DNA of 64,000 bases, taken from contig CAWEWF010000002.1 of NCBI GenBank assembly GCA_963812605.1, positions 64,001 to 128,000 of the forward strand, given 5' to 3'. Position 1 is the stretch's first letter. The number at the start of each line of letters is the position of its first letter. Shown piece by piece: positions 1 to 64,000 of this stretch. Under the pieces are notes generated by a model. The model searched no databases. It saw only the letters and a list, made by a program, of their open reading frames with translations, and was not told where the DNA came from. Made by a program: the position numbers and the translations under genes. The DNA is from an uncultured Verrucomicrobiae bacterium (GTDB lineage: Bacteria > Verrucomicrobiota > Verrucomicrobiia > Palsa-1439).

Positions 1-726
1 TTGCCTTTCCAACGGAAACCCGGACAGAAGACCGTCCTCTACGCGCCCACGTTCAACCGTCCCTTCTCTTCGGCGGCCATGCTCGGCGATCGCCTGATCG
101 AATTGGTCCGCGGTTCCCGACAGGACATCTCTATTATTATCAAGCCGCACCCATTGATCGCCGAACAGAGCCCGGAATGGATGGGAACCTGGCGTCGGCT
201 CGCCCAGGAGCACGAAAATGTTTACCTGACGGCGGACGCAAACGAGGATGTCATGCCCTACCTCCAGGCGGCGGACGTATTGATCACAGACGCTTCCAGT
301 GTCCAACTATATTACCTGGCGCTGGATCGGCCCATGATCCTGATCAACAATCCCGATCGGTTCGGTTGTGAGTATTTCGACCCGCGCGGTTTTGAATGGA
401 CCTGGCGGGACATGGGAAAGCAGATCGAAAACGTGGAAGAGTTGCCCGCGGCTGTGAGCGCCGCCCTCTCCGATCCCGGGTTGAACTCCGACTGGCGCGC
501 GCATTATCGAAAACTCCTTTTCGATGATCTGACCGATGGCAAAGCGGTGGAACGACTCTGCCGGAATGTGGAAGAATTGGCTGCGACCGCACCGGCGGAT
601 CACCTGTCCTATCTGGCCAGCGTACCCGCGGCGCGACTCGCGGCAAGAAAAGTCAAGTGGGCGGCGCGCCGCGCTGCACAAGGAATCACCCGGCTATGGC
701 CCCTGCAACTCCCGCTTTCACGATGA
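1..726 (+). CDS. CDP-glycerol glycerophosphotransferase family protein (TagF/TagB-like), 5' end outside window
   Basis: Motifs VLYAPTF, IIIKPHP, ADVLITDASSV and LALDRPMIL typical of the family; ORF runs off the window edge. Confidence 0.8.
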   Translation: MPFQRKPGQKTVLYAPTFNRPFSSAAMLGDRLIELVRGSRQDISIIIKPHPLIAEQSPEWMGTWRRLAQEHENVYLTADANEDVMPYLQAADVLITDASSVQLYYLALDRPMILINNPDRFGCEYFDPRGFEWTWRDMGKQIENVEELPAAVSAALSDPGLNSDWRAHYRKLLFDDLTDGKAVERLCRNVEELAATAPADHLSYLASVPAARLAARKVKWAARRAAQGITRLWPLQLPLSR

Positions 727-1412
727 AACGCGAACGCGTCAGTGTCTTGATTCTCGCGGCAGGATCGGGAGACCGTCTCGGTAGCCGCCCCAAGGCATTT
801 TTGAAGCTTGATGGCCAGACTTTGCTCGAACGCGCCGTGGCCATCGTGTCACCCTTTGCCGCCGAAATCATCGTCGGGGTGCGATCCGAGGATCTGCCAC
901 GAGCGCGGCGGCTTATGCCGAAAACCGTTCACGTGGTCGCTGGCGGTGCGACCCGCCAGGAAACCTTGTCCAAGCTCCTGCGGTGCTGCACGAAGCCGTT
1001 TGTCCTCTTGCACGAAGTCGCCAGGCCGTTTGTCACCGCGGATCTGTTCGGGAGATTGCTGGCGGAGGTCCAGCGTCATGGCGCCGTGATCCTATATGCG
1101 GAAGTCTCCGAACGTGACAGCCTCGGTCTATTGGAAAAGCAGGGGCTGAAAACGATTCTGCCCCGTCGTTCGGTTGTCGCATTGCAGACTCCCCACGCCT
1201 ATCGAAGGAAAATCCTCCTTCACTCCGACCGCTTGGCGGCGCAACAGGGATGGAATGAGGAAGGCACTGCCGCGATTGTCAAACGCGCCGGACACAAGGT
1301 TCGCCTCGTTCCGGGTTCTCCCGACAACCTTAAGATTACATACGTAGGCGACCTGAAATTCCGTCCCCGTAATCGAGGCCGATCTCCGACCATTCCCAAG
1401 AACAGGTCATGA
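723..1412 (+). CDS. IspD/TarI-family cytidylyltransferase
   Basis: LILAAGSGDRLG..PKAFL, GGATRQET, LLHEVARPF, LQTPHAY, NLKITY; ATG at 723 overlaps the upstream TGA (ATGA). Confidence 0.85.
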   Translation: MKRERVSVLILAAGSGDRLGSRPKAFLKLDGQTLLERAVAIVSPFAAEIIVGVRSEDLPRARRLMPKTVHVVAGGATRQETLSKLLRCCTKPFVLLHEVARPFVTADLFGRLLAEVQRHGAVILYAEVSERDSLGLLEKQGLKTILPRRSVVALQTPHAYRRKILLHSDRLAAQQGWNEEGTAAIVKRAGHKVRLVPGSPDNLKITYVGDLKFRPRNRGRSPTIPKNRS

Positions 1413-2374
1413 TCACGGAAAAGCACGACCGCTCTGTGACGGAAGCGCTGGTTTCGGCAACCATCGCCTTCTTGAATGCGGAGAAATTTCTCGCGGAAAC
1501 CATTGAAAGTGTCCTGGCCCAGACGTACCCGAACTGGGAACTGTGGTTGGTGGATGATGGCTCGACCGATGGCAGCTCACAGATCGCCCGCGACTACGCC
1601 GCGAGACACGCAGATCGCATTCACTACCTGGAGCACCCCGGTCACGAAAATCGCGGCAAGAGCGCCTCCCGCAACCTCGGCTTGCGCCACGCGCGCGGAC
1701 GTTACGTGACGTGGCTGGACGCGGATGATGTCTGGTTACCCGGTCGGTTGGCCAATCACGTGCCGCTCCTGGAAGCGCATCCCGAAGCGGCCATGTTGTA
1801 TGGTCCGACGCTCGTCTGGTTTAGCTGGTCGGGAAAACCGGAAGACAAGTCGAAGGATTACCTGACCCAAACCGGTGTGCCACCAAACACGTTGGTCAAT
1901 CCTCCCGTCCTGGCCAATACTTTCATCCGCAGCGAAGCCTTCCTCCCAAGTCCCTGCAGCATGCTTTTCCGTCGCGACGCGGTCGAGACCGTGGGCGGGT
2001 TCGAGGATGTATTCCGCATTCATTATGACGACATGGCGCTGAACCAGAAAATCCTGCTCCGCTACCCCGTGCTTGTGGTGGACGGGTGTTGGGATCGATA
2101 TCGCCAACATTCCGAAAACAGTTGTTCAGTGGGCCTCCGCACGGGCGTGCTGAATTACGACGGGCCGAGTCCGGCGCGTGGCGAGTATCTGTCCTGGCTT
2201 GAAAGTTACCTGAAAAATACGGGGTTGGCTGGCACGGAAGTGTGGACGACCCTCCAGGAACAACTGTGGCCCTATCGGCATCCGCATTTGTTTCAACTTT
2301 CGAATAAGGCGCGCCGCGTGAAAACAGCCCTCCGGAACGTCGTCCGTTTGGAGAAATACCTGGCCCGGGCCTAG
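1409..2374 (+). CDS. GT2 family glycosyltransferase
   Basis: ETIESVLAQTY, VDDGSTD, SASRNLG, WLDADD. Confidence 0.9.
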   Translation: MITEKHDRSVTEALVSATIAFLNAEKFLAETIESVLAQTYPNWELWLVDDGSTDGSSQIARDYAARHADRIHYLEHPGHENRGKSASRNLGLRHARGRYVTWLDADDVWLPGRLANHVPLLEAHPEAAMLYGPTLVWFSWSGKPEDKSKDYLTQTGVPPNTLVNPPVLANTFIRSEAFLPSPCSMLFRRDAVETVGGFEDVFRIHYDDMALNQKILLRYPVLVVDGCWDRYRQHSENSCSVGLRTGVLNYDGPSPARGEYLSWLESYLKNTGLAGTEVWTTLQEQLWPYRHPHLFQLSNKARRVKTALRNVVRLEKYLARA

Positions 2375-2376
2375 AA

Positions 2377-3414
2377 ATGCTTCTCGCTCGCAAAGTAAAT
2401 GGACTGATTTGGCAGGTCAAGGACCTGGTAGGGCCGAAAGCCCTCATCCTCTTGTACCATCGCATCGCGGATCCCGAGGACGACCCGCACCTCTTATGCG
2501 TTAGTCCCCAGCACTTCGCCGAGCAACTTGCGGTCCTTACGCAACATTACACGCCCCTGTCCCTGCAACAATGTGTGACGGCGGTTGGCCAGGGCCGCCT
2601 TCCCCACCGGGCTGCCGTGATTACTTTCGACGACGGGTATGCCGACAATCTCCACGACGCGAAACCGCTGCTCGAACAGCATGGGTTCCCGGCCACTCTG
2701 TTTATCACCACTGGTCAAATCAACAATCCGCGCGAGTTCTGGTGGGATGAACTGGAAAAGGTATTTCTCTGCCCGAGCGCGCTGCCACAACAACTGGACA
2801 TGGAAATCAACGGCCATGCCCATCATTGGGACGTCGACAGCGCGACACAACATGCCGAAGAGCAGTTCCGCGCCCACGGGGGACGGTGGGCGAGCGATGG
2901 CACGCCGCTCTGCCCCCGCCTTAAGTTGTTACACACGATCCATAGGCTCTTGCGCGGCTTGCCATCGAGGTCGCGAACGGAACAAATGGACGCGCTTCTG
3001 AACTGGTCCGGAGCCTCGCACGTAGCACGTCCGGCACACCGGGCGCTATCGACCGAAGAACTCGCGGCCCTGGCCAGAAGTAATCTCATCGATTTTGGAG
3101 GGCATACCGTGACGCATCCAGACCTGCCAGAACAAGAACTGGCCGTTCAACGTGAGGAGATTCAAAACGGCAAAACCACCCTCGAGCAGATGATCGGTCG
3201 CACTGTCCACAGTTTTTCCTATCCCTACGGGTTTTACTCGGCCCCCACCGTCGAGTTGGTACGCCAAGCTGGGTACAACAGCGCCTGCACGTGCAGCGAA
3301 CGGCCTACCCGCTGTGAATCGGACACTTTCCAGTTGCCCCGGCTCATGGTGCGGGACTGGGATGGCGACGAATTTGCCAGGCGCTTGTACGCCTGCGTTT
3401 CCAAGGGGCAATGA
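2377..3414 (+). CDS. Polysaccharide deacetylase (CE4/NodB-like)
   Basis: LLYHRI, ITFDDGY, GHTVTHPDL, FSYPYG. Confidence 0.9.
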   Translation: MLLARKVNGLIWQVKDLVGPKALILLYHRIADPEDDPHLLCVSPQHFAEQLAVLTQHYTPLSLQQCVTAVGQGRLPHRAAVITFDDGYADNLHDAKPLLEQHGFPATLFITTGQINNPREFWWDELEKVFLCPSALPQQLDMEINGHAHHWDVDSATQHAEEQFRAHGGRWASDGTPLCPRLKLLHTIHRLLRGLPSRSRTEQMDALLNWSGASHVARPAHRALSTEELAALARSNLIDFGGHTVTHPDLPEQELAVQREEIQNGKTTLEQMIGRTVHSFSYPYGFYSAPTVELVRQAGYNSACTCSERPTRCESDTFQLPRLMVRDWDGDEFARRLYACVSKGQ

Positions 3415-4781
3415 AGATCCTTCAAGTCAGCACAGCCGATGTCGCCGGTGGCGCGGAGCGCGTCGCTTTCGGGCTCTTTGACCAATACCGCGAACTTGGG
3501 CACGAGTCGTGGCTGGTTGTGGGCACGAAACGTACGCAGGAAGCGAATGTTGTGGAGCTGAATCACGCCGAACCCAGGCATTTCTGGTATCGTCTCTGGG
3601 CGCATATCGCTGCGAAATTGGATCCCTATGCCGGGCACATGAAGGGAGCCGGTCGCAGCAAACAATGGTCGGAATCTCTTTCGCGGCCCAGCCACTGGCT
3701 CAGTTGGCAACTCGGCCATGAGTATTTTGATTTCCCAGGCACGCGCGACCTCCTGGCGTTAGCACCCGGCAGTCCCGATATTGTGCATTGCCACAACCTC
3801 CACGGTCCCCGTACCGAAGACTACTTTGATCTTCGAATGCTGCCCTGGTTGAGTCAGCGCGTGCCGTTGGTCATGACCCTGCACGACGCCTGGCTCTTGA
3901 GCGGGCACTGCGCGCATTCCTTCGATTGCGACCGCTGGCAAACCGGCTGCGGCAAATGCCCCGATCTGACGATCTATCCCGCCCTCAAGCGTGACGGGAC
4001 CGCCTACAACTGGCGCCGCAAGAAGCAGATTTACGAGAATTCACGCATCTATGTTGCCACACCATCACGCTGGTTGATGAAGAAAGTCGAGCAGTCAATC
4101 CTTATCCCGGCGGTTATCGAAAAGCGGGTGATCCCCAACGGTGTGGATCTGCACACGTTCAAGTCCGCCGATCAGCGAACGATCCGCCAGGAATTGGGGT
4201 TGCCGATCCACACGCCCATCCTCATGTTCGCAGCCTACGGTATCCGCCACAACCGGTGGAAGGACTTCCAGACCCTGCATCAAGCGGTGATCATGGTGGC
4301 CGAGCGGATGGCCGGTCAACCACTGCTGTTCCTGGCGATCGGCCAGGAATCGCCCTCAGAGAGAATCGGAAATGCCGAGATCCGTTTTCTTCCCTTCGAA
4401 CCGGACCCCGCGAAGATGGCCAAATACTATCAGGCAGCCGATCTCTACATTCACGCGGCCCGTGCGGATACCTTTCCCACGACGGTCCTGGAAGCCCTGG
4501 CCTGCGGACGGCCCGTCATTGCCTCTGCTGTCGGCGGTATTCCCGAGCAGGTAGAAGAAGGTCGGACCGGTTTTCTGGTCGAGGTTGGCGACCAACAAGC
4601 CATGGCGGGGCGTGTGGAGCAATTGCTGCGTGACACCAGTCGCCGGATCCACATGGGGCAATGCGCTGCTGAAACAGCCCGAAGGCAGTTTGATTTGGAG
4701 CGTCAATCGAATGACTATCTCGAATGGTACGAGTCAATCCTCCACCCCGCTGATCGTTTGCAGACGTTGTCGTTGGCGTAA
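3411..4781 (+). CDS. GT4 family glycosyltransferase (WcaC-like)
   Basis: GGAE, HCHNLHG, TLHDAWLLSGHC, Cys-rich CGKCP loop, DTFPTTVLEALACG. Confidence 0.9.
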   Translation: MKILQVSTADVAGGAERVAFGLFDQYRELGHESWLVVGTKRTQEANVVELNHAEPRHFWYRLWAHIAAKLDPYAGHMKGAGRSKQWSESLSRPSHWLSWQLGHEYFDFPGTRDLLALAPGSPDIVHCHNLHGPRTEDYFDLRMLPWLSQRVPLVMTLHDAWLLSGHCAHSFDCDRWQTGCGKCPDLTIYPALKRDGTAYNWRRKKQIYENSRIYVATPSRWLMKKVEQSILIPAVIEKRVIPNGVDLHTFKSADQRTIRQELGLPIHTPILMFAAYGIRHNRWKDFQTLHQAVIMVAERMAGQPLLFLAIGQESPSERIGNAEIRFLPFEPDPAKMAKYYQAADLYIHAARADTFPTTVLEALACGRPVIASAVGGIPEQVEEGRTGFLVEVGDQQAMAGRVEQLLRDTSRRIHMGQCAAETARRQFDLERQSNDYLEWYESILHPADRLQTLSLA

Positions 4782-4979
4782 CTCGATAAAGATCCACCAC
4801 TGGAAAAGTTCCTCGACACCCCTTTGGAATAGTACACCAGGGACTTGATTTGCCGTTTAGATTGATCTAAATAAGCCGCTCTACTTTCTGGGATGATCAA
4901 TGGTCAGAATCGTAAGTGTTATCGGGAAGTACGCGATGATTCTCGAAACGGTACTGGCGAGAAAAACTGAGGTAACCGT
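4782..4979 (+). promoter_or_regulatory. Intergenic gap with probable internal promoter and GAGG ribosome-binding site for rfbF
   Basis: About 200-bp A+T-richer non-coding gap in an otherwise coupled operon; GAGG about 8 nt before ATG 4980. Confidence 0.3.
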
Positions 4980-5753
4980 ATGAAGGCAATAATTCTCGCC
5001 GGTGGATTTGGCTCCCGTCTCTCCGAGGAAACGACGTTGCGACCCAAGCCGATGGTTGAGATTGGCGGACATCCGATTCTCTGGCACATCATGAAGATCT
5101 TCGCCGCCCATCATATCACCGAGTTCATCATTGCCCTCGGGTACCGCGGCGAGGTCATCAAGGATTATTTTCTAAATTTCCAGACGATCAATAACAACGT
5201 CACTATCGATCTCGCCAACGGCAAGGTGAAGATCCACAGGGGGGACCAGCCGAAATGGAAGATTCATCTCGTCGACACCGGCCTCAACGCCAACACCGGC
5301 GGACGCCTCAAGCGGCTGGCCCATTGGATCGACGACGATGAAACCTTCATGTTTACCTACGGCGACGGTGTCGCCGACCTGGATATTACGTCGCTCATCA
5401 AATTCCACCAGGCGCACGGCAAACTGGCGACGGTCACCACCGTTCATTCCCCCGCCCGCTTCGGTCGTATCAGTTTCAATGGAGACAGCGTTCGCGAGTT
5501 TTATGAGAAAGCCGAGGCCCGCGAGGGCTGGATCAATGGTGGCTATTTCGTCTTGCACCGCAAATGCCTTGATTACATCGCTGGCGATGACACCGCCTGG
5601 GAACGCGGTCCGGTCGAGCAGCTTGCGCGCGCCGGCCAGCTCATGGGTTACCGGCACACGGGCTTTTGGTCGTGCATGGACACCCTGAAGGAAAAAAATA
5701 TCCTCGAGGAGATGTGGAACTCAAGCCAGGTCCCCTGGAAGATCTGGGAATAA
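4980..5753 (+). CDS. rfbF: Glucose-1-phosphate cytidylyltransferase
   Basis: ILAGGFGSRLSEET..RPKPMVEIG, VDTGLNANTGGRLKR, TYGDGV, WINGGYF, FWSCMDT. Confidence 0.92.
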   Translation: MKAIILAGGFGSRLSEETTLRPKPMVEIGGHPILWHIMKIFAAHHITEFIIALGYRGEVIKDYFLNFQTINNNVTIDLANGKVKIHRGDQPKWKIHLVDTGLNANTGGRLKRLAHWIDDDETFMFTYGDGVADLDITSLIKFHQAHGKLATVTTVHSPARFGRISFNGDSVREFYEKAEAREGWINGGYFVLHRKCLDYIAGDDTAWERGPVEQLARAGQLMGYRHTGFWSCMDTLKEKNILEEMWNSSQVPWKIWE

Positions 5754-5784
5754 TGTGGGACAGGACCCCCGACCACCGAGAAAT

Positions 5785-6809
5785 ATGAAACTACTGGTTA
5801 CCGGAACTGACGGATATATCGGAATCTTGCTCGCCGATGTGCTCGCGAAACGCGGTCACCACGTGACCGGACTCGATGCCGGCTTCTACCGCGACGGGTT
5901 GCTCTACAACGGCGTGCCAGCCCCGGCGCGGCAAATCAAGCAGGACATTCGCGACATCACGCATGACGACTTGCGTGGTTACGATGCGGCAATCCACCTC
6001 GCGGAACTGTCCAATGACCCGCTCGGCCAGCACAATCGCGAACTCACCTTCCACATCAACCACCGCGGCAGCGTCGCGCTGGCTACGAAGTGCCGGGAAG
6101 CGGGCATCACGCGTTTCGTGTACACGTCTTCGTGCAGCGTCTACGGCGTCGCCGCCAATGAGAATGTCACGGAAACCTCGCCGACGAATCCGCAAACCGC
6201 TTATGCGGAATGCAAGGTGCTCGTCGAACGTGACGTCTCGGCGCTGGCCGACCGCAGCTTCTCACCGACGTTCCTGCGCAACGCGACGGCCTTCGGCGCG
6301 TCGCCGCGGATGCGGTTCGACATCGTGCTGAACAACCTGGCGGGCCTCGCCTGGACGACGAAGGAAATCAAGATGATCAGCGACGGCACGCCCTGGCGTC
6401 CGCTGGTGCATGTGCTGGACATTTGCGACGCCGTGGCTTGCGTCCTCGATGCGCCCCGCGAGACCGTGCACAACCAGGTGTTCAATGTCGGCGACAACGG
6501 GCAGAACTATCGGGTGCGAGAGATCGCCGAGATCATCGCCGACGTGTTCCCCGGCTCCGGCTCAGCTTCGGCGCGAACGCCGCGGACAACCGCAGTTACC
6601 GGGTGAATTTCGACAAAATCAACTCGCAGCTTCCCGGTTTCCGCTGCCAGCGCGACGCGCGCGCGGGCGCGCAGGAACTCCGCGGTGTATTCGAGAAGAT
6701 CCAAATGACTCCCGAGATCTTTGAGTTTCGGGCGTTCACGCGACTGAAGCAACTCGAGCATTTGCTGCGCACGGCGCAAATCGACGACAGCCTTCATTGG
6801 AGACGCGAT
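5785..6809 (+). CDS. NAD-dependent epimerase/dehydratase (extended SDR), frameshift near 6557; 3' end approximate
   Basis: VTGTDGYIG, LAELSNDP, SSCSVYG, YAECK; family-like C-terminus (DNRSYRVNFDKI..FTRLKQL) continues in the 6423..6950 frame. Confidence 0.8.
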
Positions 6810-8110
6810 ATGAACAAGCCCGGCCATGTCGATTCTGCGGCGCGAACCTGGAGCACACGTTCGTCGATCTGGGTGCTTCGCCGATTGCCAATGATTACCG
6901 GAATGTGCCGCAACTCAGCGAAATGGAGCCGTTCTACCCGCTTCACGTGAAGGTCTGCGATCGCTGCCTGCTCGTGCAAGTTGCCGACTGTATCAGCGCC
7001 CGTCATATCTTCAGTGATAGCTACGCGTATTTCTCCTCGTTCTCTGATAGTTGGCTGGCGCACGCGCAGGCGTATGTCGAGATGATCACCGGGCGGCTCC
7101 AGCTTGGTCCGCAGCATCAGGTCATTGAAGTCGCCTGCAATGACGGCTACCTGTTGCAGTACTTCGTCGCGAAAGGAATTCCCGTGCTGGGAATCGAGCC
7201 CACGGCCAACACTGCCGCCGCGGCGGCGAAAAAAGGCATTCCGACCGTCGTGAAGTTTCTCGGTGAAGAAACCGCGCGGGACCTGGCGCGAGGCGGCCGG
7301 CAGGCCGATCTGCTTATCGGCAACAACGTGCTCGCGCACGTGCCCGATATCAATGACTTCGTCGAAGGCCTGCGCCTGTTGCTCAAGCCGACCGGCGTGC
7401 TGACGATGGAGTTCCCACACCTGCTGCGGTTGATGGCGGACAATCAATTCGACACGATCTACCACGAGCACTATCAATATCTGTCGCTGCTGGTGGTCGA
7501 GAAGATTTTTGACGCGCACGGCCTCACGGTGTTCGATGTTGAAGAGCTTCCCACGCATGGCGGCTCACTGCGAATCTACGCCCGGCCCGCCAGCGATGAA
7601 TCACGGCCCGGCACGCCGCGCCTCGCGGACTTGCGCCAGCGCGAGTTGCACGCCGGCTACGACCGCCTGAACACCTATCTTTCCTTTACGGAGCGCGTCA
7701 AGGAAACCAAGCGCAAGTTACTGGAGTTCCTGATTGACGCGAAGCGCAGGGGGAAAACGATCGTCGGCTACGGCGCCCCGGCCAAGGGCAATACATTGCT
7801 GAATTACTGCGGTGTGCGCACGGACTTTATCGATTATACGGTGGACCGCAGTCCGCATAAGCAGAAGTTGTTTCTTCCGGGCACGCACATCCCGGTTCAT
7901 CATCCGGACAAGATTCGGGAGACGAAACCCGATTACGTCCTGATCTTGCCCTGGAATATTAAAGACGAAATCATGCAGCAAATGTCATTTATCCACGAGT
8001 GGGGTGGAGAATTCGTGGTGCCAATACCCGAGGTGAGGATCTATCCGGCCCGCGGTACACCAGCAAGCCGTGACAAACAGGTGAAGGATGTGAAAGGAAT
8101 GAAACGATGA
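6797..8110 (+). CDS. NDP-sugar C-methyltransferase (Zn-binding N-terminus, class I SAM domain, C-terminal domain)
   Basis: CRFC..VDLG, CDRCLLVQ, EVACNDGYLL, NNVLAHVPD, FDTIYHEH, HGGSLR, YGAPAKGNTLLNY; start codon uncertain. Confidence 0.88.
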   Translation: METRYEQARPCRFCGANLEHTFVDLGASPIANDYRNVPQLSEMEPFYPLHVKVCDRCLLVQVADCISARHIFSDSYAYFSSFSDSWLAHAQAYVEMITGRLQLGPQHQVIEVACNDGYLLQYFVAKGIPVLGIEPTANTAAAAAKKGIPTVVKFLGEETARDLARGGRQADLLIGNNVLAHVPDINDFVEGLRLLLKPTGVLTMEFPHLLRLMADNQFDTIYHEHYQYLSLLVVEKIFDAHGLTVFDVEELPTHGGSLRIYARPASDESRPGTPRLADLRQRELHAGYDRLNTYLSFTERVKETKRKLLEFLIDAKRRGKTIVGYGAPAKGNTLLNYCGVRTDFIDYTVDRSPHKQKLFLPGTHIPVHHPDKIRETKPDYVLILPWNIKDEIMQQMSFIHEWGGEFVVPIPEVRIYPARGTPASRDKQVKDVKGMKR

Positions 8111-8904
8111 AGGTTGTCTTGTTTTGCGGCGGTCTCGGAATGCGCTTGAAGGAAAGCGAGGAAAGCCTCCCGAAGCCGCTTGTGAGAATTGGCTACATGC
8201 CGATCCTGTGGCACCTGATGAAGTACTATGCCCATTTTGGACATAAGGATTTCATCCTCTGCCTGGGCTACAAGGCCGACGTGATCAAGCAGTATTTCCT
8301 CACCTATAACGAGTGCACCTTGAATGATTTTGTCATGACCAATGGCGGTCAGGACATCCAATTGCTCAACCATGACCTGAAGGACTGGCGGATTACATTT
8401 GTCGACACGGGCACTTATTGCACCGTCGGGCAGCGACTCAAGTCCGTCCAACATCATCTCCAAGGTGAAGAAATGTTCCTGGCCAATTACAGTGACGGGC
8501 TGACCGACCTCCCCCTGCCCAACCTCATCGATTTCGCGAAGCAGCAGCGCCGGATCGCCACGTTTCTCTGCGTCAGGCCGAACCTCACCTATCACTTCGT
8601 CACGATGGGTGATCAGGGCCGGGTCACCGGCATTAACGACATTCAAGGCTCCAATATTCGCATCAACGGTGGATTTTACGTTTTCCAGCAGGGGGTTTTC
8701 GATTATATCCAGAACGGCGAGGAACTCGTCCCCGGCTCGCTCCAGCGGCTCACTGACGACAATCAACTCAGCGCTTTTTGCTACGACGGGTTCTGGGCCG
8801 GGATGGATACGTTTAAAGACAAGCAACATCTCGAAGATCTGCACGCCCGCGGCGCAGCCCCGTGGGAAGTCTGGAAGCCGCAGTCGCCAACCGCGCGCAC
8901 CTGA
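8107..8904 (+). CDS. Second glucose-1-phosphate cytidylyltransferase-like nucleotidyltransferase
   Basis: VLFCGGLGMRL, PKPLVRIG, ANYSDGL, INGGFY, FWAGMDTFKD. Confidence 0.85.
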   Translation: MKVVLFCGGLGMRLKESEESLPKPLVRIGYMPILWHLMKYYAHFGHKDFILCLGYKADVIKQYFLTYNECTLNDFVMTNGGQDIQLLNHDLKDWRITFVDTGTYCTVGQRLKSVQHHLQGEEMFLANYSDGLTDLPLPNLIDFAKQQRRIATFLCVRPNLTYHFVTMGDQGRVTGINDIQGSNIRINGGFYVFQQGVFDYIQNGEELVPGSLQRLTDDNQLSAFCYDGFWAGMDTFKDKQHLEDLHARGAAPWEVWKPQSPTART

Positions 8905-8914
8905 CATTCTTCAC

Positions 8915-9571
8915 ATGATCACCCTGAAGCTTGACGATCAGCTTTGCGCCCCGCGCACCGTGTTGTGCCTCGGCGCACACGCCGACGACATTGAGATCGG
9001 CTGTGGCGGCACACTCTTGAAACTCACCGAACAGAACCCCAATATCACTGTCCATTGGGTTGTCTTCAGCGCCTCGCCTCCGCGTGCGCGCGAAGCCAAA
9101 CAGAGCGCCCGGGTTTTTCTGCGAAGCGCACACGCGAAGAAAATCGTGGTCAAAGCGTTTCGTGATAGTTATTTCCCGTTCATGGGCGAACGGATCAAGA
9201 AGTTCGTCCAACAGTTGAGCCAGGAGGTCGCGCCGGACCTGATCTTCACGCACCGCCGCAAAGATCTGCATCAGGACCATCGCCTGCTGGCCGAGTTGAC
9301 GTGGAACGCTTTTCGCAACCACCTGATTCTCGAGTACGAAATCCCAAAGTACGACGGTGACATGGGCGCCCCAAATGGCTACGTCCATCTCAGCAAAGAT
9401 ACGGCTGAACGCAAGGTGCGCGCCATTTGCGAACAATTCAAGACCCAGAAATCCAAACCGTGGTTTAGCGAGGACACATTCATGGCCCTGCTGCGGCTCC
9501 GCGGCATTGAGTCGAACTCGCCCGGCAAGTACGCCGAGGCCTTTTACTGCCAAAAGATGCTTCTCCTTTGA
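8915..9571 (+). CDS. PIG-L family deacetylase
   Basis: GAHADDIEIGCGG, DLHQDH, YAEAF; in-frame ATG at 8915. Confidence 0.85.
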   Translation: MITLKLDDQLCAPRTVLCLGAHADDIEIGCGGTLLKLTEQNPNITVHWVVFSASPPRAREAKQSARVFLRSAHAKKIVVKAFRDSYFPFMGERIKKFVQQLSQEVAPDLIFTHRRKDLHQDHRLLAELTWNAFRNHLILEYEIPKYDGDMGAPNGYVHLSKDTAERKVRAICEQFKTQKSKPWFSEDTFMALLRLRGIESNSPGKYAEAFYCQKMLLL

Positions 9572-9603
9572 CAATGCGTGGCGCTGACGCGACCACTACC
9601 ACA

Positions 9604-10134
9604 ATGATCTTCAAAAAAACGCGGATTCAAGGCGTGTACCTGCTCGAACTCGAACGGATAACCGACGAGCGCGGTTTCTTCGCCCGCCTCTGGTGCCAGA
9701 GCGAGTTTATAAAGCATGGGATCGATTCACGCCTCGTGCAATGCAATCTCTCTTTCAACCCGCACAGGGGCACGCTCCGCGGTATGCACTACCAGCTTCC
9801 GCCGCATGAGGAAACCAAGGTCGTGCGCTGCACCATGGGCGCCATCTTTGACGTCGCCGTGGATCTGCGGCGCGACTCCCCGACGTTCCAACAATGGGTC
9901 GGTGCGCCTCTGACTGTGGAAAACCGGGAGATGCTGGTGATCCCGCCGGGCTGCGCGCATGGATTCCTCACGCTGGCGGGGAACACAGAGGTCACCTACC
10001 AAATGTCTATGGCCTACGCGGCCAAACATGGCGCGGGTGTCCGCTGGAATGATCCGGCTTTCGACATCCAGTGGCCCGGTGACGTGAAGGTGATTGCCGA
10101 CCGCGATCGTAATTACCCCGATTTCAAGCCATGA
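9604..10134 (+). CDS. rfbC: dTDP-4-dehydrorhamnose 3,5-epimerase family (RmlC/RfbC-like)
   Basis: DERGFFAR, GTLRGMHYQ, DVAVDLR, PPGCAHGF, RWNDP. Confidence 0.88.
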   Translation: MIFKKTRIQGVYLLELERITDERGFFARLWCQSEFIKHGIDSRLVQCNLSFNPHRGTLRGMHYQLPPHEETKVVRCTMGAIFDVAVDLRRDSPTFQQWVGAPLTVENREMLVIPPGCAHGFLTLAGNTEVTYQMSMAYAAKHGAGVRWNDPAFDIQWPGDVKVIADRDRNYPDFKP

Positions 10135-11418
10135 TGACCGATAACATCGGCCTCGAGATGCACCGGCTGATCGCCGAATTGTACCCGATCTGCCGCAGCA
10201 TCACGGGCAACGGCCTTCGCGAAACGCTCCAGGCGGTGCGCCGGCGTATTCCGATCGAAGTCCATGAAGTGCCCAGCGGCACTTCCGGTGTTTGACTGGA
10301 CCGTGCCCAAGGAATGGAACATTCGCGACGCCTACATCAAGAATAGCCGGGGCGAACGCGTCGTTGATTTCCAGAAGTCAAACCTCCACGTCCTCAACTA
10401 CAGCACGCCAATCAAGGCCAAGCTGTCACTCGCCGAATTGAAGCCGCACCTATTCTCATTTCCCGAGCACCCGGATTGGATCCCGTATCGCACTTCTTAC
10501 TACGCGGAGCGCTGGGGGTTTTGTCTCAGCCATAATCAATTGCTCGCGTTGAAGGACGATGTGTACGAAGTCTGTGTCGATTCAACATTGAAAGACGGCC
10601 ACCTCACCTATGGCGAACTCCTTCTGCCTGGACAGAGTTCTGATGAGGTTCTGATTTCCTGCCACGCCTGTCATCCCTCGCTGGCCAACGACAATCTTTC
10701 CGGCCTTGCGCTCGCCACGTTCCTGGCGCGGCGGCTTGGCGAATCCCAGCACCGCTATTCCTACCGCTTTTTGTTCATCCCCGGCACCATCGGCTCGATC
10801 ACCTGGCTCGCGCGCAATGAGGAGCGGGTCGCCAATATCAAACATGGTTTGGTGATCACCTGCGTCGGTGACCAGGGGCGGTTGACTTACAAGAAAAGCC
10901 GGCGGGGCGACGCGGAAATTGATCGCGCTGTTGCCCATGTTTTCAAGTACTCGGGCCAGGAACATGAAATTCTGGAATTCACGCCCTATGGATACGATGA
11001 ACGTCAGTACTGCTCGCCCGGCTTCAACCTGCCGATCGGTTGTTTCATGCGCACGCCGAACGGGCGCTACCCCGAATATCACACCTCGGCGGACAATCTC
11101 GATTTCGTAAAGCCCGCCAGTTTGGCGGATTCCTTCGAGAAATGTCTGAAGGTGTTGGTGCTGTTGGAAGGCAACTTTACGTACCTGAACCTCAACCCAA
11201 AATGCGAACCACAGCTCGGTAAACGTGGCCTGTATCAAACCATTGGTGGCCAGACAGATGCGCGCCAGTTTGAATTGGCCATGCTCTGGGTGTTAAACCT
11301 TTCCGACGGCAAGCGCTCGCTCCTCGACATCGCGGAGCATTCGGGCACGGAGTTTGGCCTTGTCCGCAAAGCAGCAGACGCGCTTGTTCAACATACCCTG
11401 TTGAAGGAAGTCGCATAA
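10131..11418 (+). CDS. DUF4910-type aminopeptidase-fold protein with C-terminal HTH, frameshift near 10283
   Basis: N-terminus ELYPICRSITGNGLRETL..EVPSGT (frame from ATG 10131) joins VFDWTVPKEWN, CHPSLANDNLSG, DERQYCSPG, YHTSADNL, CEPQLGKRGLY. Confidence 0.8.
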
Positions 11419-12125
11419 TGCACCACGCACTTGCAAACCAGATTGCGGTCGTTACCGGTGCCAGCAGCGGCATTGGCAAGGCCCTCGCGCTGGCGCTCGG
11501 CGCCCAAGGTGCTGTGCTCTGCCTCCTCGGTCGCAATGTTAATTCGCTGGAATTCATCGCTCCGCGCGTTGCGAGTTTCGCCGTTGATTTGGGTGATGAA
11601 GCGCACATTCGCAAAGTCGCCGCCAGTCTGCAGAAGGATTTCGGGGGCGTCGACATTCTCATTCATGGCGCGGGCGTATTTGTTCCAGATCGCATCGATA
11701 CTGCCGCATCGGCTGATTTTGATTTGCAACAGCGCGTAAACGTGCGCGCGCCACGCTTGCTCACGCAGGAACTCCTGCCCACATTGCAGGCCCGGCGCGG
11801 CCAGATCGTTTTCATTAACTCGAGCGTTGCCCGCAAATCGGCTGCTGGTATCAGTCAATACACCGCGACCAAGACAGCATTGAAGGTATTCGCGGACGGT
11901 TTGCGAGATGAAATGAATCCTGCCGGCATTCGTGTCTTGAGTGTCTTTCCCGGGCGGACTGCCACGCCGATGCAAGCGGCGATTCACCGGATGGAAGGCA
12001 AGGATTATCGACCCGAGCGGTTGCTCCAGCCGGAAGATATCGCGTCGGTAGTCATCAACGCGTTGTGTCTGCCGCGCACCGCCGAAGTCACCGAGATCGA
12101 CATTCGACCCATGCAAAAGCCGTAG
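11418..12125 (+). CDS. SDR family oxidoreductase
   Basis: VTGASSGIG and YTATK (YxxxK). Confidence 0.9.
   Translation: MHHALANQIAVVTGASSGIGKALALALGAQGAVLCLLGRNVNSLEFIAPRVASFAVDLGDEAHIRKVAASLQKDFGGVDILIHGAGVFVPDRIDTAASADFDLQQRVNVRAPRLLTQELLPTLQARRGQIVFINSSVARKSAAGISQYTATKTALKVFADGLRDEMNPAGIRVLSVFPGRTATPMQAAIHRMEGKDYRPERLLQPEDIASVVINALCLPRTAEVTEIDIRPMQKP
12068..12125 (+). repeat. Imperfect 58-bp direct repeat, copy 1 (SDR 3' end)
   Basis: 45/58 identical to 13307-13364 by manual alignment. Confidence 0.8.
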
Positions 12126-12143
12126 GCTGCTGGCCGCATCGAC

Positions 12144-13364
12144 GTGAAAGGTAATACCAACATATTATTGCTCGCGCACTCGCTCTCTACCAACGGAGCG
12201 ACCAAGGTCGCAATCCAGGTTTTCGAAGGCCTGCGTGAGACAATTTCCCTGCACACCCTGGCGTTATCTGGCGGCGCATTGGAAGCTCGTTTCGGTGAAT
12301 TGGGACCGGTTCAAGTGATGTCCGAGATGCCATTCCTGAATTGGCTTCCTTCTGTTCTTGCCAAGCGGCTGCTACCCTTAATCCCACGTGGGTTGCCCCT
12401 CCGCCTCAATGGCAGACTATTTTATCCCTGGCGGCGCAATTGGAAACCAGCCCTGGTGTACGTAAATAGCATAGCCGCACTGCCGTTGGTGCCTTTTCTG
12501 GGATTGGAAGGTATTCCTGTTCTGTTGCATGTTCACGAATTGGAGGTGCCCCTGCGGATTTATGCGCAGCATCATCCGAACCTGTTGCTGGAGCGACCGA
12601 CACGGTACCTCGCTGTGTCAGAGGCTGTGAAGCGGGCCTTGATTCGATGCGGGGTGCCGGCGGAAAAGGTGATCACGGTTCACGCGTTCATTCAGGAGGA
12701 AGATTCTGTTCCAGTTGCTTCCTCCGTGGGTGAGGCAGCCTTGGTCGTCGGGGGCGCCGGCGAATTGAATTGGTGCAAGGGAAACCAGTTGTGGTTGCTG
12801 ATGGCCGCGGAACTAAAGCAAATGCTGGGGCGCGACCGGGTGCGTTTTGTCTGGGTGGGGGTGCGGGACAATGACGAAGGCCAGTTTTTTCGGTACATGG
12901 CCCGCCAGTTGGGACTGGATGGGCTGGTGGAATTCGTTCCTTATACGAGCGAGCCGCTCAAGCAATTTGCTCGTTTTGACGTGTTTGCCATGACCTCTTG
13001 GGAGGAATCCGCTTCCCTCGTCGTTTTGGAAAACATGTTGCTTGAAAAACCGGTGGTTTGCTTCGCCGGAAGCGGCGGTCCCCCCGAACTTCTCGGCGAT
13101 ACCGGGGTGATTGTCGAGCAATTCGATCCCCGGACGATGGCCCAAGCCGTCGCTGCGCTCGCAAGGGACCCCGATAAAAGAGCCCGCTTGGGCCGGGCCG
13201 CGCACCAGCGGGTTAAAGAAGAATTTGTCGTTCCCGTGCAGGTGCCGAAGATCTTTCGCGTCATGGAATCCATGGTCCAAGACACCTCCGTCACTTTGAA
13301 AAAGCATCTACCCCGCGTGGCCGAGGTCGCCGAGATCAACATTCAGCCCCTGCAAAGGCCCTAG
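12144..13364 (+). CDS. GT4 family glycosyltransferase
   Basis: LHVHE, AVSEAVK, WCKG, SWEESASLVVLE, GGPPEL. Confidence 0.85.
   Translation: MKGNTNILLLAHSLSTNGATKVAIQVFEGLRETISLHTLALSGGALEARFGELGPVQVMSEMPFLNWLPSVLAKRLLPLIPRGLPLRLNGRLFYPWRRNWKPALVYVNSIAALPLVPFLGLEGIPVLLHVHELEVPLRIYAQHHPNLLLERPTRYLAVSEAVKRALIRCGVPAEKVITVHAFIQEEDSVPVASSVGEAALVVGGAGELNWCKGNQLWLLMAAELKQMLGRDRVRFVWVGVRDNDEGQFFRYMARQLGLDGLVEFVPYTSEPLKQFARFDVFAMTSWEESASLVVLENMLLEKPVVCFAGSGGPPELLGDTGVIVEQFDPRTMAQAVAALARDPDKRARLGRAAHQRVKEEFVVPVQVPKIFRVMESMVQDTSVTLKKHLPRVAEVAEINIQPLQRP
13307..13364 (+). repeat. Imperfect 58-bp direct repeat, copy 2 (GT4 3' end)
   Basis: Encodes LPRVAEVAEINIQPLQRP* versus LPRTAEVTEIDIRPMQKP* in the SDR. 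Confidence 0.8.
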
Positions 13365-13371
13365 CCGCCCC

Positions 13372-14268
13372 GTGAACAACTCACAAACCTCCAGGAAGGC
13401 GATCGTCACGCTGGCCATCGGTGATCGCTATCTCCAACATTGGAAGGGCGCTTGCGAAGCAAATTGGCGCGCCTATGGCGCCCAACACGGGTTCGATGTT
13501 ATCTGTTTCGACAAACCGCTGGATGATTCGGCGCGTGCCCGTAGACGCTCACCGGCCTGGCAAAAGTGCCTGGTTCTAAGCCAGGATATCATGCGGAGAT
13601 ATGACCGCGTCGTATGGGTCGACTCCGATATCCTCATCAACCACCGAGACGCACCGGCGATTGATGCCGGGGTACCGCTGGAAAAAGTCGGGGCGACAGA
13701 AGAATTTACGTTCGCGGAGAATGTAGGACACCAACCGCGCCAGTTGCTCGAACGCCTTTACACGTATTGGAAGAAATCCATCATCAACTACTCGGGCCGG
13801 GAGTATTACACGAACTATGGATTGCCTTCGGAGTTTGCCAGGGTTGTTCAGACGGGCGTGCTGGTGCTCTCCCCGCGGCATCATCGCTCGTTGCTGGAAA
13901 AGGTTTACCACAACCATGAGGAAAAGGGCGGACCGGAGTGGAACTACGAAATGCGGCCGCTATCCTACGAATTGCTCAAGGCGAATGTCGTTCACTGGAT
14001 TGATCCACGTTTCAATTTGGTGTGGACCTATTCGTTGTTCCTCCACTATCCGTTTTTGGTCGACCCCCAGACCGACAACACTCTGGGCGGTCGGGTCAAA
14101 CACAAATTGGCCACGGCGATGGACGCCCCGTCGTTCACCACCGTTCAGCGCGCGTGTATGACGACGGCGTTTCTCAACAGCTTTTTCTTCCACCTCAGTG
14201 ACGTCAACCTGGAACAATCGAGGTTCGTGAACCAGAACGCCGCTTCAATCGCCGACTGCAGGCTGTGA
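13372..14268 (+). CDS. Putative GT-A fold glycosyltransferase (GT34/GT8-like)
   Basis: PAWQK, WVDSDILIN (DxD), VVQTGVLV, IDPRFN. Confidence 0.55.
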   Translation: MNNSQTSRKAIVTLAIGDRYLQHWKGACEANWRAYGAQHGFDVICFDKPLDDSARARRRSPAWQKCLVLSQDIMRRYDRVVWVDSDILINHRDAPAIDAGVPLEKVGATEEFTFAENVGHQPRQLLERLYTYWKKSIINYSGREYYTNYGLPSEFARVVQTGVLVLSPRHHRSLLEKVYHNHEEKGGPEWNYEMRPLSYELLKANVVHWIDPRFNLVWTYSLFLHYPFLVDPQTDNTLGGRVKHKLATAMDAPSFTTVQRACMTTAFLNSFFFHLSDVNLEQSRFVNQNAASIADCRL

Positions 14269-14272
14269 TTCT

Positions 14273-15254
14273 ATGCGCGCGCCCGTGGCACTCATCATCT
14301 TTAACCGCCCCGAATGTCACCGCGCGAGTGGCTGAAGCCATAGCGAAGGCGGGGCCGCCGCAAGTATTTGTCGTCGCCGACGGCCCGCGCCCCGACCGGC
14401 CGGGCGAAGCTGAGAAATGCGCCGCCACCCGCGCCGTTATCGAACGCATCGACTGGCCCTGCAAAGTGGTGAAGAAATACTCGGATAAGAACCTCGGGTG
14501 CGGCTCCGGCCCCGCCAATGGCATCGACTGGGTATTTGAACAAACGGACCGCGCCGTCATCCTGGAGGACGACTGCCTGCCCCATCCGACTTTCTTTCCT
14601 TATTGTGACGACTTGCTCGAACGGTATCGTGATGATGAGCGGATCATGCAGATTGCCGGAAGCAACTTCCAGTGCGGCCGCAAACGCGGCAACGCCAGTT
14701 ATTTCTTCTCGCGTTTCAAAATCTGCTGGGGTTGGGCGACCTGGCGCCGCGCCTGGCGGCACATGGACATGGGCGTGAAACGGTGGCCCGAATTGCGTGA
14801 GACATCGTGGCTGATTGACCTCGTCGGTGATGCGCGAGCGGCGCAGTATTGGGCCGATAAATTCGAAGGCGCCTACCATGCCGGTGGGGCGATCGATTAC
14901 TGGGACTACCAGTGGCTCTTCGCCACGTGGGTGCGCAACGGCCTTTGTATCATGCCCAACGTCAATCTGATCTCGAATATCGGTTTCGGCAAGGATGCCA
15001 CGCATACTACGTGGACGGGGAGCAAATGGGCGAATCTTCCGCTCGCGGAGATGCCCTTCCCTTTGCACCATCCATCCCGTATCCTGTGTGATGAACAAGC
15101 CGATGATTTCTTCGTCCAGGAAGTTGTCTTGACGAATGGGCCGCAGCCGCAAAGCACGCTGAGACGCGCGCTCAATAAGGCCCGCCAGGCTTACGCTGCC
15201 ACCATACCAGAACCCGCGCGAATGTTCCTGCGAAGCCTGCGGACACGGTCATGA
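14273..15254 (+). CDS. Nucleotide-diphospho-sugar transferase (HlpA-like GT-A), frameshift near 14312
   Basis: MRAPVALIIFNRP from ATG 14273 then shifts to VADGPR, ILEDDCLP, WGWATWRRAW, WDYQW, NLISNIGFG. Confidence 0.8.
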
Positions 15255-16000
15255 CCGAATCCAAGCTTACGGATGGACTCAGGGCTCGCGCCAGGAAACG
15301 GCTCGCGTGGATGTGGGTCAATTTCTGGCTTGCGCGGTCCGGCCGTGGGTTTTTCGGCCGAATCGCCGCTCGTCTCGCCGCGTGTGGTTATCCCCCGTAC
15401 AAGGGTCGTCTCGAACTGGCCCGAATCCAGCCCCGGGGCTACGTGGCCGCCAGCGCCAAAATCTCGCATGCGAATCTGACGATGGGAAACAATATCTTCA
15501 TCGGCGACGGTGTGATCATCTATCAACACGAAGGCGGCGGTCCTGTTGAACTGGGTGATCGCGTGATGTTGTTTGACGAGATCCTCGTCGAAACCCTCGC
15601 CGGTGGCGGCCTGCGCATTGGCGCGGACACCGCCATTCAACCGCGTTGCCATTTTACCACGGCGGTCGCCCCCATTCGGATCGGCAGCGGCGTCCAGATT
15701 GCGCCCCAATGTGCGTTCTATTCGTACGATCACGGGATTGTGGCGGACAAGTTGATTCGCAACCAGCCACTGCAATCAAAGGGACCAATTATTATCGAAG
15801 ACGACGCGTGGCTGGGCTTCGGCGTGATCGTGCTGTCGGGCGTCCACATCGGCAAGGGGGCTGTGATTGGAGCGGGTGCGGTCGTGACGCATGATATACC
15901 GGAAGGAGTAGTCGCAGTGGGGTCGCCCGCCCAGATTGTGAAAATGCGGAGCGAATTGAGCGAAGCCGAACTGGTGCGTTTTCAGGGGGCGGACCGATGA
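15251..16000 (+). CDS. Hexapeptide-repeat O-acyltransferase
   Basis: IIEDDAWLGFGVIVLSGVHIGKGAVIGAGAVVT..VGSPA. Confidence 0.9.
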   Translation: MTESKLTDGLRARARKRLAWMWVNFWLARSGRGFFGRIAARLAACGYPPYKGRLELARIQPRGYVAASAKISHANLTMGNNIFIGDGVIIYQHEGGGPVELGDRVMLFDEILVETLAGGGLRIGADTAIQPRCHFTTAVAPIRIGSGVQIAPQCAFYSYDHGIVADKLIRNQPLQSKGPIIIEDDAWLGFGVIVLSGVHIGKGAVIGAGAVVTHDIPEGVVAVGSPAQIVKMRSELSEAELVRFQGADR

Positions 16001-16881
16001 TTCTTCGCCTCAAGACCCCTGTTCTGAATGAGCCGACCAAGTTGGTCGCCATCGTGGTGCCTCTTTCCAAGCGACCGACACTGACGCCCGACGAGCAGAT
16101 CTCACTCCGGCACGCCACCCATTACTTTTCGCGGTACGATAAGTACCTGGTCGCGCCGGCCGGAGCGACTCCCGAACGCCCCGGTTTCCGGGTGAAGTTT
16201 TTTCCGACGAAATTCTTTGGGAGCATTGCGGCGCACGCGCGGATGATAACGGCGCCCTTGTTCTACAAAACCTTCTCCGATTACAAATACATTCTGATGT
16301 ATCACCTCGACAGCCTCGCGCTCTCCGACCAACTTGAGCAATGGTGCCAGACCGACCTCGACTATATCGGCCCGCCCTGGATCAATTGTCCCGACTCGCC
16401 CTGGGTAAAAAAGGAGCGCGTTGGCAACAGCGGTTTTGCGCTAATAAAGGTACAGAGCTTCCTCAAGGTGCTCTACTCTCCCAAGCCCTGGGTCGATCCC
16501 AACCAGTATTGGCACGAATATTACGGATCGAAGCCGAAATACATCCAGTACTTGAACCTGCCCAAGAAGTTCTTAAAGCGGCTGCCGATCTTCAACTCCT
16601 CACGGTTTCACATGTTTCGCTGGCTTCAGGGTCGCAGCGAGGCGGACATTTTCTGGTCGGATGAGGCGATCCACTACTATCCAGAGTTCAAGATCGCGGA
16701 CGTGGCGACCGGTTTGCGTTTTGCTTTCGAAGTTTCGCCGCGCCTGTGCTTCGAGCGCAACCACCATCAACTTCCGTTCGGTTGCCATGCCTGGGCGCGC
16801 TACGACCGCGCCTTTTGGGAACCGTACCTGCTTAAAGAGAACCCGGCAGAAGCCGAGAAACTGATCGCCGCGGGAAAATGA
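15997..16881 (+). CDS. DUF5672-like glycan-locus protein (putative glycosyltransferase)
   Basis: YKYILMYHLD, DYIGPPW, VGNSGF, FAFE..P, LPFGCHAW. Confidence 0.7.
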   Translation: MILRLKTPVLNEPTKLVAIVVPLSKRPTLTPDEQISLRHATHYFSRYDKYLVAPAGATPERPGFRVKFFPTKFFGSIAAHARMITAPLFYKTFSDYKYILMYHLDSLALSDQLEQWCQTDLDYIGPPWINCPDSPWVKKERVGNSGFALIKVQSFLKVLYSPKPWVDPNQYWHEYYGSKPKYIQYLNLPKKFLKRLPIFNSSRFHMFRWLQGRSEADIFWSDEAIHYYPEFKIADVATGLRFAFEVSPRLCFERNHHQLPFGCHAWARYDRAFWEPYLLKENPAEAEKLIAAGK

Positions 16882-17741
16882 TCGTGAAGGACATAAACAC
16901 CGTTTCGTCCCTGACGGACAATCCGTCGGTTGTGTTGATCCGTCCCCGCAAGGGCTGGTTACACTTCGACTTGGAAGCGGTCTATCGCTACCGCGAGTTG
17001 CTGTATTTTCTTGTCTGGCGGGACGTGCTGGTGCGTTACAAGCAAGCCGCCATTGGCGTCGCCTGGGTCGTCTTGCAACCCTTGCTCACCATGGTTGTTT
17101 TCACCGTGATCTTCGGTCGATTTGCGAAACTGCCCTCGGATGGGCTGCCCTACCCGCTTTTTTCGTTCACCGCGCTGCTGCCGTGGAATTACTTTGCGCA
17201 AGCCATCAGTCGCAGCGGCGTCAGCCTCGTTAGCAACGCAAACTTAATCAGCAAGATCTATTTTCCACGGCTGATTGTGCCAATCTCAGGCGCGCTCGGT
17301 CCCCTGGTCGATTTCGCGATCTCGTTCGTTATTCTGCTGGGAATGATGGTGTGGTATGGAATCGCGCCGACATGGGGCGTGTTCGCGCTGCCATTCTTTA
17401 CGCTGCTGGCGGTGGTGACGGCGGTGGCGGTCAGCCTGTATCTTTCGGCGCTCAATGTAAAGTATCGCAACGTCGGGCATGCGATTCCTTTCCTAGTGCA
17501 GTTTTGGATGTATGCGTCGCCCGTCGTCTACTCCACGAACATCATCCCTCCCAAATGGCGGCTGTTGTACAGCCTGAATCCGATGGTCGGGGTGATTGAA
17601 GGTTTCCGGTGGGCTCTGCTGGGCAAGGAGCGGCCGGATTTTACCGTGATGGCCGTGGGCGTGGCTGTAGCGGCGGTCCTTTTATTGGGCGGCCTGATTT
17701 ATTTCAAGCGTACCGAGCGGTTTTTTGCGGACATTATCTAA
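16878..17741 (+). CDS. wzm: ABC-2 polysaccharide exporter permease
   Basis: RDVLVRYKQAAIG.AW..LQPL, KIYFPR, SPVVY, LNPMVGVIEGFR, ERFFADII. Confidence 0.92.
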   Translation: MIVKDINTVSSLTDNPSVVLIRPRKGWLHFDLEAVYRYRELLYFLVWRDVLVRYKQAAIGVAWVVLQPLLTMVVFTVIFGRFAKLPSDGLPYPLFSFTALLPWNYFAQAISRSGVSLVSNANLISKIYFPRLIVPISGALGPLVDFAISFVILLGMMVWYGIAPTWGVFALPFFTLLAVVTAVAVSLYLSALNVKYRNVGHAIPFLVQFWMYASPVVYSTNIIPPKWRLLYSLNPMVGVIEGFRWALLGKERPDFTVMAVGVAVAAVLLLGGLIYFKRTERFFADII

Positions 17742-18998
17742 TGAATTCGCTGGCCATTTGCGCGGAGCATCTTTCCAAGATGTACGATATCGGCGCCCGA
17801 CGAGGGCGACACAATACGCTGCGCGATCGTTTGAGCAACAGCCTGAGGTCTCTGGCACGCCGGAACAACGCGTTGAGTGCGAATAATAAATTCTGGGCGC
17901 TGCGCGACATTTCGTTCGACGTGGAGCGCGGCGAGATCATTGGTTTCGTCGGGCGCAATGGCGCTGGCAAAAGCACATTGCTAAAACTGCTTTCGCGAAT
18001 CACGGACCCGACCGATGGCCAGGCCAGGATTTACGGGCGGGTTGGGTCGCTGCTGGAAGTTGGCACCGGCTTTCATTCGGAGCTGACAGGACGCGAGAAC
18101 ATCTATCTCAGCGGCGCGATCCTCGGCATGTCCAAGGCGGAAATCGACCGCAAGCTCGACCAAATCATCGATTTCTCGGAAATCGACAAGTTCGTCGATA
18201 CTCCGGTGAAGCGTTATTCCAGTGGCATGTACGTTCGCCTGGCGTTCGCCGTCGCGGCGCACCTCGAAACCGATATTCTTCTCGTTGACGAGGTGCTCGC
18301 CGTCGGCGATGCGGCGTTTCAAAAGAAATGCCTTGGCCAGATGGATAACGTCGCCAACAAGGAAGGCCGGACGGTGTTGTTTGTCAGTCACAACATGGCG
18401 ATGATCGAGAATCTCTGCCCGGCGTGTGCTCTGGTTGAAGGAGGGCCGTCTCGCCGGGGATGGCGCGCCCAATGAGGTCATCAGCAACTATCTCGCGGAA
18501 CTCTCGCAGATGAATAGTATTCCCCTCGTTCAGCGAACGGATCGCGAGGGCCGCGGCAACGTCCGCGCCGTGGCGGTCGAACTGCGGAACGCCGCGGGAA
18601 ACACGGTGGGCCGCCCGGTCTCCGGTCAGCAACTCGTGTTTCGGCTGCATTATCGGGGTGAACCAGGAAAGATCATCCGGAACTGTCGTATTTCCATCAC
18701 GGTCCATAAAGATGAGAAACTGTACTTCCTCTTATCCACCGATCTGGTCGACAAGACGCAGATCGATCTCGAAGGCGAAGGCAGCATCGATCTCATTGTC
18801 CCCGAGTTGCCGCTGACCGCCGGCACCTACGATCTGAACACTTTTATCCAATCGGGGCCGGATATTCAGGATTGGGTGGAACGAGCCGCGGAAATGCCCG
18901 TAATCGACGGTGATTTCTACGGCACGGGCCGCAATTATCCCCCCGACTGGGGCGGCTCGACCGTGCTGGTCCATCACTCGTGGCGACACCAGAAGTAA
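17741..18998 (+). CDS. wzt: Polysaccharide ABC exporter ATPase with C-terminal Wzt_C domain, frameshift near 18420
   Basis: GRNGAGKST, YSSGM, LLVDEVLAVGD, VSHN; continues (RVLWLKEGR...) in the 18426..18998 frame after a C run. Confidence 0.88.
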
Positions 18999-19011
18999 CC
19001 GAACGATTATT

Positions 19012-19938
19012 ATGAACACTCCCGTTGCGCTGATTCTATTCAACCGTCCCGAAACGACGGCCCGCGTCTTTGCCGAGATCGTCCGGGCGAAACCGAAAAA
19101 GCTCTTCCTGATCGCCGATGGTCCGCGCCCCGAGGTTGCGACCGATGTCGAAAAATGCGCCGCGGCGCGCGCGGTGGTCGCGCGTGTGGATTGGGAATGT
19201 GACGTGCAGCGCAAGTTCTCGGAGAGCAACCTGAGTTGTGGAATGTGTCCCGCGACGGGATTGACGTGGGTATTCGAGCACGTGGATCGCGCGATCGTGC
19301 TGGAAGATGATTGCGTGCCCGATCCGTCATTTTTCCCCTTCTGCGGGGAAATCCTCGAGCGCTACCGCGACGATGAACGGGTCATGCATGTGGCGGGGAA
19401 CAACTTTCAAGACGATCGACGTTTCGGAAATACGAGTTACTTCTTTTCGCGTCACAACATCTGTCTTGGTGGGTGGGCCACGTGGGCGCGCGCCTGGCAG
19501 CATTACGACATCGAGCTGAAGCGCTGGCCGGCGCTCCGGGACACGCCGTGGTTGGACTACATCGTGGGCGAGCCGCGCGGCGCAGCCGTGTGGCGGCGGA
19601 TTTTTGACGAAGCACACGCGGCCGGCACTCGGGCATCGTATTCGGACTATCAATGGACGTTTACCTGCTGGGCGGAAAACGGGTTATCTGCGATTCCAAC
19701 TGTCGAGTTGTGCCGGAATATCGGTTTCGACCATGACGCAACGCACGTTTTTTCAACGGATTGTCCGTGGCGCGTAGCGCAGACGGAGCCCATGAAGTTT
19801 CCGCTCGTGCATCCCTCCGGCATGACCCCCGACGCCGCCGCGGATCTGGCGTTCAACGAGCGCGTGCTGGTCGCCGAGGGATTCCGTCCGTACGGACTTC
19901 GCGAGAAAATCTCCCAGGCATTCGCCGCGTTGAAATAA
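19012..19938 (+). CDS. Nucleotide-diphospho-sugar transferase (HlpA-like), paralog of 14273-15254
   Basis: PVALILFNRP, IADGPR, VLEDDCVP, WATWARAW, DYQW. Confidence 0.85.
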   Translation: MNTPVALILFNRPETTARVFAEIVRAKPKKLFLIADGPRPEVATDVEKCAAARAVVARVDWECDVQRKFSESNLSCGMCPATGLTWVFEHVDRAIVLEDDCVPDPSFFPFCGEILERYRDDERVMHVAGNNFQDDRRFGNTSYFFSRHNICLGGWATWARAWQHYDIELKRWPALRDTPWLDYIVGEPRGAAVWRRIFDEAHAAGTRASYSDYQWTFTCWAENGLSAIPTVELCRNIGFDHDATHVFSTDCPWRVAQTEPMKFPLVHPSGMTPDAAADLAFNERVLVAEGFRPYGLREKISQAFAALK

Positions 19939-20056
19939 ACCACAGCAATGACTGACGCGACCGTGACTGCGCGCACGCCCGCAGGTGCACTGAACAAAGG
20001 CATGCGGCCGGTCAGGCCCTCCTGGTATCACGCATAACCGCCGTTAGAGCTTTCCT

Positions 20057-21073
20057 ATGCACTGCCCAAGATTGGCTGAGTTGCCGCCACCGCCGCCCGG
20101 CCGCACAGGCTGGCCATGGACGGTGGAAACGCCGCCGCTGGCCGCGACCGCATCGGCTGGCGCGCCATGGCCGTCAATCTCGATCGTGACTCCCTCCTTC
20201 AATCAAGGAGCCTACCTCGAGGAGACGATCCGCTCAATTCTGTTGCAGGGTTATCCGTGCCTCGAATACATCGTCATCGACGGCGGTTCCCGTGATGACA
20301 GCGCCGCGATTATCAAAAAATACGAGCGCTGGCTGACGCACTGGGTGTGCGAGCCCGACCAGGGGCAAGCGCACGCGATCAACAAGGGCCTCGCGCGATG
20401 CACTGGCGAGATTTTCCAGTGGATCAACTCCGATGACTATTTGCTCGCCGGCGCGCTCCAAAAAATTGCGACGGCCATTGAAGGTACGGATGCCGTTGCG
20501 GGCGCGGTCATGAACTTCGACGAGTCGGGTTATCAGGAATGCCTCGTCCCGGGTGAATTGAACGCCCTGAGAATGATCTTCGCCGAACCTTCCACCAGGT
20601 GGCACCAGCCCGGGCTGTGGTTCCGGCGCCAGAGCGTGATCGCCTCTGGTGGAATCGACGAATCCTACCACTACTCCTTCGATTGGGACCTCACGATCCG
20701 CTATCTGGGCAGGTTTGCTCACCTGAACTATTTGCCGGACGTACTGGTGCACTTTCGTCTGCACCCGCAATCCAAAACGGTCACCACCTGGGAGCGTTTC
20801 ATGGAGGAACGCTATCGGATATTGCATAAACTCGCCGAGACTTCGGCTCAACCGTTGATCCGCAAGGCCTGTCGTCAACAGATCCGCCGGCTGGATTGGT
20901 GGAACTTCATTGCCACGATTCGCGATGATCGCCGGCGATCGCGCCTACTGCGCGCGTTGTGCCTCGGCGCCGCCGCCTGTTGCGATCCGCGAATTCGCCT
21001 GACACGTCTCACATTAGGATCCATTCGACAGGTGCTGTTCCCCCTGCCGCCACCGCAGACAAACAGGAAGTAA
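20057..21073 (+). CDS. GT2 family glycosyltransferase
   Basis: SIVTPSFNQG, IDGGS.D, GQAHAINKG, WINSDD. Confidence 0.9.
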   Translation: MHCPRLAELPPPPPGRTGWPWTVETPPLAATASAGAPWPSISIVTPSFNQGAYLEETIRSILLQGYPCLEYIVIDGGSRDDSAAIIKKYERWLTHWVCEPDQGQAHAINKGLARCTGEIFQWINSDDYLLAGALQKIATAIEGTDAVAGAVMNFDESGYQECLVPGELNALRMIFAEPSTRWHQPGLWFRRQSVIASGGIDESYHYSFDWDLTIRYLGRFAHLNYLPDVLVHFRLHPQSKTVTTWERFMEERYRILHKLAETSAQPLIRKACRQQIRRLDWWNFIATIRDDRRRSRLLRALCLGAAACCDPRIRLTRLTLGSIRQVLFPLPPPQTNRK

Positions 21074-21076
21074 TCT

Positions 21077-22060
21077 ATGAACCAACTCATTAGCGTCATC
21101 ATTCCCATGTTCAACGCCGAGCGCTGGATCGTCGAGACGCTCGCCAGTGTAGAGGCACAAACCTATCCGCAGGAACTCATCGAGATCATCGCGGTCGACG
21201 ATGGCTCGACGGATGCGAGCGCCGAGATCGTCGCGCGGCAGTTTCCCCGCGTGAAGCTGCTTCGGACCCCGAACGGCGGGGCGAGCCGCGCCCGCAATGC
21301 CGGCACGGCGGTCGCGCGTGGCGTATTTCTTCAGTATCTCGACGCCGACGATCTGCTGGTACGCGACAAACTGATGCGGCAGGTCCAAGCGCTGGAAAAC
21401 ACGGGCGCTGACGCGGCGTACGGCGATTGGCAGGGGCTGATCCTGCAGGACGACGGCACGTTCAAGCACGGCGACGTGATACAACGCAAGATGGAAGAGG
21501 ACCCCGAGATCGCCTTGCTCGTCGATTTCTGGTGCCCGCCAGCCGCGTACCTCTTTCACCATGAACTCGTCAAGCGGGTCGGTGGTTGGAACGAACATTT
21601 GCCCGTCATCCAGGATGCGCGTTTCACGCTCGATTGCGCGCTGCATGGCGCGCAGTTCACCTACTGCCGCGGGACGATGGCCTATTACCGCATCCACTCG
21701 CAGCACTCCCTCTCGCGCCGCGACCCGGCCGCGTTCATTGCCGACTGCTTCCACAATGCGCGGGAAGTCGAGGAATGGTTCCAGGAGCATGGCGGCATCA
21801 CGGCCAAGCGTCGCGCCGCACTCATCAAGGTCTTCGAGCAGGTCGCGCGGGCCTCGTATGAAAACGATCCGGACACATTCGAGACAGCGTTCGAGGCCCT
21901 CGAACGGCTCAGCCCGGGCGGCTACGTGCCCTCGCATCCGAAACACTTGGCGCTCGCGTCGAAGATCGTTGGTTATCGGAGCGCTGAAGCGCTGGCGGTC
22001 ACGTATCGTAAAAGCAAGGCCCTGCTCAAAACCTACGCGGAAGGGCAACGACCTCGCTGA
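21077..22060 (+). CDS. GT2 family glycosyltransferase
   Basis: SVIIPMFN, VDDGSTD, ASRARNAG, YLDADD. Confidence 0.9.
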   Translation: MNQLISVIIPMFNAERWIVETLASVEAQTYPQELIEIIAVDDGSTDASAEIVARQFPRVKLLRTPNGGASRARNAGTAVARGVFLQYLDADDLLVRDKLMRQVQALENTGADAAYGDWQGLILQDDGTFKHGDVIQRKMEEDPEIALLVDFWCPPAAYLFHHELVKRVGGWNEHLPVIQDARFTLDCALHGAQFTYCRGTMAYYRIHSQHSLSRRDPAAFIADCFHNAREVEEWFQEHGGITAKRRAALIKVFEQVARASYENDPDTFETAFEALERLSPGGYVPSHPKHLALASKIVGYRSAEALAVTYRKSKALLKTYAEGQRPR

Positions 22061-22119
22061 CGAACGACGCGGTTTCCACGGAATCATATGCGTTTCGCTG
22101 CCCCGACCAAGGCGCGCTC

Positions 22120-23493
22120 ATGAAGGTCATCCACATTCCATTCTGTTTCCCACCGGACCCCTTTGGGGGAACAGAGGTATACGTCGCCAACCTCGCACGG
22201 GACCTGCAAGGGCTCGGTGTGGATGCCATGGTCGCCGCGCCCAGTGAAACAACTCGCGCCTACACGACGGATGGTCTATGCGTCCGTCGGTACGCCGTCA
22301 GCAACAAAGTAACCGATGTCGCACAACTTTATGGGCCCGGTGATCTACTGGCGGCGACCGAATTTGCGAAGATTCTCGACGAAGAAACGCCGGACCTGGT
22401 CCATTTGCACGCTTTTACACCCGGCGTGTCATTGCGGGTGGTCCAAGCGGCCAAGAAACGCGGCCTTCCGGTGGTTTTCACCTACCACACGCCGACGGTG
22501 AGTTGTCAGCGAGGCACGCTATTGCTATGGGGAAAGGGTTTTTGTGATGGAAAGTTGGATCTCGTCCGCTGCACCGGTTGCACGCTCAACGGCCTTGGAA
22601 TCCATGCTCCACTGGCCGCGGGGATGGGTCGGTTGCCCCCTGCGGTCGGCCGCTGGCTGGGTGACCGCGGCTTGCAGGGTGGCATCTGGACGGCCCTGCG
22701 GATGAGCGAGTTGATTAATGTACGTCACGCGGCTTTCCGCAAGATGACTTCGGAAGTGGACCATATCGTAGCCGTCTGTAATTGGGTCCAGGATGTGATA
22801 CTCCTCAACGAAGTTCCCAAGGCCAAAGTCTCCCTCTCACGACATGGGATCAACTGGACGCCCGACCAAACGACCGCAGCCACCCGAGACTCAACACGCG
22901 AGCCGGGAGACACATTACGACTGGCCTTTGTGGGCCGATTGGATTCCACCAAGGGGCTGCACCTTCTTATCAGCGCGTTCAAGATGGCCCCGGCGCTTAA
23001 AGCCAGGCTCGATGTTTATGGTATCGTGCAGGGATCCGCCAACGTCGCCTATCAGAAGGAAATGCTGACGCTTGCCAACGGTGATCCGCGCATTTCGTTC
23101 CTGGAGCCTGTCGCGCCGGAACAAGTCGTGGTGCGCCTGCGACACTATGATTTTTTAGCCATCCCTTCCCAATGGCTCGAGACGGGTCCATTGGTCGCGC
23201 TGGAAGCTTTTGCCGCGGGGATTCCCGTGATCGGTTGGAAGCTCGGCGGCATCAACGAAATCGTACAACATGGGGTCAACGGCCTGCTGATTGAGCCGAA
23301 CTCGGTCGCGCGTTGGGCGGAGACGCTGCAACGCGTGGCAGAGGACGCCAAGCTGCGGGCGCACCTCAAGGCCGGAGTCCGTCCGCCACGAACCAGCGTC
23401 GAGGTCGCGCGCGAAATGTTGAGGCTGTACGAATCGCTCCTCGCACGGAAATCAACCAGGCGCGTCGAGCATCCGGCTGAAAAAGTGTATTAA
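22120..23493 (+). CDS. GT4 family glycosyltransferase
   Basis: GGTEVY, FVGRL..TKG, ETGPLVALEA. Confidence 0.9.
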   Translation: MKVIHIPFCFPPDPFGGTEVYVANLARDLQGLGVDAMVAAPSETTRAYTTDGLCVRRYAVSNKVTDVAQLYGPGDLLAATEFAKILDEETPDLVHLHAFTPGVSLRVVQAAKKRGLPVVFTYHTPTVSCQRGTLLLWGKGFCDGKLDLVRCTGCTLNGLGIHAPLAAGMGRLPPAVGRWLGDRGLQGGIWTALRMSELINVRHAAFRKMTSEVDHIVAVCNWVQDVILLNEVPKAKVSLSRHGINWTPDQTTAATRDSTREPGDTLRLAFVGRLDSTKGLHLLISAFKMAPALKARLDVYGIVQGSANVAYQKEMLTLANGDPRISFLEPVAPEQVVVRLRHYDFLAIPSQWLETGPLVALEAFAAGIPVIGWKLGGINEIVQHGVNGLLIEPNSVARWAETLQRVAEDAKLRAHLKAGVRPPRTSVEVAREMLRLYESLLARKSTRRVEHPAEKVY

Positions 23494-23500
23494 ACTCTTC

Positions 23501-24649
23501 ATGGGGCGTATTCTCTACATCCAGTATACCAATCCCGCCCTCTATCCTCCGTTGGAACACAGTTCGCGACTCCTTGCCGACGCCGGTTGGGACGTGCTCT
23601 TTCTCGGAACGGGAGCGGAGGGCCTCTGTTTCCCACATCACGACCGGATCACTGTGAAGGAAATTCCATTTCAATCGCCGGGCTGGCGGCAAAAGCTGCA
23701 CTATGCGCGGTTCGCGCTCTGGACCCTCTTTTGGACAGTCCGCTGGCGTCCTGCCTGGGTGTATGCTTCGGACCCGTTGTCCTGTCCTGCGGCCTTGGTG
23801 CTGAGTTACCTACGGGGAATCCGCGTGGCCTATCACGAACATGATTCGCCCAGCTCGGCGCACACCCGGTTCATGCGGTTCGTACTCTGGACGCGCCGGT
23901 CCCTGTCCACCCGGGCGGCGTTGTGCATTCTCCCGAACGTACAGCGCGCCGAACGTTTCGCCAAGGAAATCGGAAATGGCGTGCACGTGGATTGCGTTTG
24001 GAATTGTCCTACGCGCGATGAAGTTCCCAAGGCGCGTTCACCCCTGGACCGCAACATCGTGCGAGTTCTTTACCACGGCTCGATTGTCCCCGCGCGCCTG
24101 CCCACGACGGTCTTGACCGCCCTGACCATGCTGCCCGAGTGTGTGCGCCTGCGCGTCGTCGGTTATGAAACGATCGGCCACAGGGGATACGTCCGGCAAC
24201 TGCAGGAACTGGCCGCGCAACTGGGAATTGCCGACCGCGTGGAGTTTCTGGGAGCAGTGCCGCAGCGGCAGGAATTGCTCGCGCTGTGTCGCCAATGTGA
24301 CATAGGGTTGTCTCTGATGCCACAACAAAGCCTGGACAATAACGAACAGACCATGACGGGTGCATCGAACAAACCGTTCGATTACCTGGCGTGCGGTCTG
24401 GCACTGCTCGTATCCGATTTGCCCGATTGGCGGGCGTTATACCTGGACCATGGCCACGCGCTGGCGGTCGATCCGGCCGATCCCGTCAGTATTGCGACGG
24501 CCGTGCGCTGGCTGCTGGAACATCCCGGCGAATTGCGGGCCATGGGCGAGCGCGGGCGGCAGCGCATTTTATGCGAATGGAACTACGAACAGCAGTTCGC
24601 CCCGGTGCTGCAGCAGCTCACGAAACAACCTTTCCAAGCGAGGACTTGA
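23501..24649 (+). CDS. GT4 family glycosyltransferase
   Basis: YPP, YHEHD, SNKPFDYLACG, MGERGR. Confidence 0.85.
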   Translation: MGRILYIQYTNPALYPPLEHSSRLLADAGWDVLFLGTGAEGLCFPHHDRITVKEIPFQSPGWRQKLHYARFALWTLFWTVRWRPAWVYASDPLSCPAALVLSYLRGIRVAYHEHDSPSSAHTRFMRFVLWTRRSLSTRAALCILPNVQRAERFAKEIGNGVHVDCVWNCPTRDEVPKARSPLDRNIVRVLYHGSIVPARLPTTVLTALTMLPECVRLRVVGYETIGHRGYVRQLQELAAQLGIADRVEFLGAVPQRQELLALCRQCDIGLSLMPQQSLDNNEQTMTGASNKPFDYLACGLALLVSDLPDWRALYLDHGHALAVDPADPVSIATAVRWLLEHPGELRAMGERGRQRILCEWNYEQQFAPVLQQLTKQPFQART

Positions 24650-24771
24650 CATTGTTGCCGCGCACCTGGGAACTTCGCATGTCCTTATTGGCGAAGGGAC
24701 GCCACGGGATGGAACTACCAGTGACCATTTGGCTGTGGTATTAACATGCTAACCGGAAAGGAGACGTAAAG

Positions 24772-25612
24772 ATGTCCAATTCAAAAGGCCGAGGCACGCG
24801 TCCACCATCCAAGAAATGGTTGCTCGTAAAGGCTTATCGGTTACTCACCGATTTTTCTGGAGATGATGACGGCCGGGTTCTGCTACCCGTGCTGCGAGGC
24901 CCGGCACGGGGACTGCGGTTCCGCCTGGACCTGATGTCGGGACTGGAAGGGGGATATTTCGTAGGCCGTTATGACCCGAAGATCCTGCGGCTGATCGAGA
25001 AACTTTGTCAACGGGGGTGGTGCGTTTGGGACTGCGGTGGTTATCTCGGCTTTTATACGGCCTTCTTCGCGAGACTTGTTGGACCCAAGGGTTCCGTCGT
25101 GGTCTTTGAGCCCGATCCCCGAAACATGCTGAGAATCAAGAGCAACATGCAACTCAACAAATTCGAGCACGTGCAATTCGTTCACTCCGCCATTGGCGCT
25201 CCCTGCGGTGAAGTTGATTTCTTCCTTTCCGACAATACAAACTCCCACATTCCCGGCGCCTATGTGGGCGCTACGCGAGAAAGTTATGCGAAAATCGAAC
25301 AGGCGACCCAACGCTTGCGAGTTCCTTGTTTGGGCCTCGACCAAGCCTGTTTTGATAAGGGCTTGCCACGTCCGCAACTCATCAAGTTGGACATCGACGG
25401 AGCCGAAATGATTGCACTCCAGCATATCGAACGACTGGCTCGTGAAGTAAGGCCCCTGATCATCCTGGAGCTCCACAATCCGGAGTGCGACCGCGCCGCC
25501 TGGGATTTTGCCCGCACGACACATTATTCTCTTCGCTCTCTGGATACCGGTCAACAGATCCAGAGACCCGGAACAAGTGGGAGGCACACTGCTATGCACC
25601 CCCGGGGAATAG
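24772..25612 (+). CDS. FkbM family methyltransferase, probable frameshift near 25562
   Basis: WDCGGYLG, FEPDPRN, IKLDIDGAE, ILELH; alternative frame gives a plausible end DPEQVGGTLLCTPGE* at 25612 (the uncorrected ORF ends at 25668). Confidence 0.8.
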
Positions 25613-25658
25613 ACGCGCAGTATGGACAGTTTCGTGATGGCTCGGGGTTTGAATACGC

Positions 25659-26843
25659 ATGTCACTAGCAGTCATTGAGACGCACCCGATCCAGTATCAC
25701 GCGCCGGTGTACCGGGAATTGCAAAGAAATTGGGGCGTTCCTGTGACGGCGATCTACGGTTCGGATTTCAGCGTCACCGGCTACCGCGACCGCGAGTTTG
25801 GCGCCACGTTTGCGTGGGACACGGATTTACTGTCCGGTTATTCACCGATTTTTCTCGATCGAGTCGCGGACGGAGGCCCCACCTCAGACGCCGAAGTGAC
25901 CGCTTTCGGACTTCGCGACAAATTGCGGCAGGCCAAACCCGACGCGGTCATGATACTCGGGTACAGTCCACGCTTCCATCGCCAGGCGTTTTTTGCCGCG
26001 CGCCGGGCGGGTCTTCCGGTTCTATTTCGGGGCGAGACGACCGATCACGCCCGATCGCGCGGCGTCGTTAAATCATGGGCTCGCGAAAACGTGTTGCGTT
26101 GGCTCTACCAGCGCTGTGCCAGGCTCCTCTATGTCGGCCAACGCTCGCTCGAACATTACGGCCGTCATGGATGTCCCGCCGAGAAACTGATCTTTTCGCC
26201 ATACTGCGTCGATATCGCACCGTTTCAGTGCGATGAAGCCGCGCGCGGGCGATTTCGGGCGGCCACCCGCTCGACTCTCGGTGCGCGTGACGAGAAAAAG
26301 GTGATTGTTTTCTCCGGCAAGCTGAGTGCACGCAAAGGCCCCGATTTGTTATTGCGGGCCATCAAGCGGTTGCCGGCCGAGGCGCGGGAACGACTAGTGG
26401 TCATGTTTCTTGGCAGCGGCGAGTTGCAGGATGCCCTCCAGGCACTCGGAAGGCAATCGCCCGCCGTCAGCGTACATTTCCTCGGTTTTCAGAACCAAAC
26501 GCAGCTGAGTCCATACTATCACGCGGCGGATCTGTTGGTGTTGCCCAGCGTGGTGTCGGAAACGTGGGGCCTGGTCGTGAATGAAGCCCTGCATCACGGA
26601 CTGCCCTGTGTTGTTTCGGAGGCCGTCGGCTGCGCACCGGACCTTGTCGAGCCCGGCGTGACGGGTGAAGTATTCGTGAGCGGATCCGAAGCGAGCCTCG
26701 CGGACACCCTCACGAAAGCCCTCCGGCTGACGGAGCGGGCCGAAGTTCGGGCGAAGTGCCGTGAGAAGATTGGCGGTTATACGATTGGGAAAGCTGCCGA
26801 AGGGATCGCGCGCGCGTTCTCGGCGGTCGTTCCTCGCGCATGA
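25659..26843 (+). CDS. GT4 family glycosyltransferase
   Basis: THPIQY, FSGKL..RKG, ETWGLVVNEA. Confidence 0.9.
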   Translation: MSLAVIETHPIQYHAPVYRELQRNWGVPVTAIYGSDFSVTGYRDREFGATFAWDTDLLSGYSPIFLDRVADGGPTSDAEVTAFGLRDKLRQAKPDAVMILGYSPRFHRQAFFAARRAGLPVLFRGETTDHARSRGVVKSWARENVLRWLYQRCARLLYVGQRSLEHYGRHGCPAEKLIFSPYCVDIAPFQCDEAARGRFRAATRSTLGARDEKKVIVFSGKLSARKGPDLLLRAIKRLPAEARERLVVMFLGSGELQDALQALGRQSPAVSVHFLGFQNQTQLSPYYHAADLLVLPSVVSETWGLVVNEALHHGLPCVVSEAVGCAPDLVEPGVTGEVFVSGSEASLADTLTKALRLTERAEVRAKCREKIGGYTIGKAAEGIARAFSAVVPRA

Positions 26844-27859
26844 AACAAACACTGTTACTCGTCGGCAACCCGGACCCGATTCACATCGGCGCGCATCTGT
26901 TGCGCGCCGGGGCAGAGCTCGGGGTCGAAACTGTGTTCTGCAACATGGCTGACGCTTACGTCGGCTCGTTATGGGAGAACCGGGCGAACTGGTGGCTGCG
27001 CGGGCGGTTGCCGACACGGTTGCGGGAATTCAGCTCCCACGTGCTGGCAACCTGCCGTGACACCCGACCAACGTTCTTGCTGGCAACGGGCATCGCGCCG
27101 CTTGACGAAGCCGCCCTGAAGGAGATGGGGAAACTACACGTGACCCGCCTGAACTACCTGACGGATGATCCCTGGAATCCCGCACACCGGGCCTCGTGGT
27201 ATCTCCGGGCCGTGCTGCGGTATGATTACATTTTCTCGCCGCGTCGCGCCACGTTGGGCGATTTGCGCGGACACGGTTGTCTCAGCGCCTGCTACCTGCC
27301 GTTCGCCTACGCGCCCGAGGTTCACTTCCCGGAGGCGCCGGCCAGCGACGCGGAGCGCGCCCGTCTTGCGTCTGACATCGTTTTTGCCGGCGGCGCCGAC
27401 CGCGACCGCGTGCCGTACATGCAAGCGTTGCTGCAAGCTGGTTTTAACGTCGCGCTCTACGGCGGTTACTGGGAACGCTACCCCCAGACGGCCCGCGTCG
27501 CGCGCGGACACATCGACGCGGCGACCTTGCGGAAGGCCGTCAGCGCCGCCAAGGTGTCGTTGTGCCTGGTGCGGCGCGCGAATCGTGACGGCCATGTAAT
27601 GCGCACCTTCGAGTTGCCGGCGATGGGGGCCTGTATGTTGGCAGAGGACACGATCGAGCATCGCGAAATTTTTGGCGACGACGGCGAGGCCGTGGTCTAT
27701 TTTCGCACGCACGATGAGATGGTGAACAAACTTCGCTGGTTGCTGGCGCATGACGACGAACGTCGCCGCCTGGCGGACGCGGCGCACCGCGTCATCACAA
27801 AATCCCCGAATACGTATCGCGACAGGCTGGCCGCGATGTTGGAGCGCGCGTCCACATGA
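26840..27859 (+). CDS. CgeB-like GT-B glycosyltransferase
   Basis: TDDP, LPFAY.PEVH, DIVFAG, MRTFELPAMG, LADAAH. Confidence 0.8.
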   Translation: MKQTLLLVGNPDPIHIGAHLLRAGAELGVETVFCNMADAYVGSLWENRANWWLRGRLPTRLREFSSHVLATCRDTRPTFLLATGIAPLDEAALKEMGKLHVTRLNYLTDDPWNPAHRASWYLRAVLRYDYIFSPRRATLGDLRGHGCLSACYLPFAYAPEVHFPEAPASDAERARLASDIVFAGGADRDRVPYMQALLQAGFNVALYGGYWERYPQTARVARGHIDAATLRKAVSAAKVSLCLVRRANRDGHVMRTFELPAMGACMLAEDTIEHREIFGDDGEAVVYFRTHDEMVNKLRWLLAHDDERRRLADAAHRVITKSPNTYRDRLAAMLERAST

Positions 27860-28011
27860 AGTCTCGCGTTGCCATCGTGATGCCCGGCGCGGTGCTGCGG
27901 ATCGCGCACGAATTTCAGACGCGGGCAGAGGATGACGTGGCCGGTCATCTTGAGTTATTCATCCGGCAACGTCGCTCGCACCGCGTACTGGCGGCGGGAG
28001 TCCGAAGTTGA
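27856..28011 (+). pseudogene. 51-aa ORF, possible internally deleted glycosyltransferase remnant
   Basis: MKSRVAIVMPG...AAGVRS*; overlaps the upstream stop (ATGA) and the downstream start (TTGA). Confidence 0.4.
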
Positions 28012-29360
28012 TCACCGATTTCAACCTTGTTTGTGTTCTCATCTGGGGCATCATTGGGGCCGTGGCCTACTTTGTAACCGTAAGCCGCCAATGGTGCGGA
28101 GTGGGTTTGACGCTGGCCTTCTTCTTGAACATGACCCTGATCCACTGGTTCAGCGGCATCATCCTTCTCCTGCCCTGGTACACGCCGTGGGAATACTACA
28201 GCACCGTTCAGGGTTTCAGGATGAGCACCTTGGGAATCGTCGGATTTGCTGTGGGCTGCTTCGGCATTGCACCCCTGGTCTTCAAAGGGCCGTCGCAGGC
28301 GGAAGAATTCCCGGTATCCGAATCGGCCCCAAAGATCTTCCGCATTTTCCTGACGGTGGGCCTTGCTTCCTTTCTTCTTGGCGCGGCCGGGCTTGCCAAG
28401 ATACCGACCCTGAGTGCGATCGTGACTAGCGCGCAGGGGTTCGTTTTCGCCGCGATCGGCTTCGGAATCTGGCAGTCCTATCTGACCCAGAACCGGAAAC
28501 AACTTTGGTTGCTTCTCACAAGCATCCCGATTTTTCCGGTCCTGACCACCATGCTACAGGGGTTTCTGGGATTTGGAGTCTGGTACGCCATCACTGTCCT
28601 GTGCTTCTTTATCGCCGTTTACCGTCCCCGTTTGCGGGTCTGCCTGCTCGCGCTTCCCCTGGGGTATTTGGCTCTTTCCTTTTACGTAACTTATATGCGC
28701 GACCGGGCGGAACTGCGATCGGCCGTCTGGCAGGGGGATAAATTTGAAACGCGGGTGATCCAGGCCGAGAAGTTGATCGACCAGTTTGAATGGTTCGACC
28801 CCTGGAACCACGAACACCTGCACCGAGTGGACATTCGGTTGAATTACAATTGGTTGGTCGGGGCCGCCATATCCCATTTGCAGCTTACGAAGGGGTTCGG
28901 CAGGGGAGAGACGCTATGGATGAGCGTCCTCACCCTGATCCCGCGAGTTGTGTGGCCGGACAAGCCAATCCGGGCCGGCAGCATGGACTTCGCAACGCGC
29001 TATGCCGGTATTCCAGTCCCGGAAGGGACATCCATCGGCATGGGCCTGATTTTTGAATTCTACGTCAACTATGGCGAGTATGGTGTCCTCATTGGCATGC
29101 TGGTCATGGGGATTCTTGTGGGGGTGGCGGATCGGAAGGCCGGAGCCGAGTTGCGGTGGGGATCGCCCATTGCTTTTGCGCGATGGTTGATAATCGGGGT
29201 CTTTCTGCTGGACGTGGGCGGCTCGCTCATCGAAGTTGTTCCAGGCATCATCCTTGCTGTAATCTGGACGGCTGGACTAAAGCATGTATATGGGAAAACA
29301 CTGACGGAGAATGTCTCCGATTCGGCGCCAGTGATCGAAATCGACGCGACGCATCCATGA
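28008..29360 (+). CDS. Multi-pass membrane protein, Wzy/O-antigen polymerase-like
   Basis: About 10 hydrophobic segments with a large loop and IPRVVWPDKP ... EFYVNYG motifs. Confidence 0.65.
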   Translation: MITDFNLVCVLIWGIIGAVAYFVTVSRQWCGVGLTLAFFLNMTLIHWFSGIILLLPWYTPWEYYSTVQGFRMSTLGIVGFAVGCFGIAPLVFKGPSQAEEFPVSESAPKIFRIFLTVGLASFLLGAAGLAKIPTLSAIVTSAQGFVFAAIGFGIWQSYLTQNRKQLWLLLTSIPIFPVLTTMLQGFLGFGVWYAITVLCFFIAVYRPRLRVCLLALPLGYLALSFYVTYMRDRAELRSAVWQGDKFETRVIQAEKLIDQFEWFDPWNHEHLHRVDIRLNYNWLVGAAISHLQLTKGFGRGETLWMSVLTLIPRVVWPDKPIRAGSMDFATRYAGIPVPEGTSIGMGLIFEFYVNYGEYGVLIGMLVMGILVGVADRKAGAELRWGSPIAFARWLIIGVFLLDVGGSLIEVVPGIILAVIWTAGLKHVYGKTLTENVSDSAPVIEIDATHP

Positions 29361-30580
29361 AAGTCCTTCACGTCATTCCCACCTTGTCCCCGCGATACGG
29401 AGGTCCCCGCGAGGCGGTCCTTGAACTGTGCCGCGCCTTGCGGGCCACGGGCATGGAGGTGGAGATTTGTGCCACCGATGCCGACGGCCAAGGGCGATTG
29501 CCGGTTGAATTAGGCAAACGGACGCTCTATGAAGGGGCGCCGTGCTTTTTCTTCCGAAAGGACTGGAGCGACCCTTTCTATTATTCCAAATCCCTCCGGC
29601 ATTGGTTTGATGAGAATGTCCGCCACTACGACCTCGTGCACATTCACGACATATTCGTACATACGACGTGTGCGGGCGCCAGCGCGTGCCGGCGGTGGGG
29701 TGTCCCTTACATCGTGCGGCCCTGTGGGACGCTCGAACCGTGGTGTATGAGCCAGAAACGTCTCCGCAAACTTGTCTTTTGGCGCCTCGGTCTCCGGCGC
29801 ATGGTCCAACAAGCCATTGCCATTCAATACACAACCGATCAGGAACGCGAATTGACGGAAAGCTCACTTGGTCTGCGCAATGGTATCGTGGTCCCCAATG
29901 GCGTGCCGGAAACCCTGTTGCAGCACCAGCGCGGCCATCGGTTCCGAAAGCAAGTTGGGATTCCCGGGGAAAGCCCGTTTCTCCTGGCCCTATCGCGGAT
30001 TCACCCGAAAAAAGGGATCGACCTGCTCTTGAAGGCTTTTGTGGAGTTGCATGGGCGTGGTCAACTCCCAGGATGGCATCTGGTGGTGGCCGGAGACGGC
30101 GAAGCCAACTACGTTCGCAATCTTCACGGACTGGCACGCCGGACCGAAGCAGAACCGTTTGTCCACTTCACCGGGTGGTTGGAAGGAGAGTCGAAGTACG
30201 ACGCACTTTCTGAAGCGACCCTGTTCGTGCTGAGTTCGTATCAAGAGAACTTCGGTATCGCAGTCGCCGAAGCCATGGCCTGTGCCACACCGGTCCTGAT
30301 CAGTCAGCACGTCGGTCTGGCTGCGGAGGTCATTCAGGCGGGTGCGGGCTGGGTCACGAACATCCCGGACGGACTTCAGCAAGGACTGTTGGAGGCGACC
30401 AAGGATCCCACGGAATTGCGAAATCGCGGGCTGGCTGCCCGCGCGTTGATGCGGGATCGATTCACGTGGCGCCAGGTCGCTGAGACCTGGGTTTCACGCT
30501 ATAAAGAACTTGCCGGAGCGAACGCGGATGGCGCCATCGAAGTTGATCAGCCCAAGCCAGTGTCCCGGGTATCTGTCTAA
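29357..30580 (+). CDS. GT4 family glycosyltransferase
   Basis: MKVLHVIP..YGGP, SRIHPKKG, ENFGIAVAEAMA. Confidence 0.9.
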   Translation: MKVLHVIPTLSPRYGGPREAVLELCRALRATGMEVEICATDADGQGRLPVELGKRTLYEGAPCFFFRKDWSDPFYYSKSLRHWFDENVRHYDLVHIHDIFVHTTCAGASACRRWGVPYIVRPCGTLEPWCMSQKRLRKLVFWRLGLRRMVQQAIAIQYTTDQERELTESSLGLRNGIVVPNGVPETLLQHQRGHRFRKQVGIPGESPFLLALSRIHPKKGIDLLLKAFVELHGRGQLPGWHLVVAGDGEANYVRNLHGLARRTEAEPFVHFTGWLEGESKYDALSEATLFVLSSYQENFGIAVAEAMACATPVLISQHVGLAAEVIQAGAGWVTNIPDGLQQGLLEATKDPTELRNRGLAARALMRDRFTWRQVAETWVSRYKELAGANADGAIEVDQPKPVSRVSV

Positions 30581-30589
30581 GTCCTAAAC

Positions 30590-31693
30590 ATGAAGAACCT
30601 TCAACAGATCGCCTATCTCTGTCCGGACCTGCACGAATTCGGTGGAATCGGTACGGTCTCGCGGGTGGCGTTGCGGGCGCTGGAATCGTACAGTGCGGCC
30701 ACGGGTTGCCGCGGTCAGACATGGTCCTATGCCGAACCGACAGCAGACAACCCAATTCCGCAAGTGGCGGGATGGAAGACTACTGGTTATGCGCACCGAC
30801 GCAAGAGCGCAGCGCTCATGTGGGGACTGCGAGCCGGGTTGAACGATGCCCGGCACACCCTCGTCGTGGTAATGCATCTCCACTTGGCGCCGGTGGCCTT
30901 GCCGATGATAAAGCGTGGTGCACGGATGGCGCTGGTTTTGTACGGAAGCGAGGCGTGGACGCCGTTCAGCGGGTTGAAAGCCGCGTGTTTGCGCCGCGCG
31001 GACATCCTGATCGCAATCTCGGCTCACACCGTCCGTGGGTTTAAAGCCGCCAACCCATCGTTTGCGAAGTCGGAAGTAGTCGTCTGTCCATTGGGTGTGC
31101 CGGATGAGGAGCTTGCTTCAGATGGGTTCGTACCCGGAGAGCCATTCGCCCTGATCGTGAGCCGAATTTCTGCAGCGGAACGCCATAAAGGCCATGACCC
31201 TCTTCTGGAGCTGTGGCCCCACGTTTTGAAACGCTTTCCTGCGGCGCGATTGATGATCGTCGGCGATGGCGACGATCGCGTCCGGCTCCAGCAGAAGGCG
31301 CATTCTCTTGGATTGGATGATTCCGTCGTGTTTCTCGGGCGGGTTGATGATGCCACACTCCAGAAAATGTATCGCGCTTGCGCCTTCTTCGTAATGCCGA
31401 GCAGCCGGCTCGAGGGCTTTGGGCTGGTGTTTTTGGAAGCGATGCGCGCCGGCAAGGCTTGCATTGGTGGAGCCGGCGCCGCCGAAGAAGTGATTGTGCA
31501 CAAGGAAACCGGGTTGATCGTGCCGGCCGAAGACCGCGAGCCTCTCTTGGAAGCCGTATGCCATTTGTTTTCGAATCCCGACCTCTGTGCCGCGATGGGT
31601 CGCGCGGGACGGGAGCGATACGCCCGTCATTTCACCGACGAAGCATTCCATGACCGTTTCCTGCAAGCGCTGGGGTTGCGGGCAAAATGCTAG
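30590..31693 (+). CDS. GT4 family glycosyltransferase (PimB-like)
   Basis: GGIG, RHKGHD, EGFGLVFLEAM. Confidence 0.9.
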   Translation: MKNLQQIAYLCPDLHEFGGIGTVSRVALRALESYSAATGCRGQTWSYAEPTADNPIPQVAGWKTTGYAHRRKSAALMWGLRAGLNDARHTLVVVMHLHLAPVALPMIKRGARMALVLYGSEAWTPFSGLKAACLRRADILIAISAHTVRGFKAANPSFAKSEVVVCPLGVPDEELASDGFVPGEPFALIVSRISAAERHKGHDPLLELWPHVLKRFPAARLMIVGDGDDRVRLQQKAHSLGLDDSVVFLGRVDDATLQKMYRACAFFVMPSSRLEGFGLVFLEAMRAGKACIGGAGAAEEVIVHKETGLIVPAEDREPLLEAVCHLFSNPDLCAAMGRAGRERYARHFTDEAFHDRFLQALGLRAKC

Positions 31694-31720
31694 GACAGAA
31701 ATCAACTTGGTAATGTCCTG

Positions 31721-33178
31721 ATGGTGGCGTCAATAATTTCACGAGCGGAAGTGAAATACCCCGAAGGCGATGAGTTTTTCTCGCCTGCCGAACGTTTTCC
31801 GGAATACCGATTCCAGCATCTCGCGCAACGTCCGAATCCGGTATATGGAATGGTGCGGGAGTTGTTCGTGCAAGCGGGGCTGGACCGGCAGCGATTGGGA
31901 ACACCGGACTGGAATCCCTTGGGCGAGTATATCCCGCGGGGCAGTTCGGTCTTTGTCCTGTGCAACTTCGTTTACCATCGCCGTTTCCAGGATTCGTCGG
32001 AGGACTTATTTGCCAAATGCACCCACGGATCGGTTCTGCGGGCGCTTATCGATTATATTGCGCTGGCCGCTGGGCCCACAGCAACCATCCGTTTCGGGAA
32101 TTCACCCCTGCAATCTTGCGACTGGGATCAGGTTCTGAAGGACACCGGTGCCGACCAGGTAGCCAGGTTTTATCAACAAGCCGGCGTGTCGGTTATCCCC
32201 ACGGACCTTCGGCTCCACGTTATCAAACGAAATCCGTTGGGGAAAGTGACATTGATCGAGGAGCGATCCGACAGGGACGTGGCAGTCGAGGTTGACCTCC
32301 AGAATACCAGTCTCCTGGCCGAAATCGGTGACCCGCAAAGCGAGCGTCCCCGATTTCGGATCGCCGACTACAATCCGAATCGAATCGAGTCCTTTCATTC
32401 GGCCGGGTCTCACCGTTACGTGATACATCGTCACATTCTGGAATCGGACGTCATTGTCAGCGTGCCAAAACTGAAAACCCACGAAAAGGTGGGCATCACC
32501 TGCGGCCTCAAGGGATTCGTGGGCACTGTGGGCCATAAGGACTGTCTGGCGCATCACCGATTTGGCAACCCGCGAATCGGTGGGGACGAATATCCCGATA
32601 GGTTTCGATTTCTCAGGCCGCTGTCGGCCTTTGAGGATTGGCTCAACCAACGGGACCCGGATGCGCCGGCACAAGGTGGTTTTCAAATCCTGGATCGTAC
32701 TTTGCAACGGCTTTTGCGAAGGCTCGGGGTCACTCGCTCCGGCGCGTGGTCTGGCAATGATACAGCCTGGCGCATGACCCTTGATTTGGCGCGGATTGTT
32801 CACTACGCCGGCGCAGATGGACGGCTGCACGCAGAACGCCAACGCCGCCATTTGATGTTAATCGATGGCATCCTCGGCGGTGAGGGAGACGGTCCACTCG
32901 CGCCCACACCGGCCGCCGCTGGTTGCCTGCTGTTTGGCGATGACGTGGTGTTAGGCGACCGGGTGGCGTGTCGGCTGATGGGCTTCGACCCGGATGCCAT
33001 CCCGTTGATCCGGGAAGCGTCTCGCCATGGGCCTTATCCAATCGCGCCCGAGGCCGTGACACAACCTGCCGTATGGTTCAATGGCAAATTGCGGACGGAA
33101 ACAGAACTGGTCCCCATCTTGGGGCGACCGTTTCGCGCCCCGGCTGGTTGGCGCACTGTCTGTGGTGACCGCCGATAA
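31721..33178 (+). CDS. DUF362 domain protein
   Basis: NFV.H, CTHGSVLR, VPKLKTHEKVGITCGLK, IDGI.GGEGDGP, DRVACRLMGFDP. Confidence 0.75.
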   Translation: MVASIISRAEVKYPEGDEFFSPAERFPEYRFQHLAQRPNPVYGMVRELFVQAGLDRQRLGTPDWNPLGEYIPRGSSVFVLCNFVYHRRFQDSSEDLFAKCTHGSVLRALIDYIALAAGPTATIRFGNSPLQSCDWDQVLKDTGADQVARFYQQAGVSVIPTDLRLHVIKRNPLGKVTLIEERSDRDVAVEVDLQNTSLLAEIGDPQSERPRFRIADYNPNRIESFHSAGSHRYVIHRHILESDVIVSVPKLKTHEKVGITCGLKGFVGTVGHKDCLAHHRFGNPRIGGDEYPDRFRFLRPLSAFEDWLNQRDPDAPAQGGFQILDRTLQRLLRRLGVTRSGAWSGNDTAWRMTLDLARIVHYAGADGRLHAERQRRHLMLIDGILGGEGDGPLAPTPAAAGCLLFGDDVVLGDRVACRLMGFDPDAIPLIREASRHGPYPIAPEAVTQPAVWFNGKLRTETELVPILGRPFRAPAGWRTVCGDRR

Positions 33179-33240
33179 TTGGCCCGCTGTCAACCCGTCA
33201 TCTTGAGGGATTTTTGAATTAGATCGAAGCCGGTGAACTC

Positions 33241-34578
33241 ATGAAAAAACGTCCCGCAACCCTGGTCGGCCGACTGCGTTCTCGATTCCACGAATCAGAG
33301 ATTGAAGCGCGCGCGCGCGCTTACCAGGACGAGATGGACCTGGCATCCCAGCAAGCGGTACAGTTGGAAATGTGGAACACGGAGTGGCGCCGCGTTCTCG
33401 CGGATATTCCTTATTACCAAGAGCTGCAGCAGCGGCATCATCTTCCGGTTCGATTCAGGTCCTGGGAGGAATTCAGCGAAGTAGTCCCACCGACAACGCG
33501 TGAGTTGCTGCAGCACCACAAGAACACCATGACCAGCCGGTCCCGTAGGCATGATTTTATGCGCATGACGGGAGGCTCCACCGCCGCGCCCGTCCAAATG
33601 CCAGCGTGGAAATCCGAGCTGGCTCATGGCCATCCCGACGCCTGGGTTGCCCGCGGCTGGTATGGTGTCACACCCAGTTCGAGGCTTTTCTTGATATGGG
33701 GACATGGTCATCTTTTGGGCAGCGGTCTGCGCGGCCGTATCAATGGGCACCGGCGGCGCCTGCAAGACCGCCTCCTTGGGTACCATCGGTTCTCGGCTTA
33801 TGATCTTCAGCCGGCAATGCTGCGAAAGGCCGGGCGGGCGTTGTTGGAGTTTCAGCCTGATTATCTTCTTGGTTACAGTGTGGCGTTGCATCTTTTCGGC
33901 CAGGAAAACCGGGATCTCCTCGGCCCTTTTCGCTCGCTCGGTCTGAAAGTGGTGATCGGTACCGCGGAAAATTTTCCGACTTCCGACGCGCCTGGGCTTT
34001 TACATGAGCTCTTCAACTGCCCCGTGGCAATGGAATATGGCAGCGTGGAAACAGGGGTCATGGCTCATACCCATCCCGAAGGAGGCTATCGGGTATTCTG
34101 GCGCAGCTATATGCTCGAAGCGGAGCGAACGTCCGGTGATTACCACCTCCTGCGGGTCACCAGCCTTTATCCCCGCGCTTTTCCCCTGGTTCGTTACGAG
34201 ATCGGCGACGAAGTTGAACTGCGGGATCCTTCTCCCGCCTACGCCGGCGCCATCCATAGTTTCAAGCGGGTGGTCGGGCGGTGCAATGATTATGTATCGC
34301 TGCCGGATGGAGCCCTGATTCATTCGGAGGCGTTCAGTCACGCCGTGCGTCCCTGTGCCGAGATTCGCTCCTTCCAGGTAGTTCAGGCTCGCGGCGCGAT
34401 CCGGATCCGGTACACGGCTGCCAAGCCCCTCTCCGCCACCGTCGAGAGTGAAATCCGCGGCCGACTGAGCAAGGTTCATCCCAGCCTCAACCACCTGGTG
34501 CTGGAACAGGTTGAGCAACTCCCGCAAACTGTCGCCGGCAAGACGCGGATGATTGCCACGGAGCCGTCCTCCCGATAG
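33241..34578 (+). CDS. Phenylacetate-CoA ligase-like adenylate-forming enzyme (CapK-like)
   Basis: TGGSTAAP, EYGSVETG, FPLVRYEIGD, VGR.ND, AGKTR. Confidence 0.8.
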   Translation: MKKRPATLVGRLRSRFHESEIEARARAYQDEMDLASQQAVQLEMWNTEWRRVLADIPYYQELQQRHHLPVRFRSWEEFSEVVPPTTRELLQHHKNTMTSRSRRHDFMRMTGGSTAAPVQMPAWKSELAHGHPDAWVARGWYGVTPSSRLFLIWGHGHLLGSGLRGRINGHRRRLQDRLLGYHRFSAYDLQPAMLRKAGRALLEFQPDYLLGYSVALHLFGQENRDLLGPFRSLGLKVVIGTAENFPTSDAPGLLHELFNCPVAMEYGSVETGVMAHTHPEGGYRVFWRSYMLEAERTSGDYHLLRVTSLYPRAFPLVRYEIGDEVELRDPSPAYAGAIHSFKRVVGRCNDYVSLPDGALIHSEAFSHAVRPCAEIRSFQVVQARGAIRIRYTAAKPLSATVESEIRGRLSKVHPSLNHLVLEQVEQLPQTVAGKTRMIATEPSSR

Positions 34579-34613
34579 GCCCGGCGCACCTTGTACGAAT
34601 AAGGCAACAGCCC

Positions 34614-35882
34614 ATGCGACTGCTCTTCTTCAACCGATCGTTCTATCCGGACGTCGAGGCGACCGGCCAACTGCTTTCCGAATTGTGTCAGGACTTGAGC
34701 CACGACCACGAGGTGACGGTGGTGGCGGGTCGCGCTTATAACATGGAGCGATTCGACTCGTGGCTGCCGGTCAAACGGGAGCAATGGGGCCGTGTCGAGA
34801 TTCTGCGCGCGTACAATCCCCGGTTGGACAAGCGGGTGTTTGTCGCGCGCGTTCTGAACCTGCTGTCGTATTTTTGCTTCAGCTTTCTGGCCGGTTTCTT
34901 CGCGGGGCGACCGGATGTCATCGTGGTTGAGACCGACCCGCCAGTGCTTGGTCTGGTCGCGCTTTTTTTTGCGCGATGGTATCGCGCACCGCTCGTGTTT
35001 TACCTGCAGGATTTATATCCCGATGTCGGTATTGCGCTTGGCAAGCTCAAGAATCCATTGCTGATCCGCGTTCTCGAAGCGAGCACGCGACGAATTCTGA
35101 AGGGCGCCGACCGCATCGTGGTGTTGGGTGACGACATGCGACGCCGGGTGCTGACGAAGGGCTGTCCGCATCCCGAACGGATTCATGTGATCCCGAACTG
35201 GGTGGACACGACGCAGATTCGTCCGCAACCGGGCGCGAACTTGTTCCGGCAACAACACCAATTGGAGGGGTGCTTCGTGGTCATGTTCTCTGGCAATCTA
35301 GGGCTGTCGCAGCGGCTCGAGGATGTGCTTACCGTTGCCGCCGAATTTACCGACAAGAGCGGAATTCGCTTCGTTTTCATAGGCGAAGGAGCCGCCAAAG
35401 CGGATCTTATGAAACAAGCACGCGCGCGACATCTTGGAAACACACTTTTTCTTCCCTATCAGCCGAAAGAATCGCTTTCCGCATCCTTGGGCGCGGCCGA
35501 TGTCCATCTCGTGCCTTTGCGGGGCGGGGTGGCGGGCCTGATCGTGCCGAGCAAGGTTTACGGGATTCTGGCGGCAGGACGTCCGCTGATCGTCGCCATC
35601 GAGGAAGACAGCCACCCGGCGCAAATCGTTCGGGAACATCAGTGCGGTCTGCGGGTGGATCCGGACTCACCCGCGAAACTCCACCAGGCGATTGCCTGGG
35701 CCGTCGGCCATCCGTCGGAGTTGCGGGAGATGGGCCAACGCGGGCGCGAAGCGGCCGTGAAGCATTTTGACCGGCGGATTTCCGTCGCCAAATTCCGAAA
35801 CATGGTTGAATCGCTGCCGGGACACCGGCACAAACTGGCGATGCAGAATCAGCGTGACGGCACGAACGAAATCGCTTACTAA
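34614..35882 (+). CDS. GT4 family glycosyltransferase (WbuB/WcaI-like)
   Basis: FYPD..ATGQL, TDPP, QDLYPD, IPNWVD, SGNLG, VPSKVY. Confidence 0.88.
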   Translation: MRLLFFNRSFYPDVEATGQLLSELCQDLSHDHEVTVVAGRAYNMERFDSWLPVKREQWGRVEILRAYNPRLDKRVFVARVLNLLSYFCFSFLAGFFAGRPDVIVVETDPPVLGLVALFFARWYRAPLVFYLQDLYPDVGIALGKLKNPLLIRVLEASTRRILKGADRIVVLGDDMRRRVLTKGCPHPERIHVIPNWVDTTQIRPQPGANLFRQQHQLEGCFVVMFSGNLGLSQRLEDVLTVAAEFTDKSGIRFVFIGEGAAKADLMKQARARHLGNTLFLPYQPKESLSASLGAADVHLVPLRGGVAGLIVPSKVYGILAAGRPLIVAIEEDSHPAQIVREHQCGLRVDPDSPAKLHQAIAWAVGHPSELREMGQRGREAAVKHFDRRISVAKFRNMVESLPGHRHKLAMQNQRDGTNEIAY

Positions 35883-35891
35883 GAGGATGGC

Positions 35892-36914
35892 ATGAAACGA
35901 GCACTTATCACCGGTATCACAGGGCAGGACGGATCTTATTTGGCTGAACTGCTTCTGCAAAAGGGTTACGAGGTTCACGGCATCATTCGCCGCGCCAGCA
36001 GCATCAACAGCAGTCGGATCGACCACCTTTACCAGGACCGCCATAAGGGGGGCGTCAAGCTCTTCCTGCACTATGGCGATCTCAGTGATTCGGTCAGTCT
36101 GGTAAAAATGATGTACGACTTGAAGTTCGATGAGGTTTATCATCTCGGCGCCCAGAGTCATGTTCGTGTCAGCTATGATATTCCCGAGTACACGGCGGAC
36201 ATTACGGGCGTAGGGACAATCCGCATCCTCGAGGCAATCCGCGAAACCGACAGCAACCCGCGGTTCTATCAAGCCTCATCGAGCGAGATGTTTGGAAAAG
36301 TGGCGGAAATCCCCCAACGGGAAACAACCCCGTTTCATCCGCGCAGCCCGTACGCTGTGGCGAAGGTGTTCTCCTATTGGGCAACGGTCAACTACCGCGA
36401 GGGATATAACATGTTTGCCTGCAATGGGATACTGTTCAACCATGAATCACCGCGGCGAGGCGAGACGTTCGTCACCCGCAAGATCACGCGCGCCCTTGCG
36501 CATATCAAGCTCGGGCTGCAGGATAAACTTTATCTGGGCAATTTGGATGCGAAACGCGACTGGGGATACGCCCCGGAATTCGTTGAGGCGATGTGGATGA
36601 TGTTGCAACAGGACCAGCCGGATGACTACGTGATCGCCACGGGTGAAACCCATTCGGTGAAAGAGTTCTGCGAGGAAGCTTTCGCCTATGCGGGCCTGGA
36701 TTGGAGCCAGTACGTCGAAATCGACAAACGCTATTACCGCCCGGCAGAAGTGGATTTGTTGATCGGCGACGCCTCCAAGGCGAAACGGGTCTTGGGTTGG
36801 GAACCAAAGATACGATTCAAGGACCTGGTAAGGTTGATGGTGGACGCCGACCTCAAGACACTGGAGGACCAACTGGCCGGGAAGGTGGACCGGGTGGAGG
36901 CAGGACAGCGCTGA
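35892..36914 (+). CDS. gmd: GDP-mannose 4,6-dehydratase
   Basis: [57 protein letters not shown]. Confidence 0.97.
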
Positions 36915-37883
<969 letters not shown>

Positions 37884-38141
37884 AATGACCCAGGACCGTG
37901 CGCAAAATGTGCACCAGCGTTCCTGCGGGTCAGCAGGCCTTGGCACTGGATCAGAGCTACATTTCACTGCTCCTTCCTTCAGTTGTTCAAGTTGTTACGG
38001 CTGATCCGGGCAACCCGCGGGACTGGTAAGCGCCCAATCCGGTCAGAAATCGTATATATTTACGAACAGAAAGATTGATTGCCTTCTAGACCAGTTTATT
38101 GTAGGCTCCCGGGGTTGCTAGGAGTGGTATAGAGACCAAAT

Positions 38142-40042
38142 ATGGGGAAGTATTTGTTATTGTTTTTGGGTGGTTTCGGGATTTCATTCGCGCTGACGCC
38201 GCTGGTGCGATGGTTGGCGATTCGCGTCAAAGCCATGGATATTCCGAACGAACGGAAGGTTCATGACCGTCCCATCCCGCGGCTTGGCGGCGTGGCCATC
38301 TTCGTGGCGTTCACCTCCATGGTTTTCCTGGCGTTCTCTCCCTTCGCGCTGGTTACGCATCCGTTCATTTCCATCGGGAAACACTGGTGGAGAGGCTATC
38401 TCGCGGCCGCGAGCATTATCGTTGCCCTCGGCGTGCTCGACGACCTGCGGCCACTGGGCGCGCGAGTGAAGTTCCTGACCCAGGCGCTTGCCGCTTGCTG
38501 CGCGATGTATTTCGGATACATCATCAACCGTCTTGATCTTCCGTGGGGTGTTTCCATTCATTTGGGTCTTTGGGGCATTCCGGTGACGCTCCTTTGGATT
38601 GTGGGGCTGACGAACGCGTTCAACCTCATTGATGGCCTGGATGGCCTGGCCAATGGCGTGGCCTTAATCTCGTCGCTAACGTTGATGGGCGTTGCGTTGC
38701 TTGGTCATAACATTGAATTGGCGCTCGTGTGCTCCGCACTGGCGGGTTGTCTTCTCGGATTTCTGCCTTACAATTTTCACCCCGCGTCGATCTTCCTCGG
38801 CGATTCTGGCAGCCTTTTCCTGGGTTTCACGCTCGCCGTGCTCAGCATCACAACCTCGCAGAAGAGCACGGTCGCTGTGTCGATCCTGATCCCGATGATG
38901 GCGTTTGGCCTGCCGATCATGGATGCCCTACTGGCAATGATTCGCCGTTTCTTGCGGGCGATGCACGTTTGGGAAACGACGGGCCAGGGAACGTACCGGG
39001 TGTTTTTTTTGCACGGCAAAGCGATGTTTGAAGCCGACCGTGATCATATTCATCATCGCCTGATGCGCCTGGGGATTTACCACCGCAACGCGGTCATATT
39101 TCTCTACGCGATTTGCGCGGCGATGAGCGTCGCCGCGCTCATGATCGCGTCTTATCGCAATATCGACACGGGCGTCATTCTCGCAGCGATCGGCATCGCC
39201 GTCGTGCTTGGTATCCGCAAATTGCGCTATGAGGAGCTGCAGTTCCTGCGCAACGGTTCGCTGGTTCCGCTTTCCCGTTTCCCGGTGCTGGGATATGAAT
39301 CCTTTCAAATCCCGATCGATCTTGTGATGGTGTCCCTGGCCTATTACGTCGCTTACTGGCTGCGTTACGAGGGCGTGTTCACCGGCTCGGTGAAGGCCAC
39401 CTTCATCGCGACCTTACCGGCGCTACTCCTGACGAAAATTGTCGTGTTCCATCTGACCGGCCTGTACCGTATCCGCTGGCGCCAGGCTGGTGTTCCGGAA
39501 ATGCTGCGCGGCTGCCGCTCGATGGTCCTGGGGAGTGTCGCCGCCGCCGTCGTGCTGACCTACATGCAGGTCGGAAACATCGGCCCGTCGATATTGATCG
39601 TTGATTTTTACGTGGTGAGTTCCTTCCTGTTGGGCTCACGATTCTCCGCGCGGCTGATCCATTATTACGCGCAATCCAACCCCGCTCATAAAAGACGCGT
39701 GCTCATTTACGGAACCGGTCCCAGCGCCAGCATGTTGATCTGTGAACTTCTGGCCAACCAGCATCATTCGCTCGCGCCGGTTGGTTTTATCGACGAGCAT
39801 CACGGCAAGAGCCGCAAGATTTTGCATGGATACCCGATCCTGGGTTCGTTCATGATTCTTCCTGAGATCCTTCAGGACGGCGGCATTGAAGAGTTGATCA
39901 TTGCCACCATGAAGCTCCCCCCCAGCAACTCGAGCAACTCAAGGAGTTGTGCCGCCAACATGGCGTGACGGTGCGCCAGTTCCGCGTCTCCCTCGACGAG
40001 ATTCCCCATTCCGGCGCGAGACTCAACCTCGCCAGCAGCTAG
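38142..40042 (+). CDS. WecA/TagO-like polyprenyl-phosphate GlcNAc-1-phosphate transferase fused to a CapD/PglF-like N-terminal region; frameshift in a C run near 39920
   Basis: PRLGG, LDD, NAFNLIDGLDGLA, FLGDSGS, DRDHIHHRL; then RVLIYGTG, VGFIDE, ILG; corrected frame QQLEQLKELCRQHGV.VRQF ends at TAG 40042. Confidence 0.8.
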
Positions 40043-40242
40043 TCACCACTCAAGGATCTCGTTTCCCCGAAAATCGCACGCGCCAGCAGTGTGTCTTGCT
40101 GGTCCGCATTGATTGGGCGAAGGCAGCTGACCTGGAGCACGGAATTCAGGAACATGGCAAGAGCATTGGGCCCACCACGAGGAATGTCATCGGCCAGAGG
40201 AACTCTTTTTTCACAGCGACGGGCCGGTGGATCACCGCGAAA

Positions 40243-42597
40243 TCAGGGCTGTACCCAGAAGTTATTTTGTCCCTGCTGGATATACACTTTCTCCAACAAC
40301 ACGTCCGTCAGTCCGTCGCGCCGCGCCATTGGGGCGCGGTCGCTGTATTCCGCGCGGGCCTGAGCATACATTTGCCGGGTGAACGCGGCAGAAGCACTTC
40401 CTGAATCGGAATATCGGCTGTTACCATTATTCCAGTCCCAGTTTTTGGTCTGCACGACGGTATTGCTTGTTGAGTTAAGCAGGGGCCAGTTGCCGACGGG
40501 GGACCTGAAGGTGAGGCACCCATCAACCATCAGCGAGCCTGAAGTCGAGCCGCTAACATTATACCAATCGATGATGTAATCATCTAACCCCAGCAGGAAT
40601 GTGCCACTAAAATTTACCACGGAAAAGCCATTCGAGGTGGCCCGAGAAAAATCTTCATTAGCACCGATGTTCTCATGGAGCACACAGTTCAGGTAGGTAA
40701 TAGTGCCATTTCCTGACACTTGCAGGATGCGATTGTGGAAAGAATTATTGCCCGCTTCGTTGTAGATGGCTTCCCCATAAAACTGTCCGCCGTTGGTGCA
40801 CATAAGACTGAGCCAGTTTACGCCATTGTCAGTGTCGATCTCGCGCACTTTGCCGCGGCCCTCCAACAACACGTTTATGCCCGTACTGGCGGGAGAAACC
40901 GAGGTCTGACAAATGATATTGCCAGCAATGTCCACTACGGTACCGGGACAATCCCCCAGTCGAACGTTTGTGGTCAGCCCTTGGAAAATCATGACATCGC
41001 GCAGGTAAACCCGTGCCGCAGAACTGCCCACACCGGTAACGGCGATGCCGCCGCCGGCAGAGCCAGAGTTGCCGCTCAGTTGCAACTGGGAAAACGTGAC
41101 ATGCGATGGACTTGGACACACGAACATGGATCCGCCGGAAGCACCGTTCCAGTAGAACTTCGTCATATCACCGTCACCCACGATACGCACATCCCGGTTC
41201 ACCGGTAGGGTAACGGTCGAGGTCATATGCCACTGCTGGTCGCTATTCGAGGACCAGGGAATGTGAATGACAGTCCCATTCGTGGCACTGCTAACGGCGG
41301 TCTGCAACGAAGCCGCCGTAAGACTGGTGGGCATATCCACAAAGGTACGGTTGAGATTCACTGCCGCTGGCGGGATGACGGGCGCGGCGAAGGCAAGCGC
41401 GCCTCGTGACACCGTGAAGTTGTCCACCATGTTGGTCTTGAACCCGCTTCCCCCTCCAAGAGAAAGCCAGCTGGACGCGCAGTTGGTGTTGCCGATAGCC
41501 GTCAGGTCAATCTGAAGGGAATTGGAGGTGGATACGGTCGGGCCATTGGTGCAGGCGAATATATTATCCAACAGGACCAAGGGACCTGGTTGCCCCATGA
41601 CAATCGGTGTTGTGCAATCAACGATGGTGTTCCCCTTCATCAAGATCGGCGTGACGTTGGCGCCCACATTTGAGGTCTTCAAAAAGGTTCCTGCCCGGAA
41701 ACTAATGTTGCTTACTATCTCGATATAGGAAGAGGCCTGCGTCAAGGTGAACTCCGTCTGATTGTCCACCAACACGCTGTGGTACAAGTGTGCCGAACCA
41801 GGATTCACATACAGTGCGTTCTGGCAGTTGGTAAACAAACAATCTGTCATCCAGGCGTCCAGTGCATTGAAGTTCCAGGTCTCCAGCCCGGTGGTCAGCC
41901 CGATGAACTTGCAACGGGTAAATCCCTCGTTGGCAAATCCTGCGCCGTAGAAACCGCCGTCAATCCCGTGAGCACCGGATGCGCCATTCTTAAATACCAA
42001 ATCCTCAAAGGTGTTTGCACTATCGAAAAAAACGGCTCCACTCTGTTGACTGCAACTCAACAGGGTAGTCGCCTTCCCATTTCCATCCAACGTAAAACGC
42101 GAGAATAGCACGAACACAACGGAATCCAAGTGCACCAACGTGGACGCACCGGAATATCCAGAGCCGGTGGGGCCATCGAATTTCAGGGCGGTATCCGACG
42201 GATCGTGTCCGACAATTTCAACTTCCTGCCGGTTTCGCAGCCAAAGCTTTTGCGTAACCCGGTACGTGCCCGGCGGGAAATACAGCACTGGTGAATTCCC
42301 CCCCAGGCCAACTTTGGAGAGAGCATTACTGATTGCCGCCGTGTCATCCGTGACGCCGTCTCCGACTGCCCCGTAGGTGGTCTTGACGTTCGACCAACTG
42401 TTGAAGGGGCCGTACCATTCGGTAACGGCGCTCGATCCAGATTGAGAAGGTGCTCCTGTCGTGGCGGTCGCCACGTTTGACGGGGCAGAGAGGCCTGCCC
42501 GTGTCTCGCGACCAGAGAGCGCGAGCAGTCCCAAGAAAGTCAATATCCAGAGGCGAGATTTCATAACAGTACACATTTCATTCCGCATTATACTCAT
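40243..42597 (-). CDS. Secreted right-handed beta-helix protein (pectate_lyase_3/GH55/GH28-related)
   Basis: Signal peptide (LWILTFLGLLALSG..TRA), NVKTTYGAVGDGVTDDTAAI..AL, LYFPPGTY; second degenerate repeat (SLQTAV..GTVIHIP..RIVGDG). Confidence 0.75.
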   Translation of the reverse strand: MSIMRNEMCTVMKSRLWILTFLGLLALSGRETRAGLSAPSNVATATTGAPSQSGSSAVTEWYGPFNSWSNVKTTYGAVGDGVTDDTAAISNALSKVGLGGNSPVLYFPPGTYRVTQKLWLRNRQEVEIVGHDPSDTALKFDGPTGSGYSGASTLVHLDSVVFVLFSRFTLDGNGKATTLLSCSQQSGAVFFDSANTFEDLVFKNGASGAHGIDGGFYGAGFANEGFTRCKFIGLTTGLETWNFNALDAWMTDCLFTNCQNALYVNPGSAHLYHSVLVDNQTEFTLTQASSYIEIVSNISFRAGTFLKTSNVGANVTPILMKGNTIVDCTTPIVMGQPGPLVLLDNIFACTNGPTVSTSNSLQIDLTAIGNTNCASSWLSLGGGSGFKTNMVDNFTVSRGALAFAAPVIPPAAVNLNRTFVDMPTSLTAASLQTAVSSATNGTVIHIPWSSNSDQQWHMTSTVTLPVNRDVRIVGDGDMTKFYWNGASGGSMFVCPSPSHVTFSQLQLSGNSGSAGGGIAVTGVGSSAARVYLRDVMIFQGLTTNVRLGDCPGTVVDIAGNIICQTSVSPASTGINVLLEGRGKVREIDTDNGVNWLSLMCTNGGQFYGEAIYNEAGNNSFHNRILQVSGNGTITYLNCVLHENIGANEDFSRATSNGFSVVNFSGTFLLGLDDYIIDWYNVSGSTSGSLMVDGCLTFRSPVGNWPLLNSTSNTVVQTKNWDWNNGNSRYSDSGSASAAFTRQMYAQARAEYSDRAPMARRDGLTDVLLEKVYIQQGQNNFWVQP

Positions 42598-42648
42598 TCG
42601 GCATTATACTCATTCTTCTATCGTGCGTCCAGTTTTACTATCGTGCGT

Positions 42649-45431
42649 CTAGTTGAATGCAGCAACTTCGTAGTAATACGTCGTTGACGGGTCCAGACCT
42701 GTGTCCGTGTAGGTGGTCACGTTCGCACCCACGCTGCCAACGACACTCCACGGCCCGCCAGCCGATGTCGCCCGCGAGATTTGAAATCCGGTTTCGTTGT
42801 TCGAGTTATTCTGCCAGTCGAGTGTGATGTATGTGGGTGTCACAACCGTCGTAGCCAGATTGGAGGGCGCCGCGGGATTTCCGGGCGCTGACGCAACGGT
42901 TGTCGCACAGGTTTCGGGACTCGCCGATGAGTTGTTTCCCGCGTTATCGAAAGCGACAATCGTGTAGCAATATGACGTGCCGGCCGCCAAACCGCTGTCG
43001 GTGTAGCTGGTCGCCGTCGTCGTCGTCACCAAGGCGCCGTTACGGTAGACTTGGTAACCCGCCAGACCCGAACCGCCGGAATCGGTCGAGGCATGCCAGC
43101 TCACACTGACTTGGGACGTTGAAGTGGCTGTCGCGATGATCCCGCTTGGGATGGAGGGCGCGATCGTGTCGGCAAGCGCCGGGGTGGTGGCACTGGTGAC
43201 GCTCGAGAAGGCGGAATTGCCGGAGGCATTGTAGGCGCAGACCCGATAAAAATAGGTCGTTGCGGCGGTAAGTCCTGTGTGAGCGCAGGACGTCACGTTG
43301 GCGCCCACGATGCCGATTTGCGTCCAAGGGCCGTTGGAACTATTGGCGCGTTGGACAATAAATCCGCTTTCGTTGTTGGAATTATCGTTCCAGGTGAGGT
43401 TGATCTGGCTCGAAGAAGCGGCGAGGGCCACCAGCCCAGAGGGCGCCGCGGGGACTGTCCCGAGTGTGGCCGCACATGCCTGGCTACTTGGGGCCGAGAT
43501 GTTCCCCGCGTTGTCGGATGCGGAAACAGTAAAACAATACGACGTGATCGGCGAAAGTCCCGTCGCCGTGTAGCTCGCTGTCGTCACGGTGGCCACATGT
43601 GTACCGTTGCAATACACCTGATAGCCGGCTCACGCCGGAACCGCCGATATCCGTCGACGCAACCCAACTCAGGTTCACTTGATTGCTGGAAAAGGCCGTC
43701 GCAGTCAATCCGGACGGGATCGTGGGAGCAACGGTGTCCGCCTCTGACAGAGTGGCGCCTTTCGCGACATTTGAATAGGGCGAATTCCCTACGGTATTGT
43801 AAGCGTGAACGCGGAAGTAGTAGGTGCTTAGCCCGCTGAGCCCTGACTGCGTGTAAGTGGTTACATTCGACCCTACGGTGGCGATTGCCGTCCATGGGCC
43901 GATTGCGGCGGGCGCAGTTTCGACAACGAACCCGGCTTCATTATTGGAGTTGTTCTTCCAACTCAAACTGATTTGTGTGTCGGAAGTCCCGGCTGCCACC
44001 AGCGTGGTCGGTGCCAGGGGTGATGCGGCCAGCGTTGTGGCGCAAGCCTGGCCGCTTGGGGCGGACACGTTGTCCGCATTGTCATAGGCGGCCACTGTCA
44101 CGCAGTATTGCGCGCTGGCCGTCAGATTCGTCCAAGAGTAGCTGGTGGCGGTCGTCGTGGCAAACTGGACGCCGTTCGTATAGAGGCGGTAGCCACCCAT
44201 GCCGGACCCGCCCGTGTCGGTGGACGCGCTCCAGGAAATATTGATTTGGTCCGAAGCGGGCGCCACGGTGGTGAGTCCACCCGGTACAGACGGCGGGATG
44301 TTATCCGTCTTGACCGAGGTCTTTTTGCTCGCGTTGTTCGAATAGCCCGAGTACCCCTTTTTGTTGTAGGCGCGGAGACGATAATAATACATCGTCGAGC
44401 CGGACAACCCCGTGTCCGCATACGTCGTTGTCGAATTGGTCACACCGACAGGGGTCCATGGCCCGGTGGGTGTCGGGCTCCGCTCAACCTTGACGCCGGC
44501 GGCGCCTGGTGTGGTGTAGGACCAGACCAGGTCCACCGTATTGAAAGTGTTCGTCGGGGCGGTGAGATTCGCTGGAGCCGCCAGTTGAGGCCCTTTGTTT
44601 TTTGGCACACCGTAATTATAGAGAAGCACGCTATTCGTCTGGTTGCAGCTGCTGGCCGTGACCTGAAGTATGTCGGCATCCGGGCCCATGGTCACGCAAA
44701 AATCAGTCGCGCTCGTCATGTCGGGAGTTCCCATGACCGGCACATCCGTCGGATCACCGCCCACACGATTAACCGACACATTCACGGACCCACACGAAGG
44801 ATCGCTGGGAGGATTCAGGACGTTCACGTGAAAGCAAACCGTATCGCCCGCATAATGCAATACCATCGTACTGGATTCTGACTTCGCTGACCAGGACCAG
44901 CGGATCGGAGAACGGGAGAGTCGGCACAAGCTCCTTCAGTTGCTGGCCCATGATTACCGCTTTCAACATCCCTTTCAGGGCCGCCGAGTCCGTGACGCCG
45001 GAATTGTCCACCTCAGACTTCGTCTTTAGAAGCTGGGCTTGGAAGCGGAAAACTTCTTTTTGGAACGTCCTCCCCCTGTTCCCCAGTCCGACGGTCATCT
45101 CGGGCGACTGTACCGCTGCCACGAGGCTGTCAGCCAGAGCGAGGGTCAAACCGAGCTGCGTTGACCCGATGGTCCGGCTCGATTGCGCCACGCTCACTGA
45201 CGCTTCCGTCAGACTGTCCAACAGCGGGCATAATTGCGCTTCAATCTCCCCGGCCCCATTGGTGACGGTGTCCGCGCGGACCACTACGGCCGCCAATATA
45301 TTGAGAACGATCAGAAGTGAAAGCAAACCGCGGTGATGAAAACAGCTTCTCAGAAACGACGTTCTGACGCTCGCATCGACAGCCACAGCAACTTTCGACA
45401 ACCCTTGAAAACGAACTCTTGTTCCCTGCAT
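42649..45431 (-). CDS. Large exported fibronectin type III repeat protein, split by frameshifts near 44878 and 43630
   Basis: About seven FN3 repeats (W..NSNNE.GF, ASTD.GGSG..GY.VY.NG, Y.Y.V.AYN) across ORFs 43484..44929 and 42649..43617; removing one base at about 43630 restores GGSGVAGYQVYCNG; N-terminal hydrophobic segment in the 44769..45530 frame. Confidence 0.75.
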
Positions 45432-45436
45432 CACAA

Positions 45437-45469
45437 ATTCCCTGATTGATTCCCTGATTGATTCCCTGA
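45437..45469. repeat. 12-bp tandem repeat ATTCCCTGATTG x2.75
   Basis: attccctgattg attccctgattg attccctga read directly, just upstream of the ATG at 45431 (-). Confidence 0.85.
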
Positions 45470-45869
45470 ACTCGCAGATGGGACAAACGCAAGCGGTGTG
45501 CCAGCACCCTGCCGGCGCCGGGCGATTCACTCAATTCGGCGTGGAATTCGCGGAGGATAGTACCCATTTTCAGGTAATTTTTCGCAAACACAGTCTACCT
45601 GTATTCCAGTAATTTACTGGCTTGCAAGGCAATACAACTTTGCGGCTCATATTCTCGCATTCGTCAGTGCTGCTACTTTTTTTGAGGATCATTCCTTGGG
45701 AAAACTTGCAAACGCTCTCACGCGCGACAATCGAACGCAAAACCGGTGGCAACTTTCTTTCCACCCCTGAAAACTTTCGCGGCATCTTGCCGGCGAGAAC
45801 CGACGAGGGTCGTCGCCCCACCCTTGCCAAACGCAATCGCTTCCACTATCCTGTGCGTTCCGTGCTCCC

Positions 45870-46841
45870 ATGAGTTACGTCAAGCTTGCAAAAACTGTCT
45901 TCGACATTGAAATCGACGGCCTGCGCCGCACGCGCGCCCGTCTCGACCAGAGCTTCTCCCGGGCCGTCGAGGCCATCGTGAAGTGCCTCCGCAACCGCGG
46001 CAAAGTGATCGTGACCGGGGTCGGCAAGTCCGGCAACATTGGCCACAAGATCGCCGCCACGCTCACCAGCACCGGCGCCGCCAGCGTGCTCCTGAACTCC
46101 GTGGACGCCCTGCATGGCGACCTCGGCATCATCAATGACGGGGATTGCGTCCTGGCCCTCAGCTATTCGGGCGAAACCGAGGAGCTGAGCCGCATTCTGC
46201 CGGCGATCAAGCGCTTTGACGTGACAATCATCTCCATGACCGCGCACGCCAAATCCAGTCTCGCGCGCCATAGCGACATCGTGCTGAATGTGTACGTGCG
46301 CAAGGAAGCCTGCCCGTTCAACCTCGCCCCGACCTCCAGCACCACGGCCATGCTCGCCCTGGGCGACGCCCTCGCCATGTGCGTGCTGAACGCCCGCGGT
46401 TTCAAGAAGTCCGACTACGCCCGCTTGCACCCAGCCGGGGCCATCGGGCGCACGATGCTGGTGCAGATCAAGGACATTATGCGGACGGGCAATCGCAACG
46501 CCGTCATCGCGGATTACCGCAGCGTAAAGGACGCACTACTCGCGATGACCAAGGCGAAGTCGGGTACGATCAGCGTCGTGGACAAGCAGGGGCGCGTCGC
46601 CGGGGTTTTCACAGACGGAGATTTTCGCCGCCACATCGCCCGCGACCCCGCGGTGCTCCAGGTGCCGATCCACCGAGTGATGACGCCGAACCCGGTCACG
46701 ATCCGCCAGGACGCGCTGGCTATGGAAGCCCTGAAGATTTTCGAGCAGCGGCAAATCGACGATCTAATTGTTGTCGATGGAAAAAAGCACCCCGTGGGCA
46801 TCGTCGATTCGCAGGACCTGCCGAAATTTAAACTACTGTAA
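45870..46841 (+). CDS. kdsD: Arabinose-5-phosphate isomerase (KdsD/KpsF/GutQ; SIS plus CBS domains)
   Basis: TGVGKSG.IG.KIAAT, HGDLG, SYSGET.E, EACPFNLAPTSST, HPAG, FTDGD.RR. Confidence 0.92.
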   Translation: MSYVKLAKTVFDIEIDGLRRTRARLDQSFSRAVEAIVKCLRNRGKVIVTGVGKSGNIGHKIAATLTSTGAASVLLNSVDALHGDLGIINDGDCVLALSYSGETEELSRILPAIKRFDVTIISMTAHAKSSLARHSDIVLNVYVRKEACPFNLAPTSSTTAMLALGDALAMCVLNARGFKKSDYARLHPAGAIGRTMLVQIKDIMRTGNRNAVIADYRSVKDALLAMTKAKSGTISVVDKQGRVAGVFTDGDFRRHIARDPAVLQVPIHRVMTPNPVTIRQDALAMEALKIFEQRQIDDLIVVDGKKHPVGIVDSQDLPKFKLL

Positions 46842-46859
46842 CCGAGAGGACACACCACC

Positions 46860-47417
46860 ATGCCGTCAGCCAACGATCTCCGAAAAGGAATGGCCGTCAA
46901 GTACAACAACGACATTTGCGTCGTGCTGGACATGCAACACCGCACGCCGGGCAACCTGCGCGCGTTCGTCCAGGCCACCTTGCGCAGCCTGAAAACGGGC
47001 AAGTCCTCCACCGTCCGCTTTACCTCCACCGAGTCAATCGTCGTGGTTTCCAAAAACACCAGGCCCGTGGACTTCAGTTACAAGGATCAGGCCGGCTATC
47101 ATTTCATGGACCCGGAAACGTACGAGACCATCACACTTAATGATGAATTCATCGGTGACTCCAAGAACTACCTCACGGAAAATCTGCGCTGCACCCTGAC
47201 CGAAGTCGAAGGCAAGATTGCCGAGCTCGAACTCCCGCCCGCCGTCGATCTCAAAGTCCTCGAAGCCCCGCCCGGCATCCGCGGCGACACCGCCACCAAC
47301 GTCACCAAACCCGCCAAGGTCGAAACCGGCATCGAAGTCGCCGTCCCCATCTTCATCAACCCCGGCGACAGCATCCGCGTCGACACCCGTACCGGCAAGT
47401 ACTTGAACCGGGTGTAA
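46860..47417 (+). CDS. efp: Translation elongation factor P
   Basis: ANDLRKGM, HRTPGNLRAFVQ, FMDPETYE, PGIRGDTA, KPA..ETG, VPIFI..GD.IRVDTRTG.Y. Confidence 0.95.
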   Translation: MPSANDLRKGMAVKYNNDICVVLDMQHRTPGNLRAFVQATLRSLKTGKSSTVRFTSTESIVVVSKNTRPVDFSYKDQAGYHFMDPETYETITLNDEFIGDSKNYLTENLRCTLTEVEGKIAELELPPAVDLKVLEAPPGIRGDTATNVTKPAKVETGIEVAVPIFINPGDSIRVDTRTGKYLNRV

Positions 47418-47442
47418 GCCGCATAGATTTCATGCGCGCTAT

Positions 47443-48009
47443 ATGTATGTTTTTACAGCCGTCCTCCTTGCCACCGCCAGTGGCTGCGTTCACTATCATC
47501 CTGCCCCGACAGATACGACTAATGTTTCACACGATAATCTGCATCGGCTTGTAGGACAAACAATCACGCTACGCGGAAATTTTTCATTGCGCGGCAAGTT
47601 CGGCCCATACATTCTTGTTAACAGCGGGCCGGTCTACCTTCAACCAACAGGTTCATTTACTTGGGGTCGGTCGTGGGCAGATATGGAGGGTAGGATGGTC
47701 AAAGTGACAGGCGTACTTCACTTTTCTCCGCTTGATGCTCAACGGAGCGGAGGCCACACTGTGGCTGGTTCTATGCCGAACAGGAGTTGGTCAACCTCCT
47801 CGACGACTTCGCCACAAGAAAGGGGCTCCGGCAAAACCCGTAACCCCCTTTCTCGGACTGACCTTTTAGTCAATTCTTCTTGCCGTGCAGCACCGCTTCA
47901 AGGCATTCTGATGATAACCGTGTTTGGCAGCATAGAAGCCGTCTTGGAAAACCAATTATCTACAACCACCACGACACAGCGTGCCACCAGACGCTGCTAC
48001 AGTCCCTGA
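47443..48009 (+). CDS. Hypothetical lipoprotein-like ORF; C-terminal half doubtful
   Basis: Lipobox-like LLATASGC; lower GC than neighbours; LVGQTITLRG and MEGRMVKVTGVL resemble OB-fold strands. Confidence 0.4.
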   Translation: MYVFTAVLLATASGCVHYHPAPTDTTNVSHDNLHRLVGQTITLRGNFSLRGKFGPYILVNSGPVYLQPTGSFTWGRSWADMEGRMVKVTGVLHFSPLDAQRSGGHTVAGSMPNRSWSTSSTTSPQERGSGKTRNPLSRTDLLVNSSCRAAPLQGILMITVFGSIEAVLENQLSTTTTTQRATRRCYSP

Positions 48010-48141
48010 CGCTTGCCGAATCTGCCGACTGTTCCTTTTGCGCATTGCGCACTTACTCCTTACGCTCTGAAACCTGCTACCCTAGCGTACAAAATAGACC
48101 GCCTCCCGCTATTGTCAATCAGTAGGATAAACGCCAACATC

Positions 48142-48170
48142 AAAGCGGCGACAAGTCGCCGCACTCCAAA
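48142..48170 (-). repeat. GGAG-type REP-like palindrome just after the xerC stop
   Basis: Minus strand TTGGAGT-GCGGCGAC-TT-GTCGCCGC-TTT; perfect 8-bp stem at 48145-48162. Confidence 0.7.
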
Positions 48171-48171
48171 A

Positions 48172-49062
48172 CTAGGCCCGCGGATGCGCCTTCTCGTAGA
48201 CCTTCTTCAAGCGCTCGGGCGTGATGTGCGTGTAGATTTGCGTGGTGGAAAGATTGGCGTGGCCCAGAAGTTCCTGCACGCTGCGTAAATCGGCGCCGGC
48301 ATCGAGCATGTGCGTCGCGAAACTGTGACGGAGCTTGTGCGGTGTCAGCGATGGGTCGAGCCCGGCGGCAAGCAGATACTTCTTTAGCATGCGCTGCATA
48401 CTACGCGCCGTCATGCGTCCTCCGAATCGATTCACAAATAGCGGCCCGCGCGCGCTGCGCGCGCGCACTTCGAGGTATTTCTGCAGGGTTTCAATAGCCG
48501 GCCCGCCGAGCGCGGCCAATCGCTCCTTCTTGCCCTTGCCGCGAACGCGAACAACTTCGCCGAGCACATCCATGTCATCATCGTTGAGCTGGACGAGTTC
48601 GTGAATGCGCAGCCCCGCGCTGTACAACGTTTCCAGAATCGCCTTGTCACGCCACGCGGCCAGCTTGTTTTTCGCGTTTTCCTTCAATGGCGCTTCGAGC
48701 AGCGCCTCCACCTGCTGGATCGTCAGGAATTTCGGGAGTTTCCGCGCCTTTTTCGGAAGGGTCAGTCCCACCAAGGGATTCAGTTTCACGCGCTCGGTGC
48801 GCACAAGCCATTTGAAGAAACTGCGGAGCGCGGACATCTTGAGATGGATTGTGGCGCGATCGAATTGGCGCTCCGTGAGGTGGACCAGATAGCCGCGCAA
48901 ATGGAACGAATCAACCGGCACCCACGCGCACGATTGTTTGTACTTCCCCTCGAACCACGCGGCAAATGCCGCGATGTCGGCGGAGTAATTGCGGATGGTC
49001 AGCGGAGAAGCGTCGCGTTCGGCCCGCAGGTAATCGAGAAACCCGTCAACCAGCGAGTCCGT
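48172..49062 (-). CDS. xerC: Tyrosine recombinase XerC/XerD-like
   Basis: SALRSFFK, RDKAILETLYSAGLR..EL, GKGKKER, TPHKLRHSFATH, DLRSVQELLGH..LSTTQIYTH, HPRA; follows topA; start appears to be ACG. Confidence 0.9.
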   Translation of the reverse strand, partial: TDSLVDGFLDYLRAERDASPLTIRNYSADIAAFAAWFEGKYKQSCAWVPVDSFHLRGYLVHLTERQFDRATIHLKMSALRSFFKWLVRTERVKLNPLVGLTLPKKARKLPKFLTIQQVEALLEAPLKENAKNKLAAWRDKAILETLYSAGLRIHELVQLNDDDMDVLGEVVRVRGKGKKERLAALGGPAIETLQKYLEVRARSARGPLFVNRFGGRMTARSMQRMLKKYLLAAGLDPSLTPHKLRHSFATHMLDAGADLRSVQELLGHANLSTTQIYTHITPERLKKVYEKAHPRA

Positions 49063-51491
49063 TACGCCTCTGCCGGCGCCAGTTTTTTGATGTTCTTGCA
49101 CTTCGGATAGGCCGAACAGCCGAGGAATTCGCCGAAACGACCGCGCCGCTTCGCCATGGGCGCGCCGCACTTCTCGCACTTCTCGTCGGTCAGCACGGGT
49201 TCTTCCTTGGGCGGGGGCGGGGGCGCTTTGTCTTTCAATTCATCGGGCAGCGTTTTGGCGTTGCGACATTTCGGATAGCCGGAACAAGCCAGGAATGGTC
49301 CGCGGCGGCTGTTGCGGATCAACATAGGCAAGCCGCACTTCTCACATTTCACATCGGTCGTCACCGGCGCGGGCTTCTCGATGACCGTGATCTTGCCCGC
49401 GGCATCGCGCGTGAACGATTTCGCGTTCTTGCATTCGGGATAGCCCGAGCAGGCGAGAAACTCGCCCCGTTTTCCCGCTTTGATGACCATCGGCGAACCG
49501 CATTTCTCGCACTTGATGCCTGTCTCTTCCTTTTCCACGATCTGAATGCTCCCATCTTCGCCGCGTTTGAAGTTCTTCGTGTTCTTGCATTTCGGGTACG
49601 CCGAACAGGCAATGAATTCGCCGTTCTTGCCAGGACGGGTCACCAACATTTCGCCGCAAAGCTCGCACTTGATGCCGATCGGAACGGGTTTCGGCCGCAC
49701 ATCTTCCATGTTCTCGCTCGCGGCCTTCAGGGTCGGCTCGAAATCCTTGTAGAATTCGCCGAGCATCTCTTGCCACCCGACCTTGCCCTCTTCAATCTCG
49801 TCGAGCAACTCCTCCATATGCGCCGTGAACTGCACATCGAGCAATTTCGTGAAATGCTTCACCAGCACGTCGGTCGTGATTTCGCCGAGTTGCGTCGGCG
49901 CCAGGCGGCCCTTCTCCTTGCTGACGTAATGCCGCTTCTGGACCGTGGCAATCGTCGGCGCATAGGTGCTCGGGCGTCCAATCCCGAGTTCTTCCAGCGC
50001 TTTGACCAATGTCGCCTCGCTGAAACGCGGCGGCGGCTCGGTAAAATGTTGCGCGGGGAGGAGCTTGACCAAATGCAGCCGCTCGCTCTCACTCAACGGC
50101 GGCAGCTTCTTGTTCTCTTCTTCCTCCGACGGTTTCTCCGGCTCCGCCTTCTTCTCAGCCTCTTCCTCGACTCCGTAAATCTTCAGCCAGCCCGCGAACA
50201 CCACCTCGGTCGCCGTCGCGCGAAACAGGAAGTACTTCGGATCGTGTCGCGCATCGATATCAATGCTGGTCACCTTCATCTCCGCGGGTGTCATCTGGCT
50301 GGCGACAAACCGGTCCCAAATCAATTTATAGAGGCGAAACTGGTCGTGATCGAGATACATCCGCAGGCTCTCCGGCGTCCGCCGCGCTGACGAGGGACGA
50401 ACCGCCTCGTGTGCGCCTTGGGCATCCTTCTTTGACTTGTAGAGGTTTGGCGTCGCCGGCGCATAGTCGGGGCCGATGGTTTCTCGGATAAACGCCAGCG
50501 CTTCGTCCTGCGCTTCTTTCGAAATGTTGAAGGAGTCGGTACGCATGTAGGTGATCAAACCGACCGCGCCCTCCGCGCCGATCTCCACGCCTTCGTACAG
50601 CTGCTGGGCCACAATCATCGTCTTGGTGGTACCCATGCCGAGGGCCTTCGACGCGGACTGTTGCAACGTGCTCGTCGTGAACGGCGGCGCCGCGCTGCGC
50701 TTCTTCGATTTGATGTCGATTTTGGCGACCTTGTACTCACACTGCTTTAGATCGGTCAGGATGGCGTCCGCCTGTTCCTTGCCATCAATGATCATGACAT
50801 CAGCCTTGGCCTCGCCGTTGGGCGACCGGACCTTCTTGTCACCCACCTGGATCAAGCGCGCCAGGAAATGGTCCTTCGGGTCCACGAGCTTCCGCAGTTC
50901 GGCCTCAACCGACCAATACTCCTGGGGCTTGAACGCGCGGATCTCCCGCTCGCGCTCCACCACCAGCCGCACCGCGACGGATTGTACGCGCCCGGCGCTC
51001 AAGCCGCGCGCAACACGCTTGTTCAAAAGAGGCGAAATCTTGTAACCCACGATGCGATCCAGGATGCGCCGCGCCTGCTGGGAATCGACCAGCTTCATGT
51101 CCACCTGACCGGGATGATCGAAGGCGGCGCGCACGGCGTTCTTGGTGATTTCGTTGAACTGGACGCGGAAGAACGTGGGGCCGTTCTTCTTGCTCTTCAG
51201 GATTTCCCACAAATGCCAGGCAATCGCCTCGCCTTCACGATCAGGGTCGGTCGCCAGGTAAACGTGCTCCGCACCCTCCGCGGTCTTCTGCAGTTCGGTG
51301 ACCAGCGCCTTCCGCTTGGCGGAAACCTGGTACGTGGGCTTGAAATCCTTCTCGATCTCGACGCCGAATTTGCGTTCGGGCAAATCGCGGACATGGCCCA
51401 TGGAGGCCTTCACGCTGAAGTCCGACCCCAAATACTTGTTGATCGTCTTCGCCTTCGCGGGTGATTCAACGATGACCAGTTTTTTTGCCAT
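49062..51491 (-). CDS. topA: DNA topoisomerase I (type IA) with four C-terminal zinc ribbons
   Basis: LVIVESPAKAKTI, ATDPDREGEAI, SAGRVQS, ITYMRTDS, GIGRPSTY, repeated CxxC...C..YP.C. Confidence 0.97.
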   Translation of the reverse strand: MAKKLVIVESPAKAKTINKYLGSDFSVKASMGHVRDLPERKFGVEIEKDFKPTYQVSAKRKALVTELQKTAEGAEHVYLATDPDREGEAIAWHLWEILKSKKNGPTFFRVQFNEITKNAVRAAFDHPGQVDMKLVDSQQARRILDRIVGYKISPLLNKRVARGLSAGRVQSVAVRLVVEREREIRAFKPQEYWSVEAELRKLVDPKDHFLARLIQVGDKKVRSPNGEAKADVMIIDGKEQADAILTDLKQCEYKVAKIDIKSKKRSAAPPFTTSTLQQSASKALGMGTTKTMIVAQQLYEGVEIGAEGAVGLITYMRTDSFNISKEAQDEALAFIRETIGPDYAPATPNLYKSKKDAQGAHEAVRPSSARRTPESLRMYLDHDQFRLYKLIWDRFVASQMTPAEMKVTSIDIDARHDPKYFLFRATATEVVFAGWLKIYGVEEEAEKKAEPEKPSEEEENKKLPPLSESERLHLVKLLPAQHFTEPPPRFSEATLVKALEELGIGRPSTYAPTIATVQKRHYVSKEKGRLAPTQLGEITTDVLVKHFTKLLDVQFTAHMEELLDEIEEGKVGWQEMLGEFYKDFEPTLKAASENMEDVRPKPVPIGIKCELCGEMLVTRPGKNGEFIACSAYPKCKNTKNFKRGEDGSIQIVEKEETGIKCEKCGSPMVIKAGKRGEFLACSGYPECKNAKSFTRDAAGKITVIEKPAPVTTDVKCEKCGLPMLIRNSRRGPFLACSGYPKCRNAKTLPDELKDKAPPPPPKEEPVLTDEKCEKCGAPMAKRRGRFGEFLGCSAYPKCKNIKKLAPAEA

Positions 51492-51502
51492 GCTTTTTTT
51501 TC

Positions 51503-52648
51503 TTACGGCCCGAAGGCCGCGCTGCGCACGTACTGCTTGCCGGGAAGCTGGCGGACGAGCCGTTTCATCTCCAGCGCCAACAACGTGGCGGAAACACACG
51601 CCGTTGTCAAACCGCTGGCCCGAATGATCTCGTCAATGGCAACCTCCTCGTTGCCGATCTGCGCCATCACTTTCTCCTCTGTCTCACTCAGTTGCAAAGC
51701 AGGTTTGATACCCCCACCCTCCACGCCAGCTTTCGCGGACTCCGTGGCCGTTTTCGGTAGCAGGTACTCAAATTCACCGAGGATATCCTCCACATCCTCG
51801 GTCAATTTTGCGCCGTCCTTGATCAATTTGTTCGCCCCCCTGGACAAAATTGAATCCGCCCGGCCCGGCACCGCAAACACCTGCCGCCCCTGTTCCCCCG
51901 CCTGATTCGCCGTAATCAATGCCCCGCTCTTCAAGTTTGCCTCCACCACTACGACGCCCAGCGACCAGCCGCTGATGATGCGGTTCCGCATCGGGAAATT
52001 CTGGCGGTCCGGCTGCACGCCGAACGGAAACTCCGTCACCACCGCCCCGCCCTTCTCCACAATCTCATCGGCCAGCTTCTTGTTCTCCGCGGGATAGACC
52101 ACGTCGATTCCACAACCGATTACGGCCACTGTCCGCCCCTTCGCTTGCAGCGCGCCATTATGCGCCGCAGTATCGATTCCGCGCGCCAGCCCGCTCACGA
52201 CCGTCACCCCGACCCGCGCCAACTGAAAGGCCAATTTCCGCGCCATTTCCTGCCCGTAAAGCGACGTGCGCCTCGACCCGACCACCGCAATCGCCAGCGC
52301 ATCGCGCTCCGTCAGCGCTCCCTTCACGTACAACACGAGCGGCGGGTCGTAAATCTCCCGCAAGTTCTTCGGGTATTCCGCGTCGTCCCGGCTGACGACG
52401 CGCACGCCGGACTTTTCAATCCGTTGCAACTCCGCCTCGAGATCCACTTTTTCCCGCCAACCGGTGATGCTCCGCGCGACTTCTTCGCCCACGCCCTCCA
52501 CCTGCATCAACTCGGTTTTCGACGCCGCCAGGATCGCCTGCGGCTCGCCAAATCGGTCCCGCAACGCGCGGACACGAATCGGCCCGACGCCATCGACCAT
52601 GTTGAGGGCAATGTATGCTTCGCGCGAAGTCATACGCGCTTCCGCCAC
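51503..52648 (-). CDS. dprA: DNA-processing protein DprA/Smf
   Basis: AVVGSR, VSGLARGID..AH, FPMRNRIISG, VEA..KSGALIT, C-terminal winged helix; start may instead be ATG 52633. Confidence 0.95.
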   Translation of the reverse strand: MAEARMTSREAYIALNMVDGVGPIRVRALRDRFGEPQAILAASKTELMQVEGVGEEVARSITGWREKVDLEAELQRIEKSGVRVVSRDDAEYPKNLREIYDPPLVLYVKGALTERDALAIAVVGSRRTSLYGQEMARKLAFQLARVGVTVVSGLARGIDTAAHNGALQAKGRTVAVIGCGIDVVYPAENKKLADEIVEKGGAVVTEFPFGVQPDRQNFPMRNRIISGWSLGVVVVEANLKSGALITANQAGEQGRQVFAVPGRADSILSRGANKLIKDGAKLTEDVEDILGEFEYLLPKTATESAKAGVEGGGIKPALQLSETEEKVMAQIGNEEVAIDEIIRASGLTTACVSATLLALEMKRLVRQLPGKQYVRSAAFGP

Positions 52649-52667
52649 CCGAGAGACCGCGACCTGT

Positions 52668-53273
52668 TTACGACGCCGCCTTCCGGCCGCGCCGCTTCCA
52701 TCCGAACTCCAGTTGCGGTTCCTTCAGCAACTCATAGTTCTTCAATAACCGCAGGATCTGCAGCAAATCCGATTTTCGGTAATTGCGGTTGATGGCCACG
52801 CTCGCAACCAATTCCTGCAGAATCGACCGGAACGAGATCACGCCGTCGACTCCTTTCGACCGCAACACCTCGATGCTGCGCTGCCGTGTTTTCGCGTCGC
52901 GCGGCAATCCGGGCACGATCAGGATTTTTACCAAACCCTCGCTCCCGACCAGCCGCTGCGCCTCCTCGATGACCCGTTTCTCCACAAACCTAAAGATTTT
53001 CGGTTGGTTGGCCAGCACGCCCGGCGCGAACACTCCAGTGTGCCATCCTTTCACCGCGACAATCGCCCGCGACACTTGCGACAATGTCTTGGAAGTGATC
53101 TCGAACTCGGCCGGTGCGGCCTCTGGCGGGACGGCCGGATTCAGCACGATCAAGTCCACTTCTTCGTCGGCGCTTTTCTGTCGCGCCTGGACGATGTACT
53201 TGCGTCGCTGACAAACCAGGAAGCCGTGTAACTCAAAATACTCGCGGACAATGTTCTCATCAACGGCAGACAT
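52668..53273 (-). CDS. Conserved hypothetical protein with PD-(D/E)XK nuclease-like motifs
   Basis: ENIVREYFELHGFLV ... EEVDLIV ... VAVKGW; overlaps the aroB end. Confidence 0.55.
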   Translation of the reverse strand: MSAVDENIVREYFELHGFLVCQRRKYIVQARQKSADEEVDLIVLNPAVPPEAAPAEFEITSKTLSQVSRAIVAVKGWHTGVFAPGVLANQPKIFRFVEKRVIEEAQRLVGSEGLVKILIVPGLPRDAKTRQRSIEVLRSKGVDGVISFRSILQELVASVAINRNYRKSDLLQILRLLKNYELLKEPQLEFGWKRRGRKAAS

Positions 53274-54369
53274 CCACGACCTCCCTGATGTCGGCGTCCG
53301 TCACCGCATCCGAGACAAATGCTTCACCGAGGCGTTTTAGCAACACGAATCGCAGTTTGCCGTCACGGGCTTTTTTATCAAGGCGCGCCGCTTCCAACAA
53401 CTCTCCCAGCTTGAAGGTCTTGCCGAGCCGCGTTGGCAGGCCGCTGGCGGTAATCAGGCCGCACAACCGTTGCGCTTCCGCCTTGCTCAGGCCAGCGCGC
53501 CGGATGGACAACTGCGCCCCGGCGCACATGCCCATTGAAATCGCTTCGCCGTGAAGCAGGCCGTTGTAATCCGACAGCGTCTCCATCGCATGACCGACCG
53601 TGTGGCCGAAATTCAGGAGAGCGCGCAACCCCGATTCGCGTTCGTCCGCGCTGACGATCTCCGCCTTGATCTCGCAGCAGCGCCGCACCACGTGGGTCAC
53701 CGCCTCAAAGTCGAGCGCCAGCACCCGCTTGTATCCCTGCTCGAGCCACGCAAAAAATTTCGCATCGCGGATCGCCCCGTGCTTGATGACTTCCGCGAAG
53801 CCGCCGCGCAATTCACGTTCGGGCAATGTCCTGAGCGTATCGATGTCGGCCAGCACAATCTTCGGTTGATAAAATGCACCGACTAGATTTTTGCCCTGCG
53901 GCAGATTCACACCCGTCTTGCCGCCGACCGAGCTGTCCACTTGCGCGAGTAAACTCGTCGGCACCTGCACCAGCGCCAGGCCACGCAAATAGCTGGCCGC
54001 CACAAACCCGGCCAGGTCACCCACTACGCCGCCCCCGAGCGCGATAACGAACGACTGACGATCCAAGCCGCACGAGGGCAGTTTCTCAAAAAGCCGATTG
54101 GCTTGCCGCAATGATTTCGACGCTTCGCCTGCCGGCACGCTGAGAACCTCAGCGGCAAATCCGCCCTTCCCCAGCGCGTCGCACAACGGCCCCGCATACA
54201 GCGGCTCGACATTCGTGTCCGTGATGATGATGCCGTGCTTGCCCAGTTTGAGTGGGCGCAAATACTCGGCAGCTTGCGACAGCAAGCCTTTGCCGATCAG
54301 GATGTCGTAACTGCGCTCACCCAATTCGACACGCACCCGCTCGGGAAGACCTGTTTTTTTAGCGCTCAT
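53260..54369 (-). CDS. aroB: 3-dehydroquinate synthase
   Basis: GEASKS, ALGGGVVGDLAGF, PTSLLAQVDSSVGGKTG, LNFGHT.GHA.E, HGEAI. Confidence 0.96.
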   Translation of the reverse strand: MSAKKTGLPERVRVELGERSYDILIGKGLLSQAAEYLRPLKLGKHGIIITDTNVEPLYAGPLCDALGKGGFAAEVLSVPAGEASKSLRQANRLFEKLPSCGLDRQSFVIALGGGVVGDLAGFVAASYLRGLALVQVPTSLLAQVDSSVGGKTGVNLPQGKNLVGAFYQPKIVLADIDTLRTLPERELRGGFAEVIKHGAIRDAKFFAWLEQGYKRVLALDFEAVTHVVRRCCEIKAEIVSADERESGLRALLNFGHTVGHAMETLSDYNGLLHGEAISMGMCAGAQLSIRRAGLSKAEAQRLCGLITASGLPTRLGKTFKLGELLEAARLDKKARDGKLRFVLLKRLGEAFVSDAVTDADIREVVDVCR

Positions 54370-54407
54370 GGAATTGCGGCAGATTACAACCGCCGCGCCG
54401 GGGCTTG

Positions 54408-55739
54408 TCAACCTTGAATCGGCTCGGCTCTTATGTGTAAGACACGATGTGTATCGTCTCTCACTTTGAAAGGCTCTGCGATTCGCTGGCCAACGACCCA
54501 GGCGATGCGTCCGTCAACTGTGCAAACCAGCGGTATGCGACCTCGCTTTAGGCGGGGCACTTTCTCATCCACGAAGAAGTCCTGCAGCTTCTTCGTCTCG
54601 CTCATCCCCAGCGGCTGGAAGCGGTCACCATTTTCCCATGTGCGAACGACCAGTCCCTCGCCGAGCGCATCGGCATCGAAGCATTCTTTGAAGTGCGGCG
54701 ACTCATCATCGCGCTCCAAAACAAACCGCACTCCCAATTCTCGAATAACCGTCTCGCCCGATAGGCTCAGGGGCCACTTCCCCTTCACAGGCTCCAGGTC
54801 TTTCCGACGCGCCTTCTGCAACCACTCGTACTCGCGGTACACGATCAAATCGCCCGGCAAATCGATGGCCGCGCTGGGCGCATCACCAAGCGCCGCGTGT
54901 CGCACAGCCTCGATTTGATCGAAGGTGAAACTCGGCCCGTTCTCGGAATCACCGCCCAGCCAAAACCGCAAGACGCGGCGCTGGATGGCGGTCGGGTAAT
55001 TCGCCAGCGTCTTCACGTTCACCGCGTCGTTCTGGCAGGCCGCCATGTAAAACCGCTGTGCGACGTGATGCAGCAGGTAAAAATCCTCGTCCCGCAAAAT
55101 CTCCGCTGTATTGAGCAGCACGTCGCGGATCGCGGGGTTGTACTCACGCTCCAACAACGGCAGCAACTCGTGGCGGATGCGATTGCGGGTGAATCGGGTG
55201 TCGGCGTTGGACTTATCTTCACGATACGAGAGCTTTTTCGCCGCCAGGTATTCCATGATTTCCTGCCGCCGAACTTTCAACAGCGGTCGAATCACGCGCA
55301 GCGTTCCCAATTGGCGTTCGGGCCAAATGCCGATCAACCCAGGCACGCCGGCGCCACGCAGGAGTCGCAACAAGAACGTTTCAACCTGGTCGTTAGCGGT
55401 ATGCGCGAGCACGAGCTTCTTCAGACCGGTGCGTTCGGCCACACGCCCAAAGAACTCCCGCCGTGCGCGGCGGGCGCTATCTTCATCCGATGCGACCGTG
55501 CAAGCCTCAATGGAACTTGGCAAATTGTACCGGGCCGCGAGTTGGCGCACAAACTCGGCATCCCCATCGCTGTCCGCGCCGCGCAGTTGGTGATTGAGGT
55601 GGCAAACATGCGGTCGCCAGCCAAGTTCGACAAGGACACTTAGCAAGGCGACAGAATCCGGCCCGCCCGATACGCCGATGAGTAAAGCCTCGCCCGGCGC
55701 GAGTGCTTTTGCCAGGGCGGCTTGTACTTTGGAGAGCAT
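54408..55739 (-). CDS. tilS: tRNA(Ile)-lysidine synthetase
   Basis: SGGPDS PP-loop, NHQLRG, AHT.NDQ.ET.L..L.RG, RPLL, RNRIR, KKLQDFFVDEKVPR. Confidence 0.95.
   Translation of the reverse strand: MLSKVQAALAKALAPGEALLIGVSGGPDSVALLSVLVELGWRPHVCHLNHQLRGADSDGDAEFVRQLAARYNLPSSIEACTVASDEDSARRARREFFGRVAERTGLKKLVLAHTANDQVETFLLRLLRGAGVPGLIGIWPERQLGTLRVIRPLLKVRRQEIMEYLAAKKLSYREDKSNADTRFTRNRIRHELLPLLEREYNPAIRDVLLNTAEILRDEDFYLLHHVAQRFYMAACQNDAVNVKTLANYPTAIQRRVLRFWLGGDSENGPSFTFDQIEAVRHAALGDAPSAAIDLPGDLIVYREYEWLQKARRKDLEPVKGKWPLSLSGETVIRELGVRFVLERDDESPHFKECFDADALGEGLVVRTWENGDRFQPLGMSETKKLQDFFVDEKVPRLKRGRIPLVCTVDGRIAWVVGQRIAEPFKVRDDTHRVLHIRAEPIQG
54687..54720. repeat. Degenerate GGAG-type REP-like palindrome translated in frame inside tilS
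   Basis: Minus strand TTTGGAGCGCGATGATGAGTCGCCGCACTTCAAA; 16/17 match to 48154-48170. Confidence 0.6.
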
Positions 55740-55769
55740 GACTGATTCTGTTGTCACGACCGACAGGCG

Positions 55770-57052
<1,283 letters not shown>

Positions 57053-57094
57053 GGGAGCGGATGATACGGCGCGGTGCGCGCCAGAGCAAGCGCG

Positions 57095-60000
57095 TCAGAA
57101 GCCTATGATTTTCGGCGCTGCGGCAAGGGCCTCGGCCAATTTTTCAGGTTGCTTGCCACCGGCTTGGGCCAGATCAGGCTTGCCGCCGCCACCGCCACCG
57201 CAAATCTTCGCCAGTTCGCCGACGATCTTGCCGGCATTTTTGCCCTCTTTGACCAGGTCGGGTGTAACCATGCAAATAAGCGAAACCTTGCCTTCCGCCA
57301 CGCCACCCAAAACCACAATCCCGCTGGTCAGCTTCGGCCTGAGCGCGTTGACGATCGCCCGCAACAGATCGGCATTCGCATCGCCAAGATTACTCACGAG
57401 CAACCGGCCCTGCAATTTCGGCAGCAACTGCTCGGCCATGGCGGGCGCCTGCGCTTCCATCGCGGCCTGGCGTTGCTTGGCCAACTCTTTCTCCATCTCG
57501 CGCGCCCTGGCTTTCTCCGCCTCAGCCTTTTCCTGGTCGCCTTGCTTCGCAATAAATTCCTGGGCAAATTGCCCACAGACCGCTTCGACGCGACGAATCC
57601 CCGCCGCCACGGCCGATTCGCGCATGATCTTGAACAGGCCAATCTCGCCCGTGGTCTTCGTGTGCGTGCCGCCACAAAGTTCCATCGAAAACCCATCCAG
57701 CGCCTTGTCGTGTCCGCCAATCTGCACGATGCGGACGATATCGCCGTACTTGTCGCCAAAGAACTGCATGATATTCGGCTTCCCACGCACTTCCGCAAAA
57801 GGCATTTCAAACCAATACACGGGCAATGTTTCCTTGATCCGCTCGTTCACCAGCTTCTCAATGTCCGCGATCTGCTGGTCACTAAGTTTCTCGGGTTGGT
57901 TGAAATCAAAACGAAACCGGTCCGGCGCCACCAGCGACCCCTTCTGCCGCGCGTCCTTGCTCACGACCTCATGCAACGCCCAATGGAAAAGATGCGTGAC
58001 GGTATGGTGTCGCTGGATATTCGACCGTCGCGGCACATCCACTGCCGCACGGACTTTTTGGCCGACCTCCGGTAGCGCGAGCCTCTGGCTTGCGGTCGTT
58101 TGGCTTGCGGTCGTTGCCTCAGAGCGATGAACGTACACGTTCCCCTGTTTCTGCGTGTCGTGAACGACCGCAACCGGGACGGTCGCGTTACCCGGCGAAA
58201 AGATTAGCCCCGTATCCCCCACTTGACCGCCCATCTCCGCGTAGAACGGTGTCCGGTTGAGGATGACGTTGAAAGTCCTCTCCGCTCCTGGGGATACGGC
58301 TTCCACCACAGCTTCAACTTCGAGATTGTCATAACCAAGAAACTTCGTTGGCTCAACCTGCAGATTCTCGGTCGCAACGCTAATCACGGACTTCTTTTTT
58401 TCATGATCCTCGCGTGCCCGTTGCCGTTGCTCGTCCATCAATTTCTCGAAGCCAGCGGCATCAACGGTAAAACCTCGCTCTCGCGCAAGCAATTCCGTGA
58501 GATCGAGGGGGAATCCAAAGGTATCGTAGAGCACAAACGCCTCGTCACCACGAACCACGTTGTCGATGGGACGTTCTGGTTGCGGCATGCCCGGGGATTT
58601 CGGGCCATATGAGATGTCCACATATTTGTTAAAGTGCTCAATCCCGCGATCTAGTGTGCGGTTAAAGCTTTCCTCTTCTGCTTTAAGCAACGTCTCGATT
58701 TTTGCCTTATTGCGACGTAGTTCAGGAAATACTCCTCCAAAATTCTCCGCTACCACATTCACCAGTTTATAGAAGAATGGCTCGCGTAACCCGAGATTGC
58801 GTCCATAACGGACAGCGCGGCGGAGGATGCGGCGCAGGACGTAACCTCGACCCTCGTTCGAGGGCTGGATTCCATCAGCAATCGCGAAACTCAGGCAGCG
58901 GATGTGATCGGCAATGACGCGGAAAGCGATGTCGATTTTAATTTGTTCTTCTGATGGTGGCGCAAGCGTCCCTGCTTGCGGTTGTTCACTTGAGCCACCC
59001 GTTTGTCTGGCATCGATCACGACACCCAGCGTTTCCGTCGAGTGCCAGAACCATCGATATGCCTCCGGCCGTTCCGCCAATTGTTTCTTGACCGCGTTGT
59101 TCGCAATGTAATTCCACTTCTCTTCGTATTCCGCTTCATCGCGCACAATGCGGTCGTAGCTTTCGTGCTGCCAAACTGGACCAATCCACTGCCACTTCTT
59201 TTGAATCTGATTTGCCGTATATGACTTGATGCCGTGAAGCACCTCGCTCAGGGCGTGAAATCCCCTTTGCGCAACCGTCTGCGGGGAAGAAGCGTCGAGC
59301 GGAAGCGGCCACACCAGCAGATGAACGTGATCCGGCATCACCGTCACAGCGCGCAGGTCGTATTTACTCCCGTGCGAATGATGGCAGGCTTCCAACACAC
59401 AGTCGCGCATTTCGGGGGTCAATTCTCTCCGTTGATGCGTTCGAAATGTGACGAAATACACTGCACCAGGAGATTGCCAATGAGGAAGGCGGCGTTGGGA
59501 AACCGAGAATTGTTTGATGCCATCAATTGATTCGCAAGCAGGGACGCTTGCGCCACCCAAACCACCCGCAGGCAGCGTCCTGGTGTACTTCTTTCCGCTG
59601 AGCTCCTCCAGTTGGCGGAAGATCGGACTGAAGACATCGGTCTCGTAGTTGGAGATTCTTCCGGTGAAATCCTTGAAGCCGTTCGTGCATTGGATCATCG
59701 AACACACACGCTCGAAACCCATGCCGGTGTCCACGTGTTTCGCGGGCAATGGTTCAAATGTACCGTTGGGTAAGGCATTGAACTGAATGAACACGAGGTT
59801 CCATATCTCGATGCACAACGGGCTGCCGGAATTGACGAGCTTGGCGCCGCCGTCGCCGTTGAGAGTGAGGTCGAGGCTTATCTCGCTATTCGGTCCGCAA
59901 GGGCCGGTATCGGCCATCATCCAGAAATTATCTTTGCGGTTGCCGGGGACGATGTGGTCAGCGGGCAAATAGCGCAACCACAAGTCGCGCGACTCGAGGT

Positions 60001-60442
60001 CCGCGGGGGCCTTCTCGTCGCCGCCAAAATATGTCGCGTAGAGCCGTTGCTTGGGGAAATGCCATCTCTCAACGAGAAGTTCCCATGCCCAATCGATGGC
60101 TTCCTTCTTGAAATAATCGCCAAAGCTCCAATTGCCCAGCATCTCGAAGAATGTGTGGTGATACGTGTCGAGGCCGACGTCTTCGAGGTCGTTGTGTTTT
60201 CCGCCGGCGCGGATGCACTTCTGCGTGTCCGCAGCGCGTGTGGGCGAACCGGGGATGGCACCCGGCCATTTGTCCACGTCGGGTGCGCGCTGGCCGAGAA
60301 AGATCGGCACAAACTGGTTCATCCCCGCGTTGGTGAACAGCAAGTTCGGCGCGTCCGGCAGCAACGAACCGGACGGCACGATGGTGTGCTGTTTTTCGCG
60401 GAAAAAATCGAGAAAGCTCTGGCGTATTTCGGCCGAAGTCAT
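57095..60442 (-). CDS. alaS: Alanine--tRNA ligase with an in-frame inserted RAYT/Y1 transposase domain
   Basis: LFTNAGM, HHTFFEMLGNWSFGDYFK, EIWNLVF.Q, DTGMGFER, IADH.R, GYVLRRILRR, LYDTFGFP, HHTVTHL, ELCGGTH, GGGGG DHHA1; 1115 aa uninterrupted. Confidence 0.96.
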   Translation of the reverse strand: MTSAEIRQSFLDFFREKQHTIVPSGSLLPDAPNLLFTNAGMNQFVPIFLGQRAPDVDKWPGAIPGSPTRAADTQKCIRAGGKHNDLEDVGLDTYHHTFFEMLGNWSFGDYFKKEAIDWAWELLVERWHFPKQRLYATYFGGDEKAPADLESRDLWLRYLPADHIVPGNRKDNFWMMADTGPCGPNSEISLDLTLNGDGGAKLVNSGSPLCIEIWNLVFIQFNALPNGTFEPLPAKHVDTGMGFERVCSMIQCTNGFKDFTGRISNYETDVFSPIFRQLEELSGKKYTRTLPAGGLGGASVPACESIDGIKQFSVSQRRLPHWQSPGAVYFVTFRTHQRRELTPEMRDCVLEACHHSHGSKYDLRAVTVMPDHVHLLVWPLPLDASSPQTVAQRGFHALSEVLHGIKSYTANQIQKKWQWIGPVWQHESYDRIVRDEAEYEEKWNYIANNAVKKQLAERPEAYRWFWHSTETLGVVIDARQTGGSSEQPQAGTLAPPSEEQIKIDIAFRVIADHIRCLSFAIADGIQPSNEGRGYVLRRILRRAVRYGRNLGLREPFFYKLVNVVAENFGGVFPELRRNKAKIETLLKAEEESFNRTLDRGIEHFNKYVDISYGPKSPGMPQPERPIDNVVRGDEAFVLYDTFGFPLDLTELLARERGFTVDAAGFEKLMDEQRQRAREDHEKKKSVISVATENLQVEPTKFLGYDNLEVEAVVEAVSPGAERTFNVILNRTPFYAEMGGQVGDTGLIFSPGNATVPVAVVHDTQKQGNVYVHRSEATTASQTTASQRLALPEVGQKVRAAVDVPRRSNIQRHHTVTHLFHWALHEVVSKDARQKGSLVAPDRFRFDFNQPEKLSDQQIADIEKLVNERIKETLPVYWFEMPFAEVRGKPNIMQFFGDKYGDIVRIVQIGGHDKALDGFSMELCGGTHTKTTGEIGLFKIMRESAVAAGIRRVEAVCGQFAQEFIAKQGDQEKAEAEKARAREMEKELAKQRQAAMEAQAPAMAEQLLPKLQGRLLVSNLGDANADLLRAIVNALRPKLTSGIVVLGGVAEGKVSLICMVTPDLVKEGKNAGKIVGELAKICGGGGGGKPDLAQAGGKQPEKLAEALAAAPKIIGF
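58071..58094 (+). repeat. GTAG-type REP-like hairpin inside alaS, overlapping a 15-bp tandem duplication (58086-58115)
   Basis: GGTAG-CGCGAGC-CTCTG-GCTTGCG; TGGCTTGCGGTCGTT x2; encodes TTASQTTASQRLALP. Confidence 0.7.
58956..58980 (+). repeat. REP element, left arm of a 25-bp inverted pair
   Basis: GGTGG-CGCAAGC-GTCCCT-GCTTGCG, internal 7-bp hairpin; exact reverse complement of 59533-59557. Confidence 0.92.
59533..59557 (-). repeat. REP element, right arm of a 25-bp inverted pair
   Basis: Plus strand CGCAAGCAGGGACGCTTGCGCCACC. Confidence 0.92.
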
Positions 60443-60472
60443 AGATCCTGCAATTCGCCCACGGCGAGACGG

Positions 60473-61549
60473 TTATTCGGTGCCGCCGATGCGTTTCCCC
60501 AAGCTGACGCCCGCGGCAATCTTTTCCTTTACGCCGATGATAATCTGGTCGAGCATCTTCCCATTCTCGCGCAGGAAATCCTTCGCGGACTCCCGCCCCT
60601 GGCCGATTTGCTGGCCGTCGAACGCCAGCCACGAGCCTTTCTTTTCAATCACGCCGAGATCGGTCGCCACGTCGATGACCGAGCCTTCCTTCGCGATGCC
60701 AACGTCGTACATGATGTCGAACTCGGACTCGCAAAACGGGGGCGCGACCTTGTTCTTCACGACCTTGGCGCGCACATGGCTGCCCACGACCTTGCCCGCC
60801 GGGTCCTTGATGACATTGATGCGGCGCATGTCGATGCGCACGCTGGAATAAAACTTCAGCGCCCGTCCGCCCGGCGTCGTCTCGGGGCTGCCAAACATCA
60901 CCCCGATCTTTTCGCGAATCTGGTTGGTGAAGATACAGGCGGTCTTGGCCTTGTGAATGCAGGAGGTCAGCTTGCGCATCGCCTGGCTCATCAGCCGCGC
61001 CTGCGCGCCGACAGTGGCATCGCCCATCTGGCCTTCCAGTTCCGCGCGCGGCACCAGGGCCGCGACGGAATCGATCACCACCACGTCCACCGCATTGCTG
61101 CGGATGAGCGTTTCGGCAATCGTCAACGCCTCTTCGCCGCTGTCCGGCTGGCTAATCAACAAATCATCAAGATTCACGCCGATGCGCCTGGCATACGAGG
61201 GATCCACCGCGTGTTCGGCATCTACGAACGCCGCCAGCCCGCCCGCGCGCTGGGCGCTGGCGATGACGCTGAGCATCAACGTCGTCTTGCCGCTGCTCTC
61301 GGGCCCAAATACCTCGGTAATACGACCGCGCGGGATACCGCCGACGCCGAGCGCCAAATCGAGCGCAAACGCACCCGTGGGAATGACCGGAATGTCCACG
61401 TGCGACATCTCGTCGCCGAGGCGCATGATGGAGCCGCTGCCATATTGCTTCTCGATGGCCGCGAGCGCCGCCTGCAAATTCTTGTCCTTCAGCGCGCCCG
61501 CCTTGCCCGCTGCGGATTCTTTTTCCTTGGTTTCAACTTTGGCCGACAT
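60473..61549 (-). CDS. recA: Recombinase A
   Basis: [61 protein letters not shown]. Confidence 0.98.
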
Positions 61550-62138
61550 CGTGAATCTCCTTTTGGTTGTGCGCTCCCAGAGCGTGTGACGAAAGCTTCA
61601 TGTACCTCGAACCTTCGGGATGAAGTTGGCTCTCGAAGAGATGGATGGTCTCCGCCCGCAACGTCCCGAAGCTTGTATCTTTAAGGGAATCGATGGCCCT
61701 TGTCAACGCAGCGTCCGGGCGCGGCGATTTGACTCGTCCGAGTGTCAGGTGGCCCGAAAACTCACGGCGTTCGGGCGCAAACCCCAACGGCTGTATAACG
61801 TCCTGCACCGCGCGCGCCAGGGCTTGCAGCCTGTTCCCCGTGTCCTCGCACCCGACCCAGACCACGTGCGGGCGCTTTTCATCCGGAAACGCTCCCGCGC
61901 TCCGCACCGATAGCTCGAAGGGTTGCTGTTGGGCCGCGACCAACCGCAAGGCTGGCTTGATCTGGTCAACGACCGCTTCCTCAATATTGCCGAGGAATTG
62001 CAACGTAAGATGTAGGTTCGCAACCTTGGTCCACGAAATTTTCACGCCCACCAGCGCCTGCTTCAACCGCGCCTGCGTCTCCTCGATGGCAGCGCGCACG
62101 TCGTCGGGAATATCGATGGCAATGAATGTGCGAATCAT
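61533..62138 (-). CDS. thpR: RNA 2',3'-cyclic phosphodiesterase (2H family)
   Basis: MIRTFIAI, two HxT motifs ([16 protein letters not shown]), LFESQL. Confidence 0.9.
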
Positions 62139-63394
62139 TTTTTGAGAAGCTCGCGCCGCACGGCATCGAGGGCATACTGCGCGGCGAAGAACTTGAAGGT
62201 TTCGCGGTCGAAAGCCAGGATGCGACGCTGGATGTCCGTGCCTTTGGGCGTGGCAAAGCCGATGTACACGAGGCCCACGGGCTTTTCCGGCGTGCCGCCC
62301 GTCGGCCCGGCAATCCCCGTCGTACTGATGCCGAAGTCCGCGCCACTGCCAGTGCGGACACCCTCGGCCATTTCCCGCGCGACCTCCTCGCTCACCGCGC
62401 CATGCTCCACCAAGGTTTTCCCGGACACACCGAGCAGCCGGGTCTTCGATTCGTTCGAGTAGGTCACGCAACCATTGATGAAAACCTCACTGGAGCCGCT
62501 CACATTCGTGATACGGTTGGCAATCGTCCCGCCCGTGCATGATTCGGCGACGGCAATTGTTTGGTGGACGGCCGCCAGCATTTTTACCACGACCTCTTCG
62601 AGCCGGTCGTCGCCAGTCCCATAGATATTGTCCGCGAGAGCCATCCGAATTCGTCTCTCAGCTTCATCCGCGATCGATTTGTGATGGGAGATGATCCGCA
62701 CTTCGACTTCCCCCATCTTGGCACTATAACCGAGTTCGATGTCCGATAAATCAGCCAGAGCAGGAGCGACCCTTTCTTCCACGATTGACTCGGCAAGCCC
62801 GACGACCTTGAACGTGCGGCAATCGAACTGCGGCTGTGCGCCAAAGTGTTGCTTCAGGACGGGCAGGACGTATTCTTCAAACATCGGTTTGAGCTCTCGC
62901 GGAGGACCCGGCAGCAACAGAACCAGCTTGCCTCCCTCATCGATGGCCAGACCAGGTGCCGTGCCATTGCGATTCGGCAGTACTTGCGCGCCCACGGGCA
63001 CCAGCGCCTGCACGTAAATGGATTCGGGCAGGCGAATCCGCCGGTTGCGAATGCGCTCGGCGATGTGGCTCGCGACCGCTTCGTCACGCACAAGTTTACG
63101 CCTCAGCAATTCGGCAACGACATCGCGCGTGAAATCGTCCGACGTGGGGCCGAGTCCGCCGGTAATGATCAGGACATCGCTGCGTTGCAATGCCTCCTCG
63201 ATCGCCGCCCGCATCTCCAGCCGGTCATCGGCAACGGTGACCTGGCGATCAAGGCGCAAGCCGATGCCGGCAAGTTGGCGGGCAATGTAGCTGAGATGCG
63301 AATTGACGGTGAAGCCCAGCGTCAGCTCGCTGCCGGTGTTAATGAGTTCGACCCTCACGCGAGCGACCCTAACGAAGGGGTCGGGTAAAGTCAA
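62135..63394 (-). CDS. cinA: Competence/damage-inducible protein CinA (MoCF-like domain plus PncC)
   Basis: GSEL, TGGLGPTSDD.T, NGTAPG, LPGPPREL, AESCTGG, YSN..K, GAVS, TGIAGP.GG..EKPVG; exact start uncertain. Confidence 0.93.
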   Translation of the reverse strand: MTLPDPFVRVARVRVELINTGSELTLGFTVNSHLSYIARQLAGIGLRLDRQVTVADDRLEMRAAIEEALQRSDVLIITGGLGPTSDDFTRDVVAELLRRKLVRDEAVASHIAERIRNRRIRLPESIYVQALVPVGAQVLPNRNGTAPGLAIDEGGKLVLLLPGPPRELKPMFEEYVLPVLKQHFGAQPQFDCRTFKVVGLAESIVEERVAPALADLSDIELGYSAKMGEVEVRIISHHKSIADEAERRIRMALADNIYGTGDDRLEEVVVKMLAAVHQTIAVAESCTGGTIANRITNVSGSSEVFINGCVTYSNESKTRLLGVSGKTLVEHGAVSEEVAREMAEGVRTGSGADFGISTTGIAGPTGGTPEKPVGLVYIGFATPKGTDIQRRILAFDRETFKFFAAQYALDAVRRELLKK

Positions 63395-63409
63395 ACGACG
63401 CGGCGCGCA

Positions 63410-64000
63410 TCACCGGCTCGGCAACAGTTCCTTCGGGAAGTTTACCGGACGATACTTCGGATCGCTGATGGTGCCGCCGACTTTATACTCCAGAAGAACC
63501 TTGAGAACGCTGGAAAGAATGTTTATCCCCGGCCAGGCGCGCAGGAATTGCGCCTGTACGCGGAAATCCAATTTGCCGTCAAAGCCAAGCTGGCCACGGC
63601 TCGTGGCGGTGAAAGCGCCGGCGGCAATCTGCATGTCTTCCGTGTTTACAGCCTCGTTCGTGATGGTGAACGAAGCCTGTGCGCGCGTCGCCTTGGTCTT
63701 GCCAAGAATCTCCGAGAAGATGCCAAACACGGGCGCCTGCCAAAGGACGCCATCGGTCACGTCGAGTTGCCCTTTCCCAACCAACGTACTCAAATCAGTT
63801 CCATGTCCACTGATTGTCGCCTGGCCCGTCAGCAATCCGGTGACGGTGCTCTCGTGTCCCTTCGCCGCCCCCAGCAGGGTGTTAACATCCGCGCGCTCGA
63901 CGTTGAAATCAAAATTATACAAAGGATCGGCATCCGAGAAGACGAACTCGGCATGGCCCCGCAGTTTGCCACTGTAGAAATCCGCATCGAAATCATTGAT
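63410..64000 (-). CDS. AsmA-like C-terminal domain protein, 5' end outside window
   Basis: Beta-taco-like pattern G.LTG, GKGQLDV.DG, G.LGFDGKLDF, YKVGGTISDP; frame appears open to the window edge. Confidence 0.6.
   Translation of the reverse strand: MNDFDADFYSGKLRGHAEFVFSDADPLYNFDFNVERADVNTLLGAAKGHESTVTGLLTGQATISGHGTDLSTLVGKGQLDVTDGVLWQAPVFGIFSEILGKTKATRAQASFTITNEAVNTEDMQIAAGAFTATSRGQLGFDGKLDFRVQAQFLRAWPGINILSSVLKVLLEYKVGGTISDPKYRPVNFPKELLPSR

Follow-up and report, generated by a model that had tools for sequence, protein, structure and literature searches.

A REP-RAYT-REP cassette lying in frame within alaS of an uncultured Verrucomicrobiae bacterium

Known RAYT (TnpA-REP) transposases, such as that of E. 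coli (PDB 4er8), are stand-alone genes with a start and a stop codon of their own. The element described here, located inside the alanyl-tRNA synthetase gene alaS, resembles them in HMM membership, in its HUH motif and tyrosine, and in fold, as well as in its inverted flanking REP hairpins, whose foot is GT[AG]G, and in the dispersal of this REP family in the same genome. In contrast, the alaS RAYT has neither start nor stop and is read as AlaRS residues 292–498.

Three other types of element invite comparison. According to the available text of PMC3733652, the GTAG/CGTC repeats of Opitutus terrae and others and the Rickettsia palindromic elements (RPEs) lie in frame and are translated within functional genes, with tRNA synthetases among the hosts; that text makes no mention of a RAYT within an ORF. 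The arms of the alaS cassette are likewise read as peptides in a functional gene, but intragenic REPs and RPEs carry no gene, whereas the cassette has the transposase itself within the host ORF. Inteins with homing endonucleases are also selfish nuclease elements that lie in frame in an essential protein and occur sporadically in relatives. They contain a Hint/splicing domain, whereas the alaS cassette has none and consists of an HUH/Y1 single-strand enzyme with REP ends. IStrons join IS200/IS605- or IS607-type elements to a group I intron, which allows harmless insertion into genes (PMC4227781). They share with the cassette a transposon related to the Y1 family whose insertion into a gene is made harmless, but they rely on RNA self-splicing, whereas the cassette would be harmless by in-phase translation in a permissive loop.

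Two routes to harmless residence in an essential gene are known, splicing of the protein (inteins) and splicing of the RNA (introns, IStrons); if our reading is correct, a third would be translation as an additional domain within a loop that tolerates it. We put at roughly 70% the probability that the cassette is a non-splicing, in-frame REP-RAYT-REP passenger of alaS, expressed only as a fusion with its host protein. We found no description of an in-frame RAYT or Y1 transposase inside a host protein in the literature searched, which included PMC6006769 and PMC3733652, and in-frame RAYT passengers of essential genes in many related bacteria appear to be undescribed before.

The alaS gene and its insert

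The window analyzed is the whole 64,000-nt stretch of DNA in which this alaS lies. An earlier note on it had described alaS as a single uninterrupted ORF of 1115 residues that contains a nuclease cassette, and we could confirm this anatomy. The features, in window coordinates, are as follows.

57095..60442, (-) strand: alaS, single ORF of 1115 codons plus stop, insert included
59570..60442, (-) strand: AlaRS residues 1–291, aminoacylation domain, ending ...LSGKKYTRTLP; HMM positions 1–255
59495..59569, (-) strand: linker 1, residues 292–316, containing a translated REP arm; predicted disordered
59533..59557, (-) strand: gene-proximal REP arm, coding strand GGTGGCGCAAGCGTCCCTGCTTGCG, translated GGASVPAC (residues 296–303)
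59051..59494, (-) strand: RAYT (HUH/Y1 nuclease) core, residues 317–464
59321..59329, (-) strand: HUH motif codons H372-V-H374
59108..59110, (-) strand: Tyr445 codon (WNYIANN), invariant in the RAYT alignment; presumed nucleophile, by the role of this residue in the family
58949..59050, (-) strand: linker 2, residues 465–498, containing the second translated REP arm; predicted disordered
58956..58980, (+) strand: gene-distal REP arm, exact reverse complement of the other arm, translated QAGTLAPP (residues 489–496)
57095..58948, (-) strand: AlaRS residues 499–1115 plus stop; tRNA-recognition, editing, and C-Ala/DHHA1 domains; HMM positions 262–847

The insert (residues 292–498, ~207 codons) is in the same reading frame as alaS on both sides. 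The alaS product scores 798.5 bits against the alanine--tRNA ligase equivalog TIGR00344 (cut-off 457), and a genome-wide search of the 4.17-Mb assembly for a second intact alaS returned this one locus only. Relative to empty alleles the insert adds 201–202 codons, and relative to Aquifex AlaRS, in which the flanks of the site are contiguous (G258 and E259), it adds 211 residues. The site had been placed just after AlaRS motif 3 (GMGFER, 240–245); it actually lies 46 residues beyond this motif. The upstream cinA-thpR-recA neighborhood is an ordinary gene order and gave no lead.

A perfect 25-nt inverted repeat brackets the insert (58956–58980 and 59533–59557, spacing 552 nt), and each arm folds as a 7–8 bp, GTGG-footed hairpin with the foot pointing outward, as the earlier note had proposed. 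The nuclease motifs that it had quoted are all present: RRLPHW (317–322), YFVTFRT (329–335), MPDHVH (369–374), KSYTA (406–410), WQHESYDRIVRD (424–435), and WNYIANNAV (443–451). No ATG occurs between codons 281 and 327, so that no Met precedes the first motif, and the frame is open throughout. TTG295 and GTG328 are the sole alternative candidates for a start codon, and no obvious ribosome-binding site accompanies either. Having neither start nor stop of its own, the RAYT module could only be made as part of AlaRS, and from the sequence we infer its translation as an AlaRS fusion.

The insert is a RAYT by HMM, residues, fold, and flanking REPs. The NCBIfam model REP_Tyr_transpos (NF047646, cut-off 80) scores 83.1 bits on the 211-aa insert and 80.4 bits on the whole protein. 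Pfam Y1_Tnp, an HMM check suggested earlier, also matches the insert, at 23.5 bits versus a cut-off of 23; assignment to the IS200/IS605 TnpA family was rejected (NF033573, 23.1 bits versus a cut-off of 55). All 10 invariant columns of a 22-row RAYT alignment are kept, including H372, H374, and Y445, and this alignment identifies the RAYT-invariant tyrosine as Y445 in WNYIANN rather than the tyrosine of KSYTA. A PDB sequence search with the insert returned no matches. The AF2 model of the insert has a core pLDDT above 90, and its best Foldseek match in the PDB is 4er8_A, the E. coli RAYT-REP complex (E 1.3e-8; rmsd 2.8 Å over 146 columns; TM 0.64, normalized by target length). These features predict that the domain is a nuclease acting on REPs. 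The AF2 model of the full-length protein is too poor (pLDDT 61, pTM 0.38) to locate the nuclease with respect to the active site or the tRNA site.

The relationships of the insert are best explained by a distinct RAYT branch with an N-terminal RRxLPHW motif, many members of which lie within housekeeping genes in genomes labelled Verrucomicrobiota and Planctomycetota. No second copy of the cassette was found in the source genome (G000): in a whole-protein search, another RAYT-like place (C6) is 41% identical, and the remaining RAYT-like places of this genome are absent among the matches listed.

We considered whether AlaRS becomes functional only after the insert has been removed or separated, through cleavage of the linkers, arm-paired removal from RNA, or frequent excision from DNA. 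The arms are perfectly complementary over 25 nt, both linkers are predicted to be disordered (around linker 1, pLDDT <50 at residues 288–325) and hence protease-accessible, and IS200/IS605-family Y1 transposases excise precisely (PMC5027513). However, no Hint, intein, or splicing domain was detected at E≤0.01 in Pfam searches of the whole protein and the insert, in agreement with the lack of intein motifs noted earlier, and an intein was rejected. A group I or group II intron or an IStron was rejected as well, as an Rfam scan of 58700–59800 contained no ribozyme or intron and its sole hit was a chance-level snoRNA (17.5 bits versus a gathering score of 48). Moreover, no contig joins across the insert in four DNA runs of thin coverage. 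Together with the conservation of phase described below, these results make prior removal decidedly improbable.

The same site in related species

The earlier note had suggested a search for empty alleles and for other proteins with an internal RAYT. Most relatives have an empty alaS site, and internal RAYTs were found both at the same AlaRS site and in other housekeeping proteins. Of 13 long AlaRS hits, 11 have this site filled by a RAYT, and the remaining two were passed over because they failed to match the anchor patterns. Among the 11 are two further species of the genus (G001 and G009). The arms of G000 and G001 are identical although their RAYTs are only 67% identical, and the G009 insert carries a different, GTAG-footed pair of arms. 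Within this genus, the alaS site is occupied by two different RAYT/REP lineages; next to its own arm, G009 retains a degenerate REP of the other type.

A sliding-window comparison, extending to residue ~620, reveals that recombination has made alaS a mosaic among the species of the genus, so that transposition is inseparable from allele exchange. A count of at least eight gains or losses on the AlaRS tree is unreliable for this reason and was rejected. The junctions of the closest filled/empty pair, G009 and G007, do not form a clean footprint, and co-conversion of the flanks gave no clear signal (junction window: G009, 0.83; G007, 0.82; G002, 0.81).

The insert is under purifying selection similar to that on its flanks. 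Comparison of G000 and G001 gives pN 0.191 and pS 0.688 for the insert, corresponding to a JC dN/dS of ~0.12, and the AlaRS flanks give ~0.09; these values are raw pN/pS with a JC correction at saturated synonymous sites, and pS was 0.69 or less in two of three insert comparisons. The retained catalytic residues and identical arms had been taken to suggest recent insertion or selection. The first of these is unsupported, since the inserts of congeneric species share 47–67% amino acid identity while their arms remain intact, a pattern that points to long-term selection.

These data also bear on a decaying relic, in which a dead transposase would be neutral filler in a variable loop. In relatives this loop does tolerate 14–50 residues of unrelated filler, including REP-only remnants in G013, G021, and G025. 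A dN/dS of ~0.12, the retention of every family-invariant residue, and arms that show no mismatch in this alaS and are conserved at 50 of 54 embedded loci all argue against decay, and we regard the relic as highly improbable.

An assembly chimera, named earlier as a threat to the interpretation, or a sequencing artefact would be in keeping with an unfinished source assembly (15 contigs, completeness 89.96) and with the neighboring serS, which is broken by two indel-type frameshifts. Both are countered by the same architecture in 11 independent AlaRS records and by a corresponding valS insert in 41 species genomes, including a record titled chromosome and a 4.38-Mb contig, and we give almost no credence to an artefact. 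Public DNA contigs matching 59322–59579 and 58930–59080 at 100%, each extending <31 nt beyond an arm, were not used as support because they may stem from the source sample; four DNA runs were examined for such contigs, and no run listed for this stretch is recorded as RNA.

Other host genes

Of the 150 best RAYT representatives (50% clustering), about half form part of a larger protein, 38 at an internal and 39 at a terminal position; the other 73 are stand-alone. At least 12 unrelated host proteins carry the module, among them AlaRS, ValRS, PurH, Ham1/RdgB, RecG, PriA, BirA, and Hsp70 (DnaK). A RAYT is embedded in 56 of the 80 species genomes fetched and lies in valS in 41 of these 56; genomes with an in-frame valS RAYT are mostly labelled Phycisphaerales, and the REP arms of the valS cassette are intact. 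Inverted repeats of at least 16 nt flank 50 of 54 embedded loci and none of 54 shuffled controls. Footed perfect hairpins were found at 41/54 left arms and 41/54 right arms, compared with 58/1080 control windows.

In the phylum survey, 9 of the 150 listed matches lay in open frames of at least 400 aa; 8 of them were fetched and 5 were resolved. The five comprise a spurious high-GC frame, a read-through of a REP array, an AlaRS occupied at a second site, a restriction-modification-like N-terminus where a contig begins, and a C-terminal fusion. With one of five inspected long frames being spurious, read-through gene calling may account for some of the "embedded" proteins in databases.

All RAYTs that we located within host genes share the reading frame of the host, and among 24 stand-alone loci there is no case of an exemplar host gene being interrupted out of phase. 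Loss of the insert before translation would require neither phase nor avoidance of stop codons, and both observations therefore speak against removal. The earlier note had offered three options without a choice. The idea that AlaRS function requires the cassette to be looped out and excised finds no support, because phase conservation and purifying selection both speak for an insert that is read; occasional excision at the DNA level is possible. The case for a nuclease with a domesticated, AlaRS-specific role is weakened by the occurrence of the same module in at least 12 unrelated hosts and by its presence and absence among close species. An unspliced selfish or persistent element in an essential gene fits best, as the frame is open in all lineages seen and the alaS involved is the sole copy.

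A more general domestication, in which the domain serves the host and is no longer mobile, for example as an AlaRS–ssDNA tether or in REP-dependent genome maintenance, seems unlikely to us. It would account for purifying selection as strong as on the flanks, for long residence in valS across many Phycisphaerales-labelled species, and for the clustering of RAYT sequences by host gene (53 label changes versus 111 in shuffles), and an argument for domestication and single-copy status has been made for RAYTs as a group (10.1101/119735). Beyond the diversity of hosts, however, species of a single genus differ in whether they carry the insert, and in that genus two RAYT/REP lineages share the alaS site and one member retains a degenerate REP of the other type. 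One BirA-embedded RAYT is nested among AlaRS-embedded ones, and the REP arms are retained, as expected if the element still recognizes its ends.

The non-splicing passenger that we favor would combine these features as follows. The REP hairpins would double as DNA sites and flexible peptide linkers, and an independently folding HUH/Y1 domain would hang at the junction of the aminoacylation and tRNA-recognition domains. The fusion is presumably not processed, and the RAYT apparently stays in the mature protein. Selection would keep the nuclease active, most probably on single-stranded REP hairpins of the genome's own family, which would be spread or maintained by this action, with the cassette itself occasionally moved. 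Residence in an essential gene would provide constitutive expression and also protection from loss, since a nonsense mutation, frameshift, or imprecise deletion would kill alaS.

More broadly, a transposase produced solely as a domain within AlaRS, ValRS, PurH, RecG, PriA, and other proteins could be lost by its host through exact excision only, which may explain persistence at the order level. That a REP/RAYT clade of obligate in-frame passengers of essential proteins, persisting over order-level timescales, represents an unrecognized lifestyle of mobile DNA is a proposition for which we see even odds. If true, it would provide a concrete mechanism by which RAYTs could persist for so long as vertically inherited single copies, which has been puzzling, and would account for aminoacyl-tRNA synthetases that are annotated "transposase" and discarded by surveys as fusions or errors. 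It would also show where AlaRS, ValRS, PurH, and other enzymes naturally tolerate an insertion, and it would provide natural HUH nucleases able to function, or at least to fold, when fused internally.

The REP family of the genome

Within the window, the arm pattern occurs at two places only when up to three mismatches are allowed, and 0 of 100 shuffles contain any match. As ssDNA, the arm hairpins have predicted energies of −7.6 to −9.1 kcal/mol (z −1.7 to −3.1). The REP family of G000 comprises 87 copies within five mismatches of the consensus, or 67 copies by a degenerate pattern whose reversed control gives 0, and its stem variants are compensatory. The commonest stem is CACAGGC; the arm stem, CGCAAGC, is found in three copies. 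Of eight RAYT-like places examined in G000, the one in alaS is alone in being flanked by this REP family. REP abundance does not strictly track the insert: G013 has 26 copies and only a REP doublet in alaS, and G001 has the insert yet 9 REP copies.

Two further properties of the family were considered and set aside. The absence of stop codons from the REP in all six frames was rejected as an adaptation, as 9705 of 20000 shuffles are equally stop-free. Avoidance of genes was also rejected: 46 of the 87 REPs lie in open frames of at least 300 aa, compared with 1340 of 2000 random 25-mers, and this depletion is merely mild. Other REPs of G000 lie in frame within genes that match the Mfd, PurL-type, and thioredoxin-like families.

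The RAYT module within AlaRS

The alaS gene of the window encodes an alanine–tRNA ligase (TIGR00344, 798.5 bits; cut-off 457) with the Pfam domains tRNA-synt_2c, tRNA_SAD, and DHHA1. The AlaRS model aligns to this protein as two blocks, HMM positions 1-255 and 262-847, with residues 292-498 between them. The flanks adjoin directly in Aquifex AlaRS (PDB 1riq, 3htz; …SGKKYG258/E259KFETDVALRVIADH…), and residues 292-498 are therefore entirely insertion. The insertion point is 46 residues past AlaRS motif 3, farther downstream than the position just after that motif given in the earlier note, and lies at the junction of the aminoacylation and helical tRNA-recognition domains.

57095-60442, minus strand: alaS ORF, 1115 codons, single open frame
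58956-58980: REP arm (inverted repeat), GTGG-footed hairpin, foot on outer side
59533-59557: REP arm (inverted repeat), GTGG-footed hairpin, foot on outer side

A perfect 25-nt inverted repeat, with 0 expected by chance, flanks 552 nt of the insert. Repeat search, folding, and translation confirmed the earlier description of this repeat, with outward GTGG feet and both arms read as protein (GGASVPAC and QAGTLAPP). The segment between the arms matches the NCBI model REP_Tyr_transpos (83.1 bits; cut-off 80) and, as had been anticipated, Pfam Y1_Tnp, if barely (23.5 bits; cut-off 23); it scores below the cut-off of the IS200 model (23.1 bits vs 55). When the insert is aligned with 21 further RAYT domains, 10 columns are invariant, and these include the HUH histidines H372 and H374 and the presumed catalytic Y445. 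AlphaFold predicts the core of the insert with pLDDT >90 (pTM of the model 0.70) and gives low confidence to its ends, the stretches encoded by the REP arms. In the PDB, the model is closest to the E. coli RAYT with a bound REP hairpin (4er8_A, E 1.3e-8), followed by ISDra2 TnpA and IS608 TnpA. Also consistent with the initial reading, ATG is absent from codons 281-327 of alaS, the domain ends without a stop codon, and Pfam detects no Hint family in AlaRS or the insert. Rfam detects no intron or ribozyme at the insert.

Occurrence and divergence in related genomes

The in-frame insert in alaS is real. When 40 related genomes were searched in six frames, two further species of the genus (G001 and G009) proved to carry this insert in frame, and the empty alleles sought among relatives were found in most other species examined, in which the site spans 14-23 residues. 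In a protein search limited to long proteins, 14 of 40 matches are AlaRS. All 11 anchorable AlaRS share the insertion site (13 carry an insert near this position, 2 of which were skipped by the anchor patterns). The RAYT of another AlaRS, P0032, sits in the second variable loop rather than the first, and G211, a genome of another lineage, likewise has a RAYT at this second site. The second loop (P0001 residues ~609-630; seen in L022, L021, L068, and P0032) contains an unrelated insert in G009, ~60 aa more than in G000, the window's genome, and a low-complexity insert in G012.

The sole alaS locus of the G000 assembly (4.17 Mb, 15 contigs) is the filled one; a second intact alaS beside a decaying filled copy, a scenario raised in the earlier note, was not found in it. 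Short public contigs over the junctions gave no independent support. Directly downstream of alaS, serS (55770-57052, minus strand) is read in three frames, with two frameshifts ~75 nt apart near 56640-56720. In this sole serS of the assembly, these are probably assembly indel errors rather than signs of a pseudogene, and the 1115 unbroken codons of alaS are more notable because such errors are present. The filled alaS of G001 (L023, G001:C51:62000-68500) is broken downstream, near query residue 755, into 772 aa and 352 aa in another frame; a second alaS is not among the matches listed for G001, and the break is probably an assembly indel.

On a 30-row AlaRS tree from which the insert was left out, filled alleles are scattered, and G000, G001, and G009 each have an empty sister. 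Within the genus, alaS is a recombination mosaic (loci L010-L028) in which the closest relative switches every few dozen codons. Gain and loss events therefore cannot be counted on this tree, and allele exchange by recombination explains the scatter equally as well as transposition. Two results stand: close species differ in whether they carry the insert, and the site is occupied by two RAYT/REP lineages. Along the G000 alaS, the nearest relative is first G006 (98%, 5′ end), next G001/G016, and finally G004.

Between G000 and G001, the insert shows pN 0.191 and pS 0.688 (JC-corrected ratio ~0.12; ~0.09 for the AlaRS flanks). Synonymous sites are saturated in the G009 comparisons, with pN still far under pS. 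The arms are identical between G000 and G001, the RAYT proteins of which are 67% identical, while G009 has a GTAG-footed arm pair unlike that of G000 and a RAYT with 47% identity. Beside the right arm in G009 (L022), just before ...DQIKIDIA, lies a degenerate REP of the GTGG type found in G000, an arrangement that suggests replacement of one element by another, or landing of one next to another, at this site. In G013, G021, and G025, the alaS site is filled with REP-like sequence that lacks a RAYT.

The REP family and a proposed mechanism

The REP family to which the arms belong numbers 87 copies in G000 at ≤5 mismatches to the consensus and 67 by a degenerate pattern; reversed as a control, this pattern has no match in any of the 18 genomes. 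Variation in the stems is compensatory, and some copies form head-to-head pairs (29-47 nt start to start). Among 8 RAYT-like places examined in G000, only the RAYT in alaS is flanked by the REP family of the arms. Elsewhere in the genus there are 0 to 26 copies, including 1 in G006 and 3 in G012, sisters with empty alaS. REP abundance is imperfectly correlated with the insert, and the link is no more than suggestive, as G013 (26 copies, no RAYT in alaS) and G001 (9 copies, RAYT in alaS) break the pattern. The arm variant (stem CGCAAGC) has 3 exact copies in G000, where the abundant variant has the stem CACAGGC; the CGCAAGC variant is dominant in G013, G007, and G009.

Genes barely exclude REPs, with 46 of 87 inside open frames of at least 300 aa versus 67% of random sites. 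In-frame REPs occur in long ORFs (L074-L077: G000:C6:63656-66976, C1:371861-374446, C4:215738-218011, C11:2703-5333). The host ORFs include one matching Mfd/TRCF (peptide QAGTPAPP at aa 314), an AIR-synthase/FGAR-AT (PurL-type) ORF (TGRDACAT), a DUF255 thioredoxin-like ORF, and an 877-aa ORF that holds three copies and lacks a Pfam match. Opitutus terrae, a verrucomicrobium, is likewise reported to have intragenic REPs (PMC3733652), in agreement with the in-frame REPs of G000.

We propose that the module is transcribed solely within AlaRS and, from this point onward, we infer that it would also be translated only there. The REP arms would supply two flexible linkers, and the HUH/Y1 domain would fold on its own at the inter-domain junction; the full-length AlaRS fusion model is poor. 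Less probably, the insert is instead cleaved post-translationally in these linkers, or has been domesticated for a role beneficial to the host. In the proposed mechanism, the putative nuclease would, by analogy with the solved RAYT-REP complex and IS200/IS605 enzymes, bind REP hairpins in single-stranded DNA and cleave them. By the same analogy, the RAYT may maintain the REP family and now and then move or delete its own cassette, a reading limited by the abundant G000 REP variant being unlike the arms. Selection would maintain the catalytic residues and DNA ends, and residence in an essential gene would ensure expression and shield the module from all inactivating mutations except exact deletion.

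Known systems and embedded RAYTs in other host genes

Its model score, residues, fold, and REP association place the insert in the RAYT family, although known RAYTs are stand-alone genes and the insert is not. It resembles inteins in its in-frame niche, essential host, and sporadic distribution but has no splicing domain. As in intragenic REPs and Rickettsia RPEs, its palindromes are translated, whereas the insert includes the transposase itself. We found no description of a RAYT in frame within a host protein in the literature searched; according to a RAYT survey (PMC6006769), proteins of unexpected length were excluded there, being regarded as fusions or errors of annotation.

Searched exhaustively and without a profile, the insert matched 5539 representatives at E ≤ 0.001. 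In the best 150 of these, the RAYT stands alone in 73, is flanked on both sides by at least 100 residues in 38, and is so flanked on one side in 39. Hosts among the 54 of these 150 that reach at least 400 aa are AlaRS (11), class I synthetase/ValRS (8), PurH (6), Ham1/RdgB (5), and RecG-type helicase (4-5), with PriA, BirA, Hsp70, a glycyl-radical enzyme, and ThiE as single hosts; DNA methylases and restriction enzymes also occur. Scanning the genomes of representative species at the DNA level with a ValRS-type RAYT as the query returned 80 loci. The RAYT is embedded in 56 (valS 41, Ham1 6, alaS 3, purH 3, type ISP enzyme 1, unassigned 2) and stand-alone in 24, with a Met just ahead of RRxLPHW and a stop behind the domain. 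Records with valS-embedded RAYTs are titled mostly Phycisphaerales/Phycisphaeraceae and include one titled chromosome and a 4.38-Mb contig. Inverted repeats of at least 16 nt flank 50 of 54 embedded loci (median 26.5 nt) versus 0 of 54 shuffled controls. Perfect footed hairpins occur in 41/54 left and 41/54 right arms versus 58/1080 control windows, and their stems vary between species through paired changes.

A FastTree phylogeny of 186 RAYT domains sets the subfamily of the insert apart (support 99) from 17 ordinary RAYTs found in the window's phylum. Many forks lack resolution, as the alignment offered only 136 columns. The domains group strongly by host gene (53 label changes vs 111 shuffled), with PurH (support 98) and PriA (support 100) clades. 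AlaRS-embedded RAYTs form two groups that match the two AlaRS sites, with one BirA copy nested among them. At L067 (G214:C112:19500-27500), an 851-aa frame, whose start reads by eye as low-molecular-weight phosphatase/ArsC-type, has long translated REP-like arrays on both sides of a RAYT; this frame may be read-through and not a real fusion.
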